A stretch of 64,000 bases of DNA, taken from assembly GCA_964510055.1 (NCBI GenBank), contig CAZDZY010000002.1, forward strand, positions 859 through 64,858. The letters run 5' to 3'. Source of the stretch: an uncultured Christensenellaceae bacterium. GTDB lineage: Bacteria; Bacillota; Clostridia; Christensenellales; SZUA-584. The position numbers and the translations under genes are program-made. The notes under the pieces are model-generated. The model was given only the letters and a program-made list of their open reading frames with translations. It was not told where the DNA came from and searched no databases. Below, piece after piece: positions 1 through 64,000 of the stretch. Numbering within the stretch: position 1 is the first letter of the stretch; each line of letters opens with the position of its first letter.

Positions 1-936
1 CATCAGCTTGCCTATGAGCAAACCGCCCACGGTGCTGAACATGAACGCGATAAGGCCCAGCCCTATTATCTTCAATGTTTCCGGTTGTAAGAATGTTTCC
101 GCTTTAGCTGTAGCCCCTACGGTAACTCCAAGGAATATCGTAACTATGTTGATAAGCGCATTCTGCGCCGTTTCCGACAACCGCTCTACCACGCCCGATT
201 CCCTGAACAGGTTACCGAGCATCAGCATGCCTATAAGGGGAGCGACCGAAGGAAGCAGCAGTATGCACAATATCGAAACGATGATAGGAAATACTACCTT
301 CTCTACCTTTTTTACCTCGCGCAGCTGCTCCATCTTGACTGCGCGCTCTTTCTTCGTTGTGAGCAGGCGCATTATAGGCGGCTGTATGAACGGTATGAGC
401 GCCATATACGAATACGCCGCTATCGCTATAGCGGACAGAAGATGGGGTGCGAGCCTTGTTGTAAGGAATATCGCCGTCGGGCCGTCGGCGCCGCCTATTA
501 TGCCTATCGAGCCCGCCTCCTGAGGTGAAAAGCCTAATGCTATGGCTATAGTAAAAGCAACGTATATCCCGAACTGCGCCGCCGCGCCCATAATAAGGCT
601 CGAGGGGCGCGCTATCAGCGGGCCGAAGTCCGTCATCGCGCCTATCCCTAAGAATATCAGCGACGGGTATATACCAAGATGTACGCCCTGATACAGGTAG
701 TATAAAAGCCCGCCCGGCTGGTCCCCGGACGGTTCGGCCATCAGCCCGGCAGCCGGCAGATTAGCCAGCAATACCCCGAACGCGATCGGCAGCAGCAGCA
801 GCGGCTCGTACTTCTTCACGATGGCGAGATAAATAAGCACCAGCGCGATCACTATCATTACTCCCTGCAGAAGCGTCATTTGGGAAAAACCGGAGTCCTC
901 CCATATCGTTTTCAATGTGTCGGTAAAAGACGTCAT
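1..936 (-). CDS. Na+-translocating decarboxylase beta subunit (OadB/MmdB/GcdB family); C-terminus lies outside window
   Basis: Absent from the ORF track because there is no stop inside the window. My minus-strand translation from the ATG at 936-934 reads MTSFTDTLKTIWEDSGFSQMTLLQGVMIVIALVLIYLAIVKKYEPLLLLPIAFGVLLANLP...SIGIIGGADGPTAIFLTTRLAP... and stays open to position 1. Polytopic protein. Last gene of the alpha-gamma-BCCP-beta operon. Confidence 0.8.
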   Translation of the reverse strand, partial: MTSFTDTLKTIWEDSGFSQMTLLQGVMIVIALVLIYLAIVKKYEPLLLLPIAFGVLLANLPAAGLMAEPSGDQPGGLLYYLYQGVHLGIYPSLIFLGIGAMTDFGPLIARPSSLIMGAAAQFGIYVAFTIAIALGFSPQEAGSIGIIGGADGPTAIFLTTRLAPHLLSAIAIAAYSYMALIPFIQPPIMRLLTTKKERAVKMEQLREVKKVEKVVFPIIVSILCILLLPSVAPLIGMLMLGNLFRESGVVERLSETAQNALINIVTIFLGVTVGATAKAETFLQPETLKIIGLGLIAFMFSTVGGLLIGKLM

Positions 937-949
937 GATCCGACCTCCG

Positions 950-1336
950 TCACTGCAGTACGGCAATCAGGTCGCCCGTGTTTACCGACGCGCCCTTTGC
1001 CACAGTTATGTCCGCGACCACCGCGTCTTTAGGCGAGAATATCTCGTTTTCCATCTTCATCGCTTCTATTATAAAAAGTATCTCGCCCTTCTTTATGGCT
1101 TCGCCCCTGTTCTTTTTGACGTCGAGTATTACGCCCGCTATCGGGGCGGTGACTTTATCTCCGCCCGCAGATGAAACCGGAGCGGTTTCCTGTTTTGGCT
1201 GTACCGCGGCAGGAGCGGTAACCGCGGGCGCGGCCTGTTTCACCTGCGCAGTCTCGCCGGTTTTTCTTACCCGGGCTTCTGTTTCATCTACGTCGACTTC
1301 ATATATGTTGTTATTTATCGTTACTTCGAATATCAT
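950..1336 (-). CDS. Biotin carboxyl carrier protein (biotinyl domain) of the decarboxylase
   Basis: 128 aa with an Ala/Pro-rich linker and the biotinylation motif IEAMKMENEI. ATGA overlap with the upstream gamma gene. Confidence 0.85.
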   Translation of the reverse strand: MIFEVTINNNIYEVDVDETEARVRKTGETAQVKQAAPAVTAPAAVQPKQETAPVSSAGGDKVTAPIAGVILDVKKNRGEAIKKGEILFIIEAMKMENEIFSPKDAVVADITVAKGASVNTGDLIAVLQ

Positions 1337-1632
1337 TTTTCAGCCTCCTTTATTCGCCTTATGGAATTGAACCTTAATCTTGCCAGCGGTATCCCTGAGT
1401 TTTTGCTTACGATAGCCATTATAGCAGCGGCCGTTTTTTCATCCACCTCTACGAGCGTGATCTCGCTTTCTCCGTCCTGCGCCGGCTGGCCTTCAGGTGT
1501 TGCCGCAGCTGCCGCTGACCGCGGGCGAAATGCCATCGATATAAGTTTTATTATAAAGCTGAGGGCAATAAGGACGGCGAACACTATAGCCAGCCCAAAA
1601 ACGTCTACTCCCAAACTTTCCAATACAGACAT
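1333..1632 (-). CDS. OadG-like gamma subunit (small membrane anchor)
   Basis: 99 aa with a single N-terminal TM (VFGLAIVFAVLIALSFIIKLISMAF) followed by a soluble tail. Sits between the alpha and BCCP genes. Confidence 0.6.
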   Translation of the reverse strand: MSVLESLGVDVFGLAIVFAVLIALSFIIKLISMAFRPRSAAAAATPEGQPAQDGESEITLVEVDEKTAAAIMAIVSKNSGIPLARLRFNSIRRIKEAEK

Positions 1633-1644
1633 ACAACCTGCCTC

Positions 1645-3027
1645 CTATTTCTTCACAATGGAATACGAGAACGTTACGGCCGCTGATTCCTCGCGCTTCT
1701 TAAAAAAGCTCTCCGCTACTTGCGGGAACGCAATATGCGAGAGCACGTCTTCGTCGCTTTTTGCCAGGCTGCCAAGCTTTTTCTTCGCCGCTTCAAACGC
1801 AGGAGCGAGCGTATCGGCGAACCGGTCCTCTATCGGCTTCTCGTCTCCGAGCACGCTTTTGATAAGCTTCCTGTCAACTTCGCCCGGGGCTTTTCCGTAC
1901 TCGCCTTTCAGGTACGCTTTTATTTCCTTTGAAATAGATTTATACCTTTCTCCCTGCAGCACGTTTGAGGCAGCCTGCACGCCCACCATCTGGCTCATAG
2001 GCGTAACGAGCGGCGGGTATCCTAAGTCTTTGCGTACATTCGGTATCTCGCTTAATACTTCATCGAGGCGGCCGATGGAGTTCTGCGCCTTTAATTGCGC
2101 GAGCAGATTCGAAAGCATCCCGCCGGGCACCTGATACACTAGCACGTCCGCCTCGGTCCCCATTACAAACGTATCCAGCAGACCTGCAGAAACATATTTC
2201 TGTTTTATCGGCTTGAAGAAATCGTTTATCTCTTTCAGCACTTTTTCGTTTACGCCGGTTTCATGCCCCAGTTGTTTAAGGGCGTACACCATCGTTTCGG
2301 TCGATGGCTGCGACGTACCTCCCGAGAACGAGGATATTGCGCAGTCGATGCTGCTGCATCCCGCCTCCACGGCCTTTAAGCATGTCATCGGCCCCAAACC
2401 CGTCGTCGAATGCGTATGCAGCACTATTGGCACTTTAACCCGCTGTGTCAGCGCCTTGACGAGGCTGTACGCTTCCCCCGGCCCCATTATGCCCGCCATG
2501 TCCTTAATACAGATGGAGTCGGCGCCCATATCTTCGAGCTGCGATCCCATCGAGGCGTATTTCTCGAGGTTGTGGATAGGGCTCGTCGTGTAGCAGATGG
2601 CAGCCTGCGCGTGCGCTTTGCGCTTCTTTGTTTCGTCCATCGCTACTTCGATGTTCCGAAAATCGTTGAGGGCGTCGAATATCCTGAAAATATCGATGCC
2701 GTTCTCTGCCGCGTGCGCCACGAAAAGCCTAACGACGTCGTCCGGGTAATGCTTGTAGCCGAGTATGTTCTGGCCGCGTAGCAGCATCTGCAGCTTTGTA
2801 CGCTTCACTTTGCCCTTTATTTTGCGTAACCTTTCCCACGGGTCTTCGTTAAGGTAACGCAGGCACGAATCGAAGGTAGCGCCGCCCCAGCATTCGAGCG
2901 AATAGTATCCGGCTTTGTCCAGCGTTTCCAAAATACCCTCAAAATCAGAAAAGGGCATCCGTGTGGCCGCAAGGGACTGGTTTGCGTCCCTTAATACCGT
3001 CTCTGTAATGTTGACCTTCATTGTCAT
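1645..3027 (-). CDS. Carboxyltransferase alpha subunit (oxaloacetate decarboxylase alpha / PycB / 5S-type), no fused biotinyl domain
   Basis: 460 aa. N-terminus reads ITETVLRDANQSL...ECWGGATFD...LLRGQN. Also carries HTHSTTGLG and the pattern of an HMGL-like TIM barrel followed by a PYC_OADA-type C-terminal region. Confidence 0.85.
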   Translation of the reverse strand: MTMKVNITETVLRDANQSLAATRMPFSDFEGILETLDKAGYYSLECWGGATFDSCLRYLNEDPWERLRKIKGKVKRTKLQMLLRGQNILGYKHYPDDVVRLFVAHAAENGIDIFRIFDALNDFRNIEVAMDETKKRKAHAQAAICYTTSPIHNLEKYASMGSQLEDMGADSICIKDMAGIMGPGEAYSLVKALTQRVKVPIVLHTHSTTGLGPMTCLKAVEAGCSSIDCAISSFSGGTSQPSTETMVYALKQLGHETGVNEKVLKEINDFFKPIKQKYVSAGLLDTFVMGTEADVLVYQVPGGMLSNLLAQLKAQNSIGRLDEVLSEIPNVRKDLGYPPLVTPMSQMVGVQAASNVLQGERYKSISKEIKAYLKGEYGKAPGEVDRKLIKSVLGDEKPIEDRFADTLAPAFEAAKKKLGSLAKSDEDVLSHIAFPQVAESFFKKREESAAVTFSYSIVKK

Positions 3028-3271
3028 TTCCTTTCTTAAAAATTATATATTTTAATTAAATTTAAGGCTCAGTTATGTTTCCGGCTTCTTGCCCGGCAAT
3101 AAATGCGTACTAAAAAAGGGCGGAAACACTAAGCTTCCCACCCTGAAAACTCGAAATCTTGAAACAGAAACTGCCAACCGAAAACCGAAAGTAAGATATT
3201 CAATTTGAAGTTATTATAATATATTGTCGGGGAAAAAACAATTAAAACTTTGTGATGATTTTCTCACTGTA

Positions 3272-3625
3272 TTAAGCAGTTACACCCGTAAGGCTGTAAA
3301 ACAGGAATCCCGCAAGAAACGAGGCAGCGTTGGCAAGCGCGGAAACCCAAAACGCCTTCGATGTCTTAAAACCGCAAAGCATACGGTACACATACGCTTC
3401 AACGAGCACTGCCGAAGCTTCGAGCAGCGCGAGCGCAGGGTAATAGAACGCGATACCCAGGTATGCCGCTGCCAGCGCAAGCAGAAGGTTTACCGCCGGA
3501 TTAGTGAGCAGGTTGCACAAAAAGCTGTAATATACAAAGTCGCGCCTGCGGAAAAGCAGCGCAATAACAGCGCCTTCTATGACTATTGTAGCGATAAGGT
3601 TTCCTAAAAAAATGATTAATATCAT
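3272..3625 (-). CDS. Hypothetical membrane protein
   Basis: 117 aa, about 4 hydrophobic helices, no family recognised. Confidence 0.45.
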   Translation of the reverse strand: MILIIFLGNLIATIVIEGAVIALLFRRRDFVYYSFLCNLLTNPAVNLLLALAAAYLGIAFYYPALALLEASAVLVEAYVYRMLCGFKTSKAFWVSALANAASFLAGFLFYSLTGVTA

Positions 3626-3663
3626 TTTTCCTCATTGCCTTTGTGTACTAAATCGTTTTTGCT

Positions 3664-3858
3664 TTACGCCTTATTCTGCTTTTTCTTCTTTGCCGCGCGT
3701 ATAAGCAAAACCACGGCAGCGGCTATAGCAGCGGCAACAACGGCAAGCATGATGATCGTGATAACGCCCCCGGCGGGGTTATCAGCGGTTGTGGTAACAG
3801 CCGATTCATCAGTTATTGGCGGCGCAACGTCCAGCAGCACGCAATTCAAATAAAACAC
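3664..3858 (-). CDS. Small single-pass membrane protein
   Basis: 64 aa. GTG start with GGGAGG upstream. C-terminal TM followed by a KKKKQNK tail. Confidence 0.4.
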   Translation of the reverse strand: MFYLNCVLLDVAPPITDESAVTTTADNPAGGVITIIMLAVVAAAIAAAVVLLIRAAKKKKQNKA

Positions 3859-3940
3859 TTCAAAAGCCTCCCTAAGGTCATTATTATTATAAATATACTC
3901 TGCTTAGACAACTGATATCTCAGCGGCTGAAAGCAGCGTT

Positions 3941-4159
3941 CTATTCATCCTTTCCTTTTCCGGCGCCCTGTTCGCTTGACAGCCGCTTTGCCGCGGCAAG
4001 TTCCTGCTGCTGTTTTTTTGCCTTTCTAACGTTTATAACAGCTATCGCTATAAGCGTCCCGACCACGATCAATACTATCAGCGCCGGTATGCCGAGAACC
4101 AGGTATACGACACCTGCGGCGTCAAACAGCGTGCTGCTGAGTTTCCTTATGTTCTTCAT
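3941..4159 (-). CDS. Small single-pass membrane protein
   Basis: 72 aa. AAAGGAG lies 6 nt upstream of the ATG. Central TM and a Lys/Gln-rich tail. Overlaps the end of the upstream membrane gene. Confidence 0.5.
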   Translation of the reverse strand: MKNIRKLSSTLFDAAGVVYLVLGIPALIVLIVVGTLIAIAVINVRKAKKQQQELAAAKRLSSEQGAGKGKDE

Positions 4160-5273
4160 ACACTGCTCCTTTCCTGCCGTACGCCGCTAAATATACGCAG
4201 AGCGCCGACAGCGCTGTAAGAACTGCAACAACTGCTAAGACGGCTGTTCCCGTCAGACCGAACATAAACGAAGGCACGGTGCCGCACAGCAGCGCAAGCG
4301 TGGTAAGGCCGAACGCAAGCCCCGGGTTTCGCGGAAACTTCGATACGACTATGCACAGCGTTATTGGCATAGTCATGTTAAACAGCATTATCCCTAAAAA
4401 CGACAGCAGCGGGCTTCCGTTTCCGAATACGAGCAGCGGTATCGATAAAACGAGAGCCGCCGTACCCGCAAATTTTGCGCCGCGCAAGTCGCCGGCAAAT
4501 CCTCCCGCCGCCTTGCCTGCGAAAGCCGCTATGCCGGGCAGCATCGATAACAGCACGGAAGCCGATTTCCATTCGAGCGGCAGTACCCCGCCGACATAAG
4601 CGCGCACAACTATTGAAACGAGCGCGAGGATGAGCACCGCCGCAAACGGCCGCCCCGACGATACATTTATCTTCACCTCTTCAAACTTTACCCTGCCAGT
4701 TTGCTTAAACAATGCAATGAGTATCGCGGACGCCGCGAGCAGCGCGAGCGGCAGGGCGGCCGTATACGCGGCTTTGCCGTACATCGTCCCGAATAATACG
4801 CCCAGAGCGCCCGTGGAAACGAATATCCCGCTCCTCGACATTCTTCCGTTTGATAACGCAAGGCTGTCTATGCCGCCTTCGACGTGGAAAAACGAGTTTC
4901 CCGCCGCGCACAAAAACAGCGACAGCCAGTAAAACGGCAGCGCTATCACTCCCGCCGCTACCGCAATGCAGCCTATTAAACCGGCCGGCAGCCCCGGCTT
5001 TATATCGCAGAGGTATCCTGTCACCGGCTGGGTGCCGAACGCTATTATATTATATATAAGGAACGCGTACGCAATTTCAGCCTTATCCTGCACCGCCCCG
5101 TTCATTGAAAACAGAATGAAAAAACATGAAAAGTCTACGCAGAAATGCGATATGCTGTAAGCGATAAGCGATCTTAGATTTCTGATATTACCGCCCCCAA
5201 ACTGTACGGAGCAAATGCCCGCTTTCTTTATAATACTATATATTAGTCGTAAAAAGAAGAAGCGGGGTTCCAT
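4122..5273 (-). CDS. Polytopic membrane protein, family unknown; start uncertain
   Basis: 383-aa ORF with about 10 hydrophobic segments. The annotated ATG (5273) sits inside the terminator-like hairpin of the upstream rubrerythrin-like gene (AGCGGGG...CCCCGCT followed by a T-run). The true start may therefore be further downstream. Confidence 0.5.
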   Translation of the reverse strand: MEPRFFFLRLIYSIIKKAGICSVQFGGGNIRNLRSLIAYSISHFCVDFSCFFILFSMNGAVQDKAEIAYAFLIYNIIAFGTQPVTGYLCDIKPGLPAGLIGCIAVAAGVIALPFYWLSLFLCAAGNSFFHVEGGIDSLALSNGRMSRSGIFVSTGALGVLFGTMYGKAAYTAALPLALLAASAILIALFKQTGRVKFEEVKINVSSGRPFAAVLILALVSIVVRAYVGGVLPLEWKSASVLLSMLPGIAAFAGKAAGGFAGDLRGAKFAGTAALVLSIPLLVFGNGSPLLSFLGIMLFNMTMPITLCIVVSKFPRNPGLAFGLTTLALLCGTVPSFMFGLTGTAVLAVVAVLTALSALCVYLAAYGRKGAVYEEHKETQQHAV

Positions 5274-5315
5274 TAACGATCGTTTCCCCGCTGCCTGTTC
5301 CCGTATAAGGCTGTT

Positions 5316-5729
5316 TTATCGGCTTAGCTTTTTAACTATTTCCTCCATAGCGCGGTAATGCTCCTCCTCCTGCGCTATTATATATTCGTACAGCTCTTTA
5401 TTCGCTTCCGTCTCGCCGCGCAGCCGTTTATAGAGCTCTATGCTCTTTTTCTCCATATCAAGAGCGAGGCGGTAAGCGTCTATCTCCTCCGGGTCGGTCT
5501 TTAAGTCTTTAAGCTCCGGAAGGCCGTCGAACACGTTGACCGACAGGTCCTCTTTGCCTATTGCCACTCCAGTATCATAATCGCGAAGCAGCGCCGCGTG
5601 GCGGCTCTCCTCTTCCGCAAGCGCCGAAAACACCGCTTCAAGCGGAGTGCCCCTGTGTTTCTGCGCCTGATGGCGGTAATACCCCTCGCCCTCTATCTCC
5701 ATGTTTATCGCGAAGCTCAATCCCTCCAT
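5316..5729 (-). CDS. Rubrerythrin/ferritin-like diiron domain protein
   Basis: 137 aa. AINMEIEGEGYY and EEESRHAALL, then a second AQEEEHYRAMEE, form paired E..H helices. AAAGGAG RBS. Confidence 0.65.
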   Translation of the reverse strand: MEGLSFAINMEIEGEGYYRHQAQKHRGTPLEAVFSALAEEESRHAALLRDYDTGVAIGKEDLSVNVFDGLPELKDLKTDPEEIDAYRLALDMEKKSIELYKRLRGETEANKELYEYIIAQEEEHYRAMEEIVKKLSR

Positions 5730-5826
5730 GATGTTTCTCCTTTGCGTGATATGATCTTAGTATCGCAGAAATGTATCGGGCGGTCAATGACCGCCCTTAC
5801 TATCATAATATTTTATTTTTCGGTCC

Positions 5827-7734
5827 TTACCACGAGCCTCCACCGCCGCCGCCGCCGCCGCCGCCGGAGAAGCCGCCGCCCGAGAATCCTCCCCCGCCGC
5901 CTCCGCTCCGGGTTGTGGGAGGCGAAGAGGTCATCTGATTACCAAAAGTGGTCATGGCGTTGTGGAAGCTCGACGCGAACAGCACCGGCGTGAACGTTCC
6001 GTGCCCGTAATACCACGTCGGGGGCTGCAAGGCTATGCCCTCAAAGTTCTTTATCCAGATATCCGTTATGCCGAGCACATACGCGTACGGCAGTATGCTG
6101 TAGAAATAAGACGGATTTTCCGCCGCGAGCTTTTCGAGGCGGTCTTTCTCGGCGAGTATTATGAAATTGCGCAGGCCGAGTATCTTGCCCATCCAGGCGT
6201 TGCCCTGTTCTGTGCGTTTGCGGACGAACGCCGCACAAAGCGTGATTATCGCCGACGCGGCTATGGCAGCCCAGGGCAGCAGCTTCTCATAAGCGTTCGG
6301 CAGCACTATGGCAACCAGAATAGCGGAAAAGCCGGCCCAGAATATAAGCGCGAAAATAAGGCCGCGCACCGGGTTCTTTTTACCGCGCCATGTGCGCATC
6401 AATCCGATGATTATATAGGCCGGCAGCATCAGCGCGAGCCCTAAAGGTATGCCCAGCATGAGCGCGAAAATAAACCCCTCGCCTATGCGCGACAGCGCCG
6501 CTACAACTGCTATTACAAGCGGCAGCATGGCTAAAAACGTTACCCACGGCATTATTTTCAGAGACTTTGCCGTAAACACCCGGCGTTCTTCAGGAGCGAA
6601 CGACATTTTTACCATCGCCTTTGTGCTCTCGAACGTCGTGTAGAACTTTTGATTGAGCTGCGATGTGGTCACGGTGTCGCCGGTCCGGAACAATGCCTCA
6701 AACATATGGCGCTCAAAGAAATCGGAGTCTTTATCGAGCTCTTTCAGCCTTGTTAATTCGTATCTGTTTTCGCTTATTTCTTTTATCGATATGTTGCCTT
6801 TATCCGCCCAGTAGACGAGCAGCGATACAACATCGCGGTTATCGACCACACCGTCGACCACAAACCCGACCTCAGCCGGGTTAAGGCCTTCGGGCGGGTA
6901 GAACTCCACGGTAGTCACATACTTCTTATCGCGGCCGAAAATAAGGAACAGGATTATACCGATTAACACAAGCGCGCCCATTACGCCGATCAATACCCAG
7001 TCGAAGATCTGCAGCTGGGTCATCTTGAAATACCCCTGAGGCAGCTCTATGCGCATCCCCACGCTTTCGCCCGGATTCAGGACGCGCTGCACGCTGCCGG
7101 TTATCGTGTTGCCCGATAGTTCGTATTTGAGCACTTCAGGGTCGTAGCCTTTTGACCCATAATACCCGGTGTTGAACCCGATCTTGCTCTTATCGAATTC
7201 TTTGGGCAGCGTTATCGAAAATGTCAGGCTGTCTATAGGCTGATCCCAACCTGAATTCTTTCCGCCGGTTATGTTGTAATAGACCTCGTCGAAACGCTGT
7301 GTCCCGTCGTTACCGAAGCCGAGCTTATACGATATCTTATATGTCTGGTCGCTGCCGGCCGCCACAGTAGAATTGGGATCGCCTATCTTTATAGACACGA
7401 TACGGGCGTCTCCGCTTACTGAGTATTGCCAGCCCTCGACCTTAACGTCCCATACTTCCGAGGGCACTCTCGTATCCAGCCTCTCGCCGGTGGGCATCTC
7501 GCGCTCCATATCGGTATTTACCGGGATATCGCGGTATATGCCGTGCCTCGGTTCATAAAAGTGAACGTTTAGGGTCTCGGTTATATCGTACACATTATTC
7601 TCGGAGATAACAGTCTTGACATCGTAACTCGTTATCTCATAGCCCCCGAGCGACTGCGCCGAGGCGCCTGCCGGAGCAATTACCAGCGTAAACAATATTG
7701 AAACACAAAGAAGTATTTTCAATATTCTCTTCAT
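5827..7734 (-). CDS. DUF2207 domain-containing membrane protein
   Basis: Signal peptide (MKRILKILLCVSILFTLVIAPAGASA), an N-terminal beta-rich ectodomain, multiple TMs, and the typical Gly-rich C-terminus SGGGGGGFSGGGFSGGGGGGGGGGSW. Start moved to 7734 (AAAGGA RBS); the track ORF starts at 7773. Confidence 0.8.
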   Translation of the reverse strand: MKRILKILLCVSILFTLVIAPAGASAQSLGGYEITSYDVKTVISENNVYDITETLNVHFYEPRHGIYRDIPVNTDMEREMPTGERLDTRVPSEVWDVKVEGWQYSVSGDARIVSIKIGDPNSTVAAGSDQTYKISYKLGFGNDGTQRFDEVYYNITGGKNSGWDQPIDSLTFSITLPKEFDKSKIGFNTGYYGSKGYDPEVLKYELSGNTITGSVQRVLNPGESVGMRIELPQGYFKMTQLQIFDWVLIGVMGALVLIGIILFLIFGRDKKYVTTVEFYPPEGLNPAEVGFVVDGVVDNRDVVSLLVYWADKGNISIKEISENRYELTRLKELDKDSDFFERHMFEALFRTGDTVTTSQLNQKFYTTFESTKAMVKMSFAPEERRVFTAKSLKIMPWVTFLAMLPLVIAVVAALSRIGEGFIFALMLGIPLGLALMLPAYIIIGLMRTWRGKKNPVRGLIFALIFWAGFSAILVAIVLPNAYEKLLPWAAIAASAIITLCAAFVRKRTEQGNAWMGKILGLRNFIILAEKDRLEKLAAENPSYFYSILPYAYVLGITDIWIKNFEGIALQPPTWYYGHGTFTPVLFASSFHNAMTTFGNQMTSSPPTTRSGGGGGGFSGGGFSGGGGGGGGGGSW

Positions 7735-7886
7735 AACGCGTCCTTTCCGCACTATACGTGCAACAGCAACCATGGAAGGTAAGTAAAATATATTCCTGCT
7801 GTTCTCATTTTAGACGTTTATTAGGCTAAAGGCAAGACGGAAAAATGTATATATAATATTGCTTTGCAGCCCGGGCTGAACAGCTA

Positions 7887-8717
7887 TTACCATACATACG
7901 CCGCAGCGCATATCGTCGCCGACGTTTCAGCGTAATCTGCCCCCGCGGCGTCGCCGTAAATATCTGCACGTTTAAAGCCCGCGGAGATAAGGTCGGAGCG
8001 CAGTTCCTCTTCAGTGAAGGCGTGGTTCCATATGTTAAAGCGCTTTATCCTGTCTTCTTCTATTACCACATGCCTGTCGCAGTACACGCGGCAATCGTCG
8101 TACCTTATAAACGAGTACAGGCAGGCGTAAGGCTTTTCGCTCCAGAAGCCTCCGCTGCAGAAGCTCCAGTTACAGCTCTCTTCCCTGCCCTCGTACTGCG
8201 CTGATGTGAGCGCGTCGAATATAAAGATCCCGCCCGGAGCGAGCGCTTCGCGTATCTTTATGAGCAGCTTTTTCCTGTTTTCCCCGCCGAGTACCCCGAA
8301 GTCGCAGTATATGAGCGTTATAACGTCGTACGGCCCCCCGAAGCCCGTTTCGAGGTAATCCCCGCAAACGTATTCTATACCGAGCCCCTTTTCCTCTGCG
8401 CTCTTTTTTGCGTACGCAATGGAGTGCGGCGACAGGTCGAGCCCCCTTACCTTAAAGCCTCTCTCCGCGAACATTTCCGCGTATATTCCTGGGCCGCACC
8501 CTAAGTCGAGCAGCCGCCCGCGGTCGTCCGCCAGCGAGGCTATCCAGTCGGCCGACTTCTTTACAAAGCCCGGCTTTCGAGTGGCGAGGTCGTCTTCAGG
8601 GTCGAGATGGGTCGCCAACATGCCCTTAGATATGTGTTCGTCGTCCCAAAACTTTGAGTCTCCCCATTCGTATACGCCGGGGCGGGCGCTGAGGGTTTTG
8701 AGAAGATCTTTATACAT
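7887..8717 (-). CDS. Class I SAM-dependent methyltransferase
   Basis: Motif I LLDLGCGPGIYAEMF and post-I GLDLS. Start at 8717 has a GGAGG RBS (the track start is 8756). Confidence 0.75.
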   Translation of the reverse strand: MYKDLLKTLSARPGVYEWGDSKFWDDEHISKGMLATHLDPEDDLATRKPGFVKKSADWIASLADDRGRLLDLGCGPGIYAEMFAERGFKVRGLDLSPHSIAYAKKSAEEKGLGIEYVCGDYLETGFGGPYDVITLIYCDFGVLGGENRKKLLIKIREALAPGGIFIFDALTSAQYEGREESCNWSFCSGGFWSEKPYACLYSFIRYDDCRVYCDRHVVIEEDRIKRFNIWNHAFTEEELRSDLISAGFKRADIYGDAAGADYAETSATICAAAYVW

Positions 8718-8863
8718 AAGGCCTCCATTATTTCTTATTTTATATACTAACACCACCCGCCTTCTTTTTCTACCATGGCCGCCTCTTTTTGGTGATTCCC
8801 GTCTTGACCTCCCATTATTAAACAGTTATTATAAACGTAAATACTATAACAGGAGCCAAAGCT

Positions 8864-9466
8864 ATGGAAGATCAAATCGATAACCCAAAAAGCCTAAGCA
8901 ACAGCGAAAGCACCGTTCCGAAAAAAAGCAGTATTAAAATGATAATATGGAATGTTGCATGCATCATATTGTTTACAATCGGTGTAGTATTCCTAATAAT
9001 CTTCTTTGACCGTTACCATCATATCCTTATACTCAATTACGCCTGGGCAATCATCTTAAGCGCTATTATCGCTATGGTTATTATCATCCTGTGCTTCTTT
9101 ACATCCCGGACTAAAATCGGCGCAGCTAGATTTGTGGCTTTGATAATAGCTGCGATCTTATTTGCGGCCAACTGGTTTATTTACTTCAGATACATTCCCA
9201 AATACGGGCCGGCGGACGGATGCGCCATAGTGAAAGCCGACCCGAAGTACGCTTCCGCAACCGTTGAACCTCAATACTATAGGCAGTATAACGACAATGG
9301 ACAATTAATTATAAGTACTAACGTAACATATGAACTTAAAGACAATCCGTTTTATGAATGGGGTTATATTTTAGACGTCATAGAAGACGGCAAAGTGACG
9401 GAATGGATAGCGTTTGATCCCGCTACGGGTAAGTATTACGTGTTCCATGAACTTAAAGATCAATAA
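8864..9466 (+). CDS. Hypothetical membrane protein
   Basis: 200 aa. AGGAG RBS, three TMs, then a soluble C-terminal domain. Confidence 0.55.
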   Translation: MEDQIDNPKSLSNSESTVPKKSSIKMIIWNVACIILFTIGVVFLIIFFDRYHHILILNYAWAIILSAIIAMVIIILCFFTSRTKIGAARFVALIIAAILFAANWFIYFRYIPKYGPADGCAIVKADPKYASATVEPQYYRQYNDNGQLIISTNVTYELKDNPFYEWGYILDVIEDGKVTEWIAFDPATGKYYVFHELKDQ

Positions 9467-9491
9467 TAATATATTCAAAGGAGCCAAAGCT

Positions 9492-9704
9492 ATGGACGAT
9501 CAAAACAATACTCCAATCAGACCTAAGTGGTTCTACAGGCTTTTCCTCTTCTCTTCTCTGCTTTTCTTTATAGTCGCCGGACTCGTATATAAGCGGGTCA
9601 TCGATATCTTTGATAAAGATACGGCGTGGGTATTCGCAGCAGGAGGCGTTTGTGATCTAATAGCCGCGTTCATATTCAAATCGCGATATAACGATAGTAA
9701 TTAA
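9492..9704 (+). CDS. Small membrane protein
   Basis: 70 aa from an internal ATG of track ORF 9414..9704. The start region is a near-identical copy of the RBS and start of the gene at 8864. Confidence 0.45.
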   Translation: MDDQNNTPIRPKWFYRLFLFSSLLFFIVAGLVYKRVIDIFDKDTAWVFAAGGVCDLIAAFIFKSRYNDSN

Positions 9705-9728
9705 CAGCTTTACGTATAGGAGAAAAAA

Positions 9729-10559
9729 ATGTACGATTTCGGATTCATAGGATTCGGCAGCATGGCTAAGATGCTCATACACAGCCTTACAGAGTTTTCA
9801 AAGGCGGGCCCCGGCAATATCTGCGCCACGCGCAAAGACAAAACAAAACTGCATGAGATAAGCGGTATGTTCCCGGGCGTTAAGACGTATGATACCTGCG
9901 GCGAGACGGCGAAAAACGCGCGTGTCGTTTTCTTGTGCGTAAAGCCCGCGGAAATAAAAGGCGTCTTGTCGGAAATAAAACCTTTTATCAAAAGCGATAC
10001 GCATATCGTTTCTCTCGCCGGAAGCGTTTCAATGGAGAATCTGGATTCGACTATTCACGGGAAAATATCGAAGCTGATACCGACGATAACATCAGAGGCC
10101 GGCGCCGGCGTATCGCTGTTATGCCATAATGCGAACGTTACGATCAGCGACGCGGAGCTTTTGGAAAAGCATATCAGTAAGCTGGGCAAAGTTAAGATAG
10201 TAAAAGACAGCGATCTCGGGTTCGCCGCGGAGCTTACAAGCTGCGCCCCCGGCTTTATAGCCTCGATATTCGGGCACTTCGCAAAAGCCGCTTCGCTGCA
10301 TACGTCTTCGTTCAGCCTTATGGAAATAAGCGAAATGGTCACGGAAACGCTCTTCGCCACGGCGAAACTCCTTGCGGAAACGGGCATGAGTTTTGAGGAT
10401 GTCGTCTCGCGGGTGGCTACGAAGGGCGGTATAACTCAGGAGGGGGTCACTGTCTTCAACGAGGCGCTGCCGCGCGTATTCGATGAAATGTTCAGAAAGA
10501 CCCTGGAAAAAAGGCGCCTTGTCACGGCGAAGATAAACGATGATTTCAAAAGCAGATAA
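9729..10559 (+). CDS. Pyrroline-5-carboxylate reductase family protein (ProC/ComER-like)
   Basis: 276 aa. N-terminal Rossmann motif FGFIGFGSMAKMLI and C-terminal ATKGGITQEG, which resembles the P5CR dimerisation-domain motif. Confidence 0.7.
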   Translation: MYDFGFIGFGSMAKMLIHSLTEFSKAGPGNICATRKDKTKLHEISGMFPGVKTYDTCGETAKNARVVFLCVKPAEIKGVLSEIKPFIKSDTHIVSLAGSVSMENLDSTIHGKISKLIPTITSEAGAGVSLLCHNANVTISDAELLEKHISKLGKVKIVKDSDLGFAAELTSCAPGFIASIFGHFAKAASLHTSSFSLMEISEMVTETLFATAKLLAETGMSFEDVVSRVATKGGITQEGVTVFNEALPRVFDEMFRKTLEKRRLVTAKINDDFKSR

Positions 10560-10569
10560 AGGGGCTAAG

Positions 10570-11094
10570 ATGAAAGAACGAAAAGGCTCTCCAATAGCGG
10601 CCGCGCAGGCGGCGCGCTGCCAGTTCGACTCATGCTATAAGATGCTCACCAAACTTGTGGAAGTATGCCCCGGCGATGTATGGTATGAATTCTTCAGCGG
10701 CGTCCCGTACTGGTATCAGGTATATCACGTAGTCTATTTTATAGACTACTGGTTCCGGGACGATTACGCAAAAGGCGATTTCATGTGCGTGCAGTACGAT
10801 AAACGCATCCCGCCGGAATTTGAGCATGACGTTGACAACAGCTTCGCCGTCTCAAAGGAAGATATCAAAAAATACCTTGAAAAGATACATATAAAGACCT
10901 CCCGCGTATTTGATTCGCTCACAAACGCTAAGCTCGGAGACTCCATTCTTATAGAAGACAACTATACATACCTCGACGTTATCATGGCGCAGACGCGCCA
11001 TATCATGTACAACATAGGCTACCTTAACGGCATACTGAGGAGCAAAGGGCTCGAGGAATCGGACTGGTGGGCATACAACGAAAAGGAAGAGTGA
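10570..11094 (+). CDS. Hypothetical protein, possibly DinB-like four-helix bundle
   Basis: 174 aa from the ATG at 10570 (AAAGGGG RBS). The His-containing helix AQTRHIMYNIGYLNG is weakly DinB-like. Confidence 0.4.
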   Translation: MKERKGSPIAAAQAARCQFDSCYKMLTKLVEVCPGDVWYEFFSGVPYWYQVYHVVYFIDYWFRDDYAKGDFMCVQYDKRIPPEFEHDVDNSFAVSKEDIKKYLEKIHIKTSRVFDSLTNAKLGDSILIEDNYTYLDVIMAQTRHIMYNIGYLNGILRSKGLEESDWWAYNEKEE

Positions 11095-11366
11095 ACTCTC
11101 CGGATAACAGTCATATCAGTAAATACAGACAGCAATCCTAGCATCTGCCTATAACTGCTTTTTGTTGACACGATTACTTTCCCATGGTAAATTAAACATA
11201 AACTTTGTCGAATGATATAGTAAAATATCATATCCGGATATAGTTAGTAATTTTGCTGTATCTCTCTTTTTATGTACATCTATGTTTCAGCTCAGTTCAA
11301 TCATTATTGCAGGGCGCTTATGTTTGCGCTGCAGGGACCAATATTAGTTTAAGCGGAGGTAAGAAA

Positions 11367-14090
11367 ATGAAAAAGTTCATTGCATTGTTACTATCGTTTA
11401 TCATGGTATTCTCGTTGATACCATCGATCGCGCTGGCGGAAGGCGACCCAACGCCGACGCCTGAGCCAACACCGACGGGAACGCCGATACCTGCTCCTTC
11501 GGGAACGCTAGTATCTACTACTGACCCTTATACAGAGAACGGTACGACCTATAAGACAGAAAGATGGAATGATAGCGGAACTTTGTGGGATTATTATTTT
11601 GAGAATGATATTATAGTTAGCAGACTTCAGGTTGAGCCTGATTACGACGAAACCCGTAATTTACTTGATCATGTTGTACATGTCGATTTTTACATGACAA
11701 ATTCAGAACATTTAACTGTTGTTTACATTGATGGTAATTACAGCGAAATACAAATAACATACGCTCCTCCGGATATACGTAACGGAGAGCTTCCCAGGGG
11801 ATGGGGATCTGAGGCCTATGACCCTACCTGCGGAGGCTCATTGGAACAAGAATATAATGATCCGGAAAGAACGAATAATGGTTTAGGGCCCAGTGTTACT
11901 ATTCCCGGTTTTGTCGGTGATTATCGTTATCTTGGTTCCATAACAGATGGGTATACCGCTGATATATATAGAAATGATCAAATTATTTGTTTCTATGGCG
12001 GGGAGGCACGTTATGTTAAATGGACTGAAGGTGATACAATAGGCCTTATACTTTGTGGTTTATCTTGGGTTGTCCCCGGTGCCAAAGGGATGGAATTGCT
12101 TGCATTGGTGGTAAATGTTGCTAATACTATTTTTACGGGGAGCCAGCTGTTGGCAAAAGAGGATAATGCGATATTCCTTGATTTAATATACTTCCGTTAT
12201 GATTATGTAGTTGTTTATCCTGAAGGAACTATTAAAGGATACCAAAGACTGGACGGATATTTTTACCAACAAAAATATGGATCCGACTTTTATGAATTGA
12301 GGACGCGAGATTTATTTCATATACATCATGATGGCACAATATTAAAAATCGGCGGAGTCAATAATGAAGGAGAAGATTGGGGAATCAGTATACCTGACTC
12401 TATAAGTTTTCTTCTTAACATATTGGATATCTATGGTTTTCATAATGAGACATATACAGATGATAATGACTGCTATTGTAATTATTGTAATACTCCCAGG
12501 CATATATATAATAATCCTTGTACAGATACAGTATGCGCACGATGCGGTGCACCAAGAACAGCTCCCGACCACGACTGGGTTTGGTTTCCGGCAGAGATAT
12601 GGGGCGGCTCGCCTTACATTAAAATAGGCGACGGGCATAAGCAGGTATGCAGTGTATGCGAATCTGTACAGCATGAAGAACTGCATAATAATGATGATGG
12701 TATATGGGGCGTTGATCAAGATACTATTTATGAGCTCGGCCTCTGTGATGATTGCGGCGCGCATATGCAGCGGATGCATGACTACTATTCATATTGGTAT
12801 GATCCTGATTATACATGTACGAATGGCGGCACGTGGGTAACGGATTGCCAAAATAATTGCGGTTATGTGGATTCCGTTCTAGTTTTTGACCATTCTTATT
12901 CAAACATCTGCGACGAGATCTGCGACAGGTGCCTGCAGAAGACCCGAACCGTGCTGCACAGCTATACGAACTGCGCAGATATCAACTGCAACCTCTGCGA
13001 CGCGGTTAGGACACTGCCGCCGGGTTACCAGGAATTAGACGGGCACGTATATCTTAACTGCGAAGACCTGACATGCCAAAGCTGTGAACATGAACGGCTG
13101 GACCCTGTTCACTTGCTCACGGATGTACCACTCTGGTTAACCGTTAATAAACCTAATGTATGCCAGGAATTTACCCTGCACTGCGCGAGACCGGGCTGCA
13201 CATACTCGGATGTTCAGGATACCAGAGGCCATTCCTATGCTGATTGCGCGGACGCCGATTGCGACACCATCGGCTGCAACCAGGGCAGGGGCACGGTACC
13301 GGGCACCCAATTTGATATTAACGGGCATGTGTATGATGATTGCGAAGACCCCACGTGCAACAGGGATACGTGCGGTTTTGTAAGGACTACGACCGGCCAC
13401 TACTATGGCGGCGCACCCTACTTGTTTACCATAAAGACGGAAGCTGTATGCCAGGAGCGAAGAATGGATTGCACGATACCAGGCTGCAGCCACTATGAAC
13501 CTTTGGAGACCTTAGGCCATACATATACCAACCCGTGCACAGATACGGAATGCGCATTATGCCATACACCAAGGATAGCTCCCGGCCATGCCTATAACCC
13601 CTGGCAATCCATTGGGCCTTCCGAGCACAGGCGTGCATGCACCATATGCTTTGTCACGCAGGATGGTAACCACAGCTATGACAACTGCGCGGACGGATAC
13701 TGTAACGACTGTACTTTTGACAGGGGCGCGTTGTCGGGTTATCAGTACGGCGGGCATGTATTCAGCAGTTATTGCAGCGGCGCCACATGCTTAAGATCAG
13801 GGTGCGGCGCGAAAAGGACGGCGCCCGGCCATAACTACCAGACTGTTTATGTCAAGATACACACGGCCGAAAGATGCCGGAAGGTGGTCAGGACCTGCAC
13901 CATCTGCGGCTATTCATATTACTATTATGATACCAGCCATTCCCGCTACGGTTCCTGGACAAGGACGTCTACCAAACATTCGCGGACATGCGCTGACTGC
14001 ACCTATGTGCAAAGCGGATCCCACAGCTTTACCTATATCGGTTCCGGCATTTTGCAATGCACTATATGCGGGTATCAAAAATCGGCCTAG
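11367..14090 (+). CDS. Secreted Cys/His-rich repeat protein A
   Basis: GGAGG RBS. Signal peptide MKKFIALLLSFIMVFSLIPSIALA, a Pro/Thr linker, a ~380-aa unique domain, then many H-x-Y-x(2,3)-C-x-D-x(2)-C-x(2,3)-C-x(3)-R modules and H...C-x6-C-x4-C...GH modules. No anchor motif. Confidence 0.8.
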   Translation: MKKFIALLLSFIMVFSLIPSIALAEGDPTPTPEPTPTGTPIPAPSGTLVSTTDPYTENGTTYKTERWNDSGTLWDYYFENDIIVSRLQVEPDYDETRNLLDHVVHVDFYMTNSEHLTVVYIDGNYSEIQITYAPPDIRNGELPRGWGSEAYDPTCGGSLEQEYNDPERTNNGLGPSVTIPGFVGDYRYLGSITDGYTADIYRNDQIICFYGGEARYVKWTEGDTIGLILCGLSWVVPGAKGMELLALVVNVANTIFTGSQLLAKEDNAIFLDLIYFRYDYVVVYPEGTIKGYQRLDGYFYQQKYGSDFYELRTRDLFHIHHDGTILKIGGVNNEGEDWGISIPDSISFLLNILDIYGFHNETYTDDNDCYCNYCNTPRHIYNNPCTDTVCARCGAPRTAPDHDWVWFPAEIWGGSPYIKIGDGHKQVCSVCESVQHEELHNNDDGIWGVDQDTIYELGLCDDCGAHMQRMHDYYSYWYDPDYTCTNGGTWVTDCQNNCGYVDSVLVFDHSYSNICDEICDRCLQKTRTVLHSYTNCADINCNLCDAVRTLPPGYQELDGHVYLNCEDLTCQSCEHERLDPVHLLTDVPLWLTVNKPNVCQEFTLHCARPGCTYSDVQDTRGHSYADCADADCDTIGCNQGRGTVPGTQFDINGHVYDDCEDPTCNRDTCGFVRTTTGHYYGGAPYLFTIKTEAVCQERRMDCTIPGCSHYEPLETLGHTYTNPCTDTECALCHTPRIAPGHAYNPWQSIGPSEHRRACTICFVTQDGNHSYDNCADGYCNDCTFDRGALSGYQYGGHVFSSYCSGATCLRSGCGAKRTAPGHNYQTVYVKIHTAERCRKVVRTCTICGYSYYYYDTSHSRYGSWTRTSTKHSRTCADCTYVQSGSHSFTYIGSGILQCTICGYQKSA

Positions 14091-14146
14091 CAGCAGCTTA
14101 AAGGGATGACTTAGGCAAAGGCCGCCCGGCAGGGCGGCCTTCATGG

Positions 14147-14173
14147 AGAGCCGCACGTAAGTGCGGCTCTTTT
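14147..14173 (+). terminator. Rho-independent terminator after Cys-rich gene A
   Basis: AGAGCCGCAC-GTAA-GTGCGGCTCT followed by TTTT. It is preceded by a second 10-bp hairpin, AAGGCCGCCC-GGCA-GGGCGGCCTT (14118-14141). Confidence 0.75.
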
Positions 14174-14396
14174 ACTGTCAATAAGGCCAAAAATCACCCT
14201 TTTCGGGTGAGGCTTTTATTAGTGTTATGTACTATTATAATTCAAAGTTTGTCGAATAATTGATTATTTACTTATGTAGTAAATTTCATTATATATCCGG
14301 GTTTATTAAGTTGTATTTTTAGCCTCATTGAATAATACCGGCAATTATCCCGTCATATCGGGATTTGCATATTAATTTTATATGGAGGATAAACAC

Positions 14397-17267
14397 ATGA
14401 AGAAGTTTGTAGCATTGGTGTTATCGTTTATCATGGTATTCTCGCTGATACCATCGATCGTGCTGGCGGAAGACGATCTTTGCCCGGGTGAGAATTGTGC
14501 GTTTTACACTGAGTTTACTGATCCTAGTTGGAGTGTTCCGATTCATGGCGATTTCGATGTAACGGGTCAAAAAATGCATAAAGTTGCCGGAGTGAATGGG
14601 GACTCAGTTAAAATGTTTGAATATGATAGCACTGGGAACCGTACTGAACATATTATAGAGAGCATTGATGTAGATGATGGGCCAGTTGAAAATAGCTCTA
14701 TTATAAAAATTTATTATGCGCCGAATAAAGTAGAATTTTACGCTAAATATGATCTAAGAATGATATACATAGGAAGTGGCGATGCTGATCAACCCACTCA
14801 AATCTTACAGTATGAAGGTGCATGTGAAACTTGGATAAACGATAAAGTAGGAGATAAAGCAGATTTATGGATATATATAGATAATGTCTATAATACTTTA
14901 AATAGTAACAGTGGTAATTACGGAAATGAATTTGAGGCCTTTCCTCCGATCACCATGTCACATATTGGGTCAAGCACTCCCGCGGTGGCGTGTACAAAAG
15001 CACGGTTGGATGGAAATGGAAGGCCGCGCATAACGTATATTGGCAGTGGTACAACAGTGAATTGGCAAATTAGCGGTTCAGATATTGCGCAATTTTTTAT
15101 CAATTGTTTTTCAGAAACGCCGTTGGGAGCCATAACTCAGCAAATCGTTTGGATGGCTGTGGGCTATGCTATCGCTGAGCGTGATGAGGAACCAATATAC
15201 AGAGTTTACTATGTTGATTACTATCTTTTCATTCAAAAACTAAAATCTCTGCCCCCCTTGGAATTCGATAACGATTTTTCTGGCATAGGAATCGATTACT
15301 TCTCTCTAGGTCCCGTTGGATATTCTGGATGGGGTGGGCATGTTGAGTGTGGGGATTTTTTAAGAGGTGCACCCGGCGATAATTCGGTACGCGGTTGGAC
15401 GTGCATTGATCTACCTGATTTGGATGACGGCATTAATCATAATACGGATCAAGGAACGAAGGATGCGTACTTGAAGCAGCAAGTCGAACAAAGGCATCCG
15501 CACACATTTCCGGGCGAATACAATGCGCTTTGTTCGATGATATGCCCCGACTGCGGCTTCGGACGCAGAGACTGGCCTAATAATGGCCATCCTACATGCT
15601 GGATGCATGCTAAAGATCAATACGAGCAATGGAAACATGTAAAGATCGACGTAGAGTGTGACATTCCAATACTAGATTGGAATGATTCATATTCTTTTAG
15701 TACCACTAGACTGGATTGCAATTGCACAGATACTGGCAGATTTGCGGCTGATCCCAACCATATTTATACGAGTTGCGCGGACAGCATATGCGACTGCGGC
15801 TTTGAGAGAGTCCTGCCGGGCATCCCCAATTCAGACGGGCATGTGTACGATGGCTGCGAGGATATAGACTGCAACAGTATAGGGTGTACCCATGTAAGGG
15901 GCGGGTTCAACCACATCATGAGCGTACCTTACTGGTATAACGCAGAATCGCCTACGGATAATTTGTGCCAGGAATTTGAAAACTACTGCACGAGAGAGGG
16001 CTGCGATTTCACTCTGGTTTCGATGACCAGAGGCCATATCTTTACGGATTGCGAAAACCCCGTATGCAGCAGAGCAGGGTGTGGTTACGTAGGGACTCCG
16101 CTCGTACACTCCATGAGCGTACCCTACTGGTATAACGTAGAATCACCTACGGATAACGTATGCCAGAAATATGAGAATTACTGCACGAGAGAGAACTGCG
16201 AGTACACCCTGGTTTCAATGACCAGAGGCCATTCCTATGCTGATTGCAAGGCCGATGCCTGCGACCGCAGCGGATGTACCTATAACAGGGGCACAGTACC
16301 GGGCGATCAATCTGATGCTTACGGGCATGTGTATGATGACTGCGACGACACCATATGCAACAGGTGCGATTTTGAAAGGGATCCGGCCGCCCACAGCATG
16401 AGCGTACCTTACTGGTATAACGTAGAGTCGCCTACGGCTGATGTATGCCAGAAATATGAAAACTACTGCATGAGAGAGGGCTGCGATTACACTCTGGTTT
16501 CAATGACCAGGGGCCATTCCTATGCGGATTGCCAGATCGGCGCCTGCGACCGCAGCGGATGCACCTATAACAGGGGTACGGCAGCGGGTACCGTGCAGGA
16601 TGGCGGGCATGTGTATAGTGATACCTGCACGGCTACCACATGCAACAGAGATACGTGCGGTTTTGAAAGGACTGCGCCCGGCCACAGCATGAGCGTACCT
16701 TACTGGTATAACGTGGCGTCGCCTACGTCCAGCCTATGCCAGAAATATGAAAACTACTGTACGAAAGAGGGCTGCAGCTATACCCTGGTTTCAAATACCA
16801 GAGGGCATTCCTATGCGGATTGCGCGGACCGCAGCTGCGGCCGCACCGGGTGCGGCTATACCAGGGGCGCGGTGTCGGGCTACCTGCAGAGCGGGCACGT
16901 GTACAGTAATTATTGCACGGCTACCAATTGCAAAAGGTGCGGTTATGACAGGACCGCCCCCGGCCACTCCTATAACGTGCCTTACTGGTATAACGTAAAA
17001 TCGGCCAGCGTTTGCCGGGAATACAGAAATTACTGCACGAGAACAGCCTGCAGCAACTATATAGTTGTACAGAGAGATACCACCCATTCGTACACCTATA
17101 AATGGGTCAATGTGGGAAAGGCCAGCACATGCCGAAAGTATGTCGGGACATGTTCCTCCTGCGGTTATTCCTATGTGTCCTCTTATGACTACACCCATAA
17201 TCTGGTCTACATTACCAGCGGCATATACCGGTGCACCTCATGCACCTATACGGGGCCTTACGTTTAA
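14397..17267 (+). CDS. Secreted Cys/His-rich repeat protein B (paralogue of A)
   Basis: Signal peptide MKKFVALVLSFIMVFSLIPSIVLA is nearly identical to that of A. Different N-terminal domain. Five copies of H-S-M-SVPYWYNVESPT-x3-CQKYENYCTREGC-x-YTLVSMTRGH alternate with HxYxDC...C..C...R modules. Confidence 0.8.
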   Translation: MKKFVALVLSFIMVFSLIPSIVLAEDDLCPGENCAFYTEFTDPSWSVPIHGDFDVTGQKMHKVAGVNGDSVKMFEYDSTGNRTEHIIESIDVDDGPVENSSIIKIYYAPNKVEFYAKYDLRMIYIGSGDADQPTQILQYEGACETWINDKVGDKADLWIYIDNVYNTLNSNSGNYGNEFEAFPPITMSHIGSSTPAVACTKARLDGNGRPRITYIGSGTTVNWQISGSDIAQFFINCFSETPLGAITQQIVWMAVGYAIAERDEEPIYRVYYVDYYLFIQKLKSLPPLEFDNDFSGIGIDYFSLGPVGYSGWGGHVECGDFLRGAPGDNSVRGWTCIDLPDLDDGINHNTDQGTKDAYLKQQVEQRHPHTFPGEYNALCSMICPDCGFGRRDWPNNGHPTCWMHAKDQYEQWKHVKIDVECDIPILDWNDSYSFSTTRLDCNCTDTGRFAADPNHIYTSCADSICDCGFERVLPGIPNSDGHVYDGCEDIDCNSIGCTHVRGGFNHIMSVPYWYNAESPTDNLCQEFENYCTREGCDFTLVSMTRGHIFTDCENPVCSRAGCGYVGTPLVHSMSVPYWYNVESPTDNVCQKYENYCTRENCEYTLVSMTRGHSYADCKADACDRSGCTYNRGTVPGDQSDAYGHVYDDCDDTICNRCDFERDPAAHSMSVPYWYNVESPTADVCQKYENYCMREGCDYTLVSMTRGHSYADCQIGACDRSGCTYNRGTAAGTVQDGGHVYSDTCTATTCNRDTCGFERTAPGHSMSVPYWYNVASPTSSLCQKYENYCTKEGCSYTLVSNTRGHSYADCADRSCGRTGCGYTRGAVSGYLQSGHVYSNYCTATNCKRCGYDRTAPGHSYNVPYWYNVKSASVCREYRNYCTRTACSNYIVVQRDTTHSYTYKWVNVGKASTCRKYVGTCSSCGYSYVSSYDYTHNLVYITSGIYRCTSCTYTGPYV

Positions 17268-17315
17268 TTGTATAGCAGCTCCCGCACTGCCATAGAAGAA
17301 TACTGAATATTACCT

Positions 17316-17345
17316 AAAAAGCCGCACGCAAGTGCGGCTTTTTCT
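17316..17345 (+). terminator. Rho-independent terminator after Cys-rich gene B
   Basis: AAAAAGCCGCAC-GCAA-GTGCGGCTTTTT. The stem core GCCGCAC/GTGCGGC is the same as in the terminator at 14147. Confidence 0.8.
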
Positions 17346-17380
17346 TGTCTAAATATTTATACATTTTTTCTAAATACCTG

Positions 17381-17409
17381 TTGACAAATGGAAATAACGG
17401 CAGTAATAT
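17381..17409 (+). promoter_or_regulatory. Sigma-A-type promoter of the PadR operon
   Basis: TTGACA (17381-86), 17-nt spacer, TAATAT (17404-09). It leaves a ~115-nt leader before the ATG at 17530. Confidence 0.55.
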
Positions 17410-17529
17410 TACTCCATCAGATAGTACTCTATCTCGCAGTGCACTGCGTTTCAGAGCACTGTCTGAAAGAGTACAATGAGTTGTTCCCGGAAACTTTGTT
17501 TTCCGGGTGCTTGAAAGAAAGGTGAGAGT

Positions 17530-17865
17530 ATGATCAGCAGCGATATTATCAGAGGTCACCTTGACCCGATCATCCTGCGCCTGATACTTGAAAAAGACCG
17601 GTACGGGTACGAGATCAGCAAAGAGATAAGCGCCCGCACGCAAGACCGCTTCCAGATCAAAGAGGCCACGCTTTACGCGGTGTTCCAGCGCCTCGAGAAG
17701 AAGAGCCTTATAAGCTCGTATGAAGGCGACGTTTCCCTGGGCGGCAAGCGGAGGTACTACAGCGTAACGCCATTGGGGCGCGCGTTTTTCCGGGAAGAAG
17801 TAGAGGAATGGCGCAAGACTAAAGAGATCATCGATATTTTTATGGAATTGGAGGAGCAAAAATGA
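17530..17865 (+). CDS. PadR family transcriptional regulator
   Basis: 111 aa. LDPIILRLILEKDRYGYEISKEI...EATLYAVFQRLEKKSLI...RRYYSVTPLG is the classic PadR winged helix. Confidence 0.85.
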   Translation: MISSDIIRGHLDPIILRLILEKDRYGYEISKEISARTQDRFQIKEATLYAVFQRLEKKSLISSYEGDVSLGGKRRYYSVTPLGRAFFREEVEEWRKTKEIIDIFMELEEQK

Positions 17866-18272
17866 AATCTATTCAGGAGCATGTGGATTCGCTGTTCCGG
17901 GATATACCCGACAGCGAGCGCAAGGAGTCTCTTAAAAGAGAGATCGTCGCTAACCTTCAGGAAAAGGTGAACGACCTTATGGCAAAGGGCAAAGAGGAAG
18001 AGGACGCTATAAACCGCGCAATAGTGGAGTTTGGGGATATAAGCGACATACGTGACGAGCTTCGAAACCAGCAGCTGCTGCCTCTTAAAAAGAGCAGCGC
18101 CGGTATACAGCTCGGGTTCTCTATAGTGGGCAGCCTGCTCATTATGGCTCTGGTGATTTTTATCAACCTGTATGTTGCGCCTGGCTTCCTTTGGTGCGTA
18201 TTCCCGATATTCGGGGTGATGTGGTGGCCGCTCGCTATGTTTTTCCGCTGGCTCAAGTACAGGAAGCAGTAA
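17862..18272 (+). CDS. HAAS/DUF1700-like signalling protein with C-terminal 2TM anchor
   Basis: ATGA overlap with the padR stop. N-terminal helical region (IQEHVDSLFRDIPDSERKESLKREIVANLQEKVNDLMAKG...AINRAIVEFGDI). C-terminal hairpin SLLIMALVIFINLYVAPGFLWCVFPIFGVMWWPLAMFF. Confidence 0.6.
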   Translation: MKSIQEHVDSLFRDIPDSERKESLKREIVANLQEKVNDLMAKGKEEEDAINRAIVEFGDISDIRDELRNQQLLPLKKSSAGIQLGFSIVGSLLIMALVIFINLYVAPGFLWCVFPIFGVMWWPLAMFFRWLKYRKQ

Positions 18273-18285
18273 AGGGGGCAAAACG

Positions 18286-19854
18286 ATGAAAAAAAGTTAC
18301 GCAACCCCCTTCGCCATAGCCGGCGTAATAATGACCGCGGCGCTGCTCGCCGTGACCAACCTTATAACTACGCCGGAAACGTTATGGTGCATCTACCCCA
18401 TATACGCCGTCGCCTGGTGGCCCATTGGCGTAGCCCTGTGCCGCGCGAAGCATTACTTCGCTTTCGCGGCAGCGGGGAGCCTGCTGACTATGGCGTTCCT
18501 CGCAGCAGTCAATATGCTGGCATCGCCGGGACATCTGAGGTTCCTTTACACTGTGCCGCCGCTGCTGTTCTTCCCCGCGGGAGTATATTTTAAGGACAAG
18601 ATGCAGTCGTTAGCCGTAGCGTTATCATTCAGCGTTATCATCATAGCATACTACGCAGTCATCAATATAATGCTTACGCCGGGGCACGTTTGGGCCATAT
18701 ATCCGATATACCTTACTTTATGGTGGCCGGTGTCGCTGTATTTTACAAGCAAAGGTCAGTACAAAGCGTTCTCCGTTGCGGGCGCAGTTATGACGATAGC
18801 ATTCTTCATCGCTTCGAACCTGTTAGAGACCGCTTTCCCCTGGGCGCTGTTCGCGTGCTTCCCTGTTCTTTGGTGGCCGGTAGCAATGTATTTCGGCAAA
18901 AAAATGGGAGGGTTAAAATTCTCAATATTCTGCTCGATATGCACGCTGCTTTGGTACGGCGCTCTCAATATATTTATCGCCCCCGGAAGCCCGTGGGTAA
19001 TGTTCGTCGCGTTCGCGCTTGCCTGGTGGGTGCTGTCGGTGTTCTTTTACGGTCGGCAGCGGCCGCATGTATACGCCGCAGTCATGAGCGTAATAAGCAT
19101 AGCGTTCTTCATAGCGGTCAACGCGATATACTCGCCCGGTGCGATATGGGCCTTCTACCCCGCTTTCGCGATTTTGTGGTGGCCCGTAACGCTGCTGTTC
19201 GCCAAGTATCACGCATGGCGCGGATACGCTTTTACCGCGAGCGCCATGACCATAGGCTTCCTCGCCGCGGTCAACGTGATCACGTCCCCCTCTTACCCGT
19301 GGAGCGTGTTCCCCGCTTTGGGGATACTCTGGTGGCCGCTGGCCACGTGCTTTAAAGGAAGGCATAAGCCTTTCGGCTTTTCGATAGCGGCTGTGATACT
19401 CATCGCCGCGACGCTGGCGGCTGTAAACCTTATAACGTCGCCCGGTATCCTCTGGTGCGTTTTCACCGTACCGGCTCTCCTTTGGTGGCCGCTGGCGGCC
19501 GGGTTCGCAGGAAAACACAAGCCTTTCGGCTTTGCGATCTTAGGCGCCCTGCTCGCTATAGGAACGCTTGTCGCTATAAACCTGATCACTTCCCCGTCGT
19601 TCCTGTGGAGCGTATTCGCCGCACTCGGCATACTATGGTGGCCGGCGGCAGTGCTGTTCGCGAAAAAGAAGAGCCCGCTCGGGCTCTCGATCGCGGGCAG
19701 CATGCTCGCAATGGCGCTGCTGGCAGCGATAAACTTCATGACGTCGCCGGGATTCCCGTGGTGCGTGTTCCCGCTGTTCGGCATACTGTGGTGGCCGCTC
19801 AGCGTGTATTTTCACGTGACGCGCAAGCGCAGGTTTGCGGAGCAGAAAGCGTGA
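18286..19854 (+). CDS. Polytopic membrane protein made of ten tandem 2TM-hairpin repeats
   Basis: 522 aa. Ten ~50-aa units with consensus ...LAAVNLITSPG-x-LW-x-VF-x3-GILWWP-x5-F-x-K-HKPFGF.... This is the same unit as the anchor of the preceding gene. Confidence 0.7.
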   Translation: MKKSYATPFAIAGVIMTAALLAVTNLITTPETLWCIYPIYAVAWWPIGVALCRAKHYFAFAAAGSLLTMAFLAAVNMLASPGHLRFLYTVPPLLFFPAGVYFKDKMQSLAVALSFSVIIIAYYAVINIMLTPGHVWAIYPIYLTLWWPVSLYFTSKGQYKAFSVAGAVMTIAFFIASNLLETAFPWALFACFPVLWWPVAMYFGKKMGGLKFSIFCSICTLLWYGALNIFIAPGSPWVMFVAFALAWWVLSVFFYGRQRPHVYAAVMSVISIAFFIAVNAIYSPGAIWAFYPAFAILWWPVTLLFAKYHAWRGYAFTASAMTIGFLAAVNVITSPSYPWSVFPALGILWWPLATCFKGRHKPFGFSIAAVILIAATLAAVNLITSPGILWCVFTVPALLWWPLAAGFAGKHKPFGFAILGALLAIGTLVAINLITSPSFLWSVFAALGILWWPAAVLFAKKKSPLGLSIAGSMLAMALLAAINFMTSPGFPWCVFPLFGILWWPLSVYFHVTRKRRFAEQKA

Positions 19855-19884
19855 CGCAAAAGCATTTTCTTAATCACTTTAATG

Positions 19885-19917
19885 CAGAGGGACGGCCGTA
19901 AATCGGCCATCCCTCTG
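19885..19917 (+). terminator. Terminator-like hairpin after the 2TM-repeat gene
   Basis: CAGAGGGACGGCCG-TAAAT-CGGCCATCCCTCTG (one mismatch) followed by TTCATTT. Confidence 0.6.
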
Positions 19918-20043
19918 TTCATTTATTTATAACGTTAATCTTTGTCATAGTTATGGTACTAATCATATATAGCTGTGTCGAATCTTGACATTTAATGAAA
20001 TACTGGTATGATTGATATAAAAATACATTAAGGAGCAATATAA

Positions 20044-20826
20044 ATGTCTGTTATACCGGTCATAATCCCAAAGACACGGAAAGGACTCATAATTCTTTTA
20101 GCCGTACTGTTCGTTATCTGCGCAGGCGCAGCCGTATTCACGTATTTTTCCTGGTCGTCAGACCAGCAGGCGCTCAAAACAAGCGGGCAGCCCGACTTCA
20201 ATACGCTGTCTGAAGCCGACTTAAAAGGCGGCCTCATAGTTAAAGGCACTATAGACATAGCTCTCGACGCGTACGTCGAGGATTATGAAACTACCGTCGG
20301 CATACGTTTTTCCGACAACAGCGAGGCGCTGTATTATCTCGTTCCTATATACGACATGGATAAGGACGGCTACATAACCTTTAAGTATCTGATAACATAT
20401 AAGGCCGAACCCAAAGATTTTGACGCGATGAATGATATCGCAACGAATTTCTGGAACGGCGGGGCCGAGCTCAAAACGCTCACAATCGATAACGCGAAGA
20501 TAGTCGATCTTCCCGCCGAAAACAAACGTCTTTTTGCCGAATGGGCCTCCACTCCCAACTATTACGAAGGGGGATCGTTTTATGACTGGTGCGCCGAGAC
20601 GCTTGCTTTCGGAACTGACGACAGGGCAGCCATAGAATCAAAGTTCGTTCCCTATATGATACAAAAGACGGCCACCGCAGGCACAGACCCTGTGGTCATG
20701 TGGATACTCGCAGGAGCCGCGGGGCTTTGCCTGATAATACTCGCAGTGGTGCTAATTCGCAAGAAGCCGATAAGCGGTGTAGCAAATAACACCGGCGACC
20801 CGGATATCATGAGGCCGATGCAATAG
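20044..20826 (+). CDS. Hypothetical bitopic membrane protein (N- and C-terminal TM)
   Basis: 260 aa. AAGGAG RBS. TM at residues ~15-35 and near the C-terminus (VVMWILAGAAGLCLIILAVVLI). No family recognised. Confidence 0.55.
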   Translation: MSVIPVIIPKTRKGLIILLAVLFVICAGAAVFTYFSWSSDQQALKTSGQPDFNTLSEADLKGGLIVKGTIDIALDAYVEDYETTVGIRFSDNSEALYYLVPIYDMDKDGYITFKYLITYKAEPKDFDAMNDIATNFWNGGAELKTLTIDNAKIVDLPAENKRLFAEWASTPNYYEGGSFYDWCAETLAFGTDDRAAIESKFVPYMIQKTATAGTDPVVMWILAGAAGLCLIILAVVLIRKKPISGVANNTGDPDIMRPMQ

Positions 20827-20860
20827 AAGTCTGGGAATAACACTGAAATGAAACTTAGTA

Positions 20861-20890
20861 AAGGGACGGCCGAGAGGCCGTCCCTTTTTG
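20861..20890 (+). terminator. Rho-independent terminator
   Basis: AAGGGACGGCC-GAGA-GGCCGTCCCTT followed by TTTT. Confidence 0.8.
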
Positions 20891-21064
20891 TATACAATAG
20901 TGTAACCTTGACATATATACATTATAAGGTAAGATTATATATAAATATATAAAAATTAGCCGAATCATGCCGCTTGCTGCGGGCATTGCCCCGAAACCAA
21001 CACAGAACGTAACATTAAAGAGAGACGGCGATGTCCCTCTTATTTATTCTTATAGAAATGATCA

Positions 21065-21826
21065 TTATCCAAGCAGCGCATATATAAACGCTCTCAGCGC
21101 TATATCCAGCATCCATCCGGGAAGTTTGAGGGGTTTTGCGAAATACCCTTCTGGCAGTTCGATGCGCATCGTAATGCCCTCGTAAGGCTCAAGATGCTGT
21201 ATATTGCCGTTGACGGTATTCCCGTCTACAGTATATGTAAGCTTAGCCGGATCGTATCCCATAACGCCGGGCGCCCCTGCTGAGAACCCGATCTTGCCCC
21301 CATCGAATCCTTTGGGCAGCGTAACCGAAAACGTCATATTATCGATAGGCGTATCCCAGCCGGAGCCTATTATATTGTAATAGACCTCGTCAAAACTGTC
21401 GGCACCGTCGTCTCCGAATCTCAATTTATATGAAATACGGTAAGTCTGGTCACCGATCACATACCGGTCGGCGCTGCCTATCTTTATCGATACGGTCTCA
21501 CTGTCGTCCTGCACGGTGAATTCCCAGCCCTCGACGTTAACGTCGCTGACGCTTGAAGGAACGATGGTGGTGATGCTTTCCCCATTCGGGCCTGTACGCG
21601 TCATCTCCCCGTTTATCGGGATATCGCGGTATATTCCATGCCTTTCTTCGTTAAAGCGGACTTTTATAACTTCGGTTATGTAGTATACGTTATTTTCAGA
21701 GATTACAACCTTAACGTCGTATCCCGTTACCACGCACCCCCCAGCCGGCTGCGCCCATGCGCTCCACGGCGTCACAATCGCGCATAGCAGCGCCGCGCAG
21801 ATAAGCGCTATTACCGCTTTTTTCAT
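21065..21826 (-). CDS. DUF2207 N-terminal ectodomain protein, truncated paralogue of 5827..7734
   Basis: 253 aa. Collinear with the first ~250 aa of the 648-aa DUF2207 protein (VISENNVYxITE, RHGIYRDIP, VEGW, DEVYYNI, MRIELP.GYF). It stops just as the first TM of the long paralogue would begin. Confidence 0.65.
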   Translation of the reverse strand: MKKAVIALICAALLCAIVTPWSAWAQPAGGCVVTGYDVKVVISENNVYYITEVIKVRFNEERHGIYRDIPINGEMTRTGPNGESITTIVPSSVSDVNVEGWEFTVQDDSETVSIKIGSADRYVIGDQTYRISYKLRFGDDGADSFDEVYYNIIGSGWDTPIDNMTFSVTLPKGFDGGKIGFSAGAPGVMGYDPAKLTYTVDGNTVNGNIQHLEPYEGITMRIELPEGYFAKPLKLPGWMLDIALRAFIYALLG

Positions 21827-22050
21827 ATCCGACGCTCCTTCCGGTTAAATTCATTCATGCCGTAATGATATAATTTTATTCTATTATATTCAAGCAGAGT
21901 TTTGTTTTGGCTTTCCATCTGCCGGAATATTATTTGCCCCAACCGGAAAATCATATAATCGTCCTAAAAAAGCCATCCTCTGCCTTGACATTACATACCA
22001 TGTTTCTTATACTTTTAATAGATATCAGGACTTCTGGCGGAGGTATATTC

Positions 22051-23142
22051 GTGCTTAAGAAAATATTTGGTTTGATATTAACTGCTGCGCTTGTTTTTTC
22101 CCTGTTTCCCGCGGCAACGGCTCTCGCGTCGGATGAGCTTAAAAACACCGACCCGGAGAAATATTATATAGTTCTCGATCTTAAAAATCAGATCGTGACC
22201 GTATACGAGAAGGACAAAGACGGGGAATACACAAAGATTGTGCGGCGTTTTTTGTGCACCAGCGGAAAGACGGAACCTAAAATGATGCCTGACCCTGCGA
22301 ATCCCACAGGTCCACCAATTGAAGATCCAGATAACCCCGCCACCCCCACTCCCCTGGGGATATGGAAGGTAGGCGGGCGCGAGAGGTTCGGCAAGTTCGC
22401 CGCGTTCGGGGGGGAATATGCCCGCTACTGGACGCAGATAGTCGGCGGCGTTTATTTCCATTCCATCATGTTCGACAAGCGCGATATCAACTACATGCAG
22501 AGCGGCGCTTTTAGGCGCATAGGAAGCAAGGCCTCGCACGGCTGCGTGCGCCTTTACGTGGAAGACGCCAAGTGGCTCTATTATTACGCCTGCCCCGGTA
22601 CGACCGTAGAAGTTACTGATAAGCTTCCGTCCAACAACGCCGCGAGAAAAAAACTGAAAACCAAATTGTCGTTTTCGACTTACAACGCTTTTCAGAAGAA
22701 GATATACGATATCGGGGAACTGCCCAACCCAATAGCCTGGGTAGTTAAAGACAAAGCTGAAATGCGAACTGGGAACGGCGGCGAGACCGACAGGATAGTA
22801 AAACGTATCCCCGAAGGCGAGCAGGTGGAAGTGTTGCAGGTTGCGGAGCCATGGTGCAAGATCAAGCACGGAGGCCGCGAAGGTTATATGCGCACGGCAT
22901 ATATCACGTTTGAGCAGGGCAAGATGAACTCTAAGGCTGACGCCGATATTGTGAAGAAAACAGCCTGGATGTATACCGCTGCGTCTGAAAAGTCGGAGCA
23001 GATCACAAAAGTGCCTTCGTATTCATCTATAAAGATAATCGAACCCGATAAGGACGGCTGGACGAAAATACAGTATTGGGATGAAACCGGCTACATACAG
23101 ACCAAGTTTTTAACCAAAGGCTGGGGAGTAATAAGGGAATAA
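22051..23142 (+). CDS. L,D-transpeptidase (YkuD domain) with two C-terminal SH3b-like domains
   Basis: GTG start at 22051 after GGAGG. Signal peptide LKKIFGLILTAALVFSLFPAATALA. Catalytic motif SHGCVRL. The C-terminus has two SH3-like units (GEQVEVLQVAEPWCKIKHGGREGYMRTAYI and IKIIEPDKDGWTKIQYWDETGYIQTKFL). Confidence 0.8.
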   Translation: MLKKIFGLILTAALVFSLFPAATALASDELKNTDPEKYYIVLDLKNQIVTVYEKDKDGEYTKIVRRFLCTSGKTEPKMMPDPANPTGPPIEDPDNPATPTPLGIWKVGGRERFGKFAAFGGEYARYWTQIVGGVYFHSIMFDKRDINYMQSGAFRRIGSKASHGCVRLYVEDAKWLYYYACPGTTVEVTDKLPSNNAARKKLKTKLSFSTYNAFQKKIYDIGELPNPIAWVVKDKAEMRTGNGGETDRIVKRIPEGEQVEVLQVAEPWCKIKHGGREGYMRTAYITFEQGKMNSKADADIVKKTAWMYTAASEKSEQITKVPSYSSIKIIEPDKDGWTKIQYWDETGYIQTKFLTKGWGVIRE

Positions 23143-23185
23143 TGAGTATAGAAAAGGGATGCGGTTCAAAGTGAAGTGCATCCCT

Positions 23186-23704
23186 TTAATAATTTACCAT
23201 CGATTTAAGTTTATTGAGCTCTTCGTCGTTTAAGTCGCAGACAGAGAACCCGCACAGCTCGTCGCTGTACGTCATGTAATACTCTATCCTTCCGTTGGTA
23301 AACCTCTCATGTACCCTTCCGCAATTATTGAATACGCATGTCAGCTTTTTGTTGTATACGGAAACTACGTACGCGCCGTCGACGTCTATATAATCGCTTT
23401 CCTTAAAGATCTTCGTGTCTATAACTATATTACCTTTGGTCTCTATGCCCTCTAATATCCTGCCCGGCTTGAGGGCGCCTTTTTCTATGAACAGAGTTAC
23501 GGTACTTATCGTCTTTTTCTCTGAGTCTATTTCGATTTCAAGCGAGTTCTGGCTGCCGCCTTTAAGCCTCCAGCAGTTAATTTCATTTGCAGTGTTGTCG
23601 GCGTCGTTAAGGACGGTTACCATCAACAGGTCTTCCGCCAGTATCTCAAACTCCACCGATACGCTTGTATTTGAAGATATTTCATAGACTTTTTGTAAAA
23701 ACAT
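23186..23704 (-). CDS. Hypothetical cytoplasmic protein
   Basis: 172 aa, no signal peptide or TM, no family recognised. Confidence 0.45.
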   Translation of the reverse strand: MFLQKVYEISSNTSVSVEFEILAEDLLMVTVLNDADNTANEINCWRLKGGSQNSLEIEIDSEKKTISTVTLFIEKGALKPGRILEGIETKGNIVIDTKIFKESDYIDVDGAYVVSVYNKKLTCVFNNCGRVHERFTNGRIEYYMTYSDELCGFSVCDLNDEELNKLKSMVNY

Positions 23705-23845
23705 TGATTATGACTCCGTTACCCCTGCATAGTACTGCCGATGCCAGACGCCGTAATATCTATTATATATAACAACAACTCCCTGATTTAAAACAAAAAA
23801 ACGCGCGCGGCTCAAGAACAGCGCGCGTGCGTTTTTTACCGTTCT

Positions 23846-24589
23846 TTATTTCATCAAAAATCCGGCTCTCCTTAAGAGCGCCTCAAAATCATACGTCTGC
23901 CCCTTGAAACCGCGCAGCCAATCGTTGAAAAACCAGTCGAAATAGTTCGCATACCCTGCGGAATTCCAATAATTCTCTATACCAAGCCGGTTTTCCCTTT
24001 TACCGTATTCGGCGACTATTTCCCCGGCCCGTTCCCGCAATATCTTTGTGTATTTCCCGCGGTGCACTACGCCCGGCCCTCCCAGCCTTCCGCGCGCTGA
24101 GGCGGGATGCTGCGCATACCCTATAAGCAGCATTATAAGAGGCACGCAATATTTTTCGGGCAGTTCGAGCATCTTATACACCCGGTCAACGTCTCCCCTG
24201 TGTATGCCGTTGGTGAACATATAGTCCAGCCCGAGCGATTTCGCCGCGACAGCGCCGTTCTGCGCGGCGAGTATCGTATCGGTGCTGTATGTGATAAAGC
24301 TCAATATCCCTCCCGCTCCGATGTCCTCCCCGAGATGGGCGGCAACGTCTATAGTACGGTTGAAATCTACGCAGTAGACTATAGCCGCTGGGCTCCCGTA
24401 GCCGCACAGCTTTCGTATAGTCTGCGCGTCTTCAAACGTTATCAGCGAGTAATTTTGCGCAGCCGAAGCGGTAGCGGCGCGCAGGCTTGCGCTTATTACT
24501 GCCTCAAGGTCTACAGCGTTTACCGGCCTTTCGGTAAACGTACCGTGCGTCGTTGCCATACTGTGTATGGTCTTCAATGTTTCATTCAT
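23846..24589 (-). CDS. Nitroreductase family protein
   Basis: Start at MNETLKTIHSMATTHGTFTERPV.... Carries SLRAATASAAQNYSLITFED and a typical nitroreductase-fold pattern. 8-nt overlap with the upstream marR. Confidence 0.65.
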   Translation of the reverse strand: MNETLKTIHSMATTHGTFTERPVNAVDLEAVISASLRAATASAAQNYSLITFEDAQTIRKLCGYGSPAAIVYCVDFNRTIDVAAHLGEDIGAGGILSFITYSTDTILAAQNGAVAAKSLGLDYMFTNGIHRGDVDRVYKMLELPEKYCVPLIMLLIGYAQHPASARGRLGGPGVVHRGKYTKILRERAGEIVAEYGKRENRLGIENYWNSAGYANYFDWFFNDWLRGFKGQTYDFEALLRRAGFLMK

Positions 24590-25034
24590 GGTTTTCTTCT
24601 CCTTTATACTGATACAATCCGCAGGCTTTAAAATGCTCCTGCAGTTTTCTAAGCAGCCTTTCGAGTTCATTCCGCTCTTCTTCCGTAAAGCAGGCAAGAG
24701 GGTCGATAGCTTCTTCGGGCATGTTTTCCAGCCCTTTGAGCTTTTCCTTTCCCGCCTTCGTCAGCCTGACTATGCGCTGCCTTCCGTCCGAAATGTCAGC
24801 CTCCGACGTTACCCAGCCGTATCTCTTCATGTTGTCTATGACTACAGTGGCGGTCGGGCGGTCGCAGAAGAGCATGTCTGCGATCTCCGACGGGCGTAAT
24901 TCCTTTCCGGCGAGCCTGCGCAGCAGATACAGCTGCTTGAGCGTTATGCCGTAAGGCCTTATTTCGCTTTCCAAATGCCTTCTCCATGTCAGGAAGACTA
25001 TACCTAAGCGTGACATCACGGGTAACTTACTCAT
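24582..25034 (-). CDS. MarR family transcriptional regulator
   Basis: 150 aa. ITLKQLYLLRRLAGKELRPSEIADMLFCDRPTATVVIDNMKRYGWV...DGRQRIVRLTKAGKE is a winged HTH. Confidence 0.8.
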   Translation of the reverse strand: MSKLPVMSRLGIVFLTWRRHLESEIRPYGITLKQLYLLRRLAGKELRPSEIADMLFCDRPTATVVIDNMKRYGWVTSEADISDGRQRIVRLTKAGKEKLKGLENMPEEAIDPLACFTEEERNELERLLRKLQEHFKACGLYQYKGEENHE

Positions 25035-25360
25035 CGTTTTCCTTTCCGGTTACAAAAAATTCATTCTATTTGATTAGAACTCTAACTATATTATATGAAT
25101 TGGCTGCTTTTGTCAATAGTCAATAACCTGAGACCCTAAGGATCAGGCGGCGGGTTGTTATGCTTGCATATTAAATGCGGAAGAAGTATAATCCAGGCAT
25201 TATATAATATTATTTTGAAAATCAGAATGGATTTGTGTCAATGCGAAATTTTTTACGTATACTGGCAAAACGGATGGCATTGCTGATTGTTATTGTAATG
25301 ATGACTGCATTTTCATTGGCATGTTCTCCGATTCCGCCGACAAACTCAGGAGGAGTAAAA

Positions 25361-26209
25361 ATGGATTTCAGTAAAGTTCTTGACGAACTTCAAAAGTATT
25401 CAATCAAAATCGACTTTGATTCTTCTGGCGATGAAGAATTGCCTGTAGGCTGTTCAAAGCTTGGAGGAAAACCGGACTTGCCTGCGGATTTTCAATGGTA
25501 TTATTTCAAAGGTGAGAGTTTCGAAGGAATTACTGAAAACCGGCCCCTGAGTTTTCTGGCCCAGATAAACTGCGGGGAAGCAAATAAGTACGATAAAGAC
25601 GGCCTTCTTCCGCCCGTTGGGATGCTGTACTTTTTCTATGAACTTTCAACCATGACATGGGGGTTTGACCCAAAAGACAGCGGGAGCGCCCGTGTTTTCT
25701 ATTATCCGGGCAACGTTTCAGACATTCGCAGAACAGAGTTCCCAAGTGACTTGGCTGATGAATATATGCTGCCTGAGATGGCCATCAGCTTTTCGCAGCA
25801 GAAAGACTGGCCTGATTTTGAAGAATTTATCGAATGGCACAACGCGGTTAGCTACGATTCGTATGAAAAGTATGATGAGATCCTGGAAAACAAAGGTAAG
25901 CATGAAGTGGAAAATATCAGCAAGTTGCTTGGATATGCCGATGTCATTCAAAATGGCATGCTGCTGGAATGTGAAGAAGTTACGAATGGAGTGTACACCG
26001 GGAGCGGCATGGAGATAGAACCTGACGAGCTGGAGAATTATGAAAAAGAATGCGTACAGTGGCAGCTTCTTTTACAGCTTGACTCCATCGAGACAAATGA
26101 TTACGAAATGCTTTGGGGTGATATGGGACGGATCTACTTTTACATACGCAGAAGCGACCTGCAGAACATGAATTTTGATAACTGTTGGTTGATCCTGCAA
26201 TGCTATTAA
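25361..26209 (+). CDS. DUF1963 / YwqG family protein
   Basis: Start at the ATG after AGGAGG. SKLGGKPDLPADFQWY, LSFLAQINC, GMLYFFY, and the C-terminal WQLLLQLDS...MWGDMGRIYFYI signature. Confidence 0.7.
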   Translation: MDFSKVLDELQKYSIKIDFDSSGDEELPVGCSKLGGKPDLPADFQWYYFKGESFEGITENRPLSFLAQINCGEANKYDKDGLLPPVGMLYFFYELSTMTWGFDPKDSGSARVFYYPGNVSDIRRTEFPSDLADEYMLPEMAISFSQQKDWPDFEEFIEWHNAVSYDSYEKYDEILENKGKHEVENISKLLGYADVIQNGMLLECEEVTNGVYTGSGMEIEPDELENYEKECVQWQLLLQLDSIETNDYEMLWGDMGRIYFYIRRSDLQNMNFDNCWLILQCY

Positions 26210-26263
26210 CGCTGCCTTTATTGGCTGATATACGGAGGTATCTGCCTGCTCAGCCGGGGTATA

Positions 26264-27043
26264 TTATCGAACATTCAGTCCGGATCTTTCTTTAAATAAG
26301 GCCTCTATCATTACAGAATATTCTTCCCTTATCGGCAATTCAAAATCAACTTTTAACTTTCGTCTCGATGCGGTTTCAGCCTCTCCGGAAACAGGGTTAA
26401 AACCATCCTTTGTATAGTCTTCCCAATAGACCCCTATCCCCCGTTTCTGCCATGAAGGGAGTTTGTCGAAATTTATCCCCCTTGAAAAAAGCAGCTCGTT
26501 TTTAAACGCGACCGCTTTGTTTTCTAGCGCTGCCGTAGCGTCTTGCACAGACACACCTTCTTTACGAAGCATCCAGTAGCAGTGGGCGTTGAGTGCGTTT
26601 CTATGCGCATCTTCCTGCCTCCATAAAAAATAGTCTTTTACCCTCTCGATGCTAGGCAACGGTACCATTCTGCAATCAAAACATGCCGTACGCCCCAGCA
26701 TTAGGCTTATCACTCCGCTCGCTTCTCCCGCAAGGATTGAATTATATTTGCGCACCTTCCGGTCAAATGCCTGCTCAGCGGGGTGAAACAGCAGCGATAT
26801 CTCATCGCTTTCCGTATACCCGTATATAACGCGGAAACCGCATGTCATCAGGTGCTTTACCGTCTCGACCATATAGTCTCTGAACTTATCGTCAAACGGA
26901 GCTTCAAACCTGCATATCTCTTTTGTGAGCCGCGTAAAGCTTCTTCCGTCTATTCGGGCAGTCATAAACAAGTCGGGCAATATGTTTTGATCAAGAGACT
27001 GCTCATACTTTCGCATTATGATGTCAAGCTCGTCAAATCTCAT
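26264..27043 (-). CDS. Thg1-like protein (tRNA-His guanylyltransferase family, 3'-5' nucleotidyltransferase)
   Basis: 259 aa. ARIDGRSFTRL, GYTESDEISLLF, FDCR, and WRQEDAHRNALN match the Thg1/TLP catalytic core as I remember it. Confidence 0.8.
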   Translation of the reverse strand: MRFDELDIIMRKYEQSLDQNILPDLFMTARIDGRSFTRLTKEICRFEAPFDDKFRDYMVETVKHLMTCGFRVIYGYTESDEISLLFHPAEQAFDRKVRKYNSILAGEASGVISLMLGRTACFDCRMVPLPSIERVKDYFLWRQEDAHRNALNAHCYWMLRKEGVSVQDATAALENKAVAFKNELLFSRGINFDKLPSWQKRGIGVYWEDYTKDGFNPVSGEAETASRRKLKVDFELPIREEYSVMIEALFKERSGLNVR

Positions 27044-27506
27044 CTTTCCATTCCTCCGTTATAAATTTACCATCCTCTATCCTCACATAATACAGCTCAT
27101 CGAACCCTTCGGCTTTATAGGGTATTTCGAGCTTGGCCGCAGTAGCGAATATCGCCGCGTCAGGTACTTTCGCTTTACCTTCCCTCATAGCATTGCGTTC
27201 CATACATTCCTTTACGGAACTCCTGAAATACACGCCGGTTACCCTATACCCCGCCTGTTTCGCCGGGATGATATACCTTGCCCTGTCCGCTGCCGCCGGG
27301 TTTGTGTTGTCCACGGCGAAAGATCTCCCCTCTTTAATGCAATTCTCGAGCAGCTGCCTTTCCTTGTTTCTCGTATGCAGTTCGTCGAGGTTTATCCTTA
27401 AATGCGTAGAGACAAGGTATTCTTTATAAAATGCGCTCTTCCCGCTCGCCTGCAGCCCTATGAAGATGACAGCGTTTTTCCGCGTTTTTAATACATCCAT
27501 CTGCAT
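27033..27506 (-). CDS. PNK-type polynucleotide 5'-kinase (P-loop, AAA_33-like)
   Basis: Walker A FIGLQASGKS. FAVDNTNPAAADRARYIIPAKQAGYRVTGVYF and EGFDELYYV parallel the PNKP/T4 Pnk kinase domain. The start is at 27506 or 27500 (the track ORF starts at 27674). The stop overlaps the Thg1-like start by 11 nt. Confidence 0.72.
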   Translation of the reverse strand: MQMDVLKTRKNAVIFIGLQASGKSAFYKEYLVSTHLRINLDELHTRNKERQLLENCIKEGRSFAVDNTNPAAADRARYIIPAKQAGYRVTGVYFRSSVKECMERNAMREGKAKVPDAAIFATAAKLEIPYKAEGFDELYYVRIEDGKFITEEWKDEI

Positions 27507-27613
27507 ACCTCTGATTTTACCAGATATAATATCAAAGCAAAATACTGTGATTATAGAAAATGAAAAAGCACCTTCGAAGAGATGCTTTTTTGTTAATATC
27601 CCCTGTATACCTG

Positions 27614-28039
27614 TTATAGATCCTGAACATTCATCTTCGCAAGCTCCGCGTCCCTTTTCCCTTTTGCCCTGCATGCTGCGTAGATCAGCAGCAATATCGC
27701 AGTCGGGATATTATACTGAAGGAAAAGAAAGATTCCCGTTAAAACCCTTGAACCTATGTCAGGCACTGGTAGATCCGGAACGCTTGTAGTAATATTTTCG
27801 ATCACTTCTTCGCCTCCCGTTTCCGTATGCCCTACTATTACAGTCTGTTCCGAGCTGGTTACGTAAAACGGCGTTACAAACGTTAAAAAGATTGCGGCGC
27901 ACAACGCAACCAGCGGCAGTATAAGACCGAGCCACTTGTTTTCTTTTCTCGACAGGAATATCTGAAGCAGTATTATCCCCGCAGCTAATACGACTATTAT
28001 AGTCCATTCTAATATAATGACCCATTCTATCGGTTTCAT
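27614..28039 (-). CDS. Hypothetical membrane protein
   Basis: 141 aa, 3-4 TMs, begins immediately after the stop of the upstream HTH gene. Confidence 0.5.
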   Translation of the reverse strand: MKPIEWVIILEWTIIVVLAAGIILLQIFLSRKENKWLGLILPLVALCAAIFLTFVTPFYVTSSEQTVIVGHTETGGEEVIENITTSVPDLPVPDIGSRVLTGIFLFLQYNIPTAILLLIYAACRAKGKRDAELAKMNVQDL

Positions 28040-28336
28040 TTAATCTGTCTCCTTCTTAGTTTTTTTATATTCCGAGATCAATATCTTAGCCGTATCAAAA
28101 TCTACCTTTTCATTTATAGCCAGCCGCTTTATAAGGCTTATATACGGCTCGTTTGCGTTGTCTTCGCTTATTTGTATCTTCTGTATCAGCCTGTCGAGGC
28201 GCAGGCGTACGGTCGGGTATGTCACATTATATTGCCGCGCCATTTCTTTCAAAGAGCCCGAAGCCATAAGAAATTTTCTTATAAAAGAAACGTCTTCGTC
28301 GTCGAGGCCCGCCATCCATTCAGGTAAGACTTCCAT
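28040..28336 (-). CDS. DUF2089-like small HTH protein
   Basis: Start after AAGGAGGG. SLKEMARQYNVTYPTVRLRLDRLIQKI is a sigma-70 region-4-like HTH. Confidence 0.5.
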   Translation of the reverse strand: MEVLPEWMAGLDDEDVSFIRKFLMASGSLKEMARQYNVTYPTVRLRLDRLIQKIQISEDNANEPYISLIKRLAINEKVDFDTAKILISEYKKTKKETD

Positions 28337-28519
28337 AGAAGCGCCCTCCTTTAATAATATTAAACATATCATTTAACTTTGTTAAAGTCAATACTAAATA
28401 TATACTCAACAATAATAATCTATATTATCGTTGAGCCGGTATGGATATTTCCCCTATTTCCAGAATAAATAAAATAAGCCGCCCGTAAAGGCGGCAGGTA
28501 TATGGCGCATTTTATGCTG

Positions 28520-28816
28520 CTATTGCTTTCCGCATACCTTCTCGAGTTGTACCACAAAATAGTCTTTCTTTTCTTTCAGGGCATATATCTCGGTTTCTAT
28601 TTCTTCGATCCTTTTATTGCAGGCCTCAATAGCTCTGTCCTGCAGCGAATGATCGTCGCCCGCCAGCCTCTTATGATATTCATGCTGCAATATCTCTATC
28701 TTTTTTTCTTCCCGCTCCCTTCGCAGCGCTTTGTCTTCTTCCGCCACTCTTTCGATTATGGCTGTAAGCAGACGCTCCGCCTCGCTGAAGTCAAGATCTG
28801 AAATTCCCCTTATCAT
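28520..28816 (-). CDS. Hypothetical coiled-coil protein
   Basis: 98 aa, Glu/Lys-rich heptad-like sequence. Terminator-like hairpin downstream at 28478-28496. Confidence 0.45.
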   Translation of the reverse strand: MIRGISDLDFSEAERLLTAIIERVAEEDKALRREREEKKIEILQHEYHKRLAGDDHSLQDRAIEACNKRIEEIETEIYALKEKKDYFVVQLEKVCGKQ

Positions 28817-29031
28817 ATCTGTCGCTCCTTGTTGTTCTACATAATCTATACAATTATATTGTATTTTATATATACCACTTTAATTTTTTACGAAACAAAA
28901 GGCGTCAAGATTTAACGGTTTTTAATCGATGCGGCAGTATCCTGTTGCCATCGGTCATCACTCTACCGGCTCCGTCTTCATATAGTAAATGAGGAGTACA
29001 AAACTCAAAATTCATATAAGAAGGTGTAACA

Positions 29032-30015
29032 ATGGAAAGACCGGATATAGATATGACCCAGGTAAGCCTGAATCCAATTGCCGCCCGGCGGCTTTCACAT
29101 ACTACCAAGAGCATTCCCATGATGGAGAGCATAACTCCCCGCTGGCTGCTCAGGTTTCTGCCGTGGGTGCCCGTCGAGGCAGGCGTTTACAGGGTGAACC
29201 GGGTAAGAAAAGCTCCGCGCGCGGAGGATATGAACGAATACGGAGAAAAACTGATAGACTCGAATTACAGGCATATAAACGAGGATGCGATTACGCAGAC
29301 GTTCGCCGATTATGAAGAAGAACCCAGGGAATACATGCTGAATCTCGTGCAGACTATACTTCGTATGAATACTAATGTTACCGATATATTCAATAAGCCT
29401 ATAGACCAGAAAAACGAGCAGATAAGGCTTGCTATTGAAGCGATGAGAGAAAAACAGGAGTGCGAACTTATAAACGACGAAGAGTTCGGGCTTATTAATA
29501 ACGTGTCGCGCGATATGAGGACCAAGGCGCGGCACGGCTCCCCCAGCCCTGACGACATGGACGACCTTTTGGCCAAGGTGTGGAAAAAACCCGCGTTCTT
29601 CCTTGCCCATCCTAAGGCTATAGCCGCTTTCGGCAGGGAATGCACCCGCCGCGGCGTGCCGCCCGTGGTAATAAACATCTACGGCTCTCCGTTCATGACA
29701 TGGAGGGGCGTTCCTCTGGTGCCGTGCGACAAACTTATGGTCGGGGGCAAGTCGTACGCAAGATCCGAAGGCGGCAGAACAAATATACTTCTGCTGCGGG
29801 TAGGCGAAAAAGAACAGGGCATAGTCGGGCTGCATCAGCCGGGCATACCCGATGAAACAAGCATACCGAGCCTGTCTTTAAAGCTTGCCTATATAGATCA
29901 AAGAGGGATCGCCTCTTACATCTTAAGCCTTTACTTTTCGATAGCAGTTCTCGCTGATGACGCTCTCGGAATGATGGAGGATGTCGAGGTGGGAAACTAT
30001 TATGATTACAGGTGA
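29032..30015 (+). CDS. Family 2A encapsulin nanocompartment shell protein
   Basis: 327 aa. ITPRWLLRFLPWVPVEAGVYRVNRV, EEPREYML, ELINDEEFGLINN, PSPDDMDDLLAKVWKKPAFFLAHPKAIAAFGRECTRRGVPP, WRGVPLVPCDK, and LLLRVGEKEQGIVGL closely track the SrpI-type family 2 shell sequence. There is no cNMP-binding insertion. Confidence 0.85.
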   Translation: MERPDIDMTQVSLNPIAARRLSHTTKSIPMMESITPRWLLRFLPWVPVEAGVYRVNRVRKAPRAEDMNEYGEKLIDSNYRHINEDAITQTFADYEEEPREYMLNLVQTILRMNTNVTDIFNKPIDQKNEQIRLAIEAMREKQECELINDEEFGLINNVSRDMRTKARHGSPSPDDMDDLLAKVWKKPAFFLAHPKAIAAFGRECTRRGVPPVVINIYGSPFMTWRGVPLVPCDKLMVGGKSYARSEGGRTNILLLRVGEKEQGIVGLHQPGIPDETSIPSLSLKLAYIDQRGIASYILSLYFSIAVLADDALGMMEDVEVGNYYDYR

Positions 30016-31435
30016 CACGGGAGACAGGGTACGCGGCACGGCAGACCGTTTATACTGGGAGGAGGAAGTTAAAACTGTCCACGACAGTTCGCTGTTGTCT
30101 TTTCCTGTTAATTTGTATGGGCCCTCCCAGGGAGCCCCCGGACCCCCCCATAGTGTTCTTGCGTGCCCGGAGCCGGCCGCTGATGATTATTACTTCTTAA
30201 GCCGCGCTCCGGAAACGAAAAGCGATCCGGGCTTTAGCATGCTGCGCAGCGATTTTCCCATACTTAACCGCCGCGTAAACGGCCGCAGGCTCGTGTGGCT
30301 CGATAACTCCGCTACGACGCAGAAACCCAACTGCGTCATCGAAGCGGTCAGCCGCTATTACCGCGAATGCAATTCGAATGTACACCGCGGCGCGCACCGG
30401 CTGGCGGCTGAGGCTACGGAGGCGTATGAGGACGCGCGCGAGAAGATGCGTATGTTCCTCGGCGCGTCGGCGAGGGAAGAGATCGTATTCGTGCGAGGCA
30501 CGACTGAGGCTATAAACTTAGCTGCGGCGAGCTGGGGCGGCCAGAACCTGCGCGAGGGCGACGAAATATTGCTTACCGAGATGGAGCACCACTCCAATAT
30601 AGTGCCGTGGCAGCTTATAGCCCAGAAAACGGGAGCTGTCATAAAAGCGGCCCCGATAAACGAGCGCGGAGAGATAGATTTGAGCGAGTATGACCGCATG
30701 TTTACTCCGCGCACTCGCATAGCCGCCGCAGCGCACGTTTCCAACGTTCTGGGGACGGTGAACCCCGTGCGGGAGATGGCGGACATAGCGCACATGTACG
30801 GGGTGCTGTTTCTCGTGGACGGCGCGCAGTCGGCGCCTCACCTGCCTATAGACGTAAAACGCATGGGAGCCGACTTCTTCGCGCTTTCCGGCCATAAGAT
30901 GTACGGCCCTACCGGCATAGGAGTACTGTACGGCAGAAAAGAGCTGTTGTCGGAAATGGCTCCGTACCAGGGCGGCGGGGGCATGATAAGAAACGTGCGT
31001 TTCGACATGACGCAGTACGCCGGCCCGCCCGATAAGTTTGAGGCCGGGACTGTAAACATTGCCGACGCGGTGGGTTTAGGCGCCGCGGCTGATTACCTCG
31101 GGGCGATAGGCATGGAAAAGATAAGCGCCCATGAGAAGGAGCTTACGCAATACCTGATGAGCGGGCTTTCCGGCGTACCGGGCATAAGGCTCATAGGCAC
31201 CGCTCCCGGCAAGATTAGCGTAGTATCGTTCATACTCGATAATATGGAGCCTGAGATGATAGCGAAGGAACTCGACCGGAGGGGAATAGCGATAAGGGCG
31301 GGGCAGCATTGCGCCCAGCCCGCGCTGCAGCATTATGGGCTTAAGAGCACGGCCCGCGCGTCCATCGGCCTGTATAATACATTTGAAGAACTGGACCTGC
31401 TTATAGATTCCGTTCGCGAACTTTCAGGCAATTGA
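30002..31435 (+). CDS. Cysteine desulfurase (SufS/class V aminotransferase) with N-terminal cargo-type extension
   Basis: The ATG at 30002 has GAGGTGGG 8 nt upstream and overlaps the shell stop (an alternative start is 29981). The ~95-aa Pro-rich extension is followed by FPILN...LDNSATTQKP...HRGAH...TEMEHHSN...SGHKMYGPTGIG...RAGQHCAQP. Confidence 0.85.
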   Translation: MITGDTGDRVRGTADRLYWEEEVKTVHDSSLLSFPVNLYGPSQGAPGPPHSVLACPEPAADDYYFLSRAPETKSDPGFSMLRSDFPILNRRVNGRRLVWLDNSATTQKPNCVIEAVSRYYRECNSNVHRGAHRLAAEATEAYEDAREKMRMFLGASAREEIVFVRGTTEAINLAAASWGGQNLREGDEILLTEMEHHSNIVPWQLIAQKTGAVIKAAPINERGEIDLSEYDRMFTPRTRIAAAAHVSNVLGTVNPVREMADIAHMYGVLFLVDGAQSAPHLPIDVKRMGADFFALSGHKMYGPTGIGVLYGRKELLSEMAPYQGGGGMIRNVRFDMTQYAGPPDKFEAGTVNIADAVGLGAAADYLGAIGMEKISAHEKELTQYLMSGLSGVPGIRLIGTAPGKISVVSFILDNMEPEMIAKELDRRGIAIRAGQHCAQPALQHYGLKSTARASIGLYNTFEELDLLIDSVRELSGN

Positions 31436-31495
31436 TTTGGTAAGGGAGGGCGCCTCCGTCCTCCCGCTTTACTGGCCGCCGCATAAAAAAGCAAT

Positions 31496-31524
31496 AAAAA
31501 AACAAGGCATTGCCTTGTTTTTTT
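31496..31524. terminator. Bidirectional terminator between the encapsulin operon and rsgI
   Basis: AAAAAAACAAGG-CATTG-CCTTGTTTTTTT, with A- and T-runs on either side. Confidence 0.8.
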
Positions 31525-31533
31525 GTTTCTGTT

Positions 31534-32772
31534 TTAATCGTCGATTTCCTCTTCATCGTCTTCGTGTTCGTCGCTTTCTTCATTGTCGTCTTCCGGATCG
31601 CCGGCGTCCGGTTCGTCTTCCTCATCGTCATCTTCAATTTCGCTGTCGTCGCCCGCGTCTTCATCGTCGTCTTTTTCGTCAGGTTCGTCTGTATCGTCAT
31701 CCTCGCCGGTATCCGGGTTTTCCGCTTCTATATCGCCGCCGTCTTCTTCGCTGTTATGTAAGCCTTCGCCTTCCATATCGTCAGGGTAAGGCTGGTTTTC
31801 GTTTCCCGTTCCCAAAACGTTTATATACAGGTATGCAGATAAACTCTTTCCTTCCGCGCCTGCGTTTCCAACTGTTATTTTATATATATTATCTTTTTTG
31901 AGCCCGCCGCATTGAAGCAGCAATTTTTCTCCGTCTGTTTCTTTGATATCCGCCGGGTATTGTGCGCCGTTTATATCCTTCACGGTTATTGTTTCTTTGC
32001 CTGTAAACAAAACCTCTTTGGAGAATTCAACTTCTATTACGCCGTTTCCCGCGTATTTTGCTTCTACTATATACAAGCCGCCTTTTTTCGTATACCGCAG
32101 GCTGAAATCATAAACCCCGGACTTATCCTTATCGTCCATCGCATACTGCTCTTTCCTTAAGGCATTAAAAGATTCCCCGTCCAGTTTTTGAAGCGTGATA
32201 TCTACAGAAAGCCCGGCGCCCCTGACAGTCTCCAATGCCGAAGCCATAAGCTTCATCTCAGTATCCTGCGCGCGCTGCATATCGTTATCCGAGATGGTAA
32301 GAAGGACATGCCCCGTCGATCTGAGCGTGCCGTCTTTCCATGCCTGATTAATTATCTTACTCACACTGTTTTCCGGTTCTCCCAATAACGAGCCATTAAC
32401 TTCGCCTAAAAGAGCATTGCCGTCTTCATTTATTGCTTCTGCTGATATTACATTTCCCCATTGGTTTACTGCAAGCCGCACTCCGGGGTTGATATTTATG
32501 TCTATATAACCGGCGGGCGTAAACGTAATGAATGTCCCAAGCCCCAGCACGCAGATCAAAAGTGAAGCCGCAATAGCGATAGCATAACGCTTCCATGTTC
32601 TATTCTTCGGCATAGATTCCCGCCCTAAAGAGCCCTCTGCCTTTTTGGGAGCCCCGTATTCAAATTCCGCGCCTTCCTTCATCCCGCTTTTTGCCGGGAT
32701 AGTCATAAAAACTCCGTTATCTGCCAGCACGGTCGCTTCTCCGGCGCTTACCTTCATCACTAAAACGTTCAT
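31534..32772 (-). CDS. rsgI: Anti-sigma-I factor RsgI-like protein with poly-acidic C-terminal tail
   Basis: RsgI_N-like start MNVLVMKVSAGEATVLADNGVFMTIPA. Single TM (AIAIAASLLICVLGLGTFITF), extracytoplasmic module, Ig-like segment, and a ~80-aa Asp/Glu tail. 4-nt overlap with sigI. Confidence 0.65.
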   Translation of the reverse strand: MNVLVMKVSAGEATVLADNGVFMTIPAKSGMKEGAEFEYGAPKKAEGSLGRESMPKNRTWKRYAIAIAASLLICVLGLGTFITFTPAGYIDININPGVRLAVNQWGNVISAEAINEDGNALLGEVNGSLLGEPENSVSKIINQAWKDGTLRSTGHVLLTISDNDMQRAQDTEMKLMASALETVRGAGLSVDITLQKLDGESFNALRKEQYAMDDKDKSGVYDFSLRYTKKGGLYIVEAKYAGNGVIEVEFSKEVLFTGKETITVKDINGAQYPADIKETDGEKLLLQCGGLKKDNIYKITVGNAGAEGKSLSAYLYINVLGTGNENQPYPDDMEGEGLHNSEEDGGDIEAENPDTGEDDDTDEPDEKDDDEDAGDDSEIEDDDEEDEPDAGDPEDDNEESDEHEDDEEEIDD

Positions 32773-33461
32773 CGCATATCCTCCTTTCCGAAAAACTTCG
32801 GCAGCACATAATCTTTCAAATGCTGGTATCCTCCGCTGTGGATTATATATGCCGCTATCAAATATCTCCTGTGCCTTTCAAGCAGTTTCTCGCTTACTCC
32901 CAGTTTCTGCGCTATCTGCTTTACAGGCAGCTTCTTCGTCTTTCTGATCTGTTCTTTGAGATCCTCGTCGCTGAGCATCGCTCCCAATACATAGCCGCAC
33001 AGTTCCTTGCTGCTTTTATGCTTCGGCGACGCCTCCGCGAGCTGTTCCAGCTTCATTCCCCAACCGCCCAGCTCATTTACAAAATCCATTATCTCCAGCC
33101 GGCGCTCCTGCCTGTCTTCCACTATCTCCGCCTGCTGTCGCGCGGTATACTGGTCTATATAACCATCTTCTTCATTTTTCAAAACATGCAGGCCGCTCTT
33201 TTTCAGCTTTCTCCGGTTATCGATAAGCCGGTATTTAATGACCGACGCCGCATATGATAAGAAGTTCCCTTTTTCTTCTTTATATGTCTTTACCGCCTCA
33301 TAGAAAGCCATAAGAGCTACGCTTATCTCATCGTCATCGCTGCCGAATCCCTGGTCGTATACGCGCCCTAATATAAACGGGCGGTATTCGGTTATCAGCC
33401 GCTCAAATTCCTCGTTGCTTTCTTTCGCGATGATCGCCCTTTCATTGACAGAAAGGCTCAT
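32769..33461 (-). CDS. sigI: RNA polymerase sigma-I factor
   Basis: 230 aa. EFERLITEYRPFI...ISVALMAFYEAVKTYKEEKGNFLSYAASVIKYRLIDNRRK matches the SigI region-2 pattern. C-terminal HTH PVKQIAQKLGVSEKLLERHRRY. Confidence 0.7.
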   Translation of the reverse strand: MSLSVNERAIIAKESNEEFERLITEYRPFILGRVYDQGFGSDDDEISVALMAFYEAVKTYKEEKGNFLSYAASVIKYRLIDNRRKLKKSGLHVLKNEEDGYIDQYTARQQAEIVEDRQERRLEIMDFVNELGGWGMKLEQLAEASPKHKSSKELCGYVLGAMLSDEDLKEQIRKTKKLPVKQIAQKLGVSEKLLERHRRYLIAAYIIHSGGYQHLKDYVLPKFFGKEDMR

Positions 33462-33642
33462 TTGTTCTCCTTAGGCCAGGTGTAGAATGATATTTATTAT
33501 ATATAAGTTACTGTTGATATTATAATATCTTTATGCTATTATTTCCACCCTTTTCATGCTGTTCATTTTTCATGAGAAGGCTGCGTATAAGCGCAGCCTT
33601 CCGCCAGACCCTATACCTCAGGAGAATTTATGTCCAAAACGG

Positions 33643-34812
<1,170 letters not shown>

Positions 34813-35000
34813 TTTTCTATCCTCCGTTACCGTTATTTATAATATAATACGTAGCTTGCCGGTAATTTTCGGGGGTGGAGGCAAAAAAGTTTTCTGTTCC
34901 CGTTCCATCCCTTCTTTAATTGGCCCGCAAGTATTGGCTTCTACGCTTGCATAAAGGTGATATTATGCTATAATAAGGAAACAACTTTTAAGAGGATACT

Positions 35001-36029
35001 ATGAATCTTAGACTTATACGGCAGCTGCCCGCTCCAGAGGAGATAATGGAGCAGCTCCCCCTGCCTGAAAAACTGAAGGCATTGAAGAAAAATCGCGACG
35101 CGGATATACGCGCGATATTTGAAGGAAAGGATAAACGCTTTCTGCTTATAATCGGCCCTTGCTCGGCCGACAGCCCCGAGCCGGTATGCGAATACCTCTC
35201 GCGCCTGGCAAAAGTGCAGGATAAAGTCAAAGGCAAGATACTCGTTATACCGCGCATATATACAAATAAGCCGCGCACTACTGGCGAGGGCTACAAGGGC
35301 ATGCTTCACCAGCCCGATCCCGAGGGCGATAGCGACCTCGTGCGCGGCATAAAATCGATACGCAGCCTGCATATAAAAGCGATAGGCGACTTCAGCCTTC
35401 CGGCGGCCGACGAGATGCTCTATCCCGATAACTACGCTTACCTCTCCGACGTGCTTGCCTACCACGCTGTAGGCGCGCGCTCTGTAGAGAACCAGCAGCA
35501 CCGCCTTACGGCAAGCGGCGTAGACGCGCCCGTAGGCATGAAGAACCCCACGAGCGGAGACCTTTCGGTAATGCTCAACTCGATAAAAGCCGCCCAGATG
35601 AGACACACGTATATCTACCGCGGCTGGGAGGTGGAAACGCAGGGCAACCCGCTCGCGCATGCCGTGCTTCGCGGCGCCGTGGAGCCTAACGGGCACAGCG
35701 TGCCCAACTACCACTATGAAGACTTGAGCCGCGTTACGAAAAAGTATATAGAGATGGAGCTTGCCAACCCTTCTATCATCGTAGATACCAACCACGCCAA
35801 CTCCATGCGCCGCTTTTATGAGCAGCCCCGCATAGCGAAGGAAGTGCTGCACAGCCGCACCTACGACTCGACGCTCTCTAAAGTTATAAAAGGCCTGATG
35901 ATAGAGAGCTATCTCGTCCACGGCAAGCAGGACGTGGGCGGAAATGTATTCGGCCAGTCGATAACCGACCCGTGCCTCGGGTGGGACGACTCGGAAAGGC
36001 TGATATACGAGATAGCGGAGAGAGTATGA
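35001..36029 (+). CDS. 3-deoxy-7-phosphoheptulonate (DAHP) synthase, class I
   Basis: 342 aa. RFLLIIGPCSADSPE, RIYTNKPRTTGEGYKGMLHQPDP, and the IVDTNHANS pattern. Confidence 0.85.
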   Translation: MNLRLIRQLPAPEEIMEQLPLPEKLKALKKNRDADIRAIFEGKDKRFLLIIGPCSADSPEPVCEYLSRLAKVQDKVKGKILVIPRIYTNKPRTTGEGYKGMLHQPDPEGDSDLVRGIKSIRSLHIKAIGDFSLPAADEMLYPDNYAYLSDVLAYHAVGARSVENQQHRLTASGVDAPVGMKNPTSGDLSVMLNSIKAAQMRHTYIYRGWEVETQGNPLAHAVLRGAVEPNGHSVPNYHYEDLSRVTKKYIEMELANPSIIVDTNHANSMRRFYEQPRIAKEVLHSRTYDSTLSKVIKGLMIESYLVHGKQDVGGNVFGQSITDPCLGWDDSERLIYEIAERV

Positions 36030-36047
36030 TACTGCGGGGAAAAAAAT

Positions 36048-36638
36048 ATGAAGATTAAGACGCTCGATACCAGAACATATGCGTCATCTCCGGGGGGTGT
36101 TTCCCTTTCCAAAGAAAAGCTTAAAATGCTTAGGCCTGATTTATACGGAATTAAAGCATCAGTGAAGGAAACCATCAGGGCTGTTCTTTTTGGTTGGAGT
36201 GAAAAAAGAAGAATAAAGGAACACCTGATGTTTTGTGACAGCCAGCCGGCTATAGTCGTTTCAAAACATCCGCTTGTTGTTGCGGCATACTCGGATGATA
36301 TCGACTGCGTTGTAATGCTGAAATTTCCCGATGAATATGCCGGGATATATAATCTTGACGTAAAATCAAGACTTATAACGATAAATATTTACGGCCGGGG
36401 AGAAAGCTTTCAAAACGACATATTACCCGGCGAAAGCTGTAACTATACGTGGGTAGCTTTTAACCCCTTTATTGCCGAATTCCTGACAGACGATATAGAT
36501 ATACTTACACATAAAAAAGAGCAAATTGGTAACGAAATTTGGGATTATGTCTGCACACTTGCGGTTGAATATCAAATCAGGCACCCAAATGTTTGGAGAG
36601 ACGGCCGGCCCGGTTTTTCTTATATATCCGCATTATAA
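36048..36638 (+). CDS. Hypothetical protein
   Basis: 196 aa, no TM, no recognised family. Confidence 0.45.
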   Translation: MKIKTLDTRTYASSPGGVSLSKEKLKMLRPDLYGIKASVKETIRAVLFGWSEKRRIKEHLMFCDSQPAIVVSKHPLVVAAYSDDIDCVVMLKFPDEYAGIYNLDVKSRLITINIYGRGESFQNDILPGESCNYTWVAFNPFIAEFLTDDIDILTHKKEQIGNEIWDYVCTLAVEYQIRHPNVWRDGRPGFSYISAL

Positions 36639-36759
36639 AAACCTTAAATAACTTTTATGCGTAATAAAAAACCGCCCTTTCGGGCAGTCTCTTATATGAT
36701 AACGTAGGGGCGATCATTGATCGCCCTCTTTCAATTCACTGTTCACTATTGCACAGTAT

Positions 36760-37221
36760 TTATTTTTTCGCCTGCTCCAGCAAAGCTTTCGCGGCTTCCT
36801 CGAACTTGTTGTACGCCCAGGTCGCTCCCGACACGGCGTCTACTTTGTCCGGGTCCTGCGTTTGGAGAAGAGCGGGCACATATCCCTGCATTCCGCTCCA
36901 ATTGTCGCGGCACTGCTGTATATACAACTGATAGACGTATACTTCCTCGTAAGTCTCGTCGAACACGCGGTCTTTGTTCTCATCCACGATCTTCCAATCC
37001 ATCGACTGTATATTACCGCCCTCCACGACCATCGTTCCTTCTACATGGTAGACTTCGCCGTCCCTCTTGCCGATGTATTCGTAAGTCCCGTCTTTATACG
37101 GCCCCGGCGCAGCGGTAGCAGACGGGGAGGGAGACGGGGCAGTCTCAGAGGCCGTACCGGTGCACGCGCACAGCGATGCTGCTGTTATTAAAGCCAAGGC
37201 TAAAACAATCACTTTTTTCAT
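36760..37221 (-). CDS. FMN-binding domain lipoprotein
   Basis: Lipobox ASLCAC. DAVSGATWAY is the FMN_bind motif. Confidence 0.7.
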   Translation of the reverse strand: MKKVIVLALALITAASLCACTGTASETAPSPSPSATAAPGPYKDGTYEYIGKRDGEVYHVEGTMVVEGGNIQSMDWKIVDENKDRVFDETYEEVYVYQLYIQQCRDNWSGMQGYVPALLQTQDPDKVDAVSGATWAYNKFEEAAKALLEQAKK

Positions 37222-37362
37222 AATAAAGCCTCCTAAAAAATAAGCGTATATACCGTATGTTGGATATAAGTATATATACTGCCTATAGCGCTGTCAATTA
37301 ACATATCTTGCTGTATTAACGTTCCATATATATGATAAAGCGATGAGGACATAATAATTCAT

Positions 37363-37698
37363 ATGAGCAGAAAAAAGCTGAAACTGATACTTCTTATTGC
37401 CGGCATCGCGGTACTCGCGGCCGGGCTTGTTGTATTTATTATAGATATCAGCGGTTTTTCATCGCTGAGGCCGCGCGGTTTTAAAAGCCTGATGAATGAA
37501 GTCATCCTCCCTTTCTATGTATTTGCACTTATCGGTATTATTGCGCTTAGCATTGCCGCATTTTTGCATTCAAACGATATACATGAAACCAGGCGCAGCC
37601 TAAGCGTCGTTTTAAAGACCTTCGCCTGCTTTTGGATCGCCGGCGGCGTTCTGTCGGCTGCGGCGTTTGTTTCCATATGTATATTTATTATGAGATAA
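37363..37698 (+). CDS. Hypothetical membrane protein
   Basis: 111 aa, three TMs, weak RBS. Confidence 0.4.
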   Translation: MSRKKLKLILLIAGIAVLAAGLVVFIIDISGFSSLRPRGFKSLMNEVILPFYVFALIGIIALSIAAFLHSNDIHETRRSLSVVLKTFACFWIAGGVLSAAAFVSICIFIMR

Positions 37699-37726
37699 TT
37701 TAGTCTAACGCAGAAGTTCATAAAAC

Positions 37727-37748
37727 AAACCGCCCTTTCGGGCGGTTT
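37727..37748. terminator. Bidirectional terminator
   Basis: AAACCGCCC-TTTC-GGGCGGTTT between convergent genes. Confidence 0.75.
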
Positions 37749-37809
37749 CTGTATCGATCCAGCCGTAGAAGCAGACGACTCTGTCTGCAAGCCCCTAATC
37801 CAATCCTTT

Positions 37810-38298
37810 TTACGCCTGTTTCATTGCCTTTGCCAGCTTGCTTATATTCCCGGGCTTCTCCTCAGGGCCTTTTTTCCCTTCTTTTTTATTTACGCTTTCC
37901 ATCATCTTCGTTATCATCCTGTGCCCAAAACCCATCTTAGACGTGTCGAGCACTCCCCCAAAATACTCTTTCGCAATCGCAGCGGTGATCAGCTCCGCCG
38001 GAAAGTTCATGCCGAAAGCCTGCTCAACGTTATCCTCGATCCCGCTGCAAACGAACAGCCCCAGTTTCTTCGACGCAAGCTGCGCCCTATGCTCTTCCAT
38101 ATACCCTTTCAGTTTCTTCTGTATCTGCCCCATATAAATAGAGCCGCCTAAGATTACAGCGCTATACCCGTCGAGAGACTCGGGCGCCTGCTTTTGGACG
38201 TCAATTACTTCCGGATTGCCGCCTATCTCTCCGGCTAGCTTGTTTGCGCATTTTTCGGCATAGCCGTAAGTGCTTGCGTAAAGTATGAGAGTTTTCAT
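37810..38298 (-). CDS. Flavodoxin domain protein
   Basis: 162 aa. MKTLILYASTYGYAEKCA... is a flavodoxin-like N-terminus. Confidence 0.7.
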   Translation of the reverse strand: MKTLILYASTYGYAEKCANKLAGEIGGNPEVIDVQKQAPESLDGYSAVILGGSIYMGQIQKKLKGYMEEHRAQLASKKLGLFVCSGIEDNVEQAFGMNFPAELITAAIAKEYFGGVLDTSKMGFGHRMITKMMESVNKKEGKKGPEEKPGNISKLAKAMKQA

Positions 38299-38343
38299 TT
38301 TTACAGTTTTCCTTTCAGTTATATAAATTGATCAATACCCTTT

Positions 38344-38856
38344 TTATTTCTTAAGCTCCCTTTGCTGCCTTATATCCATTTCCTCTATATTGGCCGTCAG
38401 CCTGCCCAGCAATGTCCTCAGCCCGGCAAGCCCCTCGCTGCCGAGGCCATTATACAGCTCCTCCATAAAATTCTCGCTGCGCTCCTGCATACCTGCCCAA
38501 TACTCGTCGCTCTTTTCGGTCAGTTTCAGCCTTACAGCCCTGCCGTCTTGCGGGTCTTCCAGAAATTCGAGGAATCCTTTTTCCTTAAGTTTCAGCGCCA
38601 CCTGCTTTACGTTCTGGTGCGTGCTGCCCATTAAAGCAGCCGCTTCGCCAAGGGTGGGAGGCTCATCGAAGGCTCCGCCTATTATGATAGACAAAAACCA
38701 CTGCTTTGTCGTTAAACCGGAACTTTCAAACTCCCTGTCAAGCAGAGTCTGCAGCCTGTTCGCAATAACGAACAGCGTACCTAAAACAAATTCCCTGTCC
38801 GGCGTCGCCCCGAGTTTTTCCCGGCTGGGCTGTGCTTTTTGCTTCATCTTACGCAT
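38344..38856 (-). CDS. MarR family transcriptional regulator
   Basis: 170 aa. LTTKQWFLSIIIGG...PTLGEAAALMGSTHQNVKQVALKLKEKGFL...DGRAVRLKLT. Confidence 0.75.
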   Translation of the reverse strand: MRKMKQKAQPSREKLGATPDREFVLGTLFVIANRLQTLLDREFESSGLTTKQWFLSIIIGGAFDEPPTLGEAAALMGSTHQNVKQVALKLKEKGFLEFLEDPQDGRAVRLKLTEKSDEYWAGMQERSENFMEELYNGLGSEGLAGLRTLLGRLTANIEEMDIRQQRELKK

Positions 38857-39005
38857 CCTTTCCGTAAAGATACTATGTAATGTATTACCTTCATGGGTAA
38901 TATATCACCCTGTTATGTGGTTTGTCAATAGTATTAGATAATACATAACGATAAGTATTTGCTTTAACGATAAAAAAACCGCCTTTGAGCGGTTATTATT
39001 TTTCT

Positions 39006-39308
39006 CTATTTCCTCTTTGTCAGCTTAATATATTCTTCCTTCCCCATTGCCCATGCTTTCAGGTTAGCAAGTCTTTCCCCGTTATCTCCGTGCTCCGGCA
39101 TCTCGAAAGCGGCTTTAAGTTCCGCGCACGCCAGGCTTTCGCACAACCCGCAGTGCTCATGCCCCCTCCCCGCGCAGCACTTCGCTATTTCGCACTCGCC
39201 CCAGAACATAGTTCCCCCGCATGCCTGGCACCCCGGGCAGCCGGTTTTCTCTTTCCATTCGCAGTCTCCGCAGTACGCCCCGCACATCGCGATAAGATTT
39301 CTGTCCAT
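39006..39308 (-). CDS. DUF3795-like Cys-rich protein
   Basis: 100 aa. MCGAYCGDCEWKEKTGCPGCQA...CEIAKCC...HCGLCESLAC. Confidence 0.6.
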   Translation of the reverse strand: MDRNLIAMCGAYCGDCEWKEKTGCPGCQACGGTMFWGECEIAKCCAGRGHEHCGLCESLACAELKAAFEMPEHGDNGERLANLKAWAMGKEEYIKLTKRK

Positions 39309-39317
39309 AAATACTCT

Positions 39318-39938
39318 TCACCTCGAATAATAACAATACCAGGTTTCTGTGATTCTTTCTTTCTCTCCCCAGTCGCCGAATTCGTCGAGGAGATAATCAG
39401 ATTCTTCATTTTTCAGATAAACATATCCGCTGAAATTATCGAGTATACCGCGCAGCCTAAAGAAGAAAACTGCTTTGTTTTCTCCTTCTTGGAAAACAAA
39501 TATTTCACCTCCACCCCGCGACAATCCCGCATTTTCTATAGGTAATTGTATCTCATTACCCCCTATGTCAATGGTACCATAGTCTCCATTAAGCGCTTTT
39601 TCGGCAACCGCAGTATACTGTCCTTCCAGCGCTTTAAATCGCAGATCCTCAGCAATCTCACCAAGAGGCAGTAATATCAAAATGCACGAAGCTATTGAGA
39701 CTATTAAGCTAACCCAGAGCCTGCGTATAAAAAACTCCCGCGACTTTATTATAGAAAAGACTACAACAGTAATAAAGAATGCTACCGTCAGAATATTCAA
39801 AGCGAACTCTAATAAAGGATAAAAGAATACTGTTAAGAGATCTATCAGGTCGTACTTAAATAGTTTAAAAAGTAATTCTATTATTAGAAAAACTAAAGCA
39901 GGTTTTAATAAGGTATATGGCCTTAAATCTTTCTCCAT
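39318..39938 (-). CDS. Hypothetical membrane protein
   Basis: 206 aa, 3-4 N-terminal TMs and a soluble C-terminal domain. Confidence 0.45.
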   Translation of the reverse strand: MEKDLRPYTLLKPALVFLIIELLFKLFKYDLIDLLTVFFYPLLEFALNILTVAFFITVVVFSIIKSREFFIRRLWVSLIVSIASCILILLPLGEIAEDLRFKALEGQYTAVAEKALNGDYGTIDIGGNEIQLPIENAGLSRGGGEIFVFQEGENKAVFFFRLRGILDNFSGYVYLKNEESDYLLDEFGDWGEKERITETWYCYYSR

Positions 39939-40002
39939 ATCTTTTCAGGCTTTTCCTCACATGCCATAGCGGCGACGACTCTTTCGCTCACTCCACGGCG
40001 AA

Positions 40003-40749
40003 TCACTTCTTTCCCTTTATCCTTATATACTTCATCTTCACGTTGGGGTTGCTCGTGCTGCGCGAATCTATATCGAATAGCTTTAAGGCCGCTATAAACG
40101 GCGTGAGCTTCGAATAACCATAGTTTCTCGTGTCGAAGTCGGGGTAACGCTTCGTGAGCTTCGTGCCTACCTCGCCCATATAGACCCATCCGTCCTCGTC
40201 GGAGCTCTCGTCCACTATCGCTTTAATGGCATCCACTATAGTCTTCTTGCTAGTAACGGTATCGTTGAGCGTCTCTTCGGGCTGTTCCCTCTTGGCTTCA
40301 GCCGAAGCCGCCGACGAGGCGAGCACCTCGAGGTACTTGAACTTCTCGCACGCCGCAATGAAAGGCGGAGGCGTCTTCTTCTCGCCCATGCCGAGCACGT
40401 ACATGCCCGACTCCCGAAGGCGCGCGGCGAGCTTAGTAAAATCGCTGTCGCTCGACACTATGCAAAACCCTTCCACGCTTTCCGAGTAGAGTATGTCCAT
40501 AGCGTCTATTATGAGCGCCGAGTCGGTCGCGTTCTTGCCCGTGGTGTAACTGTACTGCTGTATAGGCGATATCGAATAATTCAATAGCACGTTCTTCCAC
40601 GAAGCCATCTGCGGCTTCGTCCAGTCTCCGTATATCCTTTTATATGTAGGCGTGCCGTGATTTGATATCTCGTCGAGTATAAACTTCAAATACTTATCGG
40701 ATACGTTATCTGCGTCGATAAGCACCGCTATCCTTTTTTCGTTTTCCAT
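40003..40749 (-). CDS. NYN (LabA-like) ribonuclease-fold protein with C-terminal OST-HTH/LOTUS domain
   Basis: Start at MENEKRIAVLIDADN. GKNATDSALIIDAMD and IVSSDSDFTKLA are the NYN acidic motifs. The C-terminal GWVYMGEVGTKLTKRYPDFDTRNYGYSKL is LOTUS-like. Confidence 0.75.
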   Translation of the reverse strand: MENEKRIAVLIDADNVSDKYLKFILDEISNHGTPTYKRIYGDWTKPQMASWKNVLLNYSISPIQQYSYTTGKNATDSALIIDAMDILYSESVEGFCIVSSDSDFTKLAARLRESGMYVLGMGEKKTPPPFIAACEKFKYLEVLASSAASAEAKREQPEETLNDTVTSKKTIVDAIKAIVDESSDEDGWVYMGEVGTKLTKRYPDFDTRNYGYSKLTPFIAALKLFDIDSRSTSNPNVKMKYIRIKGKK

Positions 40750-40906
40750 CCTTTTTCCTTTTTCTCCCGTATAGTATATATGTAAGTATACCATGTTTTA
40801 ATATTTATAGCCAACATTAAACCCAAACCGCCCGATGTTTGTTCTATTACTGGAATATTATTGGTCTGCTCCCTTAACATACATGCAAAGGATACGAATA
40901 AAATCG

Positions 40907-40935
40907 TTGAATTTACAAATACGCCGAAATATAAT
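40907..40935 (+). promoter_or_regulatory. Orphan near-consensus sigma-A promoter
   Basis: TTGAAT (40907-12), exactly 17 nt, TATAAT (40930-35). It points away from the NYN gene into a region with no intact ORF. Confidence 0.5.
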
Positions 40936-41094
40936 AAAAGCATAGGCGGTGATCAGAAAGCCGCCGGTTGTAAACATCATGTCTTTTACCGCCTTTCCGG
41001 CGGTTTTTTTTACACTAAAAATAATAACCGCTGAAAGGCCCTAATACAAGGCGTTATTCGCATTGCGCTCGAGACGTAGCAGCGCTGCTTTAGG

Positions 41095-41271
41095 GGATTG
41101 CCGTTTACGATGCAAGGCCGGAAGTGAACGAAGCCATCTTCGCGGTATCAGACTTTAACAGAAACAAATATGGAAAGCCAAACGGCCCGCGCCACGCGCC
41201 TTTCTGGGTTAAAGGCGGCGTCGCCGAGTTCCACGATATGACCGATGATTTCCGCATTGTTAAGATATGAA
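41095..41271 (+). pseudogene. Possible C-terminal gene remnant
   Basis: 58 sense codons (GIAVYDARPEVNEAIFAVSDFNRNKYGKPNGPRHAPFWVKGGVAEFHDMTDDFRIVKI) with no ATG. The frame continues upstream through an in-frame TAG (41092-94). A strong terminator follows immediately. Confidence 0.25.
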
Positions 41272-41299
41272 AAACGGGCATACAGCCCGTTTTTTTTTA
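41271..41299. terminator. Bidirectional rho-independent terminator
   Basis: AAAACGGGC-ATACA-GCCCGTTTT followed by a T-run. It also lies just downstream of the convergent anti-sigma gene. Confidence 0.8.
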
Positions 41300-41315
41300 A
41301 TACCGTATGGAGCTG

Positions 41316-42545
41316 TCACCACGCCCAGTGGTTGATCGAGATGAGCTGCGCGTCCATTACGAACATCATCTTTACTCTATCATCTTTTGCCATACGGAGT
41401 ATCTCTTCGACCGGCCCGTATACTATCACCCCATACGTCTTTACGCCGTTTTCCTGGGTGTATTTCAGCGCAGAGGCGTAATCGTATTGATAAGATTGGT
41501 ATTCATTATAGCCTATTACCTGCCTGAACTCTTTCTGGTCGTTCATATATTTCAGCATGCTTTTGAAATGCGTTTCCCAAATACCTGTATCCGGTGTACC
41601 CTTCCAGCCGCTGACGGTAAAACGTATGTCAGTTTCGTCAATCCCCCCAAGAAAAAGGTGCGGATATTCCTCCAAAAGTTCGTTGTTATCGATAGTGCTC
41701 AATCCCCAATTGGGTGCAATACCGAAATTCCCTGCGGTCGGATAGTCTGCGTCCTCTTCACGTGTCTTTATTGCTATAAAAGTAACCATTGTCTCATCGC
41801 TCCGGAAACCGTTTACCGCACCGAGGCTTAGATCGTCCCTGAACGTAAGCGCCGCAGTCACCATCGCCGTCTCGGGAAGCTTATCCAGTTTCGCGGCGTT
41901 GGCTTTGCTTGCGATCTCCAGAGTATCATCCTGGCCAAAACCTGACCGGCTGAAAAAAGGTCTCGGGCCGGATTCCCGCCAGTCAGGGCCGTTTATATGC
42001 GTTTCTCCTTTATCTATAACGAACTGGTAGACCTGCCTTGCAAAAAAATTACTTGAATAGCCTGGAGTTATAAAAGTAAGCTCGATTTTATATCTTGCGA
42101 AACCTTCATCTTCCACCACTGTACCCCCAAAATACTTTCCGGGGCAGTGCAGTTCAGTGTACACGGATAACGGCACGTCGATGCTGCTATACGTGGAATC
42201 CGGCTCGGGCAGTGCTGTACCCGGGTCGTAATAAATCACATCCATCAGCGGCGACAGCCCGAACATAAGGAACAATGCTATCGCTAAAACTATCGCTCCC
42301 GTCCATATGCCGAATCTTTTAAGCTTCCTGCTTACCGCCTTTTGAACTAGCTTCGAGAACTCGCCGTCCTCCTCTGCGTGCTTTTCGTCATTATCTTTGC
42401 TTACCTCAAAGATATCACCGTCCGTGCTTTCTTCGAGGTAATCGCCTATCGCGCGCTGGCGGTCTATATCGCTTTCGACTTTCTCTTTTTCTCTGCCTTC
42501 GAGTTTCCCTTCCGCAAAGCTTTTGAGCTTCTCCTTATATCCCAT
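41316..42545 (-). CDS. Anti-sigma factor (single-pass, large extracytoplasmic domain)
   Basis: 409 aa. 11-nt overlap with the upstream ECF sigma. Short cytoplasmic N-terminus, TM (IWTGAIVLAIALFLMFGL), and an extracytoplasmic domain. Confidence 0.6.
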   Translation of the reverse strand: MGYKEKLKSFAEGKLEGREKEKVESDIDRQRAIGDYLEESTDGDIFEVSKDNDEKHAEEDGEFSKLVQKAVSRKLKRFGIWTGAIVLAIALFLMFGLSPLMDVIYYDPGTALPEPDSTYSSIDVPLSVYTELHCPGKYFGGTVVEDEGFARYKIELTFITPGYSSNFFARQVYQFVIDKGETHINGPDWRESGPRPFFSRSGFGQDDTLEIASKANAAKLDKLPETAMVTAALTFRDDLSLGAVNGFRSDETMVTFIAIKTREEDADYPTAGNFGIAPNWGLSTIDNNELLEEYPHLFLGGIDETDIRFTVSGWKGTPDTGIWETHFKSMLKYMNDQKEFRQVIGYNEYQSYQYDYASALKYTQENGVKTYGVIVYGPVEEILRMAKDDRVKMMFVMDAQLISINHWAW

Positions 42546-43032
42546 CCCGTTCCTCCTTCAATCTCTCATAGAGCTTTTTGCGCGCCCTGTGCAAAAGCGT
42601 CCTCACGTTGGCATAGCTTATCCCGAGTTGCTGTGCTGTCTGCTTCTGGTCAAGCCCCCCGAAATAGTACAGCGTCACCGCTTCCCGTTCAAGGGCGGGA
42701 AGCTTCTGTATCTCAGCGTAAAGCTTCCTGTTTTTCTCGCTCGTTATCACCGCCTGCAATACGTCGCTTCCGTCGGGCAGCTCCCCGGCCTCTTCAATGC
42801 TCAAGCGCTTTCTCTTCCGGCATTCGTCGAAGAACAGGTTTCTCGCTACCTTCATGAGCCACGGCAGTACGTCCTGCCCGCTGCCGAGCGACAGCATTGC
42901 CCTGTAAAACGTCTCCTGCGCGAGGTCCTGCGCGAGCGCGCTGCTGCGGCAAAGGGAATAAAGGTACAGATAGACTTTGCCCGAATATTGCCGGTAAATA
43001 TACGTCAATATCCTGTCCTCTATATCCCTCAC
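42535..43032 (-). CDS. ECF-type sigma-70 family factor
   Basis: 165 aa. Region 2 is AQDLAQETFYRA and PWLMKVARNLFFDECRKRKR. Region 4 is LPALEREAVTLYYFGGLDQKQTAQQLGISYANVRTLLHRARKKL. Confidence 0.8.
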   Translation of the reverse strand: MRDIEDRILTYIYRQYSGKVYLYLYSLCRSSALAQDLAQETFYRAMLSLGSGQDVLPWLMKVARNLFFDECRKRKRLSIEEAGELPDGSDVLQAVITSEKNRKLYAEIQKLPALEREAVTLYYFGGLDQKQTAQQLGISYANVRTLLHRARKKLYERLKEERDGI

Positions 43033-43282
43033 CCCTTCATATGCATAACGTTTTAATAAAGAAAATGTTACAATCCATTATACGTACACGCTGATTTTAT
43101 AACTAAATATATTTTATCGCCCCTTCCGTTTTCTGTCAACTTTGTAAGGAAGGCTAATAATTTCGATGTTTCCCGAATATATTATATTATCCGCCCAAAA
43201 CCACAGTTTCGTTATATATGGCCCTGAATCGCTGCCCCAAAAAGTTCCGTGGTATTTTTGGCGCCTTTTATTAAGGAGAGCT

Positions 43283-43909
43283 ATGCGCAAGTGTTATGTC
43301 TCTTATAAAACCGAAGATTCATATTACGCTTATAAAACGCTCGAAGTTGTGCCGGGCGCCTTCTTAAGGGCGCCGGGCGCGTGGGGCGGGTGTTACGATG
43401 ACGGCCGCCTTATAGAGGACGTACGGGAAGAGATACTCGGCGGCTCGGAAGTAACGATACACCTTATAGGTAATTTCAGCGCCGAACGTCTCGGCAGCGA
43501 TGAACAGAGGTTCATAAAACGCGAGCTTCAGGCCTCGCTGTGCAGAGCCGAAGACGGCCTTTGCAGCGGCGTGCTGGGAGTAGTGCTGCCCAGCGCTTGC
43601 GGAGCGGTGTTCAAAGGAACATACCGCTGCCCAATGTGCGGTAAGCTGCATGAGCGGGCAGCGATCGACGACAGCACGGTGGTAACGGAATTCAGCAGTA
43701 ATTACCGACGCGGCTGCCGGGGGGAAAGCGGTTATTGCGTGCTTGCGGCGTGGAAAGCTTTTTGTGCAAACCCCGCCAAACATATCGAGAGGGCCTTTAA
43801 GCGGCGCTTCAGCTCTGCCTCAAAATCAGTGGATGCCTGCCCGGCTGAATTCAAAAAGCTTTTTACGTACGGACCGCTGAAAAAAGATAAGTATACAGAG
43901 AAAGGGTAA
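43283..43909 (+). CDS. TIR-like domain protein (DUF1863 / ThsB-like) with C-terminal Cys-containing region
   Basis: AAGGAGAG RBS and the ATG at 43283. MRKCYVSYKTED... and SEVTIHLIGNFSAER...FIKRELQASL...GVLGVVLPS follow the ThsB/DUF1863 pattern (KxVFxSF..D ... S.VT.VLIG ... EI..S ... G.IG). This is followed by YRCPMCGKLH. Confidence 0.55.
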   Translation: MRKCYVSYKTEDSYYAYKTLEVVPGAFLRAPGAWGGCYDDGRLIEDVREEILGGSEVTIHLIGNFSAERLGSDEQRFIKRELQASLCRAEDGLCSGVLGVVLPSACGAVFKGTYRCPMCGKLHERAAIDDSTVVTEFSSNYRRGCRGESGYCVLAAWKAFCANPAKHIERAFKRRFSSASKSVDACPAEFKKLFTYGPLKKDKYTEKG

Positions 43910-43979
43910 AGGAATTAGTAAACGAAAAGCGCAGGGAACAGGTAAAGACAGGCCTGCCGCGCTTTGCCCGGCGTAAAGA

Positions 43980-44183
43980 TCACTCTTTTATCGGTTCGTA
44001 GGTCTTTTCGAACACATCAGGCTTACAGGGGTATTGCTCCCCTTTAACTCCCGTGATTATATAATCGCCCGCGTCGGCTTTCAGGTCGCCTTCAAGCGTG
44101 TGTATCGTCATTTTTTCTTTTGCGATATATGCTTTAATTATTATCGGTTTTTTACGGTATTCTATGGCTTCCAATCCTGTCAC
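43980..44183 (-). CDS. Small conserved-looking hypothetical protein
   Basis: 67 aa. [25 protein letters not shown] resembles a small beta-protein family that I associate with phage and accessory regions. Identification is uncertain. Confidence 0.4.
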
Positions 44184-44390
44184 TCCAATTTATTAAGGGC
44201 TGTCAATGATATAATATTGCCCCTTTTATAGTATTATATTCTCCGCGTTTCGTTTTGGTTTTTGTGGAACGCGTATGCCGCGGCAGTATATCACTGTTAT
44301 TTTAATTGATTTGGACCCCTATGTATTGTGTCATTGTTTTATATATTTTCTGCGGTATACTTTATAAATTCTCAATACTTGGAGGCTGGC

Positions 44391-45038
44391 ATGAAAAAAC
44401 TTATAACAGCGGCGGCCGCGGTGCTTCTGGCGGCGGTAATACTTACCGGGTGCACCCTATCGGTCAACTTGGGCGGCAAACCATCCGCAAGCCCTTCCGC
44501 GGCTACTAAAGAGCTTACCCGCGGTATCATAGAAGATAACGTATATACGAGCGAATACTCCGGGCTTAAATTTACCGCTCCCGAAGGCTGGGTCTACGCG
44601 TCCGATGAGGATATCGCCGAGGTGGCTGGCATAGGCGCCGATATGCTGTCCGAAGCGGGGATGCCCGTTACGGAGGAAATGATGAAACAAAAAGACATTT
44701 ACGACATGATGGCGCAAGACCCGGCTACCGGCTCCAGCGTTATGGTGATGTACGAGAACCTGGCGATGTCTCTGGGCGGCACAAAAGTGAAGGAAGAGCG
44801 ATATGTTGACCAGTCAGCAACGATGATGTCGCAGACGGACGCGGTAAAATACGAGTTCGGCGATATCACGAAAGAAAGCTTGGGCTCAGAGGAGTATACG
44901 CTGCTGCCGGCCTCGATGCCCGACTATAACGGGGTGCAATACTACTATGTCCGCAAGATAGACAAATATATGCTCGGCATCATCATCACAGTGTTTGGCG
45001 GCAACGACGTATCCGACATCAAAGCGGATTTTTCCTGA
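44391..45038 (+). CDS. Lipoprotein, unknown function
   Basis: GGAGG RBS. MKKLITAAAAVLLAAVILTGC is the lipobox. Confidence 0.6.
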   Translation: MKKLITAAAAVLLAAVILTGCTLSVNLGGKPSASPSAATKELTRGIIEDNVYTSEYSGLKFTAPEGWVYASDEDIAEVAGIGADMLSEAGMPVTEEMMKQKDIYDMMAQDPATGSSVMVMYENLAMSLGGTKVKEERYVDQSATMMSQTDAVKYEFGDITKESLGSEEYTLLPASMPDYNGVQYYYVRKIDKYMLGIIITVFGGNDVSDIKADFS

Positions 45039-45048
45039 CTTCATTATT

Positions 45049-45075
45049 AAAGGCTGCCTATAGGCAGCCTTTTTT
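45049..45075 (+). terminator. Rho-independent terminator
   Basis: AAAGGCTGCC-TATA-GGCAGCCTTT followed by TTT. Confidence 0.8.
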
Positions 45076-45085
45076 ACGCTTCGGG

Positions 45086-45535
45086 CTATTTTGCCTTATA
45101 TTCTTTTACCATATCGCGAACTATCGCCTCCGCGCTGTCCATAAGGGGCGGGCACATCTTAGCTATAAGCCCGGCTTCAACGATCTTAGCAAAGTCCTCC
45201 GGCTTTTCCATGTCGTATCCTAAAAGGGAGCGGCAGATCAGCGTTCCGTTTTTTTCACGGAACCGCTTATGGAATTCTCTCGTAAGCGAGGCTATCCTGT
45301 CTTTAGCTGCCTTGTCGTCCCCGTCGGTGAACGGGAATAAAAGCCCTAAAGCCATCACCGCGCCCGAAACCGCCCCGCAGACCTCCGCGGCCCTCATGCC
45401 GCCGCCGAAACCTCCTCCCAGCGCGAGCGACGTTTTCTCATCCTGCCCCGTAAGGTCGGAGAGCGAGAGCAGCACCGACTGCGCGCAGTTGAATCCCTTT
45501 GAATGTATATCGCTTGCTTTCATAACAGCCTCCAA
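45086..45535 (-). CDS. C_GCAxxG_C_C family redox-active protein
   Basis: 149 aa. GFNCAQSV...GGFGGGM...EVCGAVSGAVMALG...LICRSL...MCPPL. Confidence 0.75.
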   Translation of the reverse strand: MEAVMKASDIHSKGFNCAQSVLLSLSDLTGQDEKTSLALGGGFGGGMRAAEVCGAVSGAVMALGLLFPFTDGDDKAAKDRIASLTREFHKRFREKNGTLICRSLLGYDMEKPEDFAKIVEAGLIAKMCPPLMDSAEAIVRDMVKEYKAK

Positions 45536-45675
45536 AATTTTTATATTATTATACAGCAGTTTGCATTTTTATTAAATACGCCGCCCCAAAAAGTCTCACG
45601 GCTTTTTGGGCCTCCATATTAAAAACGCCCTCCGTCCGGAAAGCGTTTTCACAGTTGCTTATATTGCGCCGCCTG

Positions 45676-48585
45676 TTATCCTGAATACCGCCAGCGCCTT
45701 ACGAATATCACCATGAGCACAGCCGCCGTGACCATGAGCGCGCCTACCGCTACCCACAGCCATGCGGGCGTACCCGTTTTACCGGTGTTTGCCGCCATCA
45801 TCGCGACTTCCTCGTCCGTTATCGTTATTGTGTCCGTTAGCGTCGTGCCGTCGGCCAGCCTGAACGTTATCTTATAATCCCCGGCTTTAACGTTATCCGA
45901 AAACTCGAGCTTCAGCGTGCCGTTCGGATTCACCGACGCTTTTCCGCCCTCGAAAGTCACCTCTACTATATCGAGGCCCCCGGTGTTAACTACCGCGATG
46001 GGTTTGCCGTCCTGCGCGCCAGCTCCCGTAATTACGAGCGACGCTTTATACTGGGCCGTTATCGTTATATCCGCAGTAACGCCTGTAAACGCTTTATCCC
46101 ATCCGGTGAAGGTATAGCCTTGCCTTGCCGGGTCGGCGGGCGAAACCGCGTCTTTGCCGTTTTCCACATCCTGCTCGTCTATTACGGCCCCGTCATAGTC
46201 GACAAACGTCACTTTAAACGTGTGCGCCTTATACTGCGCCGTAAATTTGACAGTACCTGTTATCTTTGTATAATCGCCGTCCCAGCCGCCAAATGTATAC
46301 CCTTCCCTTACAGGGTCTGCGGGCGGGACCGCGCCGAGCCCGTATATCACATTCTGCGTCTTGAGCTCCGTACCGTCGTAATCGGCGAATGTAACTTTAT
46401 AAGTATTTATATCGTATTTCGCCTTTATTGTGACCGCCGTGGTTATATCATCGTAATCGCCGCTCCAGCCGCTAAAAGTATACCCGTCCCTTTCCGGGTC
46501 TTCCGGCGGCTCGGCATCGGAGCCGTAGGCCACGTACTGCGTCTTTAAAACGGTTCCGTCGTAATCCTTGAACGTTACCTTGAATTTGTTCAGCGCGAAT
46601 TCGGCCGTAACGGTTTTATTTTCCGTAACATTCGTATCCGTCCTGTAAGAAGCAACTTTTCCGTCGCTCCATTTGACGAAATGATAATTCTCGTCGGGCA
46701 CAGCTATCACCTGCGTACCACTGCCGCCGTATTCTACGCTTTGGTCCGTGTCGCCCGTCAGGCTGCCGTGCTGGCCTGCCGAATATTTAAGAGTGTAATA
46801 ATTTATCTCGAATATAGCCGTTACGCTGATATTGCCCGCAACCGCGGTGTCCTGCCTTACCGCATTCGTTTTGCCGTCGCTCCATTTAACGAAATGGTAT
46901 CCGAACACCGGCTTTGCCGTTACCGCCGTTCCGTTACCGCCGCGCGCTACAGTCTGCGCAGCAGAGCCTTCGATCGTGCCGTTTCCTCCCGACAGGTATT
47001 CAAGCGTGCATACGTCAAGGGCAAATTCCGCGGCTGCGTTTATATTATCCGTGACCCCAATGTCCGTCCTGGCAGCTTCCGTCTTTCCGTCGCTCCACTT
47101 GACAAACAGGTATCCCGCAGCGGGAACAGCTTTTACCAGAGGGCCTATCCCCATATAGTTTACGCTCTGCTGATATTCGGACAAGCCGGTCTGGGCGCCG
47201 ACTGTCAGCGTACCATTCGTTCCGGCAGTATATTTTAAGGCGTATGCGTTTATTGCGAATTCGGCAGTTACGCTGATGTTCTGTACGCTTGTATCAGTCC
47301 TTGCCGCTTCCGTCTTGCCGTCGCTCCACTTAACGAAGTGGTACCCCGTATTGGGGACCGCAGTTACCTCAGGGCCGCTTCCCATATAATCTACGCTCTG
47401 CTGATATACGGACAGGCCGGTCTGGGTGCCGACTGTCAGCGTTCCGTTTCCGTCCGTGCGATAATCCAGCGTAAACGTATCTATCGCGAATTGCGCCGTT
47501 ACGCTTATATTGCCCGGAGCAGTGTCCGTCCTGTTTGCGGTCGTTACGCTGTCGCTCCAACTGTTGAAATGATAATGCGTATCGGCCACCGCCGTTACCT
47601 CAGCGCCGTTTTCCCCCGCGGCGACCTGCTGCACGAATGCGCCGTTATACGAGACGCCGCCGCTCTCAAGGTGCCCGTGCTCTCCGGGAATATATGTGAG
47701 CGCCGTTTTTGTCGTAAAATATAAACTCGTATCGCGGACCCTGCCGCCCGGGAGCCCTGACCATTCGCCGGTAAATATATCGCCGTAAATATATACGGAA
47801 TACATCTCGTTGTTCGCCAGGCTCTGCGCCGGTATCTTTACGCTGGCAGATACGCCCCCCGCTATTACCAGATCCGTAACTGGTATATTCTTATCTACAC
47901 CCCAGGTGCTTGTCTCCGCGTTAAACTTCAATATTTGAATATTAGTAGACGGATCCGCATTCAGCGAAACGGGTTGATCGAAAATAAGGTATATCTCAGC
48001 GTTCGGGTCGACGTTCGCCGAGCCCGAAGCGGGCAGCATCGACTGCACCGAAGGAGCGGCGTAACTTTTAGCGGTCATGAACGTCCAGCACCCTGCCAGA
48101 TCTGTACTTATAGGGCCGTAAGAAGACGGGTAATCTGTTCCGGGATATCTGTTTCCAAGCGCATCCTCCGCATAACCTGTGTTGTCGCCAACGGTATTGT
48201 CCGGCCCCGGCAGCATTATGCCGTACACGGTATTCGTATTAAGCCCGGCGGCTAAAACGGTGGGCAAAGAAAACGAGAGCGTATTGCCGCCCGATACCGC
48301 AACGTCAGTACAGGGGGCGCTGGACGACACCCATGAACTCTCTACCGGATCGTACCAGTATATAAAGGGCATATAACCTGCCGACAGCGTTACGGTCTCA
48401 TCGAAAGTAACGGTGAATACCCTGCCGCTGCCTGCCAGCACGCTGGAAGCCCCGCCCGCAGGGTCGCTCGATGTTACTGCTACAGGGCCTGTCGCCTTCG
48501 CATCACGAGGCGCGGGCAATACCGCTAGCACCATCGCTATAAGAAAAGCCGATAGAATAAACAACGTCAGTTTCGATCTCTTCAT
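45676..48585 (-). CDS. Large surface protein: Ig-like domains plus InlB B-repeat / Listeria-Bacteroides (Flg_new) repeats, C-terminal TM anchor
   Basis: 969 aa with a signal peptide. About five units of type HYHF(N/V)(S/K)WSD...TA(Q/E)FA(I/L). Three or four units of type VTF.DYDG..LK.Q.V.YG..A..P.DP.R.GYTF.GW. C-terminal TM WLWVAVGALMVTAAVLMVIFV followed by RRWR. Confidence 0.8.
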   Translation of the reverse strand: MKRSKLTLFILSAFLIAMVLAVLPAPRDAKATGPVAVTSSDPAGGASSVLAGSGRVFTVTFDETVTLSAGYMPFIYWYDPVESSWVSSSAPCTDVAVSGGNTLSFSLPTVLAAGLNTNTVYGIMLPGPDNTVGDNTGYAEDALGNRYPGTDYPSSYGPISTDLAGCWTFMTAKSYAAPSVQSMLPASGSANVDPNAEIYLIFDQPVSLNADPSTNIQILKFNAETSTWGVDKNIPVTDLVIAGGVSASVKIPAQSLANNEMYSVYIYGDIFTGEWSGLPGGRVRDTSLYFTTKTALTYIPGEHGHLESGGVSYNGAFVQQVAAGENGAEVTAVADTHYHFNSWSDSVTTANRTDTAPGNISVTAQFAIDTFTLDYRTDGNGTLTVGTQTGLSVYQQSVDYMGSGPEVTAVPNTGYHFVKWSDGKTEAARTDTSVQNISVTAEFAINAYALKYTAGTNGTLTVGAQTGLSEYQQSVNYMGIGPLVKAVPAAGYLFVKWSDGKTEAARTDIGVTDNINAAAEFALDVCTLEYLSGGNGTIEGSAAQTVARGGNGTAVTAKPVFGYHFVKWSDGKTNAVRQDTAVAGNISVTAIFEINYYTLKYSAGQHGSLTGDTDQSVEYGGSGTQVIAVPDENYHFVKWSDGKVASYRTDTNVTENKTVTAEFALNKFKVTFKDYDGTVLKTQYVAYGSDAEPPEDPERDGYTFSGWSGDYDDITTAVTIKAKYDINTYKVTFADYDGTELKTQNVIYGLGAVPPADPVREGYTFGGWDGDYTKITGTVKFTAQYKAHTFKVTFVDYDGAVIDEQDVENGKDAVSPADPARQGYTFTGWDKAFTGVTADITITAQYKASLVITGAGAQDGKPIAVVNTGGLDIVEVTFEGGKASVNPNGTLKLEFSDNVKAGDYKITFRLADGTTLTDTITITDEEVAMMAANTGKTGTPAWLWVAVGALMVTAAVLMVIFVRRWRYSG

Positions 48586-48841
48586 AGGAACTCTCCTCCC
48601 ACATACAACATTCAGGCAAACACCATAAAAGAGTGTGAAAACGGTATAGCATTAAATAATTCTACATTTATATATATAACCCTTTTCTTTTATGTAAATC
48701 CTTTTTTATTGCGCCGCAACAGCCTGCTATTCGCGGCAGTACCAATATTTAGACGCAGAAACGGGCAATACTGTTCCCTCCGTCTGGCCTCTCTGGTAAA
48801 AAAAGAACGCTCTTAAGGCTTTTTTGGCTGTATTTATTATA

Positions 48842-50248
48842 TTACCGGCAGCCCGCAGGGGAGCCGGCCTCCGTTTCTGCCGAAAGCTTTGTACCTTCAT
48901 CCCGCTCAAGCCTGCCAAGGTGCCTTAAGAACGATACGCTCATCAGTACCGCGGCGACCGTACTTATAAGATCCGCCCCCGGCTGCGCGTAAACGAAACC
49001 GTCAAGCCCGAACAAATAGTCAAGCAGCACGAGCAGCGGCAGAAATGCGATAAGCTGCCTGCCCAGCGCAAGCAGCAGCGCTCTTACGGCCTTGCCCGTT
49101 GCCTGGAACGTTACCATAAACGTCTTCTGCAGCCCCACGAACGGCAGCCCCAGCGAGAATGCTTTTAAAAACTTCTCTCCCGCTGAAACAGTCTCCGGGT
49201 CGTTGTTTATGAACAGCCCCACGATCTGCCCGCCGAAAAGCTGGAATACAACCGTGAAAAACGCGGCAAGCAGCGTCGCGTACAACATCGTTATCTTTAG
49301 CCCGCTGCGCAGCCGCCCGTAATGCCTTGCGCCGTAGTTATACCCGGCGAACGGCTGGTAACCTTGCGTAAGCCCTATTATCAGCATTATGCACGTACTG
49401 TTTATCCTCTGGTTTATACCGAATCCGGCGACCACCTTGTCGCCGTACGCCGAAGCGAATATATTGCCCGCCATGAACGACGCGCTCATTATCAGCATGG
49501 AAAGCGCCGCGGGCAGCCCTATCTCGAATGCCTGCCAGTATATCCTTGCTGTAGGCCTGAAATCGGCGGGGGCTATCGACAGTACTGTCCTGCCCCGGGT
49601 AAAATGCAGTATATAAAACAGGGTGCCGAGGCCGTTGCCTATTACGGTGGCCCATGCCGCGCCTTCCACGCCCAAACCAAATACGAATATGAAGACCGGG
49701 TCGAGGATGATATTAGACCCGACGCCTATTATCATGCCCCACATGGCTTTGGCAGTTGCGCCTTCGCTCCGGACGAGGCCGGCCATAGCCACCTGCAGTA
49801 TAAGCAGCGGCCCGAAAGCTATGAGAATCGAAAAATAACCCAAGGTCGGCGCTAAAGTCTCGGGGCTCGTGCCGATGAGGCGCAGCAGAGGTTCGCGGAA
49901 CACGAACATAACAGCCGAGAGCACAGCGCCCCCGCCCGCAGCGGTATACGCCGCGACGGCGTTCGCGTGCCTCGCCTCTTCCATGTTGCCTGCGCCCAAT
50001 TGTCTCGATATATAGCTTGCCGCGCCGATCCCGAATATGTTTCCAAACGCGTTTATTACGAACACCAGCGGTATGGCGAGCGATATCGCGGCAACGAGGT
50101 CAGAATCGCCGAGCATTCCTATATAGAATGTATCCGTCAGATTATATAATATCTGCACGACCGCGGCCAGCATAGTTGGTACCGCGAGACGGATTATCGC
50201 GCTTTTTACGGGCGCTTTTCCCATCAGCCTCAGTTTTCTGTCGTCCAT
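48842..50248 (-). CDS. MATE family efflux transporter
   Basis: 468 aa, 12 TM. N-terminal LAVPTMLAAVVQILYNLTDTFYIGMLG signature. Confidence 0.85.
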   Translation of the reverse strand: MDDRKLRLMGKAPVKSAIIRLAVPTMLAAVVQILYNLTDTFYIGMLGDSDLVAAISLAIPLVFVINAFGNIFGIGAASYISRQLGAGNMEEARHANAVAAYTAAGGGAVLSAVMFVFREPLLRLIGTSPETLAPTLGYFSILIAFGPLLILQVAMAGLVRSEGATAKAMWGMIIGVGSNIILDPVFIFVFGLGVEGAAWATVIGNGLGTLFYILHFTRGRTVLSIAPADFRPTARIYWQAFEIGLPAALSMLIMSASFMAGNIFASAYGDKVVAGFGINQRINSTCIMLIIGLTQGYQPFAGYNYGARHYGRLRSGLKITMLYATLLAAFFTVVFQLFGGQIVGLFINNDPETVSAGEKFLKAFSLGLPFVGLQKTFMVTFQATGKAVRALLLALGRQLIAFLPLLVLLDYLFGLDGFVYAQPGADLISTVAAVLMSVSFLRHLGRLERDEGTKLSAETEAGSPAGCR

Positions 50249-50380
50249 TCAGTCCTTCCCTTTACAATAATTTTTATAAACTATATGTCCGATAAAATTT
50301 ATTGTCAAGCGGCTATCTTTTACCAGCCCGTCTTTTCAATGCATAAAAAGAACGCCTACCGGCGTTCCCTGTTTGCTTAT

Positions 50381-50569
50381 CTATTCAACCGTTATTACTT
50401 CCGTCGGGCAGCCTTCGGCGGCTTCCCTCGCCTCATCCTCGACCTCCTCGGGTATCTCGTCCACATATACTTCGGCAAGCCCGTCGTCCGCCATGCGGAA
50501 CACCTCCGGGCATGTAGCCGCGCACGCCTCGCACGCGATGCATCCGTCCCTGTCTATTTCAGCTTTCAT
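50381..50569 (-). CDS. Small ferredoxin (single [4Fe-4S]/[3Fe-4S] type)
   Basis: 62 aa. CIACEACAATCP...CP, acidic. Confidence 0.75.
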   Translation of the reverse strand: MKAEIDRDGCIACEACAATCPEVFRMADDGLAEVYVDEIPEEVEDEAREAAEGCPTEVITVE

Positions 50570-50676
50570 AACTAATCCTCTCCCTTTTATGATGATACCT
50601 ATTTTAACCTGCGGCAGGGAAAATATTCAAGTAACTTTGTCACACTATAAAAGCCTGCCGCGCTTGTTCAAGTTTT

Positions 50677-51861
50677 TCAAGGTATCCTGTCCGGGTACTT
50701 CTCTATTACTGTCTCGTCTTTCCATAGCTTCACAGCATCACTCCATGCGGTGGATTTTTTCTTTTCGAGTAATTCTGCTTTGATGGCGTCTTTCACTTCT
50801 TCAAAGGGTATAGGGCCGGCGGGGACATTGCCCACCCACTTCAGGATATGGTAGCCGTTCTCCGTGGCAACCAGGCCTGTCATATCGCCCACGTTCTTAA
50901 GCGCAAACGCTGCCTCTTTTAGTTCTGTATGAAAACTTGAGATGCAATCGCCCAATTCATATTCCGAATCCATGTAGAAATGATTCTCCTGGCTACCGAA
51001 CGGGCTATAAAACATCATCAGAACGTTCATGATCACGTCAAAATCTTCTCCGGCCCGCGCCTTAGCCAGCACTTCGTCGGCTTGCGCCTGTATCTTCGGC
51101 AGGTTCTCGTTTATCAATTTCTTTAATTCATCTTTTTCTTTATAGGGCCCCGTTAATGTTTGTTCTAAAACGTCATGGGGAAACGGGATCATAATATGCT
51201 TGACCACGCGGAACTCCTCAGGCCTGTACACGATTATCGTATAGTTTACCGGATAGCACTCTTTGTCGAAAACATATTTAGACGTCTGGTACGAGCCGGG
51301 ATTCTGGGTGTATCTGTCCTCCTGTTCTGCCAGCAAAGACTCATATCTCTCTTCAACTTCGGCGTCCGTAATAATTATATTCTTTGAGATTTCCTCTTTC
51401 AGCAATTCACTCGCTTTCTTCTCCGTCTCTATCCGGATAAGGTCTTCCTTTGAAACGCCGGCCTGCTTAAACCTGGCGGCATTCATTTCATAATACAATT
51501 CCGCCATGGCTATCGCGACTATTCTATCCTTCTCCGAAAGCGGATAGAGACCCATCTCTTCTGCCTTCTGCAGGAAGAGCTTTGAGTTTATACAATAATC
51601 AAGCGTACTGGAATTCATTTCACTAATACTCTCACCGCCTAAAACACTCTCATAGGCGGCGCGGGAAGACCCGTTTATTATGATCCAGGTATAATCGACC
51701 CCAGCGTTCACGTCTTTCAGTGTTATGGTCTCTTCGCCTACTCTGCCCACCACGGTATCGAGCGGTGTGAGCCACCGTCGTATGGTTCTTCCGAAAATCA
51801 GGTATATGATTGCAAGTACGCAGACAGCCAGGATCGATACCTTTATGATTTTTTTGACCAT
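50677..51861 (-). CDS. Peptidyl-prolyl isomerase, PrsA/SurA-like (parvulin domain), membrane-anchored
   Basis: Start at MVKKIIKVSILAVCVLAIIYLIF. The parvulin-like segment is VKHIMIPF...GYHILKW. Confidence 0.65.
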   Translation of the reverse strand: MVKKIIKVSILAVCVLAIIYLIFGRTIRRWLTPLDTVVGRVGEETITLKDVNAGVDYTWIIINGSSRAAYESVLGGESISEMNSSTLDYCINSKLFLQKAEEMGLYPLSEKDRIVAIAMAELYYEMNAARFKQAGVSKEDLIRIETEKKASELLKEEISKNIIITDAEVEERYESLLAEQEDRYTQNPGSYQTSKYVFDKECYPVNYTIIVYRPEEFRVVKHIMIPFPHDVLEQTLTGPYKEKDELKKLINENLPKIQAQADEVLAKARAGEDFDVIMNVLMMFYSPFGSQENHFYMDSEYELGDCISSFHTELKEAAFALKNVGDMTGLVATENGYHILKWVGNVPAGPIPFEEVKDAIKAELLEKKKSTAWSDAVKLWKDETVIEKYPDRIP

Positions 51862-51926
51862 TTCGTTACCCCTTATTAAATTTAGCGGTTGTGGTTTACC
51901 CGCTGCCGCCACCACCTTATTAAAGC

Positions 51927-53081
51927 TCAGTCCGTTTCCTTTATTTCCGCTATGCCGTCCTTATAAACGATATGACTCCATGCTTCTTTCGCGTCTTCGT
52001 CCGATAACTTTTGCGGCCAGAGGCTTTTTCCGTCAACTATTTCTTTCGCTTCCTCCAGCGATATCCCGTCGGGAAGCACGCTGTCAGGGTTCAATGCGTT
52101 ATAAGCGTTTATCGCGGTCGCTATATTGCTTGCGTTAGCAAGTGTTAACGACTCTTCGTTCCCGGCCTGTCCCTGCTCCTGTTCCTCTCTCAGCCCCTGG
52201 GCAGCCTCCTCCGCCTCCCGGGTAAGCATTGCTATCCCATCCTTATAATCTATCAGCTTCCAGGCCGCTCCCGCGTCCTCGTCCGATAACTTTTGCGGCC
52301 AGAGGTCTTGTCCGTCAACTATTTCTTTCGCGTCTTCCAGCGTTGTATTGTCTGGAAGCACACTATTGGGATTCAAGGCATTATACGCGTTTATTGCGGT
52401 CGCTATGTTGGCTGCGTTTTCAATATCCGCTTCGCTTATTACATCCGGCGCTGCTGAGACTTCCGCTATGCCGTCCCTATAATCGATCAGCTTCCAGGCC
52501 CCGCTTGCTTCCCCGTCCGATAACCAACGCGGCCAGAGGCCGTCCGCGCCAAGAGTTTCTTTTACTCCTTCCAGCGTTACGCCGTCGGGAATCACGCTGT
52601 TCGGCCTTAAGCAATTATAAGCGTTAACAGCGGCAGCTATGCTGCTTGCCGCATATCTCAACGCATCTGCGTCTCCGGTCTGTCCCGACTCATCCTCCAA
52701 ATCTTTAAGCGCCAGCCATGCTTCCGCCGCCTCCCGTGACACTTGCGCTATATCATCCTTATAGGCGACAAGTTTCCATGCGGCTTTCGTTTCCTCACCC
52801 GTTAACCTCTGAGGCCAGAGCAGTTCACCCACGGTTTCCTTCGCTTGTTCGAGCGTTATGCCGTCGGGAAGCATGCTATTGGGGTTCAAGGCATTATAAG
52901 CGTTTATTGCATTAGCTATGCTGTCTGCGTTTTCAATATCGGCTTCGCTTATTACATCCTGCGCTGCTGAGACTTCCGCAGCCGACGCCGATGGTGTTTC
53001 ATATCCTCCCTGCAGGCTTTTACACCCCGCGGCTCCAAATACCAATATAGCAGCAATCATAACAACAAAAGCTTTTTTCAT
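51927..53081 (-). CDS. Lipoprotein with four tandem copies of a ~70-aa 'NAYN...LWP...AWK' domain
   Basis: Lipobox FGAAGC. Four repeats of I(A/T)(N/T)AINAYNALNPNS(V/M)LPD..TLE.AKE.V....LWPQ(K/R)L(S/T).E(D/E)...AWKLI.YKDGIA. Confidence 0.65.
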   Translation of the reverse strand: MKKAFVVMIAAILVFGAAGCKSLQGGYETPSASAAEVSAAQDVISEADIENADSIANAINAYNALNPNSMLPDGITLEQAKETVGELLWPQRLTGEETKAAWKLVAYKDDIAQVSREAAEAWLALKDLEDESGQTGDADALRYAASSIAAAVNAYNCLRPNSVIPDGVTLEGVKETLGADGLWPRWLSDGEASGAWKLIDYRDGIAEVSAAPDVISEADIENAANIATAINAYNALNPNSVLPDNTTLEDAKEIVDGQDLWPQKLSDEDAGAAWKLIDYKDGIAMLTREAEEAAQGLREEQEQGQAGNEESLTLANASNIATAINAYNALNPDSVLPDGISLEEAKEIVDGKSLWPQKLSDEDAKEAWSHIVYKDGIAEIKETD

Positions 53082-53181
53082 ACGCCCTCCAAAAAATATT
53101 ATGACCCTATACTACCACAAAACGACATTTTTCTCAAACTTCTGCACTATTGCCCGGACGATTACCAGTAATATTTTCTGC

Positions 53182-53784
53182 TTATATCCTTATATTCCTT
53201 ATCACTTTGTCGGCTATGTCGAGGCAGTCTCCCCCGCCTATCTGCCCGAACGCGATAAGCACCGCTATGCCGTGCACTAATCCCCAGCTGCTTACTATCA
53301 GTTCTTCGGCGCTTCGTCCTTCATTGATGTTGGCTTCTTTATACTGCTTTACAGCGTTGAAAAACGTAGCAAACGGATGACCGTCTTTGTAATGGTTTTC
53401 TTCCTCGCACGCTTTTCCGCCGTATTTCTGGATGTTGCTTAAAAACAGCAGCTTTAAATATTCGGGGTTTTCCGCAAAAAAATGGACATAAGCGACTCCT
53501 ATCTCGCTGAGCATTTTTTTCGGGTCTGTTACCTTTGCGGCGGCATTGGCGAGGCTCGCGTTAAACTCCCCCAGCGCGTGCGCCGTTATTGCAGCTATAA
53601 GCTCGTCCTTGTCCTTAAAATGGCGGTACGGAGCCGTCTGGCTCACGCCGCACGCCTTGGCGGCTTTGCGCAGCGAAAATCCCTCATACCCTTCCTTAAC
53701 AAATATCTTCAGCCCCTCTTCTATGAGTTCGCTTTTAAGGTCTCCATGATGATAATTTTTTTCCGTCAATTTACACTCTCCCAT
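53182..53784 (-). CDS. TetR/AcrR family transcriptional regulator
   Basis: NYHHGDLKSELIEEGLKIFVKEGYEGFSLRKAAKACGVSQTAPYRHFKDKDEL. The start is either the ATG at 53784 or the TTG at 53769 (GGGAGAG RBS). The track start at 53835 would run through a hairpin. Confidence 0.8.
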   Translation of the reverse strand: MGECKLTEKNYHHGDLKSELIEEGLKIFVKEGYEGFSLRKAAKACGVSQTAPYRHFKDKDELIAAITAHALGEFNASLANAAAKVTDPKKMLSEIGVAYVHFFAENPEYLKLLFLSNIQKYGGKACEEENHYKDGHPFATFFNAVKQYKEANINEGRSAEELIVSSWGLVHGIAVLIAFGQIGGGDCLDIADKVIRNIRI

Positions 53785-53826
53785 AAAATTCTTAGCATTT
53801 TCATGGCTTCCCCTTGAGGGGAAGCT

Positions 53827-53880
53827 GTCAGACACTAGATTGCCAACCCAAAAGAAAAGACCCGCAATCTAGTGTCTGAC
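53827..53880. repeat. Perfect 17-bp inverted repeat with a 20-nt spacer
   Basis: GTCAGACACTAGATTGC (53827-43) and GCAATCTAGTGTCTGAC (53864-80). Flanked by an 8-bp hairpin (53806-25) and a 7-bp hairpin (53882-917). Confidence 0.9.
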
Positions 53881-54029
53881 TGATGAGGTGTTGCTAATGT
53901 GATTACAATCCCTCATCCGATGCTTTGCGCCGCCTTTTTCCGAGGGGGAAGGCATTATTTTTTCATAGCTAAACCATCTATATCTGGGTAAAGCCTGGTT
54001 TTTGTACAGCAAATAAATTATAACATAAC

Positions 54030-54078
54030 ATGTTGACACTGTAAACATTACATGCTATTATGTTGACACTGTAAACAT
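54030..54078 (+). promoter_or_regulatory. Promoter with duplicated 19-nt operator (likely TetR site)
   Basis: ATGTTGACACTGTAAACAT occurs at 54030-48 and again at 54060-78 (30-nt period), and each copy is 16/19 self-complementary. The first copy contains the -35 TTGACA (54033-38); after a 17-nt spacer comes TATTAT (54056-61). The second copy covers -10/+1. Confidence 0.7.
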
Positions 54079-54092
54079 AAAGGAGAATATTT

Positions 54093-54650
54093 ATGAAAGC
54101 GTTTTTAATTTCCGACGCTGAGTACAAGACGCCCGTGTTCGAGCGGCTGAACTCTCAGCTGAAGGAATACCTTGCAGCCAAAGGCTACGATATCGAAGAA
54201 ACAGCCGTAGGCCGCGACAGACTTGCGTTTTGCAAAGGCTGCTTCGGGTGCTGGGTAAAAAAGCCGGGCGAATGCGTCGTAAGCGACGATATAGGCCGGA
54301 TCAACCGCACATATATAAACAGCGACCTCACCGTGTATCTCTGCCCCGTGGTCTTCGGCCAGTTCAGCGCAAACATCAAAAACGTGCTTGACCGCTGGCT
54401 GCCCAACATACTTCCGTTCTTCATCGTGCGGAAAGACGGCTCTACTATGCACCCGGCGCGATACAGCAGTTACCCCATGCAAATGTTTATCGGCTATGGT
54501 GACCGGCTTGACGATGAGGATAAAAAGCTGTTTCTGGACATTATCAACAATCACAGAAGCGATGTCGAGGCGTTCGTGTACGCAGACGGTACGGAACTTC
54601 GCGAAACACTTAATGGCTTTAAGTATCAAAGAGCGGGAGGAAAGTTATGA
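54093..54650 (+). CDS. Flavodoxin-like fold NAD(P)H-dependent FMN reductase family protein
   Basis: 185 aa. AAGGAG RBS. CKGCFGCW...PGEC is the pattern seen in iron-sulfur flavoprotein / NADPH-dependent FMN reductase relatives. Confidence 0.6.
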   Translation: MKAFLISDAEYKTPVFERLNSQLKEYLAAKGYDIEETAVGRDRLAFCKGCFGCWVKKPGECVVSDDIGRINRTYINSDLTVYLCPVVFGQFSANIKNVLDRWLPNILPFFIVRKDGSTMHPARYSSYPMQMFIGYGDRLDDEDKKLFLDIINNHRSDVEAFVYADGTELRETLNGFKYQRAGGKL

Positions 54651-55321
54651 GTAAACAAAATAGAAACGTTGTAATAATAAGCGCCAGCCCGAAGGTCGGC
54701 GAGCCTTCCGCTTCTGAGCTGCTCGCCGGTATGGCGGGAGAAGCGTTTTCGGATAACGCCGATGTATCCATTATCGGCGTCCGTAAAAGCTTTTCGGGCA
54801 GACAGAACGAAAAAAACTTCGATATCATGCTCAGGGCAGATGCGCTTATATTCATTTTCCCGCTTTATATCTTCTGCCTTCCCGGTATGCTTGTACGCTT
54901 CCTGCAGGACTACGCCCTGTACCGGCAGCAGCATCCGTCGTCGCTCAGCCCGAAGGTATACGCAGCCGTGAACTGCGGCTTCCCCGAAGACTGGATAAAC
55001 GAAGAAGCTGTGCGGGTGATAAAGAGCTTTTGCAAACACACGGGCGCGCGCTTCCGGTTCGGTATCCTCATAGGCGCAGGCGGTATGCTGCACGCCGCCA
55101 AAGACGCGCCTTTCATGAAAAAGACGGTATCGGCTATGAACGAAGCTTTCGAAGCGGCCGCGGCCGATATCGCGTCCGATGCGCCTCATGAAAACTTCCG
55201 CATCAGGGCGAACTTCCCCCGCAGGCTGTACTACTTCATGGGCAACTGGGGGTGGCATCAGCAAGCAAAGATCAACGGGCTTAAAAAGAAAGACCTGTAT
55301 GCAAAGCCGTATCTGCAGTAA
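54647..55321 (+). CDS. Flavodoxin-like fold NAD(P)H oxidoreductase family protein
   Basis: 224 aa. ATGA overlap with the upstream gene. VVIISASPKVG...ADALIFIFPLYIFCLPGML. Confidence 0.55.
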   Translation: MSKQNRNVVIISASPKVGEPSASELLAGMAGEAFSDNADVSIIGVRKSFSGRQNEKNFDIMLRADALIFIFPLYIFCLPGMLVRFLQDYALYRQQHPSSLSPKVYAAVNCGFPEDWINEEAVRVIKSFCKHTGARFRFGILIGAGGMLHAAKDAPFMKKTVSAMNEAFEAAAADIASDAPHENFRIRANFPRRLYYFMGNWGWHQQAKINGLKKKDLYAKPYLQ

Positions 55322-55327
55322 AGGAAT

Positions 55328-55360
55328 GGGGCGGAAGAAATTCCTTCCGCCCCGTTTTTT
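55328..55360 (+). terminator. Rho-independent terminator
   Basis: GGGGCGGAAG-AAATTC-CTTCCGCCCC followed by GTTTTTT. Confidence 0.85.
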
Positions 55361-55391
55361 GTATCAAAATGCTTATTAATATTTCGAAGGC

Positions 55392-55730
55392 TCAGCTTTC
55401 TTCCGGCACTGTCGCTTCACCGTTCTTTATCTCCACAAAGTCCCACGCCTTTCGTGCTGTTTCATCCGGTTCTTCGATAAAACAAACAGGCCATAAGTCA
55501 TTTCTTTTTAACGTCTCTTTTGACTTCTCAAAAGTCACATCGTCGGGCAGTATATCGTTCGGGTATAATGCATTATTAGCATTGATAGCGCTTGCAAGCT
55601 GGCCTGCGTTCGAAATAATAATCTGTCGGTCCGCAGCCTCGTTCACCGCCTTTATTTCTTCAAGTGTCCGGCATCCCGGCAGGCATATTATTAATATAAA
55701 AGCAGTGATAATAATCAAAGATTTTTTCAT
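55392..55730 (-). CDS. Lipoprotein with a single 'NAYN...LWP...AW' domain
   Basis: Start after GGAGG. Lipobox ICLPGC. LASAINANNALYPNDILPDDVTFEKSKETLKRNDLWP...ARKAWDFVEIKNGEA. Confidence 0.6.
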   Translation of the reverse strand: MKKSLIIITAFILIICLPGCRTLEEIKAVNEAADRQIIISNAGQLASAINANNALYPNDILPDDVTFEKSKETLKRNDLWPVCFIEEPDETARKAWDFVEIKNGEATVPEES

Positions 55731-55765
55731 ATATACCTCCAAAACAATATCAGCGGCCTTATAAC

Positions 55766-56104
55766 CTATCCCGCTAACTTATCCCATTCCTTTTGCGCTT
55801 CACGGGTCAGGCTCGCCTTCCCGTTGCTTATGACTATCCATTTACTCGCCTTTTCCGCTTCCTCATATGATATGCCTCTCGGCCATAATTCACCGAGAAC
55901 TTCTTTCGCGTCGGCCAGCGTTACATTATCGGAAAGCGCGCTGCCGGGGTACAAGACGTTATACGCGTTTATCGCATTCACTATATTGTCCGCGTTCATA
56001 ATTTCGACCATGGTCTGACTGTCCTGCTCCGTCGAACCGCCGCCGCATCCCGGGACTCCGACAAGCAGGGCGGCTGCGATCATAATTATAAAAGCTTTTC
56101 TCAT
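55766..56104 (-). CDS. Lipoprotein with a single 'NAYN...LWP' domain
   Basis: Start after GAGGAGG. Lipobox VGVPGC. IVNAINAYNVLYPGSALSDNVTLADAKEVLGELWPRGISYEEAEKASKWIVISNGKA. Confidence 0.6.
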   Translation of the reverse strand: MRKAFIIMIAAALLVGVPGCGGGSTEQDSQTMVEIMNADNIVNAINAYNVLYPGSALSDNVTLADAKEVLGELWPRGISYEEAEKASKWIVISNGKASLTREAQKEWDKLAG

Positions 56105-56352
56105 AACGGCCTCCTCAATATCGATGACCATATACTACCATATTGCGTAAATGAATACAATACTCGCGTTTGCGAGGATACACATAGCCTGTATTCCACC
56201 CGTTCAGATCACGATGAAAATATGCCCGTATTATATCTGCTTATCCTTATAATTAAGGCCCGCTTCATTGCCGCTTTTTATACTTTATGTTAATATGGAT
56301 CGAATACTCCGCGTTTATATTGGGCATAGCCGGGCTTATGAGGTAAAAATAA

Positions 56353-56784
56353 ATGAAATCTACGATCGCGTTTTTGGGCTTTACGGGAAGCATACTCGTA
56401 TTCATCTACGCTATGGCTCTCGTGTTTTTCAGGCAGGAGATGCTGCCGGCAGCGGGCGGCGGGGCAAAATTCGACCCGGATTCGTTTATACTGCTTATCT
56501 CGGGAATAACCGGCCTTTTCGGGAGCCTTACCGGCGCGGCGGGAAGCGCGCTGGCGTTTAAAGATTTCGAGCTTTCCGGCATAATGCTGCTGGGCGCCGC
56601 CGTTGCGGGCGCCGTAATGTTTTCGGGGCTATCGGCTCTTTTCACGCTTGTCACTATCAATTGGCCCAGCAGATACGCTACTATCGCCACGGGAATAATC
56701 GCGTTCATACTGCTGATCATCTCCGGCGTTATCTCGCTCGCTAATCGGAAAACGGAGGAGATACACGGAAACGAAGACTGCTGA
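56353..56784 (+). CDS. Hypothetical membrane protein
   Basis: 143 aa, four TMs, GAGGT RBS. Confidence 0.5.
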   Translation: MKSTIAFLGFTGSILVFIYAMALVFFRQEMLPAAGGGAKFDPDSFILLISGITGLFGSLTGAAGSALAFKDFELSGIMLLGAAVAGAVMFSGLSALFTLVTINWPSRYATIATGIIAFILLIISGVISLANRKTEEIHGNEDC

Positions 56785-56843
56785 CCGGTTATTGAAGCTG
56801 TTCTGCCGGATCGCGCTATTAAATCACTAAAGGCAGGTGCTTT

Positions 56844-57119
56844 ATGTTATGTGTGTGCGGAGCCGACTGCGAAGCCTGCCCTTCGCTCGGCAGTAAATGC
56901 GCGGGCTGCGAAGCCATACAAGGCAAAGTCTATTGGGCAGCATATGTCGGCAAAGACGTCTGCCCTTATTATTTGTGCGTCCGCGGTAAGGGTATGAAGC
57001 ATTGCGGCGAGTGCGCTGATATTCCCTGTGAACTTTGGTACTCTCTGAAAGATCCCGCCAATACGGACGAGGAGCACGAAGCGTCGATAAAAGAGCGGGT
57101 AAAGCTGCTGAAACAATAA
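56844..57119 (+). CDS. DUF3795-like Cys-rich protein
   Basis: 91 aa. CGADCEACPSLGSKCAGC...CGECADIPC. Second member of this type in the window. Confidence 0.6.
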   Translation: MLCVCGADCEACPSLGSKCAGCEAIQGKVYWAAYVGKDVCPYYLCVRGKGMKHCGECADIPCELWYSLKDPANTDEEHEASIKERVKLLKQ

Positions 57120-57152
57120 ATACAGGCGGCCATCGGCCGCCCTCCCGATATC

Positions 57153-57641
57153 CTATTTCTCCTCCCCTTTCGGGTCGTTCTTTTTCTTCCCGGTGAAATC
57201 CGTCGAGACTACTTTGAATATGCGGACGGTACCGGCCTGCTTATCAGTAAACTCGTAATCCCCGCCTGTATGGTGCTTCATAAGCAGCGCGAGCGCGCCG
57301 CGCTTTTCCGCCGCATCCTCGACAAATTCGGCATGCCCGAATCCGATAACGCTTTGAAAGTAATAACCCGAATCGCATGGGTCTTCGAATAAGCCCAGTC
57401 TACCCTCGCACGCCATCTCGAAGCATACCTCGTTATTTTTCTTAAGTATTTCTATTTTCCGCCCTTCCTTCGCGCTGTGAAAGAATAGCTTAAGCGTATT
57501 GCCATCCAGCATATATCCGAAACTGAGGGGCACAACGTACGGCTTTCCCTCATCGGCCATTGCCAGATGGCATACTTTGCATTTATCGATGATGCCCTTT
57601 ATCTCGTTTATATCGGTTACTTCCCGGTCTTTTCTTCTCAT
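57153..57641 (-). CDS. Pyridoxamine 5'-phosphate oxidase family (NimA-like) flavoprotein
   Basis: MRRKDREVTDINEIKGIIDKCKVCHLAM...PYVVPLSFGY. Confidence 0.7.
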   Translation of the reverse strand: MRRKDREVTDINEIKGIIDKCKVCHLAMADEGKPYVVPLSFGYMLDGNTLKLFFHSAKEGRKIEILKKNNEVCFEMACEGRLGLFEDPCDSGYYFQSVIGFGHAEFVEDAAEKRGALALLMKHHTGGDYEFTDKQAGTVRIFKVVSTDFTGKKKNDPKGEEK

Positions 57642-57738
57642 GCTGCCGCCTCGCTTAATATTTTTTACCCTGTAATTGTATTGTTCCGCCGGCAAGCCGT
57701 CAATAAAAAACAGAGCCTTTTACAGCTCTGCCGATATG

Positions 57739-57957
57739 TCATCTTACCTTTTTAAGCAGGTTCTCGTACGTCTCTTCGTCTATCTCGCCTCTGGCGAGCC
57801 TTTCTTTGAGTATCTGCTCCGCGCTCGACGGGCGGTAGTCCCTTACGCGGTTATTGCTTCTCGTTACCAGTACGACTACTATAATTATAACTGCGACCGT
57901 ACCTAAGAAACCAAGGCCTCCGATCCACGCAAACGGGAACCAGTGCATATTAAACAT
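57739..57957 (-). CDS. SHOCT domain membrane protein
   Basis: 72 aa. N-terminal TM followed by AEQILKERLARGEIDEETYENLLKKV. Confidence 0.65.
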   Translation of the reverse strand: MFNMHWFPFAWIGGLGFLGTVAVIIIVVVLVTRSNNRVRDYRPSSAEQILKERLARGEIDEETYENLLKKVR

Positions 57958-58094
57958 GATCAGCGCCTCCTTCCGATTTTTGCCTTATTATAACATATAA
58001 ATATGTACGTTCTATGAATTATTATCACAAACCAGTGAATATTGCAGACGATTCCGCTGCCTCACATACCGCCAATTCCCGCCAAGCCGCACTG

Positions 58095-58973
58095 CTAGTT
58101 GAAGAAACTTCCGTCATTCATCCGCACATACCACCAATGCTCATCCAACCGAATTATCGTGTCGGCGTGTGAGAATTCCGGCGGCGATGTATCCACGATA
58201 TCTTCATGCCATAATAACTTTGAATGCCCGAAGATCGTATACATATCTATTTTGATAAATGTCCCAGGACCATAAAACATAATATCTGATACATACTCCC
58301 ACTTCAGGGAACCGCATATCTCCCGGATCCTTCGCCTGTCCTGATCGCTGATATCCTTTCCGCTTTCTGTTTCGCCGCTTACGTCGGCACCCCTGCACAA
58401 GACATGAACACCTACAAAATCATATTTTTGCGTTATCTGCCACGCTTCCTCTATCTCTTTGCTGTGCCAGCCGGGAACTCGGGTATAAGAGAGCCCGATC
58501 CAAAGAAAGCAGTACAGCAAAACCGCCGCTATTATTCCCGCGAATAATCCCAAGAAAGCGAGGCGGCTCTTCCTCGCGGCTTTCCGGTTTTCTTCGGCCC
58601 CAAGAAATTTCCCGTTTCTATCGCAGCGGCTGCTCGCCTCCTCATTAGGGTGCAGTTCGTCGTTCTCCCACATTACGCGGAACCTGCCGAACCTGTAGAC
58701 AAACTTGCGCGTGTAAAAAAATTCAGCGATAATAATAATTACAAGACAAATCATCGGTACTTCAAAAAAACGAATATACCTGCACCAAAAAGGATTTAAA
58801 TAACCGATTATACCGGCAGGAATAATAATAAGCAACCATCCGATTATCATAAGCGGCCTGTCGGCAAACTCATAACTTCTCTCCCTGCTTATTACCGGGT
58901 CGTTCCAGAAATACTTATACCCCTTTTGCTTTTTACAATCCGCATACAGCGGCTTGTTTAAGTCTTCTTTCAT
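58095..58973 (-). CDS. Hypothetical membrane protein
   Basis: Start at MKEDLNK after AAGGAGAGG. Three TMs and a C-terminal soluble domain. Confidence 0.45.
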   Translation of the reverse strand: MKEDLNKPLYADCKKQKGYKYFWNDPVISRERSYEFADRPLMIIGWLLIIIPAGIIGYLNPFWCRYIRFFEVPMICLVIIIIAEFFYTRKFVYRFGRFRVMWENDELHPNEEASSRCDRNGKFLGAEENRKAARKSRLAFLGLFAGIIAAVLLYCFLWIGLSYTRVPGWHSKEIEEAWQITQKYDFVGVHVLCRGADVSGETESGKDISDQDRRRIREICGSLKWEYVSDIMFYGPGTFIKIDMYTIFGHSKLLWHEDIVDTSPPEFSHADTIIRLDEHWWYVRMNDGSFFN

Positions 58974-59130
58974 ACGGCCTCTCCTTACCTCATTCTTTAG
59001 TTTCCCGAGCCGGTATGCTCTATCCATTATACAACATATTTACCATAATAACAGCGATATGAATATGTAGAATGTATCTCTTTTTGAAGCAATGAAGTAA
59101 CAAAATGAAGCAGGAGCGATGCATGTTTTT

Positions 59131-59685
59131 TTACAGCAGCAGAAGCGAGGCAAACGCCCCCGCGGCGGATGAGCCTATAACGTCGGCGATGAGGTCGAAA
59201 TCCGTGTCTTCGAGCCCTTTTTGCAGCCGCAATTCTTTTTTCTTCCTCGAGTCGAGTACGAACTCTATTATCTCGACGAATACCCCCAGCGTAACGCCGA
59301 GCGCCAATATTACTATTGCCGCGAATAGTTTTGGTATGGCTTCGCTGAACAGGGATGTCAGTGTAAAATACGCTGCCTGTGAAAAGGCAAAGGAACCGAG
59401 CGCGTGGCCGAAACGGTCGAACGTCTTCGATCTTCCGTAAAGCCGCAGGAAAAATCCGAGGAAAGTGTGGGAGAAGACCGAGAGTATAGTGAATATCATG
59501 ACTGCCGCGGGGATCCTAAGGTGAAGGAAATGCGCGGAAATAAAGAACGCCGCGTACAACAGTAACGGTGTAATAACGGCTTTCATAAGCGCCCGCTCCC
59601 GCATTTTAAAGAACCTGAATAATATATATCCTTCCGAGGCAATCAGTACGATAAACACCGTCCATACCAATACAGGCATCAGCAT
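59131..59685 (-). CDS. Hypothetical polytopic membrane protein (possibly DUF2238/YjdF-like)
   Basis: 184 aa, 5-6 TMs. FDRFGHALG and EIIEFVLD are weakly YjdF-like. Confidence 0.4.
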   Translation of the reverse strand: MLMPVLVWTVFIVLIASEGYILFRFFKMRERALMKAVITPLLLYAAFFISAHFLHLRIPAAVMIFTILSVFSHTFLGFFLRLYGRSKTFDRFGHALGSFAFSQAAYFTLTSLFSEAIPKLFAAIVILALGVTLGVFVEIIEFVLDSRKKKELRLQKGLEDTDFDLIADVIGSSAAGAFASLLLL

Positions 59686-59866
59686 ACGCTCTTTTCACAA
59701 TTATTTAAGTCTATTATGCTCTTTTACAGCAGGGGATATGTTGCGCTGTCAGCATTAACGGACTTTATACCATTCATATTTAGATAGCTTTTGAGAATAC
59801 GATATAACACCCAAAAACCATACCTTTTTTGAGCTGTTGGGAGGGACCCGTACCAAAAGAAAACAG

Positions 59867-59907
59867 CCTGGGCGCTAAATTGCGTTGTCAGCAATTTAGC
59901 GCCCAGG
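59867..59907 (-). terminator. Terminator with perfect 17-bp stem
   Basis: CCTGGGCGCTAAATTGC-GTTGTCA-GCAATTTAGCGCCCAGG. It is T-rich on the minus strand after the stem. Confidence 0.75.
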
Positions 59908-59917
59908 CGTACGGCGC

Positions 59918-60145
59918 TTAAGGTTGCTCTTTCAAAGCTGTTATTCTGATAATTCCCTGACGTGGTACCAGATGATGTTGATTCGCCGAGAACAAATGCA
60001 GATCATGTCCCATTATGAATGTGTGTGTGGATATTTCGTCTCCTGATAAGACTATTTCATCCGTGAAAGTCTTATATTCTATTCTTTCAATATTACTGTA
60101 AATTTTGCTGCTTCCGCCGGAGTAGATAATCTGCAATGTATACAT
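59918..60145 (-). CDS. Small ORFan protein, paralogue 1 of 3
   Basis: 75 aa starting MYTLQIIYSGGS.... Own TTGATA/TATAAT-type promoter, GAAGG RBS and own terminator. Confidence 0.6.
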   Translation of the reverse strand: MYTLQIIYSGGSSKIYSNIERIEYKTFTDEIVLSGDEISTHTFIMGHDLHLFSANQHHLVPRQGIIRITALKEQP

Positions 60146-60426
60146 TTATAACCTTCTTTCTTAAGTATTTGCTATTATTATACTACATATATTTTCCACC
60201 TATCAACAATAATATAAAAATGAACGTGTCTGTTTTTCGATTTAAATTCTTTACCGCTCCGAAAACTATCCGTATTGCTGCGCCGTTCACTCTGTGCTCC
60301 GCTGTTTTAAACCAGGCCTGCCTGCGGCCCTTACATTTCAGATAAATAAGATCTTCCCTAATAAAAAAAAGCCCCGGTAAAGATATAATAATACCCGGGG
60401 CGAAGAATTTCTTTTCTTTTTTCTTC

Positions 60427-60642
60427 TTAAAAAACTTCTATTCCGACTACACCTTGATGAGAAACTAAATAATTGCTGTTTTTGGAGAATAAGTGCAAAT
60501 CATGGTCCGGTGTAAACTTGTGCGTTGAAATTTCATCTCCTGATACCGTTATATCATCCATGTAGGTCTGATACTCCACTTTTTCTATGTCATTGTAAGT
60601 TCTGAATTGACCGCCGGAATAATTGATCCGCAGTGTGTACAT
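60427..60642 (-). CDS. Small ORFan protein, paralogue 2 of 3
   Basis: 71 aa from the ATG at 60642 (AAAGGAG 7 nt upstream), starting MYTLRINYSGGQ.... Own terminator hairpin at ~60371-60400. Confidence 0.6.
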   Translation of the reverse strand: MYTLRINYSGGQFRTYNDIEKVEYQTYMDDITVSGDEISTHKFTPDHDLHLFSKNSNYLVSHQGVVGIEVF

Positions 60643-60846
60643 CGCCACGCTCCTTTCCTGTTTATTTCCCTGTTATACTAATTTTAACTACTTTATATAC
60701 TAATTTTAACTGCATTATTTATCGTATTCAAGATTTATTATACTAAAATAATAAATTATTTTATTTATGTTCGGAAAATTAAAAACACCTCTTAAAACCT
60801 CTTCGCAGCCAAAAAGATACCACCTCTTTACGGAGGTGGTATCTTC

Positions 60847-61074
60847 TCAATATCCCTCTTTTGATACTAATATCCCTACTATCCCCTGTCGGGGCACTAA
60901 TATTTTTTGGTTTCTGGAGAACAGGTTTATATCATGCCCGAGTGTAAACCTGTGGTTTAACAGCTCGTCGCCCGATACCTTTACTTTTTCCAGAAATGTC
61001 TGATATTCTATCTTGTCGACACCGTTGAATACCTTTTGGCTGCCGCCTGAATAATTGATCTGCAGGGTATACAT
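60847..61074 (-). CDS. Small ORFan protein, paralogue 3 of 3
   Basis: 75 aa starting MYTLQINYSGGS.... Promoter TTGAAT-17-TATAAT, AAGGAGGAAG RBS, and terminator GATACCACCTC-TTTAC-GGAGGTGGTATC. Confidence 0.6.
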   Translation of the reverse strand: MYTLQINYSGGSQKVFNGVDKIEYQTFLEKVKVSGDELLNHRFTLGHDINLFSRNQKILVPRQGIVGILVSKEGY

Positions 61075-61450
61075 TTGCTTCCTCCTTTAAAACACATTGC
61101 CTGTATTATACTAATATCAGTTATAGTATTCAACTATAGACAATTGTATTTTGGTAACTATTTTTGACGAATTATGTCTTTTGACCGTTTTTCTTTTTTA
61201 AAGTTTCCGGTACAAACAATGATATGCGGAAATAAGTTTAGATGCAGCCATTATTTATATCAACTCTGTCCGGAATAAAACATAAGCCCCGCCGCGCAGC
61301 GGAGCCGAAAAAAATTATACGCGTCCATCTTTCCAAATCAAGCGATGGCCGACGGGTGGAAGCTCAGCCGCCGCGGATAAAACATGTATCCTGCAAATAA
61401 CGGCGGCGGCATAGCAACACCGCGCAAAGCGGGCGCCGAATAAAAGGAAG

Positions 61451-61774
61451 TTATACAACTCCCGTGAATATGTCGCACTCCTTCGCGCAGCGCCCGCAAG
61501 TTTCGGCGCAATCCTGCGACATACAATCGCCGAACTTCGCGCATTCGGCGCTACAGCTTTCGCATATATCCTCGCAGAGCGAAGCTATATGCCGCGCATA
61601 GGCGGAGCCTCTCGCCGCGCACTTTGCCGTGAGCGAGCAGATATCCGCGCAGTCGGCAAGCATAGACGCCTGCCTGAACCTCTGCCCGCGGTCCGGCTCT
61701 CTTATTATGTTTATTGCCGCATGCTCGCAGCCCGCCTGGCATTCGCGTAACGTAAACACGAACTGCCTGTTCAT
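61451..61774 (-). CDS. Four-helix-bundle Cys-rich protein (DUF326-like, putative copper-binding)
   Basis: Start at MNRQFVF. Repeated C-x3-C-x2/3-C helices (CADICSLTAKC, CEDICESCSAEC, CAETCGRCAKEC). Confidence 0.6.
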   Translation of the reverse strand: MNRQFVFTLRECQAGCEHAAINIIREPDRGQRFRQASMLADCADICSLTAKCAARGSAYARHIASLCEDICESCSAECAKFGDCMSQDCAETCGRCAKECDIFTGVV

Positions 61775-62064
61775 GTAGTTCCCCGCCACGGGGTATGTAT
61801 GAGTGTATTCCGTCCGGCATCCCGGAGCGCCCGAATAATCGATGCTTAAGTTCACTGACGTCACCCTCTCCCGCCGCAAAAACAGAATAGTTTTTTAGGC
61901 TACATATTGATTTTGCTACATTGTATGCCGCCGTACGATTTTTTGTTTTTCTATTGGACGATGCGGATTTGAAATTACTGCTTATATATGTTACGCTTAT
62001 AATATACATTATCACCCAAAAGCCTTTGGCTTTTGGGGAACTGCGTATTAGCGGGAGGTATGCC

Positions 62065-63120
62065 TTGCAGGATTTTTTTGATCTTATAGTCTGGAACGGC
62101 AACACTGTGCTCGATTACCTTATATTCTCAGGCTCGTTTGCCGCGAGCTTTATAGTGATACTTATATTCAAACGCGTCATATTGAAACGCATCGCCGCGC
62201 GTGCCGAAAAGACGCCCTCACATCTCGACGACATCATAGTGCACGCGCTCCAAAAATACCTTGTGCCGCTGCTGTATATAGGCGCGCTGTACCTTAACAC
62301 CAAATGGCTTGCCCTGAGCGTGGGCGCCGCAAAGGCAGTGAATATTATAGCCCTGGCGTGCGTGATAATACTCGGGGCCTCGGTAATATCTGCGGTGCTC
62401 GTATACTTTTTCAACAGAACGCTCGAAAAAAAGCAGGATAAGACCGACAAATTCGCGCTGCGCTGGATAGGCATAATAATAAAGGCGGTCGTCTGGATAT
62501 GCGCCCTTTTGCTGTTCCTCGATAATATAGGCGTAAAGATAACGGCGCTCATCGCCGGGCTCGGGATAGGCGGCATCGCGGTCGCGTTCGCTGCGCAGGC
62601 GATACTCGAGGACGTGTTCAGCTTTATAACTATCTTTTTTGACCGTCCTTTTGAAATAGACGACTTCATAATCGTAGACGATTTTATGGGCACCGTCGAG
62701 CAGGTCGGCATAAAAACGACCCGTTTGCGCAGCATAAACGGGGAGCAGCTCATCTTCTCGAACAAGGACCTTACCAATTCGCGCGTGCGCAACTACAAGC
62801 GCATGGAGAACCGCCGCGTCGTATTCTCGCTGGGAGTAACATATTCAACGCCGCTCAAAGAGATCCCGCTGCTCATAAAAAACATAGTCGAAAGCGTCGG
62901 GAACACAACGTTCGACCGCGCTCACTTCAAGGAGTTCGGCGAATCGAGCCTCAAGTTTGAAGCGTCCTACTATGTGCTGAGCCAGGATTTCAACCTGTAT
63001 ATGGACGTGCAACAGTCCATAAACTTCGCGATAAAAGAGGAATTCGAAAAGCGCGGCATAGAGTTCGCGTTCCCTGCGAGAACGCTTTACATGCAAAATG
63101 AAAATAAAAGCAGGAAATGA
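62065..63120 (+). CDS. Mechanosensitive ion channel (MscS family)
   Basis: TTG start 6 nt after GGGAGG (the track ORF starts at 61921). TM region followed by FDRPFEIDDFIIVDDFMGTVEQVGIKTTRLRSINGEQLIFSNKDL. Confidence 0.8.
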   Translation: MQDFFDLIVWNGNTVLDYLIFSGSFAASFIVILIFKRVILKRIAARAEKTPSHLDDIIVHALQKYLVPLLYIGALYLNTKWLALSVGAAKAVNIIALACVIILGASVISAVLVYFFNRTLEKKQDKTDKFALRWIGIIIKAVVWICALLLFLDNIGVKITALIAGLGIGGIAVAFAAQAILEDVFSFITIFFDRPFEIDDFIIVDDFMGTVEQVGIKTTRLRSINGEQLIFSNKDLTNSRVRNYKRMENRRVVFSLGVTYSTPLKEIPLLIKNIVESVGNTTFDRAHFKEFGESSLKFEASYYVLSQDFNLYMDVQQSINFAIKEEFEKRGIEFAFPARTLYMQNENKSRK

Positions 63121-63155
63121 ACAGGTCTAATACATATAAACGGAGGTAAACAAAC

Positions 63156-64000
63156 ATGCCGGTTCGCTGGGGCTTTATAGGTTCGGGGAGGATAATCCCG
63201 CGGTTTATGGAAGGCTTTGCTCAGGTGGAAGACGCGGTATGCGCAGCCATTTACGCAAGGAACAAAGTTAAAGCGCAGACGCTTGCGGACAGCTACGGCA
63301 TTGCGCAGGTCTACGACGATATAGACGAATTCGTCGCCAAAGCGGATATCGACGTAGCTTATGTCGCGGTGACCCACCCTTATCACATGGAGTTCACGCT
63401 GAAATGTTTGAACGCTAAGATCCCTACGTTGTGCGAAAAGCCGATGGCGCCCAACAGGGAGCAGGTATTGCGCATGATAGAATGCGCGAAGAAAAACGAT
63501 ACTTTCCTCGCCGAAGGCTTCTGGACGCGCATGTTCCCGGTAACGCTGCAGGTAAAGAAGTGGGTCGGCGAAGGGAAAATAGGAAAGGTAACCGCCATGA
63601 ACGGCATATTCTCGTTCAAAGGCGCCGATACGGACGGCGACAGGCTGTATGAACCTTCCGAAGCGGGCGGAACGCTGCTCGACATCGGGGTATACCTTAT
63701 TCAGGCCGCTTACCTGATATTCGAAAGGCCCCCGAAAGAGATAGTATCGCTTTCTGCTTTGGGCAGGCATAATACCGATGAGTCCGCGGGCTACGTGTTC
63801 AAGTACGATAACGGCGAGATAGCGACCCTGCTGACAAGTTTCCGTTCTAACGGCAGGAACGTTCTGTCGATATACGGCACCGAAGGGATGATAGAGGTAT
63901 ACGACGATTTTTTCAGGCCGCGCAACGCGCGGCTCACATGCAGCGGCGGCATTATCGAGTTCAAATGCCCCGAAGGGACTCTTCCTTACCCCATGTACGG
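63156..64000 (+). CDS. Gfo/Idh/MocA family oxidoreductase; 3' end outside window
   Basis: Absent from the ORF track because there is no stop in the window. GGAGG RBS. My translation reads MPVRWGFIGSGRIIPRFMEGF...VAVTHPYHMEFTLKCLNAKIPTLCEKPMAPN..., showing the Rossmann and EKP motifs. Confidence 0.8.
   Translation, partial: MPVRWGFIGSGRIIPRFMEGFAQVEDAVCAAIYARNKVKAQTLADSYGIAQVYDDIDEFVAKADIDVAYVAVTHPYHMEFTLKCLNAKIPTLCEKPMAPNREQVLRMIECAKKNDTFLAEGFWTRMFPVTLQVKKWVGEGKIGKVTAMNGIFSFKGADTDGDRLYEPSEAGGTLLDIGVYLIQAAYLIFERPPKEIVSLSALGRHNTDESAGYVFKYDNGEIATLLTSFRSNGRNVLSIYGTEGMIEVYDDFFRPRNARLTCSGGIIEFKCPEGTLPYPMY

What the first reader, a model, noticed from the sequence alone, without database searches (positions are those of the whole stretch)
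59918..61074. Three tandem, independently transcribed ~75-aa ORFan paralogues
The three minus-strand genes are 59918-60145, 60427-60642 and 60847-61074. They encode MYTLQI(I/N)YSGG..K......I(E)Y.T(F/Y).....(V/L)SGDE...H.F...HD(L/I).LFS.N...LV..QG(I/V). By eye, roughly half the positions are identical between members.

Each gene has its own near-consensus promoter, with a conserved TAGTATAAT -10 region. Each also has a strong RBS and a private terminator hairpin, separated by AT-rich spacers. The leader of the middle copy contains a direct repeat, TATACTAATTTTAACT x2 (60674-60712).

There is no signal peptide or TM, and no family I recognise. Triplicated, strongly promoted tiny genes of unknown function are typical of stress, toxin-antidote or phage-interference functions. 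I have no direct evidence for any of these.
Basis: seen in the sequence. Interest (0 to 1): 0.55.

Follow-up and report, generated by a model that had tools for sequence, protein, structure and literature searches.

The report
Three solo phage-derived small-protein genes
Three neighbouring, separately switched genes encode diverged copies of a tiny all-beta protein from an unnamed family that normally rides in dormant viruses of gut Clostridia; here the host chromosome carries it without its usual partner gene, and its function is still unknown.

Summary
Three minus-strand genes (59918-60145, 60427-60642, 60847-61074) encode 75/71/75-aa paralogues that are about 55% identical. They are under purifying selection (dN/dS about 0.1-0.3). 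Each has a sigma-70-like promoter, a Shine-Dalgarno site and its own terminator hairpin.

They are not true ORFans. An exhaustive profile search finds 86 cluster representatives, nearly all stand-alone 70-80-aa proteins. No Pfam, NCBIfam, PHROGs, PADLOC or PDB match exists. The AlphaFold model is confident (pLDDT 94) and all-beta. Its only significant fold match is an uncharacterised gut siphovirus protein.

Distant members sit in prophage or integrative-element immunity regions. In 7 of 7 lineages with enough context they point the same way as the repressor and integrase. In about 11 lineages they lie tail-to-tail with a conserved 40-50-aa beta-alpha-beta mini-gene, often sharing a TTAA stop overlap.

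The window clade (Christensenellaceae-like) is chromosomal and lacks this partner. It is the only clade with tandem copies: one, two or three in related genomes.

The best reading is that these are domesticated, moron-like units of phage origin. A role in phage-host conflict is inferred from context only.

The parts
60847..61074 (-). Copy C, 75-aa all-beta protein (pI 9.05)
   Evidence: ORF. 100% identical to P0001. Orthologues occur in L001, L002 and L003 with dN/dS 0.06-0.14. AF2 pLDDT is 94.
61081..61133 (-). Copy C promoter (TTGAAT-17-TATAAT, 61133-61105), about 24-nt leader and GGAGG RBS (61085-61081)
   Evidence: and the sequence. This stretch is 82-89% identical across four genomes, against 46-64% further upstream.
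60805..60848 (-). Copy C intrinsic terminator (13-bp perfect stem at 60814-60845, plus a T-run)
   Evidence: -24.5 kcal/mol, z -6.6; repeat I2.
60427..60642 (-). Copy B, 71-aa paralogue (pI 5.04)
   Evidence: ORF. Orthologues in L001 and L003 with dN/dS 0.08-0.29.
60650..60749 (-). Copy B leader and promoter region: weaker promoter-like sites, a 22-nt tandem duplication of the -10 region (60674-60719), a further TAGTATAAT (60736-60749) and a GGAG RBS (60653-60650)
   Evidence: The duplication is absent from L003 and L001.
60363..60401 (-). Copy B terminator (GCCCCGG...CCGGGGC stem followed by T8)
   Evidence: and the sequence. The scan did not flag it because the loop is 17 nt.
59918..60145 (-). 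Copy A, 75-aa paralogue (pI 6.15). No close orthologue exists anywhere in the database.
   Evidence: ORF. Apart from itself, the only hit is 64% identical. It branches beside the copy C clade.
60152..60206 (-). Copy A promoter (TTGATA-18-TATAAT, 60206-60177) and AGAAGG RBS (60157-60152)
   Evidence: 11 of 12 match. The upstream region aligns with that of copy C.
59856..59908 (-). Copy A terminator (18-bp perfect stem at 59866-59908, plus a T-rich tail)
   Evidence: -36.2 kcal/mol, z -6.8; repeat I1.

Best explanation
What is shown:
- The three ORFs are real, separately transcribed genes. Each is built as promoter, Shine-Dalgarno site, about 220-nt ORF and intrinsic terminator.
- They are a lineage-specific tandem expansion of an unannotated family of about 75-aa, mostly acidic, soluble all-beta proteins.
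- Across gut Clostridia this family is mainly carried by temperate phages and integrative elements.
- In those elements one copy sits in the immunity region. It points the same way as the repressor and integrase genes and against the early-lytic genes.
- That copy almost always lies tail-to-tail with a conserved 40-50-aa beta-alpha-beta mini-gene, often with stops overlapping in TTAA.
- In the window's Christensenellaceae-like lineage the gene sits in an ordinary chromosomal neighbourhood without the partner gene. It is present in one, two or three copies in related genomes. The copies have diverged to about 55% identity under purifying selection.

What is inferred:
- The units are expressed constitutively from sigma-A-type promoters.
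- The protein works by binding another protein rather than nucleic acid. It acts in phage-host or phage-phage conflict, for example in superinfection immunity or by neutralising a phage early protein.
- The diverged copies broaden the range of targets.
For: - Coding and selection.
- Transcription-unit anatomy. The copy C promoter and leader show a phylogenetic footprint.
- Wider family: 86 representatives, nearly all 70-80 aa.
- Fold: pLDDT 94, all-beta. The only significant structural match is an uncharacterised gut siphovirus protein (E 9e-5, TM 0.78).
- Prophage or integrative-element context, with orientation matching the repressor and integrase, in seven lineages.
- Two IMG/VR viral contigs (L009, L010) were found first and a third (L031) later.
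- Convergent partner gene in about 11 lineages, including loci not used to build the HMM.
- Tandem copies occur only in the window clade, which also lacks the partner. The clade is monophyletic.
- The three genes have lower G+C (37-42%) than their neighbours (46-58%).
- The unit architecture matches the published definition of a moron: sigma-70-like promoter, factor-independent terminator and deviant G+C (PMC3714127).
- The family's median pI is 5.7.
Against: - There is no expression data and no functional test of any family member.
- The window locus has no phage, integrase or transposase gene that I could detect.
- Neither the three proteins nor their neighbours match a known defence family.
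- One other member (P0013, loci L006/L007) also lies among ordinary chromosomal genes.
- The prophage-borne relatives are only about 30-39% identical, so their role may not carry over.
- No match in cultured-phage GenBank records, PLSDB plasmids or PHROGs.
- The window clade was not found in IMG/VR.
Confidence: 0.4

Rival explanations
1. Orphan half of a two-gene antagonistic module. In the wider family, the 75-aa protein and the convergent mini-protein would form an effector/neutraliser pair, similar to a toxin-antitoxin system. The three partner-less window copies would be orphan neutralisers that protect the host against partner proteins brought in by invading elements.
For: - The gene pair is conserved across about 11 lineages at about 30% identity. 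The 3' ends abut or overlap, often in TTAA.
- The pair persists in a non-prophage locus (L006) and in an IS-adjacent locus (L008).
- The solo copies remain under purifying selection. That fits a harmless, protective component.
Against: - Convergent orientation is unusual for protein-protein toxin-antitoxin pairs.
- Neither protein matches any toxin or antitoxin family.
- No binding or toxicity data exist.
- The adjacency could instead reflect a shared insertion site or transcriptional coupling.
Confidence: 0.2
2. Lysis-lysogeny regulator. The protein would modulate a repressor or antirepressor decision in temperate elements. The chromosomal copies would tune or silence resident or incoming prophages.
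For: - Family members lie next to CI-like, XRE, S24 LexA-like, ImmA-like or ORF6N antirepressor genes.
- The partner mini-gene is often the last gene of a transcript that starts with an XRE or antirepressor gene.
- The convergent overlap would make expression of the two genes mutually exclusive.
Against: - The protein is acidic with no DNA-binding fold.
- The pair is missing from some closely related immunity modules. For example, the second module in L020 lacks it. That marks it as accessory rather than core switch machinery.
- No prophage was found in the window.
Confidence: 0.15
3. Host housekeeping or stress protein unrelated to phages. It could, for instance, be a small metal- or ligand-binding protein, amplified because high dosage is needed.
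For: - The chromosomal position is stable across four related genomes. It lies between a Cys-rich Csp-like gene and a DUF2238-like membrane-protein gene, with MscS and SHOCT genes nearby.
- Asp, Glu and His positions are conserved in the motif GDEIL.H.FP...DLHLFS.
- The promoters are strong.
Against: - Most lineages with enough context are in mobile elements.
- The His and Asp positions are not invariant. Copy C itself has N at position 50.
- Copy number varies from one to three between close relatives.
- G+C is lower than in the neighbouring genes.
Confidence: 0.15
4. Spurious or decaying ORFs. The similarity would be left over from a DNA repeat with no protein function.
For: The genes are short, lie in an AT-rich stretch, and carry no annotation in any source.
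Against: - dN/dS is 0.06-0.29, with saturated synonymous sites between paralogues.
- The reading frames are intact in every genome examined.
- The AF2 fold is confident.
- A diverse family of uniform length exists.
Confidence: 0.02

Closest known systems
Phage 'morons': autonomous promoter-gene-terminator units in prophages, as defined in PMC3714127. The original lambdoid/HK97 work is cited from my own knowledge.
   Same: Each window unit has a sigma-70-like promoter, one small gene, a factor-independent terminator and a G+C content below its surroundings. Relatives sit in prophages in the lysogeny orientation.
   Different: The window units lie in the chromosome with no phage genes detected within the 64-kb window, and they form a tandem array of three. 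The prophage-borne relatives are not classical morons either. They end against a convergent gene rather than at a terminator.
Prophage-encoded superinfection-exclusion or defence genes located between repressor and integrase, such as lactococcal Sie2009, S. thermophilus Ltp and the mycobacteriophage prophage-mediated defence genes (from my own knowledge)
   Same: The position and orientation of the distant family members in the immunity region match. They are small accessory genes with a patchy distribution.
   Different: Sie and Ltp are membrane proteins or lipoproteins. This family is soluble and all-beta. No sequence or profile match exists (PADLOC and PHROGs). No phenotype is known.
Convergent, 3'-overlapping toxin-antitoxin loci, such as the type I systems txpA/RatA and bsrG/SR4 in B. 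subtilis prophage regions (from my own knowledge)
   Same: In relatives, two small convergent transcription units overlap at their 3' ends and are located in prophages.
   Different: Here both partners are conserved, non-hydrophobic proteins rather than a membrane peptide plus an antisense RNA. The window copies have no partner at all.
Small beta-barrel proteins: Sm/Hfq, SH3-like DUF903 lipoproteins, Hint/intein halves and cold-shock domains
   Same: Similar size (about 70 aa) and all-beta content. Cold-shock genes also occur as multiple strongly promoted paralogues.
   Different: Foldseek matches are weak only (TM 0.37-0.44, E at least 0.15). No Pfam, NCBIfam or PDB sequence match exists.

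Membership tests
Any curated protein family (Pfam-A 2025, NCBIfam 20, PHROGs v4, PADLOC 2.0) | Profile match at or above the curated cut-off | tested here: not met
   The best hits are short chance-level stretches far below the cut-offs. They are GTP cyclohydrolase I (13-16 bits against cut-offs of 27 to 181) and reverse-transcriptase models (E 0.0016-0.07). Fifty family members scanned singly share no Pfam or PHROG family.
Phage moron | Own sigma-70-like promoter upstream of the gene | tested here: met
   Matches of 10-11 out of 12 for copies C and A, and 9 out of 12 for B. The copy C promoter and leader are 82-89% conserved across four genomes, against 46-64% further upstream. This rests on consensus and footprint only, with no transcript data.
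Phage moron | Factor-independent terminator directly downstream | tested here: met
   A hairpin followed by a T-run lies after each copy.
Phage moron | Inserted between genes of a prophage | tested here: not met
   The neighbours are chromosomal genes: Csp-like, DUF2238-like, SHOCT, PNPOx-like, MscS, MatE and TetR. phmmer found no homologue of integrase, recombinase, transposase or phage-repressor queries in the window. Distant relatives do meet this feature.
Phage moron | Expressed from the repressed prophage | not testable with these tools
   This needs transcript data. Only the orientation relative to the repressor and integrase is shown, and it agrees in 7 of 7 lineages.
Toxin-antitoxin module | Two adjacent cognate genes | tested here: not met
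   No partner ORF lies near any window copy, nor in L001-L003 (six-frame hmmsearch --max). Relatives do have a conserved partner, but it is convergent rather than co-directional.
Toxin-antitoxin module | One product toxic and neutralised by the other | not testable with these tools
   This needs expression experiments.
Sm/Hfq-like or cold-shock small beta-barrels | Fold superposition with a significant score, or a family profile match | tested here: not met
   Against Hfq, Foldseek gives TM 0.36-0.42 and E of at least 1.0. There is no LSM or CSD Pfam hit.
Known anti-phage defence island | Neighbours are recognised defence genes | tested here: not met
   PADLOC finds nothing for six neighbouring genes.

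The most novel reading that the evidence does not exclude
The 75-aa beta protein and the convergent beta-alpha-beta mini-protein form a previously undescribed two-component module of temperate elements. The mini-protein, made at the end of an early or lytic transcript, is the effector. The 75-aa protein, made in the lysogen, neutralises it, and convergent overlapping transcription makes their expression mutually exclusive. On this reading the window's three partner-less, strongly promoted, diverged copies are host-captured neutralisers. They would act as a chromosomal, repressor-independent immunity array against several phages.
Probability: 0.15. Interest if true: 0.7.

Novelty: new variant of a known kind. 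Interest (0 to 1): 0.45.

Why it matters
- The work defines an unannotated small-protein family of at least 86 clusters at 50% identity, with a confident all-beta fold that has no solved relative. It links the family to the immunity regions of temperate elements in gut Clostridia, where most accessory genes have no known function.
- The conserved stop-overlapping convergent gene pair, and its partner-less tandem chromosomal derivative, give a concrete and testable handle on a possible new phage-host conflict module.
- If the function proves mundane, the locus is still a clean example of moron-like units fixed and amplified in a chromosome.

Tried and rejected
Family and structure searches:
- Pfam, NCBIfam, PHROGs and PADLOC scans of the three proteins, and of 50 family members, found nothing.
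- The weak GTP cyclohydrolase and reverse-transcriptase hits were rejected. They are short, far below the cut-offs, and differ from copy to copy.
- A PDB profile search gave only McbD at E 0.078, over 30 residues. I rejected it.
- Foldseek against PDB gave inteins, Hfq, DUF903 and Tudor at TM of at most 0.44. I rejected these as fold assignments.

Sequence collections:
- tblastn of a family consensus and of P0099 against GenBank phages, and of the consensus against PLSDB plasmids, found nothing usable.
- No member of the window's own clade is in IMG/VR.
- Two alignments were too degenerate for collection scans.
- The metagenome scan returned only six loci.

RNA and regulation:
- Rfam, at gathering and at E-value thresholds, shows no known RNA element in the leaders or spacers.
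- I considered a conserved operator in the promoter spacers by eye. The short AT-rich inverted repeats are not shared among copies A, B and C, so I did not pursue it.

Partner mini-protein:
- No Pfam family. Foldseek gave only generic beta-alpha-beta or tautomerase-like matches at E of at least 0.17.

Other:
- Cluster names: none of the sources names any member.
- One literature search found no description of the family.

Full report
**1. The observation**

The window holds three minus-strand ORFs at 59918-60145 (copy A, 75 aa), 60427-60642 (copy B, 71 aa) and 60847-61074 (copy C, 75 aa). Copy B has an in-frame GTG six bases upstream. The ATG is the one spaced 7 nt from GGAG.

The proteins are 54-55% identical pairwise, with 29 invariant columns. 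Nucleotide differences concentrate at third codon positions. Synonymous sites are saturated (pS 0.71-0.86) while dN is about 0.3, so dN/dS is 0.13-0.16 where it can be computed.

Orthologues of C and B in three related metagenomic loci give dN/dS of 0.06-0.29. These are therefore protein-coding genes under purifying selection, and the duplications are old.

**2. Transcription-unit anatomy**

- Promoter-like sites are TTGATA-18-TATAAT for A (11 of 12) and TTGAAT-17-TATAAT for C (10 of 12). B has only 9-of-12 sites.
- Each ORF is preceded by a Shine-Dalgarno site 6-7 nt from the ATG.
- Each ORF is followed by a hairpin and a T-run. Folding energies are -24.5, about -19 and -36.2 kcal/mol, with z-scores of -6.6, -2.7 and -6.8.
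The orthologous loci L003 and L001 lack it.
- The 64 nt from the -35 element to the ATG of copy C are 82-89% identical across four genomes. The sequence further upstream is only 46-64% identical, and synonymous sites in these genomes differ by 34-81%. This is a footprint of a functional promoter and leader.
- No Rfam family matches the leaders or spacers.
- Expression itself is inferred, not shown.

**3. Not ORFans: a wider unannotated family**

A word-indexed search found only 11 close relatives. Copy A has no close orthologue at all.

An exhaustive profile search of 1.84 billion cluster representatives found 86 hits with E of at most 1e-3. Nearly all are stand-alone proteins of 70-80 aa. Their consensus is MYTF..Y.DG....HI.KVEY......V.GDEIL.H.FP...DLHLFS....Y.VS.....I.V.KE.

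None of the following recognises the family:
- Pfam-A, NCBIfam, PHROGs or PADLOC;
- a profile search of PDB sequences;
- the source databases, none of which gives any member a name.

The family is mostly acidic, with a median pI of 5.7. That argues against nucleic-acid binding.

**4. Fold**

AlphaFold2 on a 13-sequence alignment gives a confident model (pLDDT 94, pTM 0.79). It has seven beta strands and one short helix.

Foldseek against PDB finds nothing significant. The best matches are inteins, Hfq and DUF903, with E of at least 0.15 and TM of at most 0.44.

Against BFVD there is one significant match: an uncharacterised 78-aa protein of a gut 'Siphoviridae sp.' (E 9e-5, TM 0.78). A weaker second match has the same origin.

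**5. Where relatives live**

The closest genome record is an uncultured Christensenellaceae MAG (L003, 89% identity). Distant relatives at 31% identity occur in Oscillospiraceae and Dorea MAGs.

Seven distant lineages have usable context:
- the P0099 group;
- P0029 (L009);
- L010, L022 and L023;
- P0100;
- P0023;
- P0015;
- P0041.

In all seven the gene lies in the immunity or early region of a prophage or integrative element. Its neighbours there are:
- CI-like, XRE or S24 repressors;
- ImmA-like or ORF6N proteins;
- tyrosine or large serine recombinases;
- replication genes.

In all seven it points the same way as the repressor or integrase and against the early-lytic genes.

Three of these loci (L009, L010, L031) are IMG/VR viral contigs. 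P0013 is an exception among ordinary chromosomal genes. P0012 lies next to an IS1595 transposase.

**6. A conserved convergent partner in relatives, absent here**

In these loci a 37-60-aa gene on the opposite strand ends against the 3' end of the family gene. An HMM built from six such mini-proteins finds the same gene, at the same position, in loci not used to build it:
- L006/L007, E 2.6e-10;
- L019, E 5e-5;
- L033, E 1e-7;
- L032, E 7e-4.

This makes about 11 lineages in total. In seven loci (L006/L007, L008, L019, L029, L030, L032, L033/L034) the two stop codons overlap by 4 nt, in the palindrome TTAA wherever the junction was read. In the others the spacing ranges from a 7-nt gap to an 18-nt overlap.

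The mini-protein is predicted to be beta-alpha-beta (pLDDT 83). It has no Pfam family and no significant PDB fold match.

The window and its close relatives L001-L003 have no such gene in any frame. Each of the three window copies ends in a terminator instead.

**7. The window clade**

Synteny is conserved across related genomes: Cys-rich Csp-like gene, then the small gene or genes, then a DUF2238-like gene, then a SHOCT gene (L001 has no DUF2238-like gene called between its copies and SHOCT). Copy number differs:
- L002 has one copy;
- L001 and L003 have two copies (C plus B);
- the window has three.

Tandem copies occur only in this clade. The clade is monophyletic in a neighbour-joining tree, with P0012 as its sister.

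The three genes have 37-42% G+C, against 46-58% for their neighbours. No homologue of integrase, recombinase, transposase or phage-repressor queries is found in the 64-kb window. The genes annotated between 45.7 and 63 kb are ordinary chromosomal ones. PADLOC finds no defence gene nearby.

**8. Interpretation**

It is shown that the three genes are:
- real, separately packaged paralogues;
- members of a new small all-beta family that is largely borne by mobile elements;
- present here in an unusual chromosomal, partner-less, amplified form.

Each unit matches the published anatomy of a phage moron: sigma-70-like promoter, factor-independent terminator and deviant G+C (PMC3714127). It does not, however, lie in a prophage.

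The following is inferred:
- The protein probably acts by protein binding in phage-host or phage-phage conflict.
- The most specific version is that it neutralises the convergent mini-protein. The window array would then be a set of host-captured neutralisers.

The rivals are a lysis-lysogeny regulator, a phage-unrelated host protein, or non-functional ORFs. The last is effectively excluded by the selection analysis.

Confidence in the anatomical and evolutionary statements is high. Confidence in any function is low.

**9. Verdict**

The genes are not ORFans, and the 'phage interference' guess gains contextual support but no direct support.

The finding is moderately interesting. It offers a clean, testable lead on an undescribed family and gene pair, but nothing yet overturns expectations.

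Noticed in passing
L006 8225-8338(-), L008 3135-3260(-), L011 10232-10390(-), L025 8234-8386(-), L028 8208-8390(-), L029 846-971(-), L030 7978-8121(-), L032 278-640(-), L033 7225-7362(-): A conserved 37-60-aa beta-alpha-beta mini-gene (motif ..hKK(D/K)(Y/H)P...I.hEV..) lies convergent to the family gene in relatives. Its stop codon often overlaps the family gene's stop in TTAA. It is unannotated, has no Pfam family, and is absent from the window.
   Followed up: partly
window 60674-60719: A 22-nt tandem duplication of the -10 region in the copy B leader is specific to this genome and absent from L003 and L001. It may create two alternative start sites or alter promoter strength.
   Followed up: partly
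window 58095-59027 (-): A 310-aa predicted membrane protein with no Pfam or PADLOC match lies between the DUF2238-like and SHOCT genes. It is absent from the syntenic locus L003. Together with copy A, this makes two lineage-specific insertions in one locus.
   Followed up: no
window 57739-57957 (-); L001 10830-11051; L002 8177-8398; L003 2057-2284; L033 6442-6915: A SHOCT-domain gene lies close to the family gene in the window clade. One also lies directly upstream of the family gene in the unrelated P0041 prophage. This may be coincidence or a recurring association.
   Followed up: no
window 60427-61074 and 59131-59685, compared with L003: Synonymous divergence between the window and L003 is lower for copies C (0.45) and B (0.27) than for the adjacent DUF2238-like gene (1.24). 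The possible causes are codon constraint from high expression, recent exchange, or small-sample noise.
   Followed up: no
window 59866-59908: The hairpin after copy A has an unusually long, perfect 18-bp stem (-36 kcal/mol). That is much stronger than needed for a terminator.
   Followed up: no
window 3132-3179 (-): A Na+ riboswitch (DUF1646 motif, RF03071) scores 41.8 bits, just above the gathering score of 40.5.
   Followed up: no
L033/L034 10294-12359: The P0041 prophage ends with a large serine recombinase next to a 65-aa Mn_catalase (CotJC-like) fragment and CotJB. This may be an element that interrupts a sporulation gene.
   Followed up: no
L025 6510-6764 (-): A Tad2-like gene (anti-Thoeris family, PF11195) lies about 1.2 kb from the family gene in the Dorea element. 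That region may be an accessory or anti-defence hotspot.
   Followed up: no
P0018 (1980 aa), P0027 (2748 aa), P0052 (1334 aa), P0039, P0072, P0093: Several long proteins match parts of the family profile in 3-9 separate stretches each. They may be beta-repeat proteins or composition artefacts. I did not examine them.
   Followed up: no
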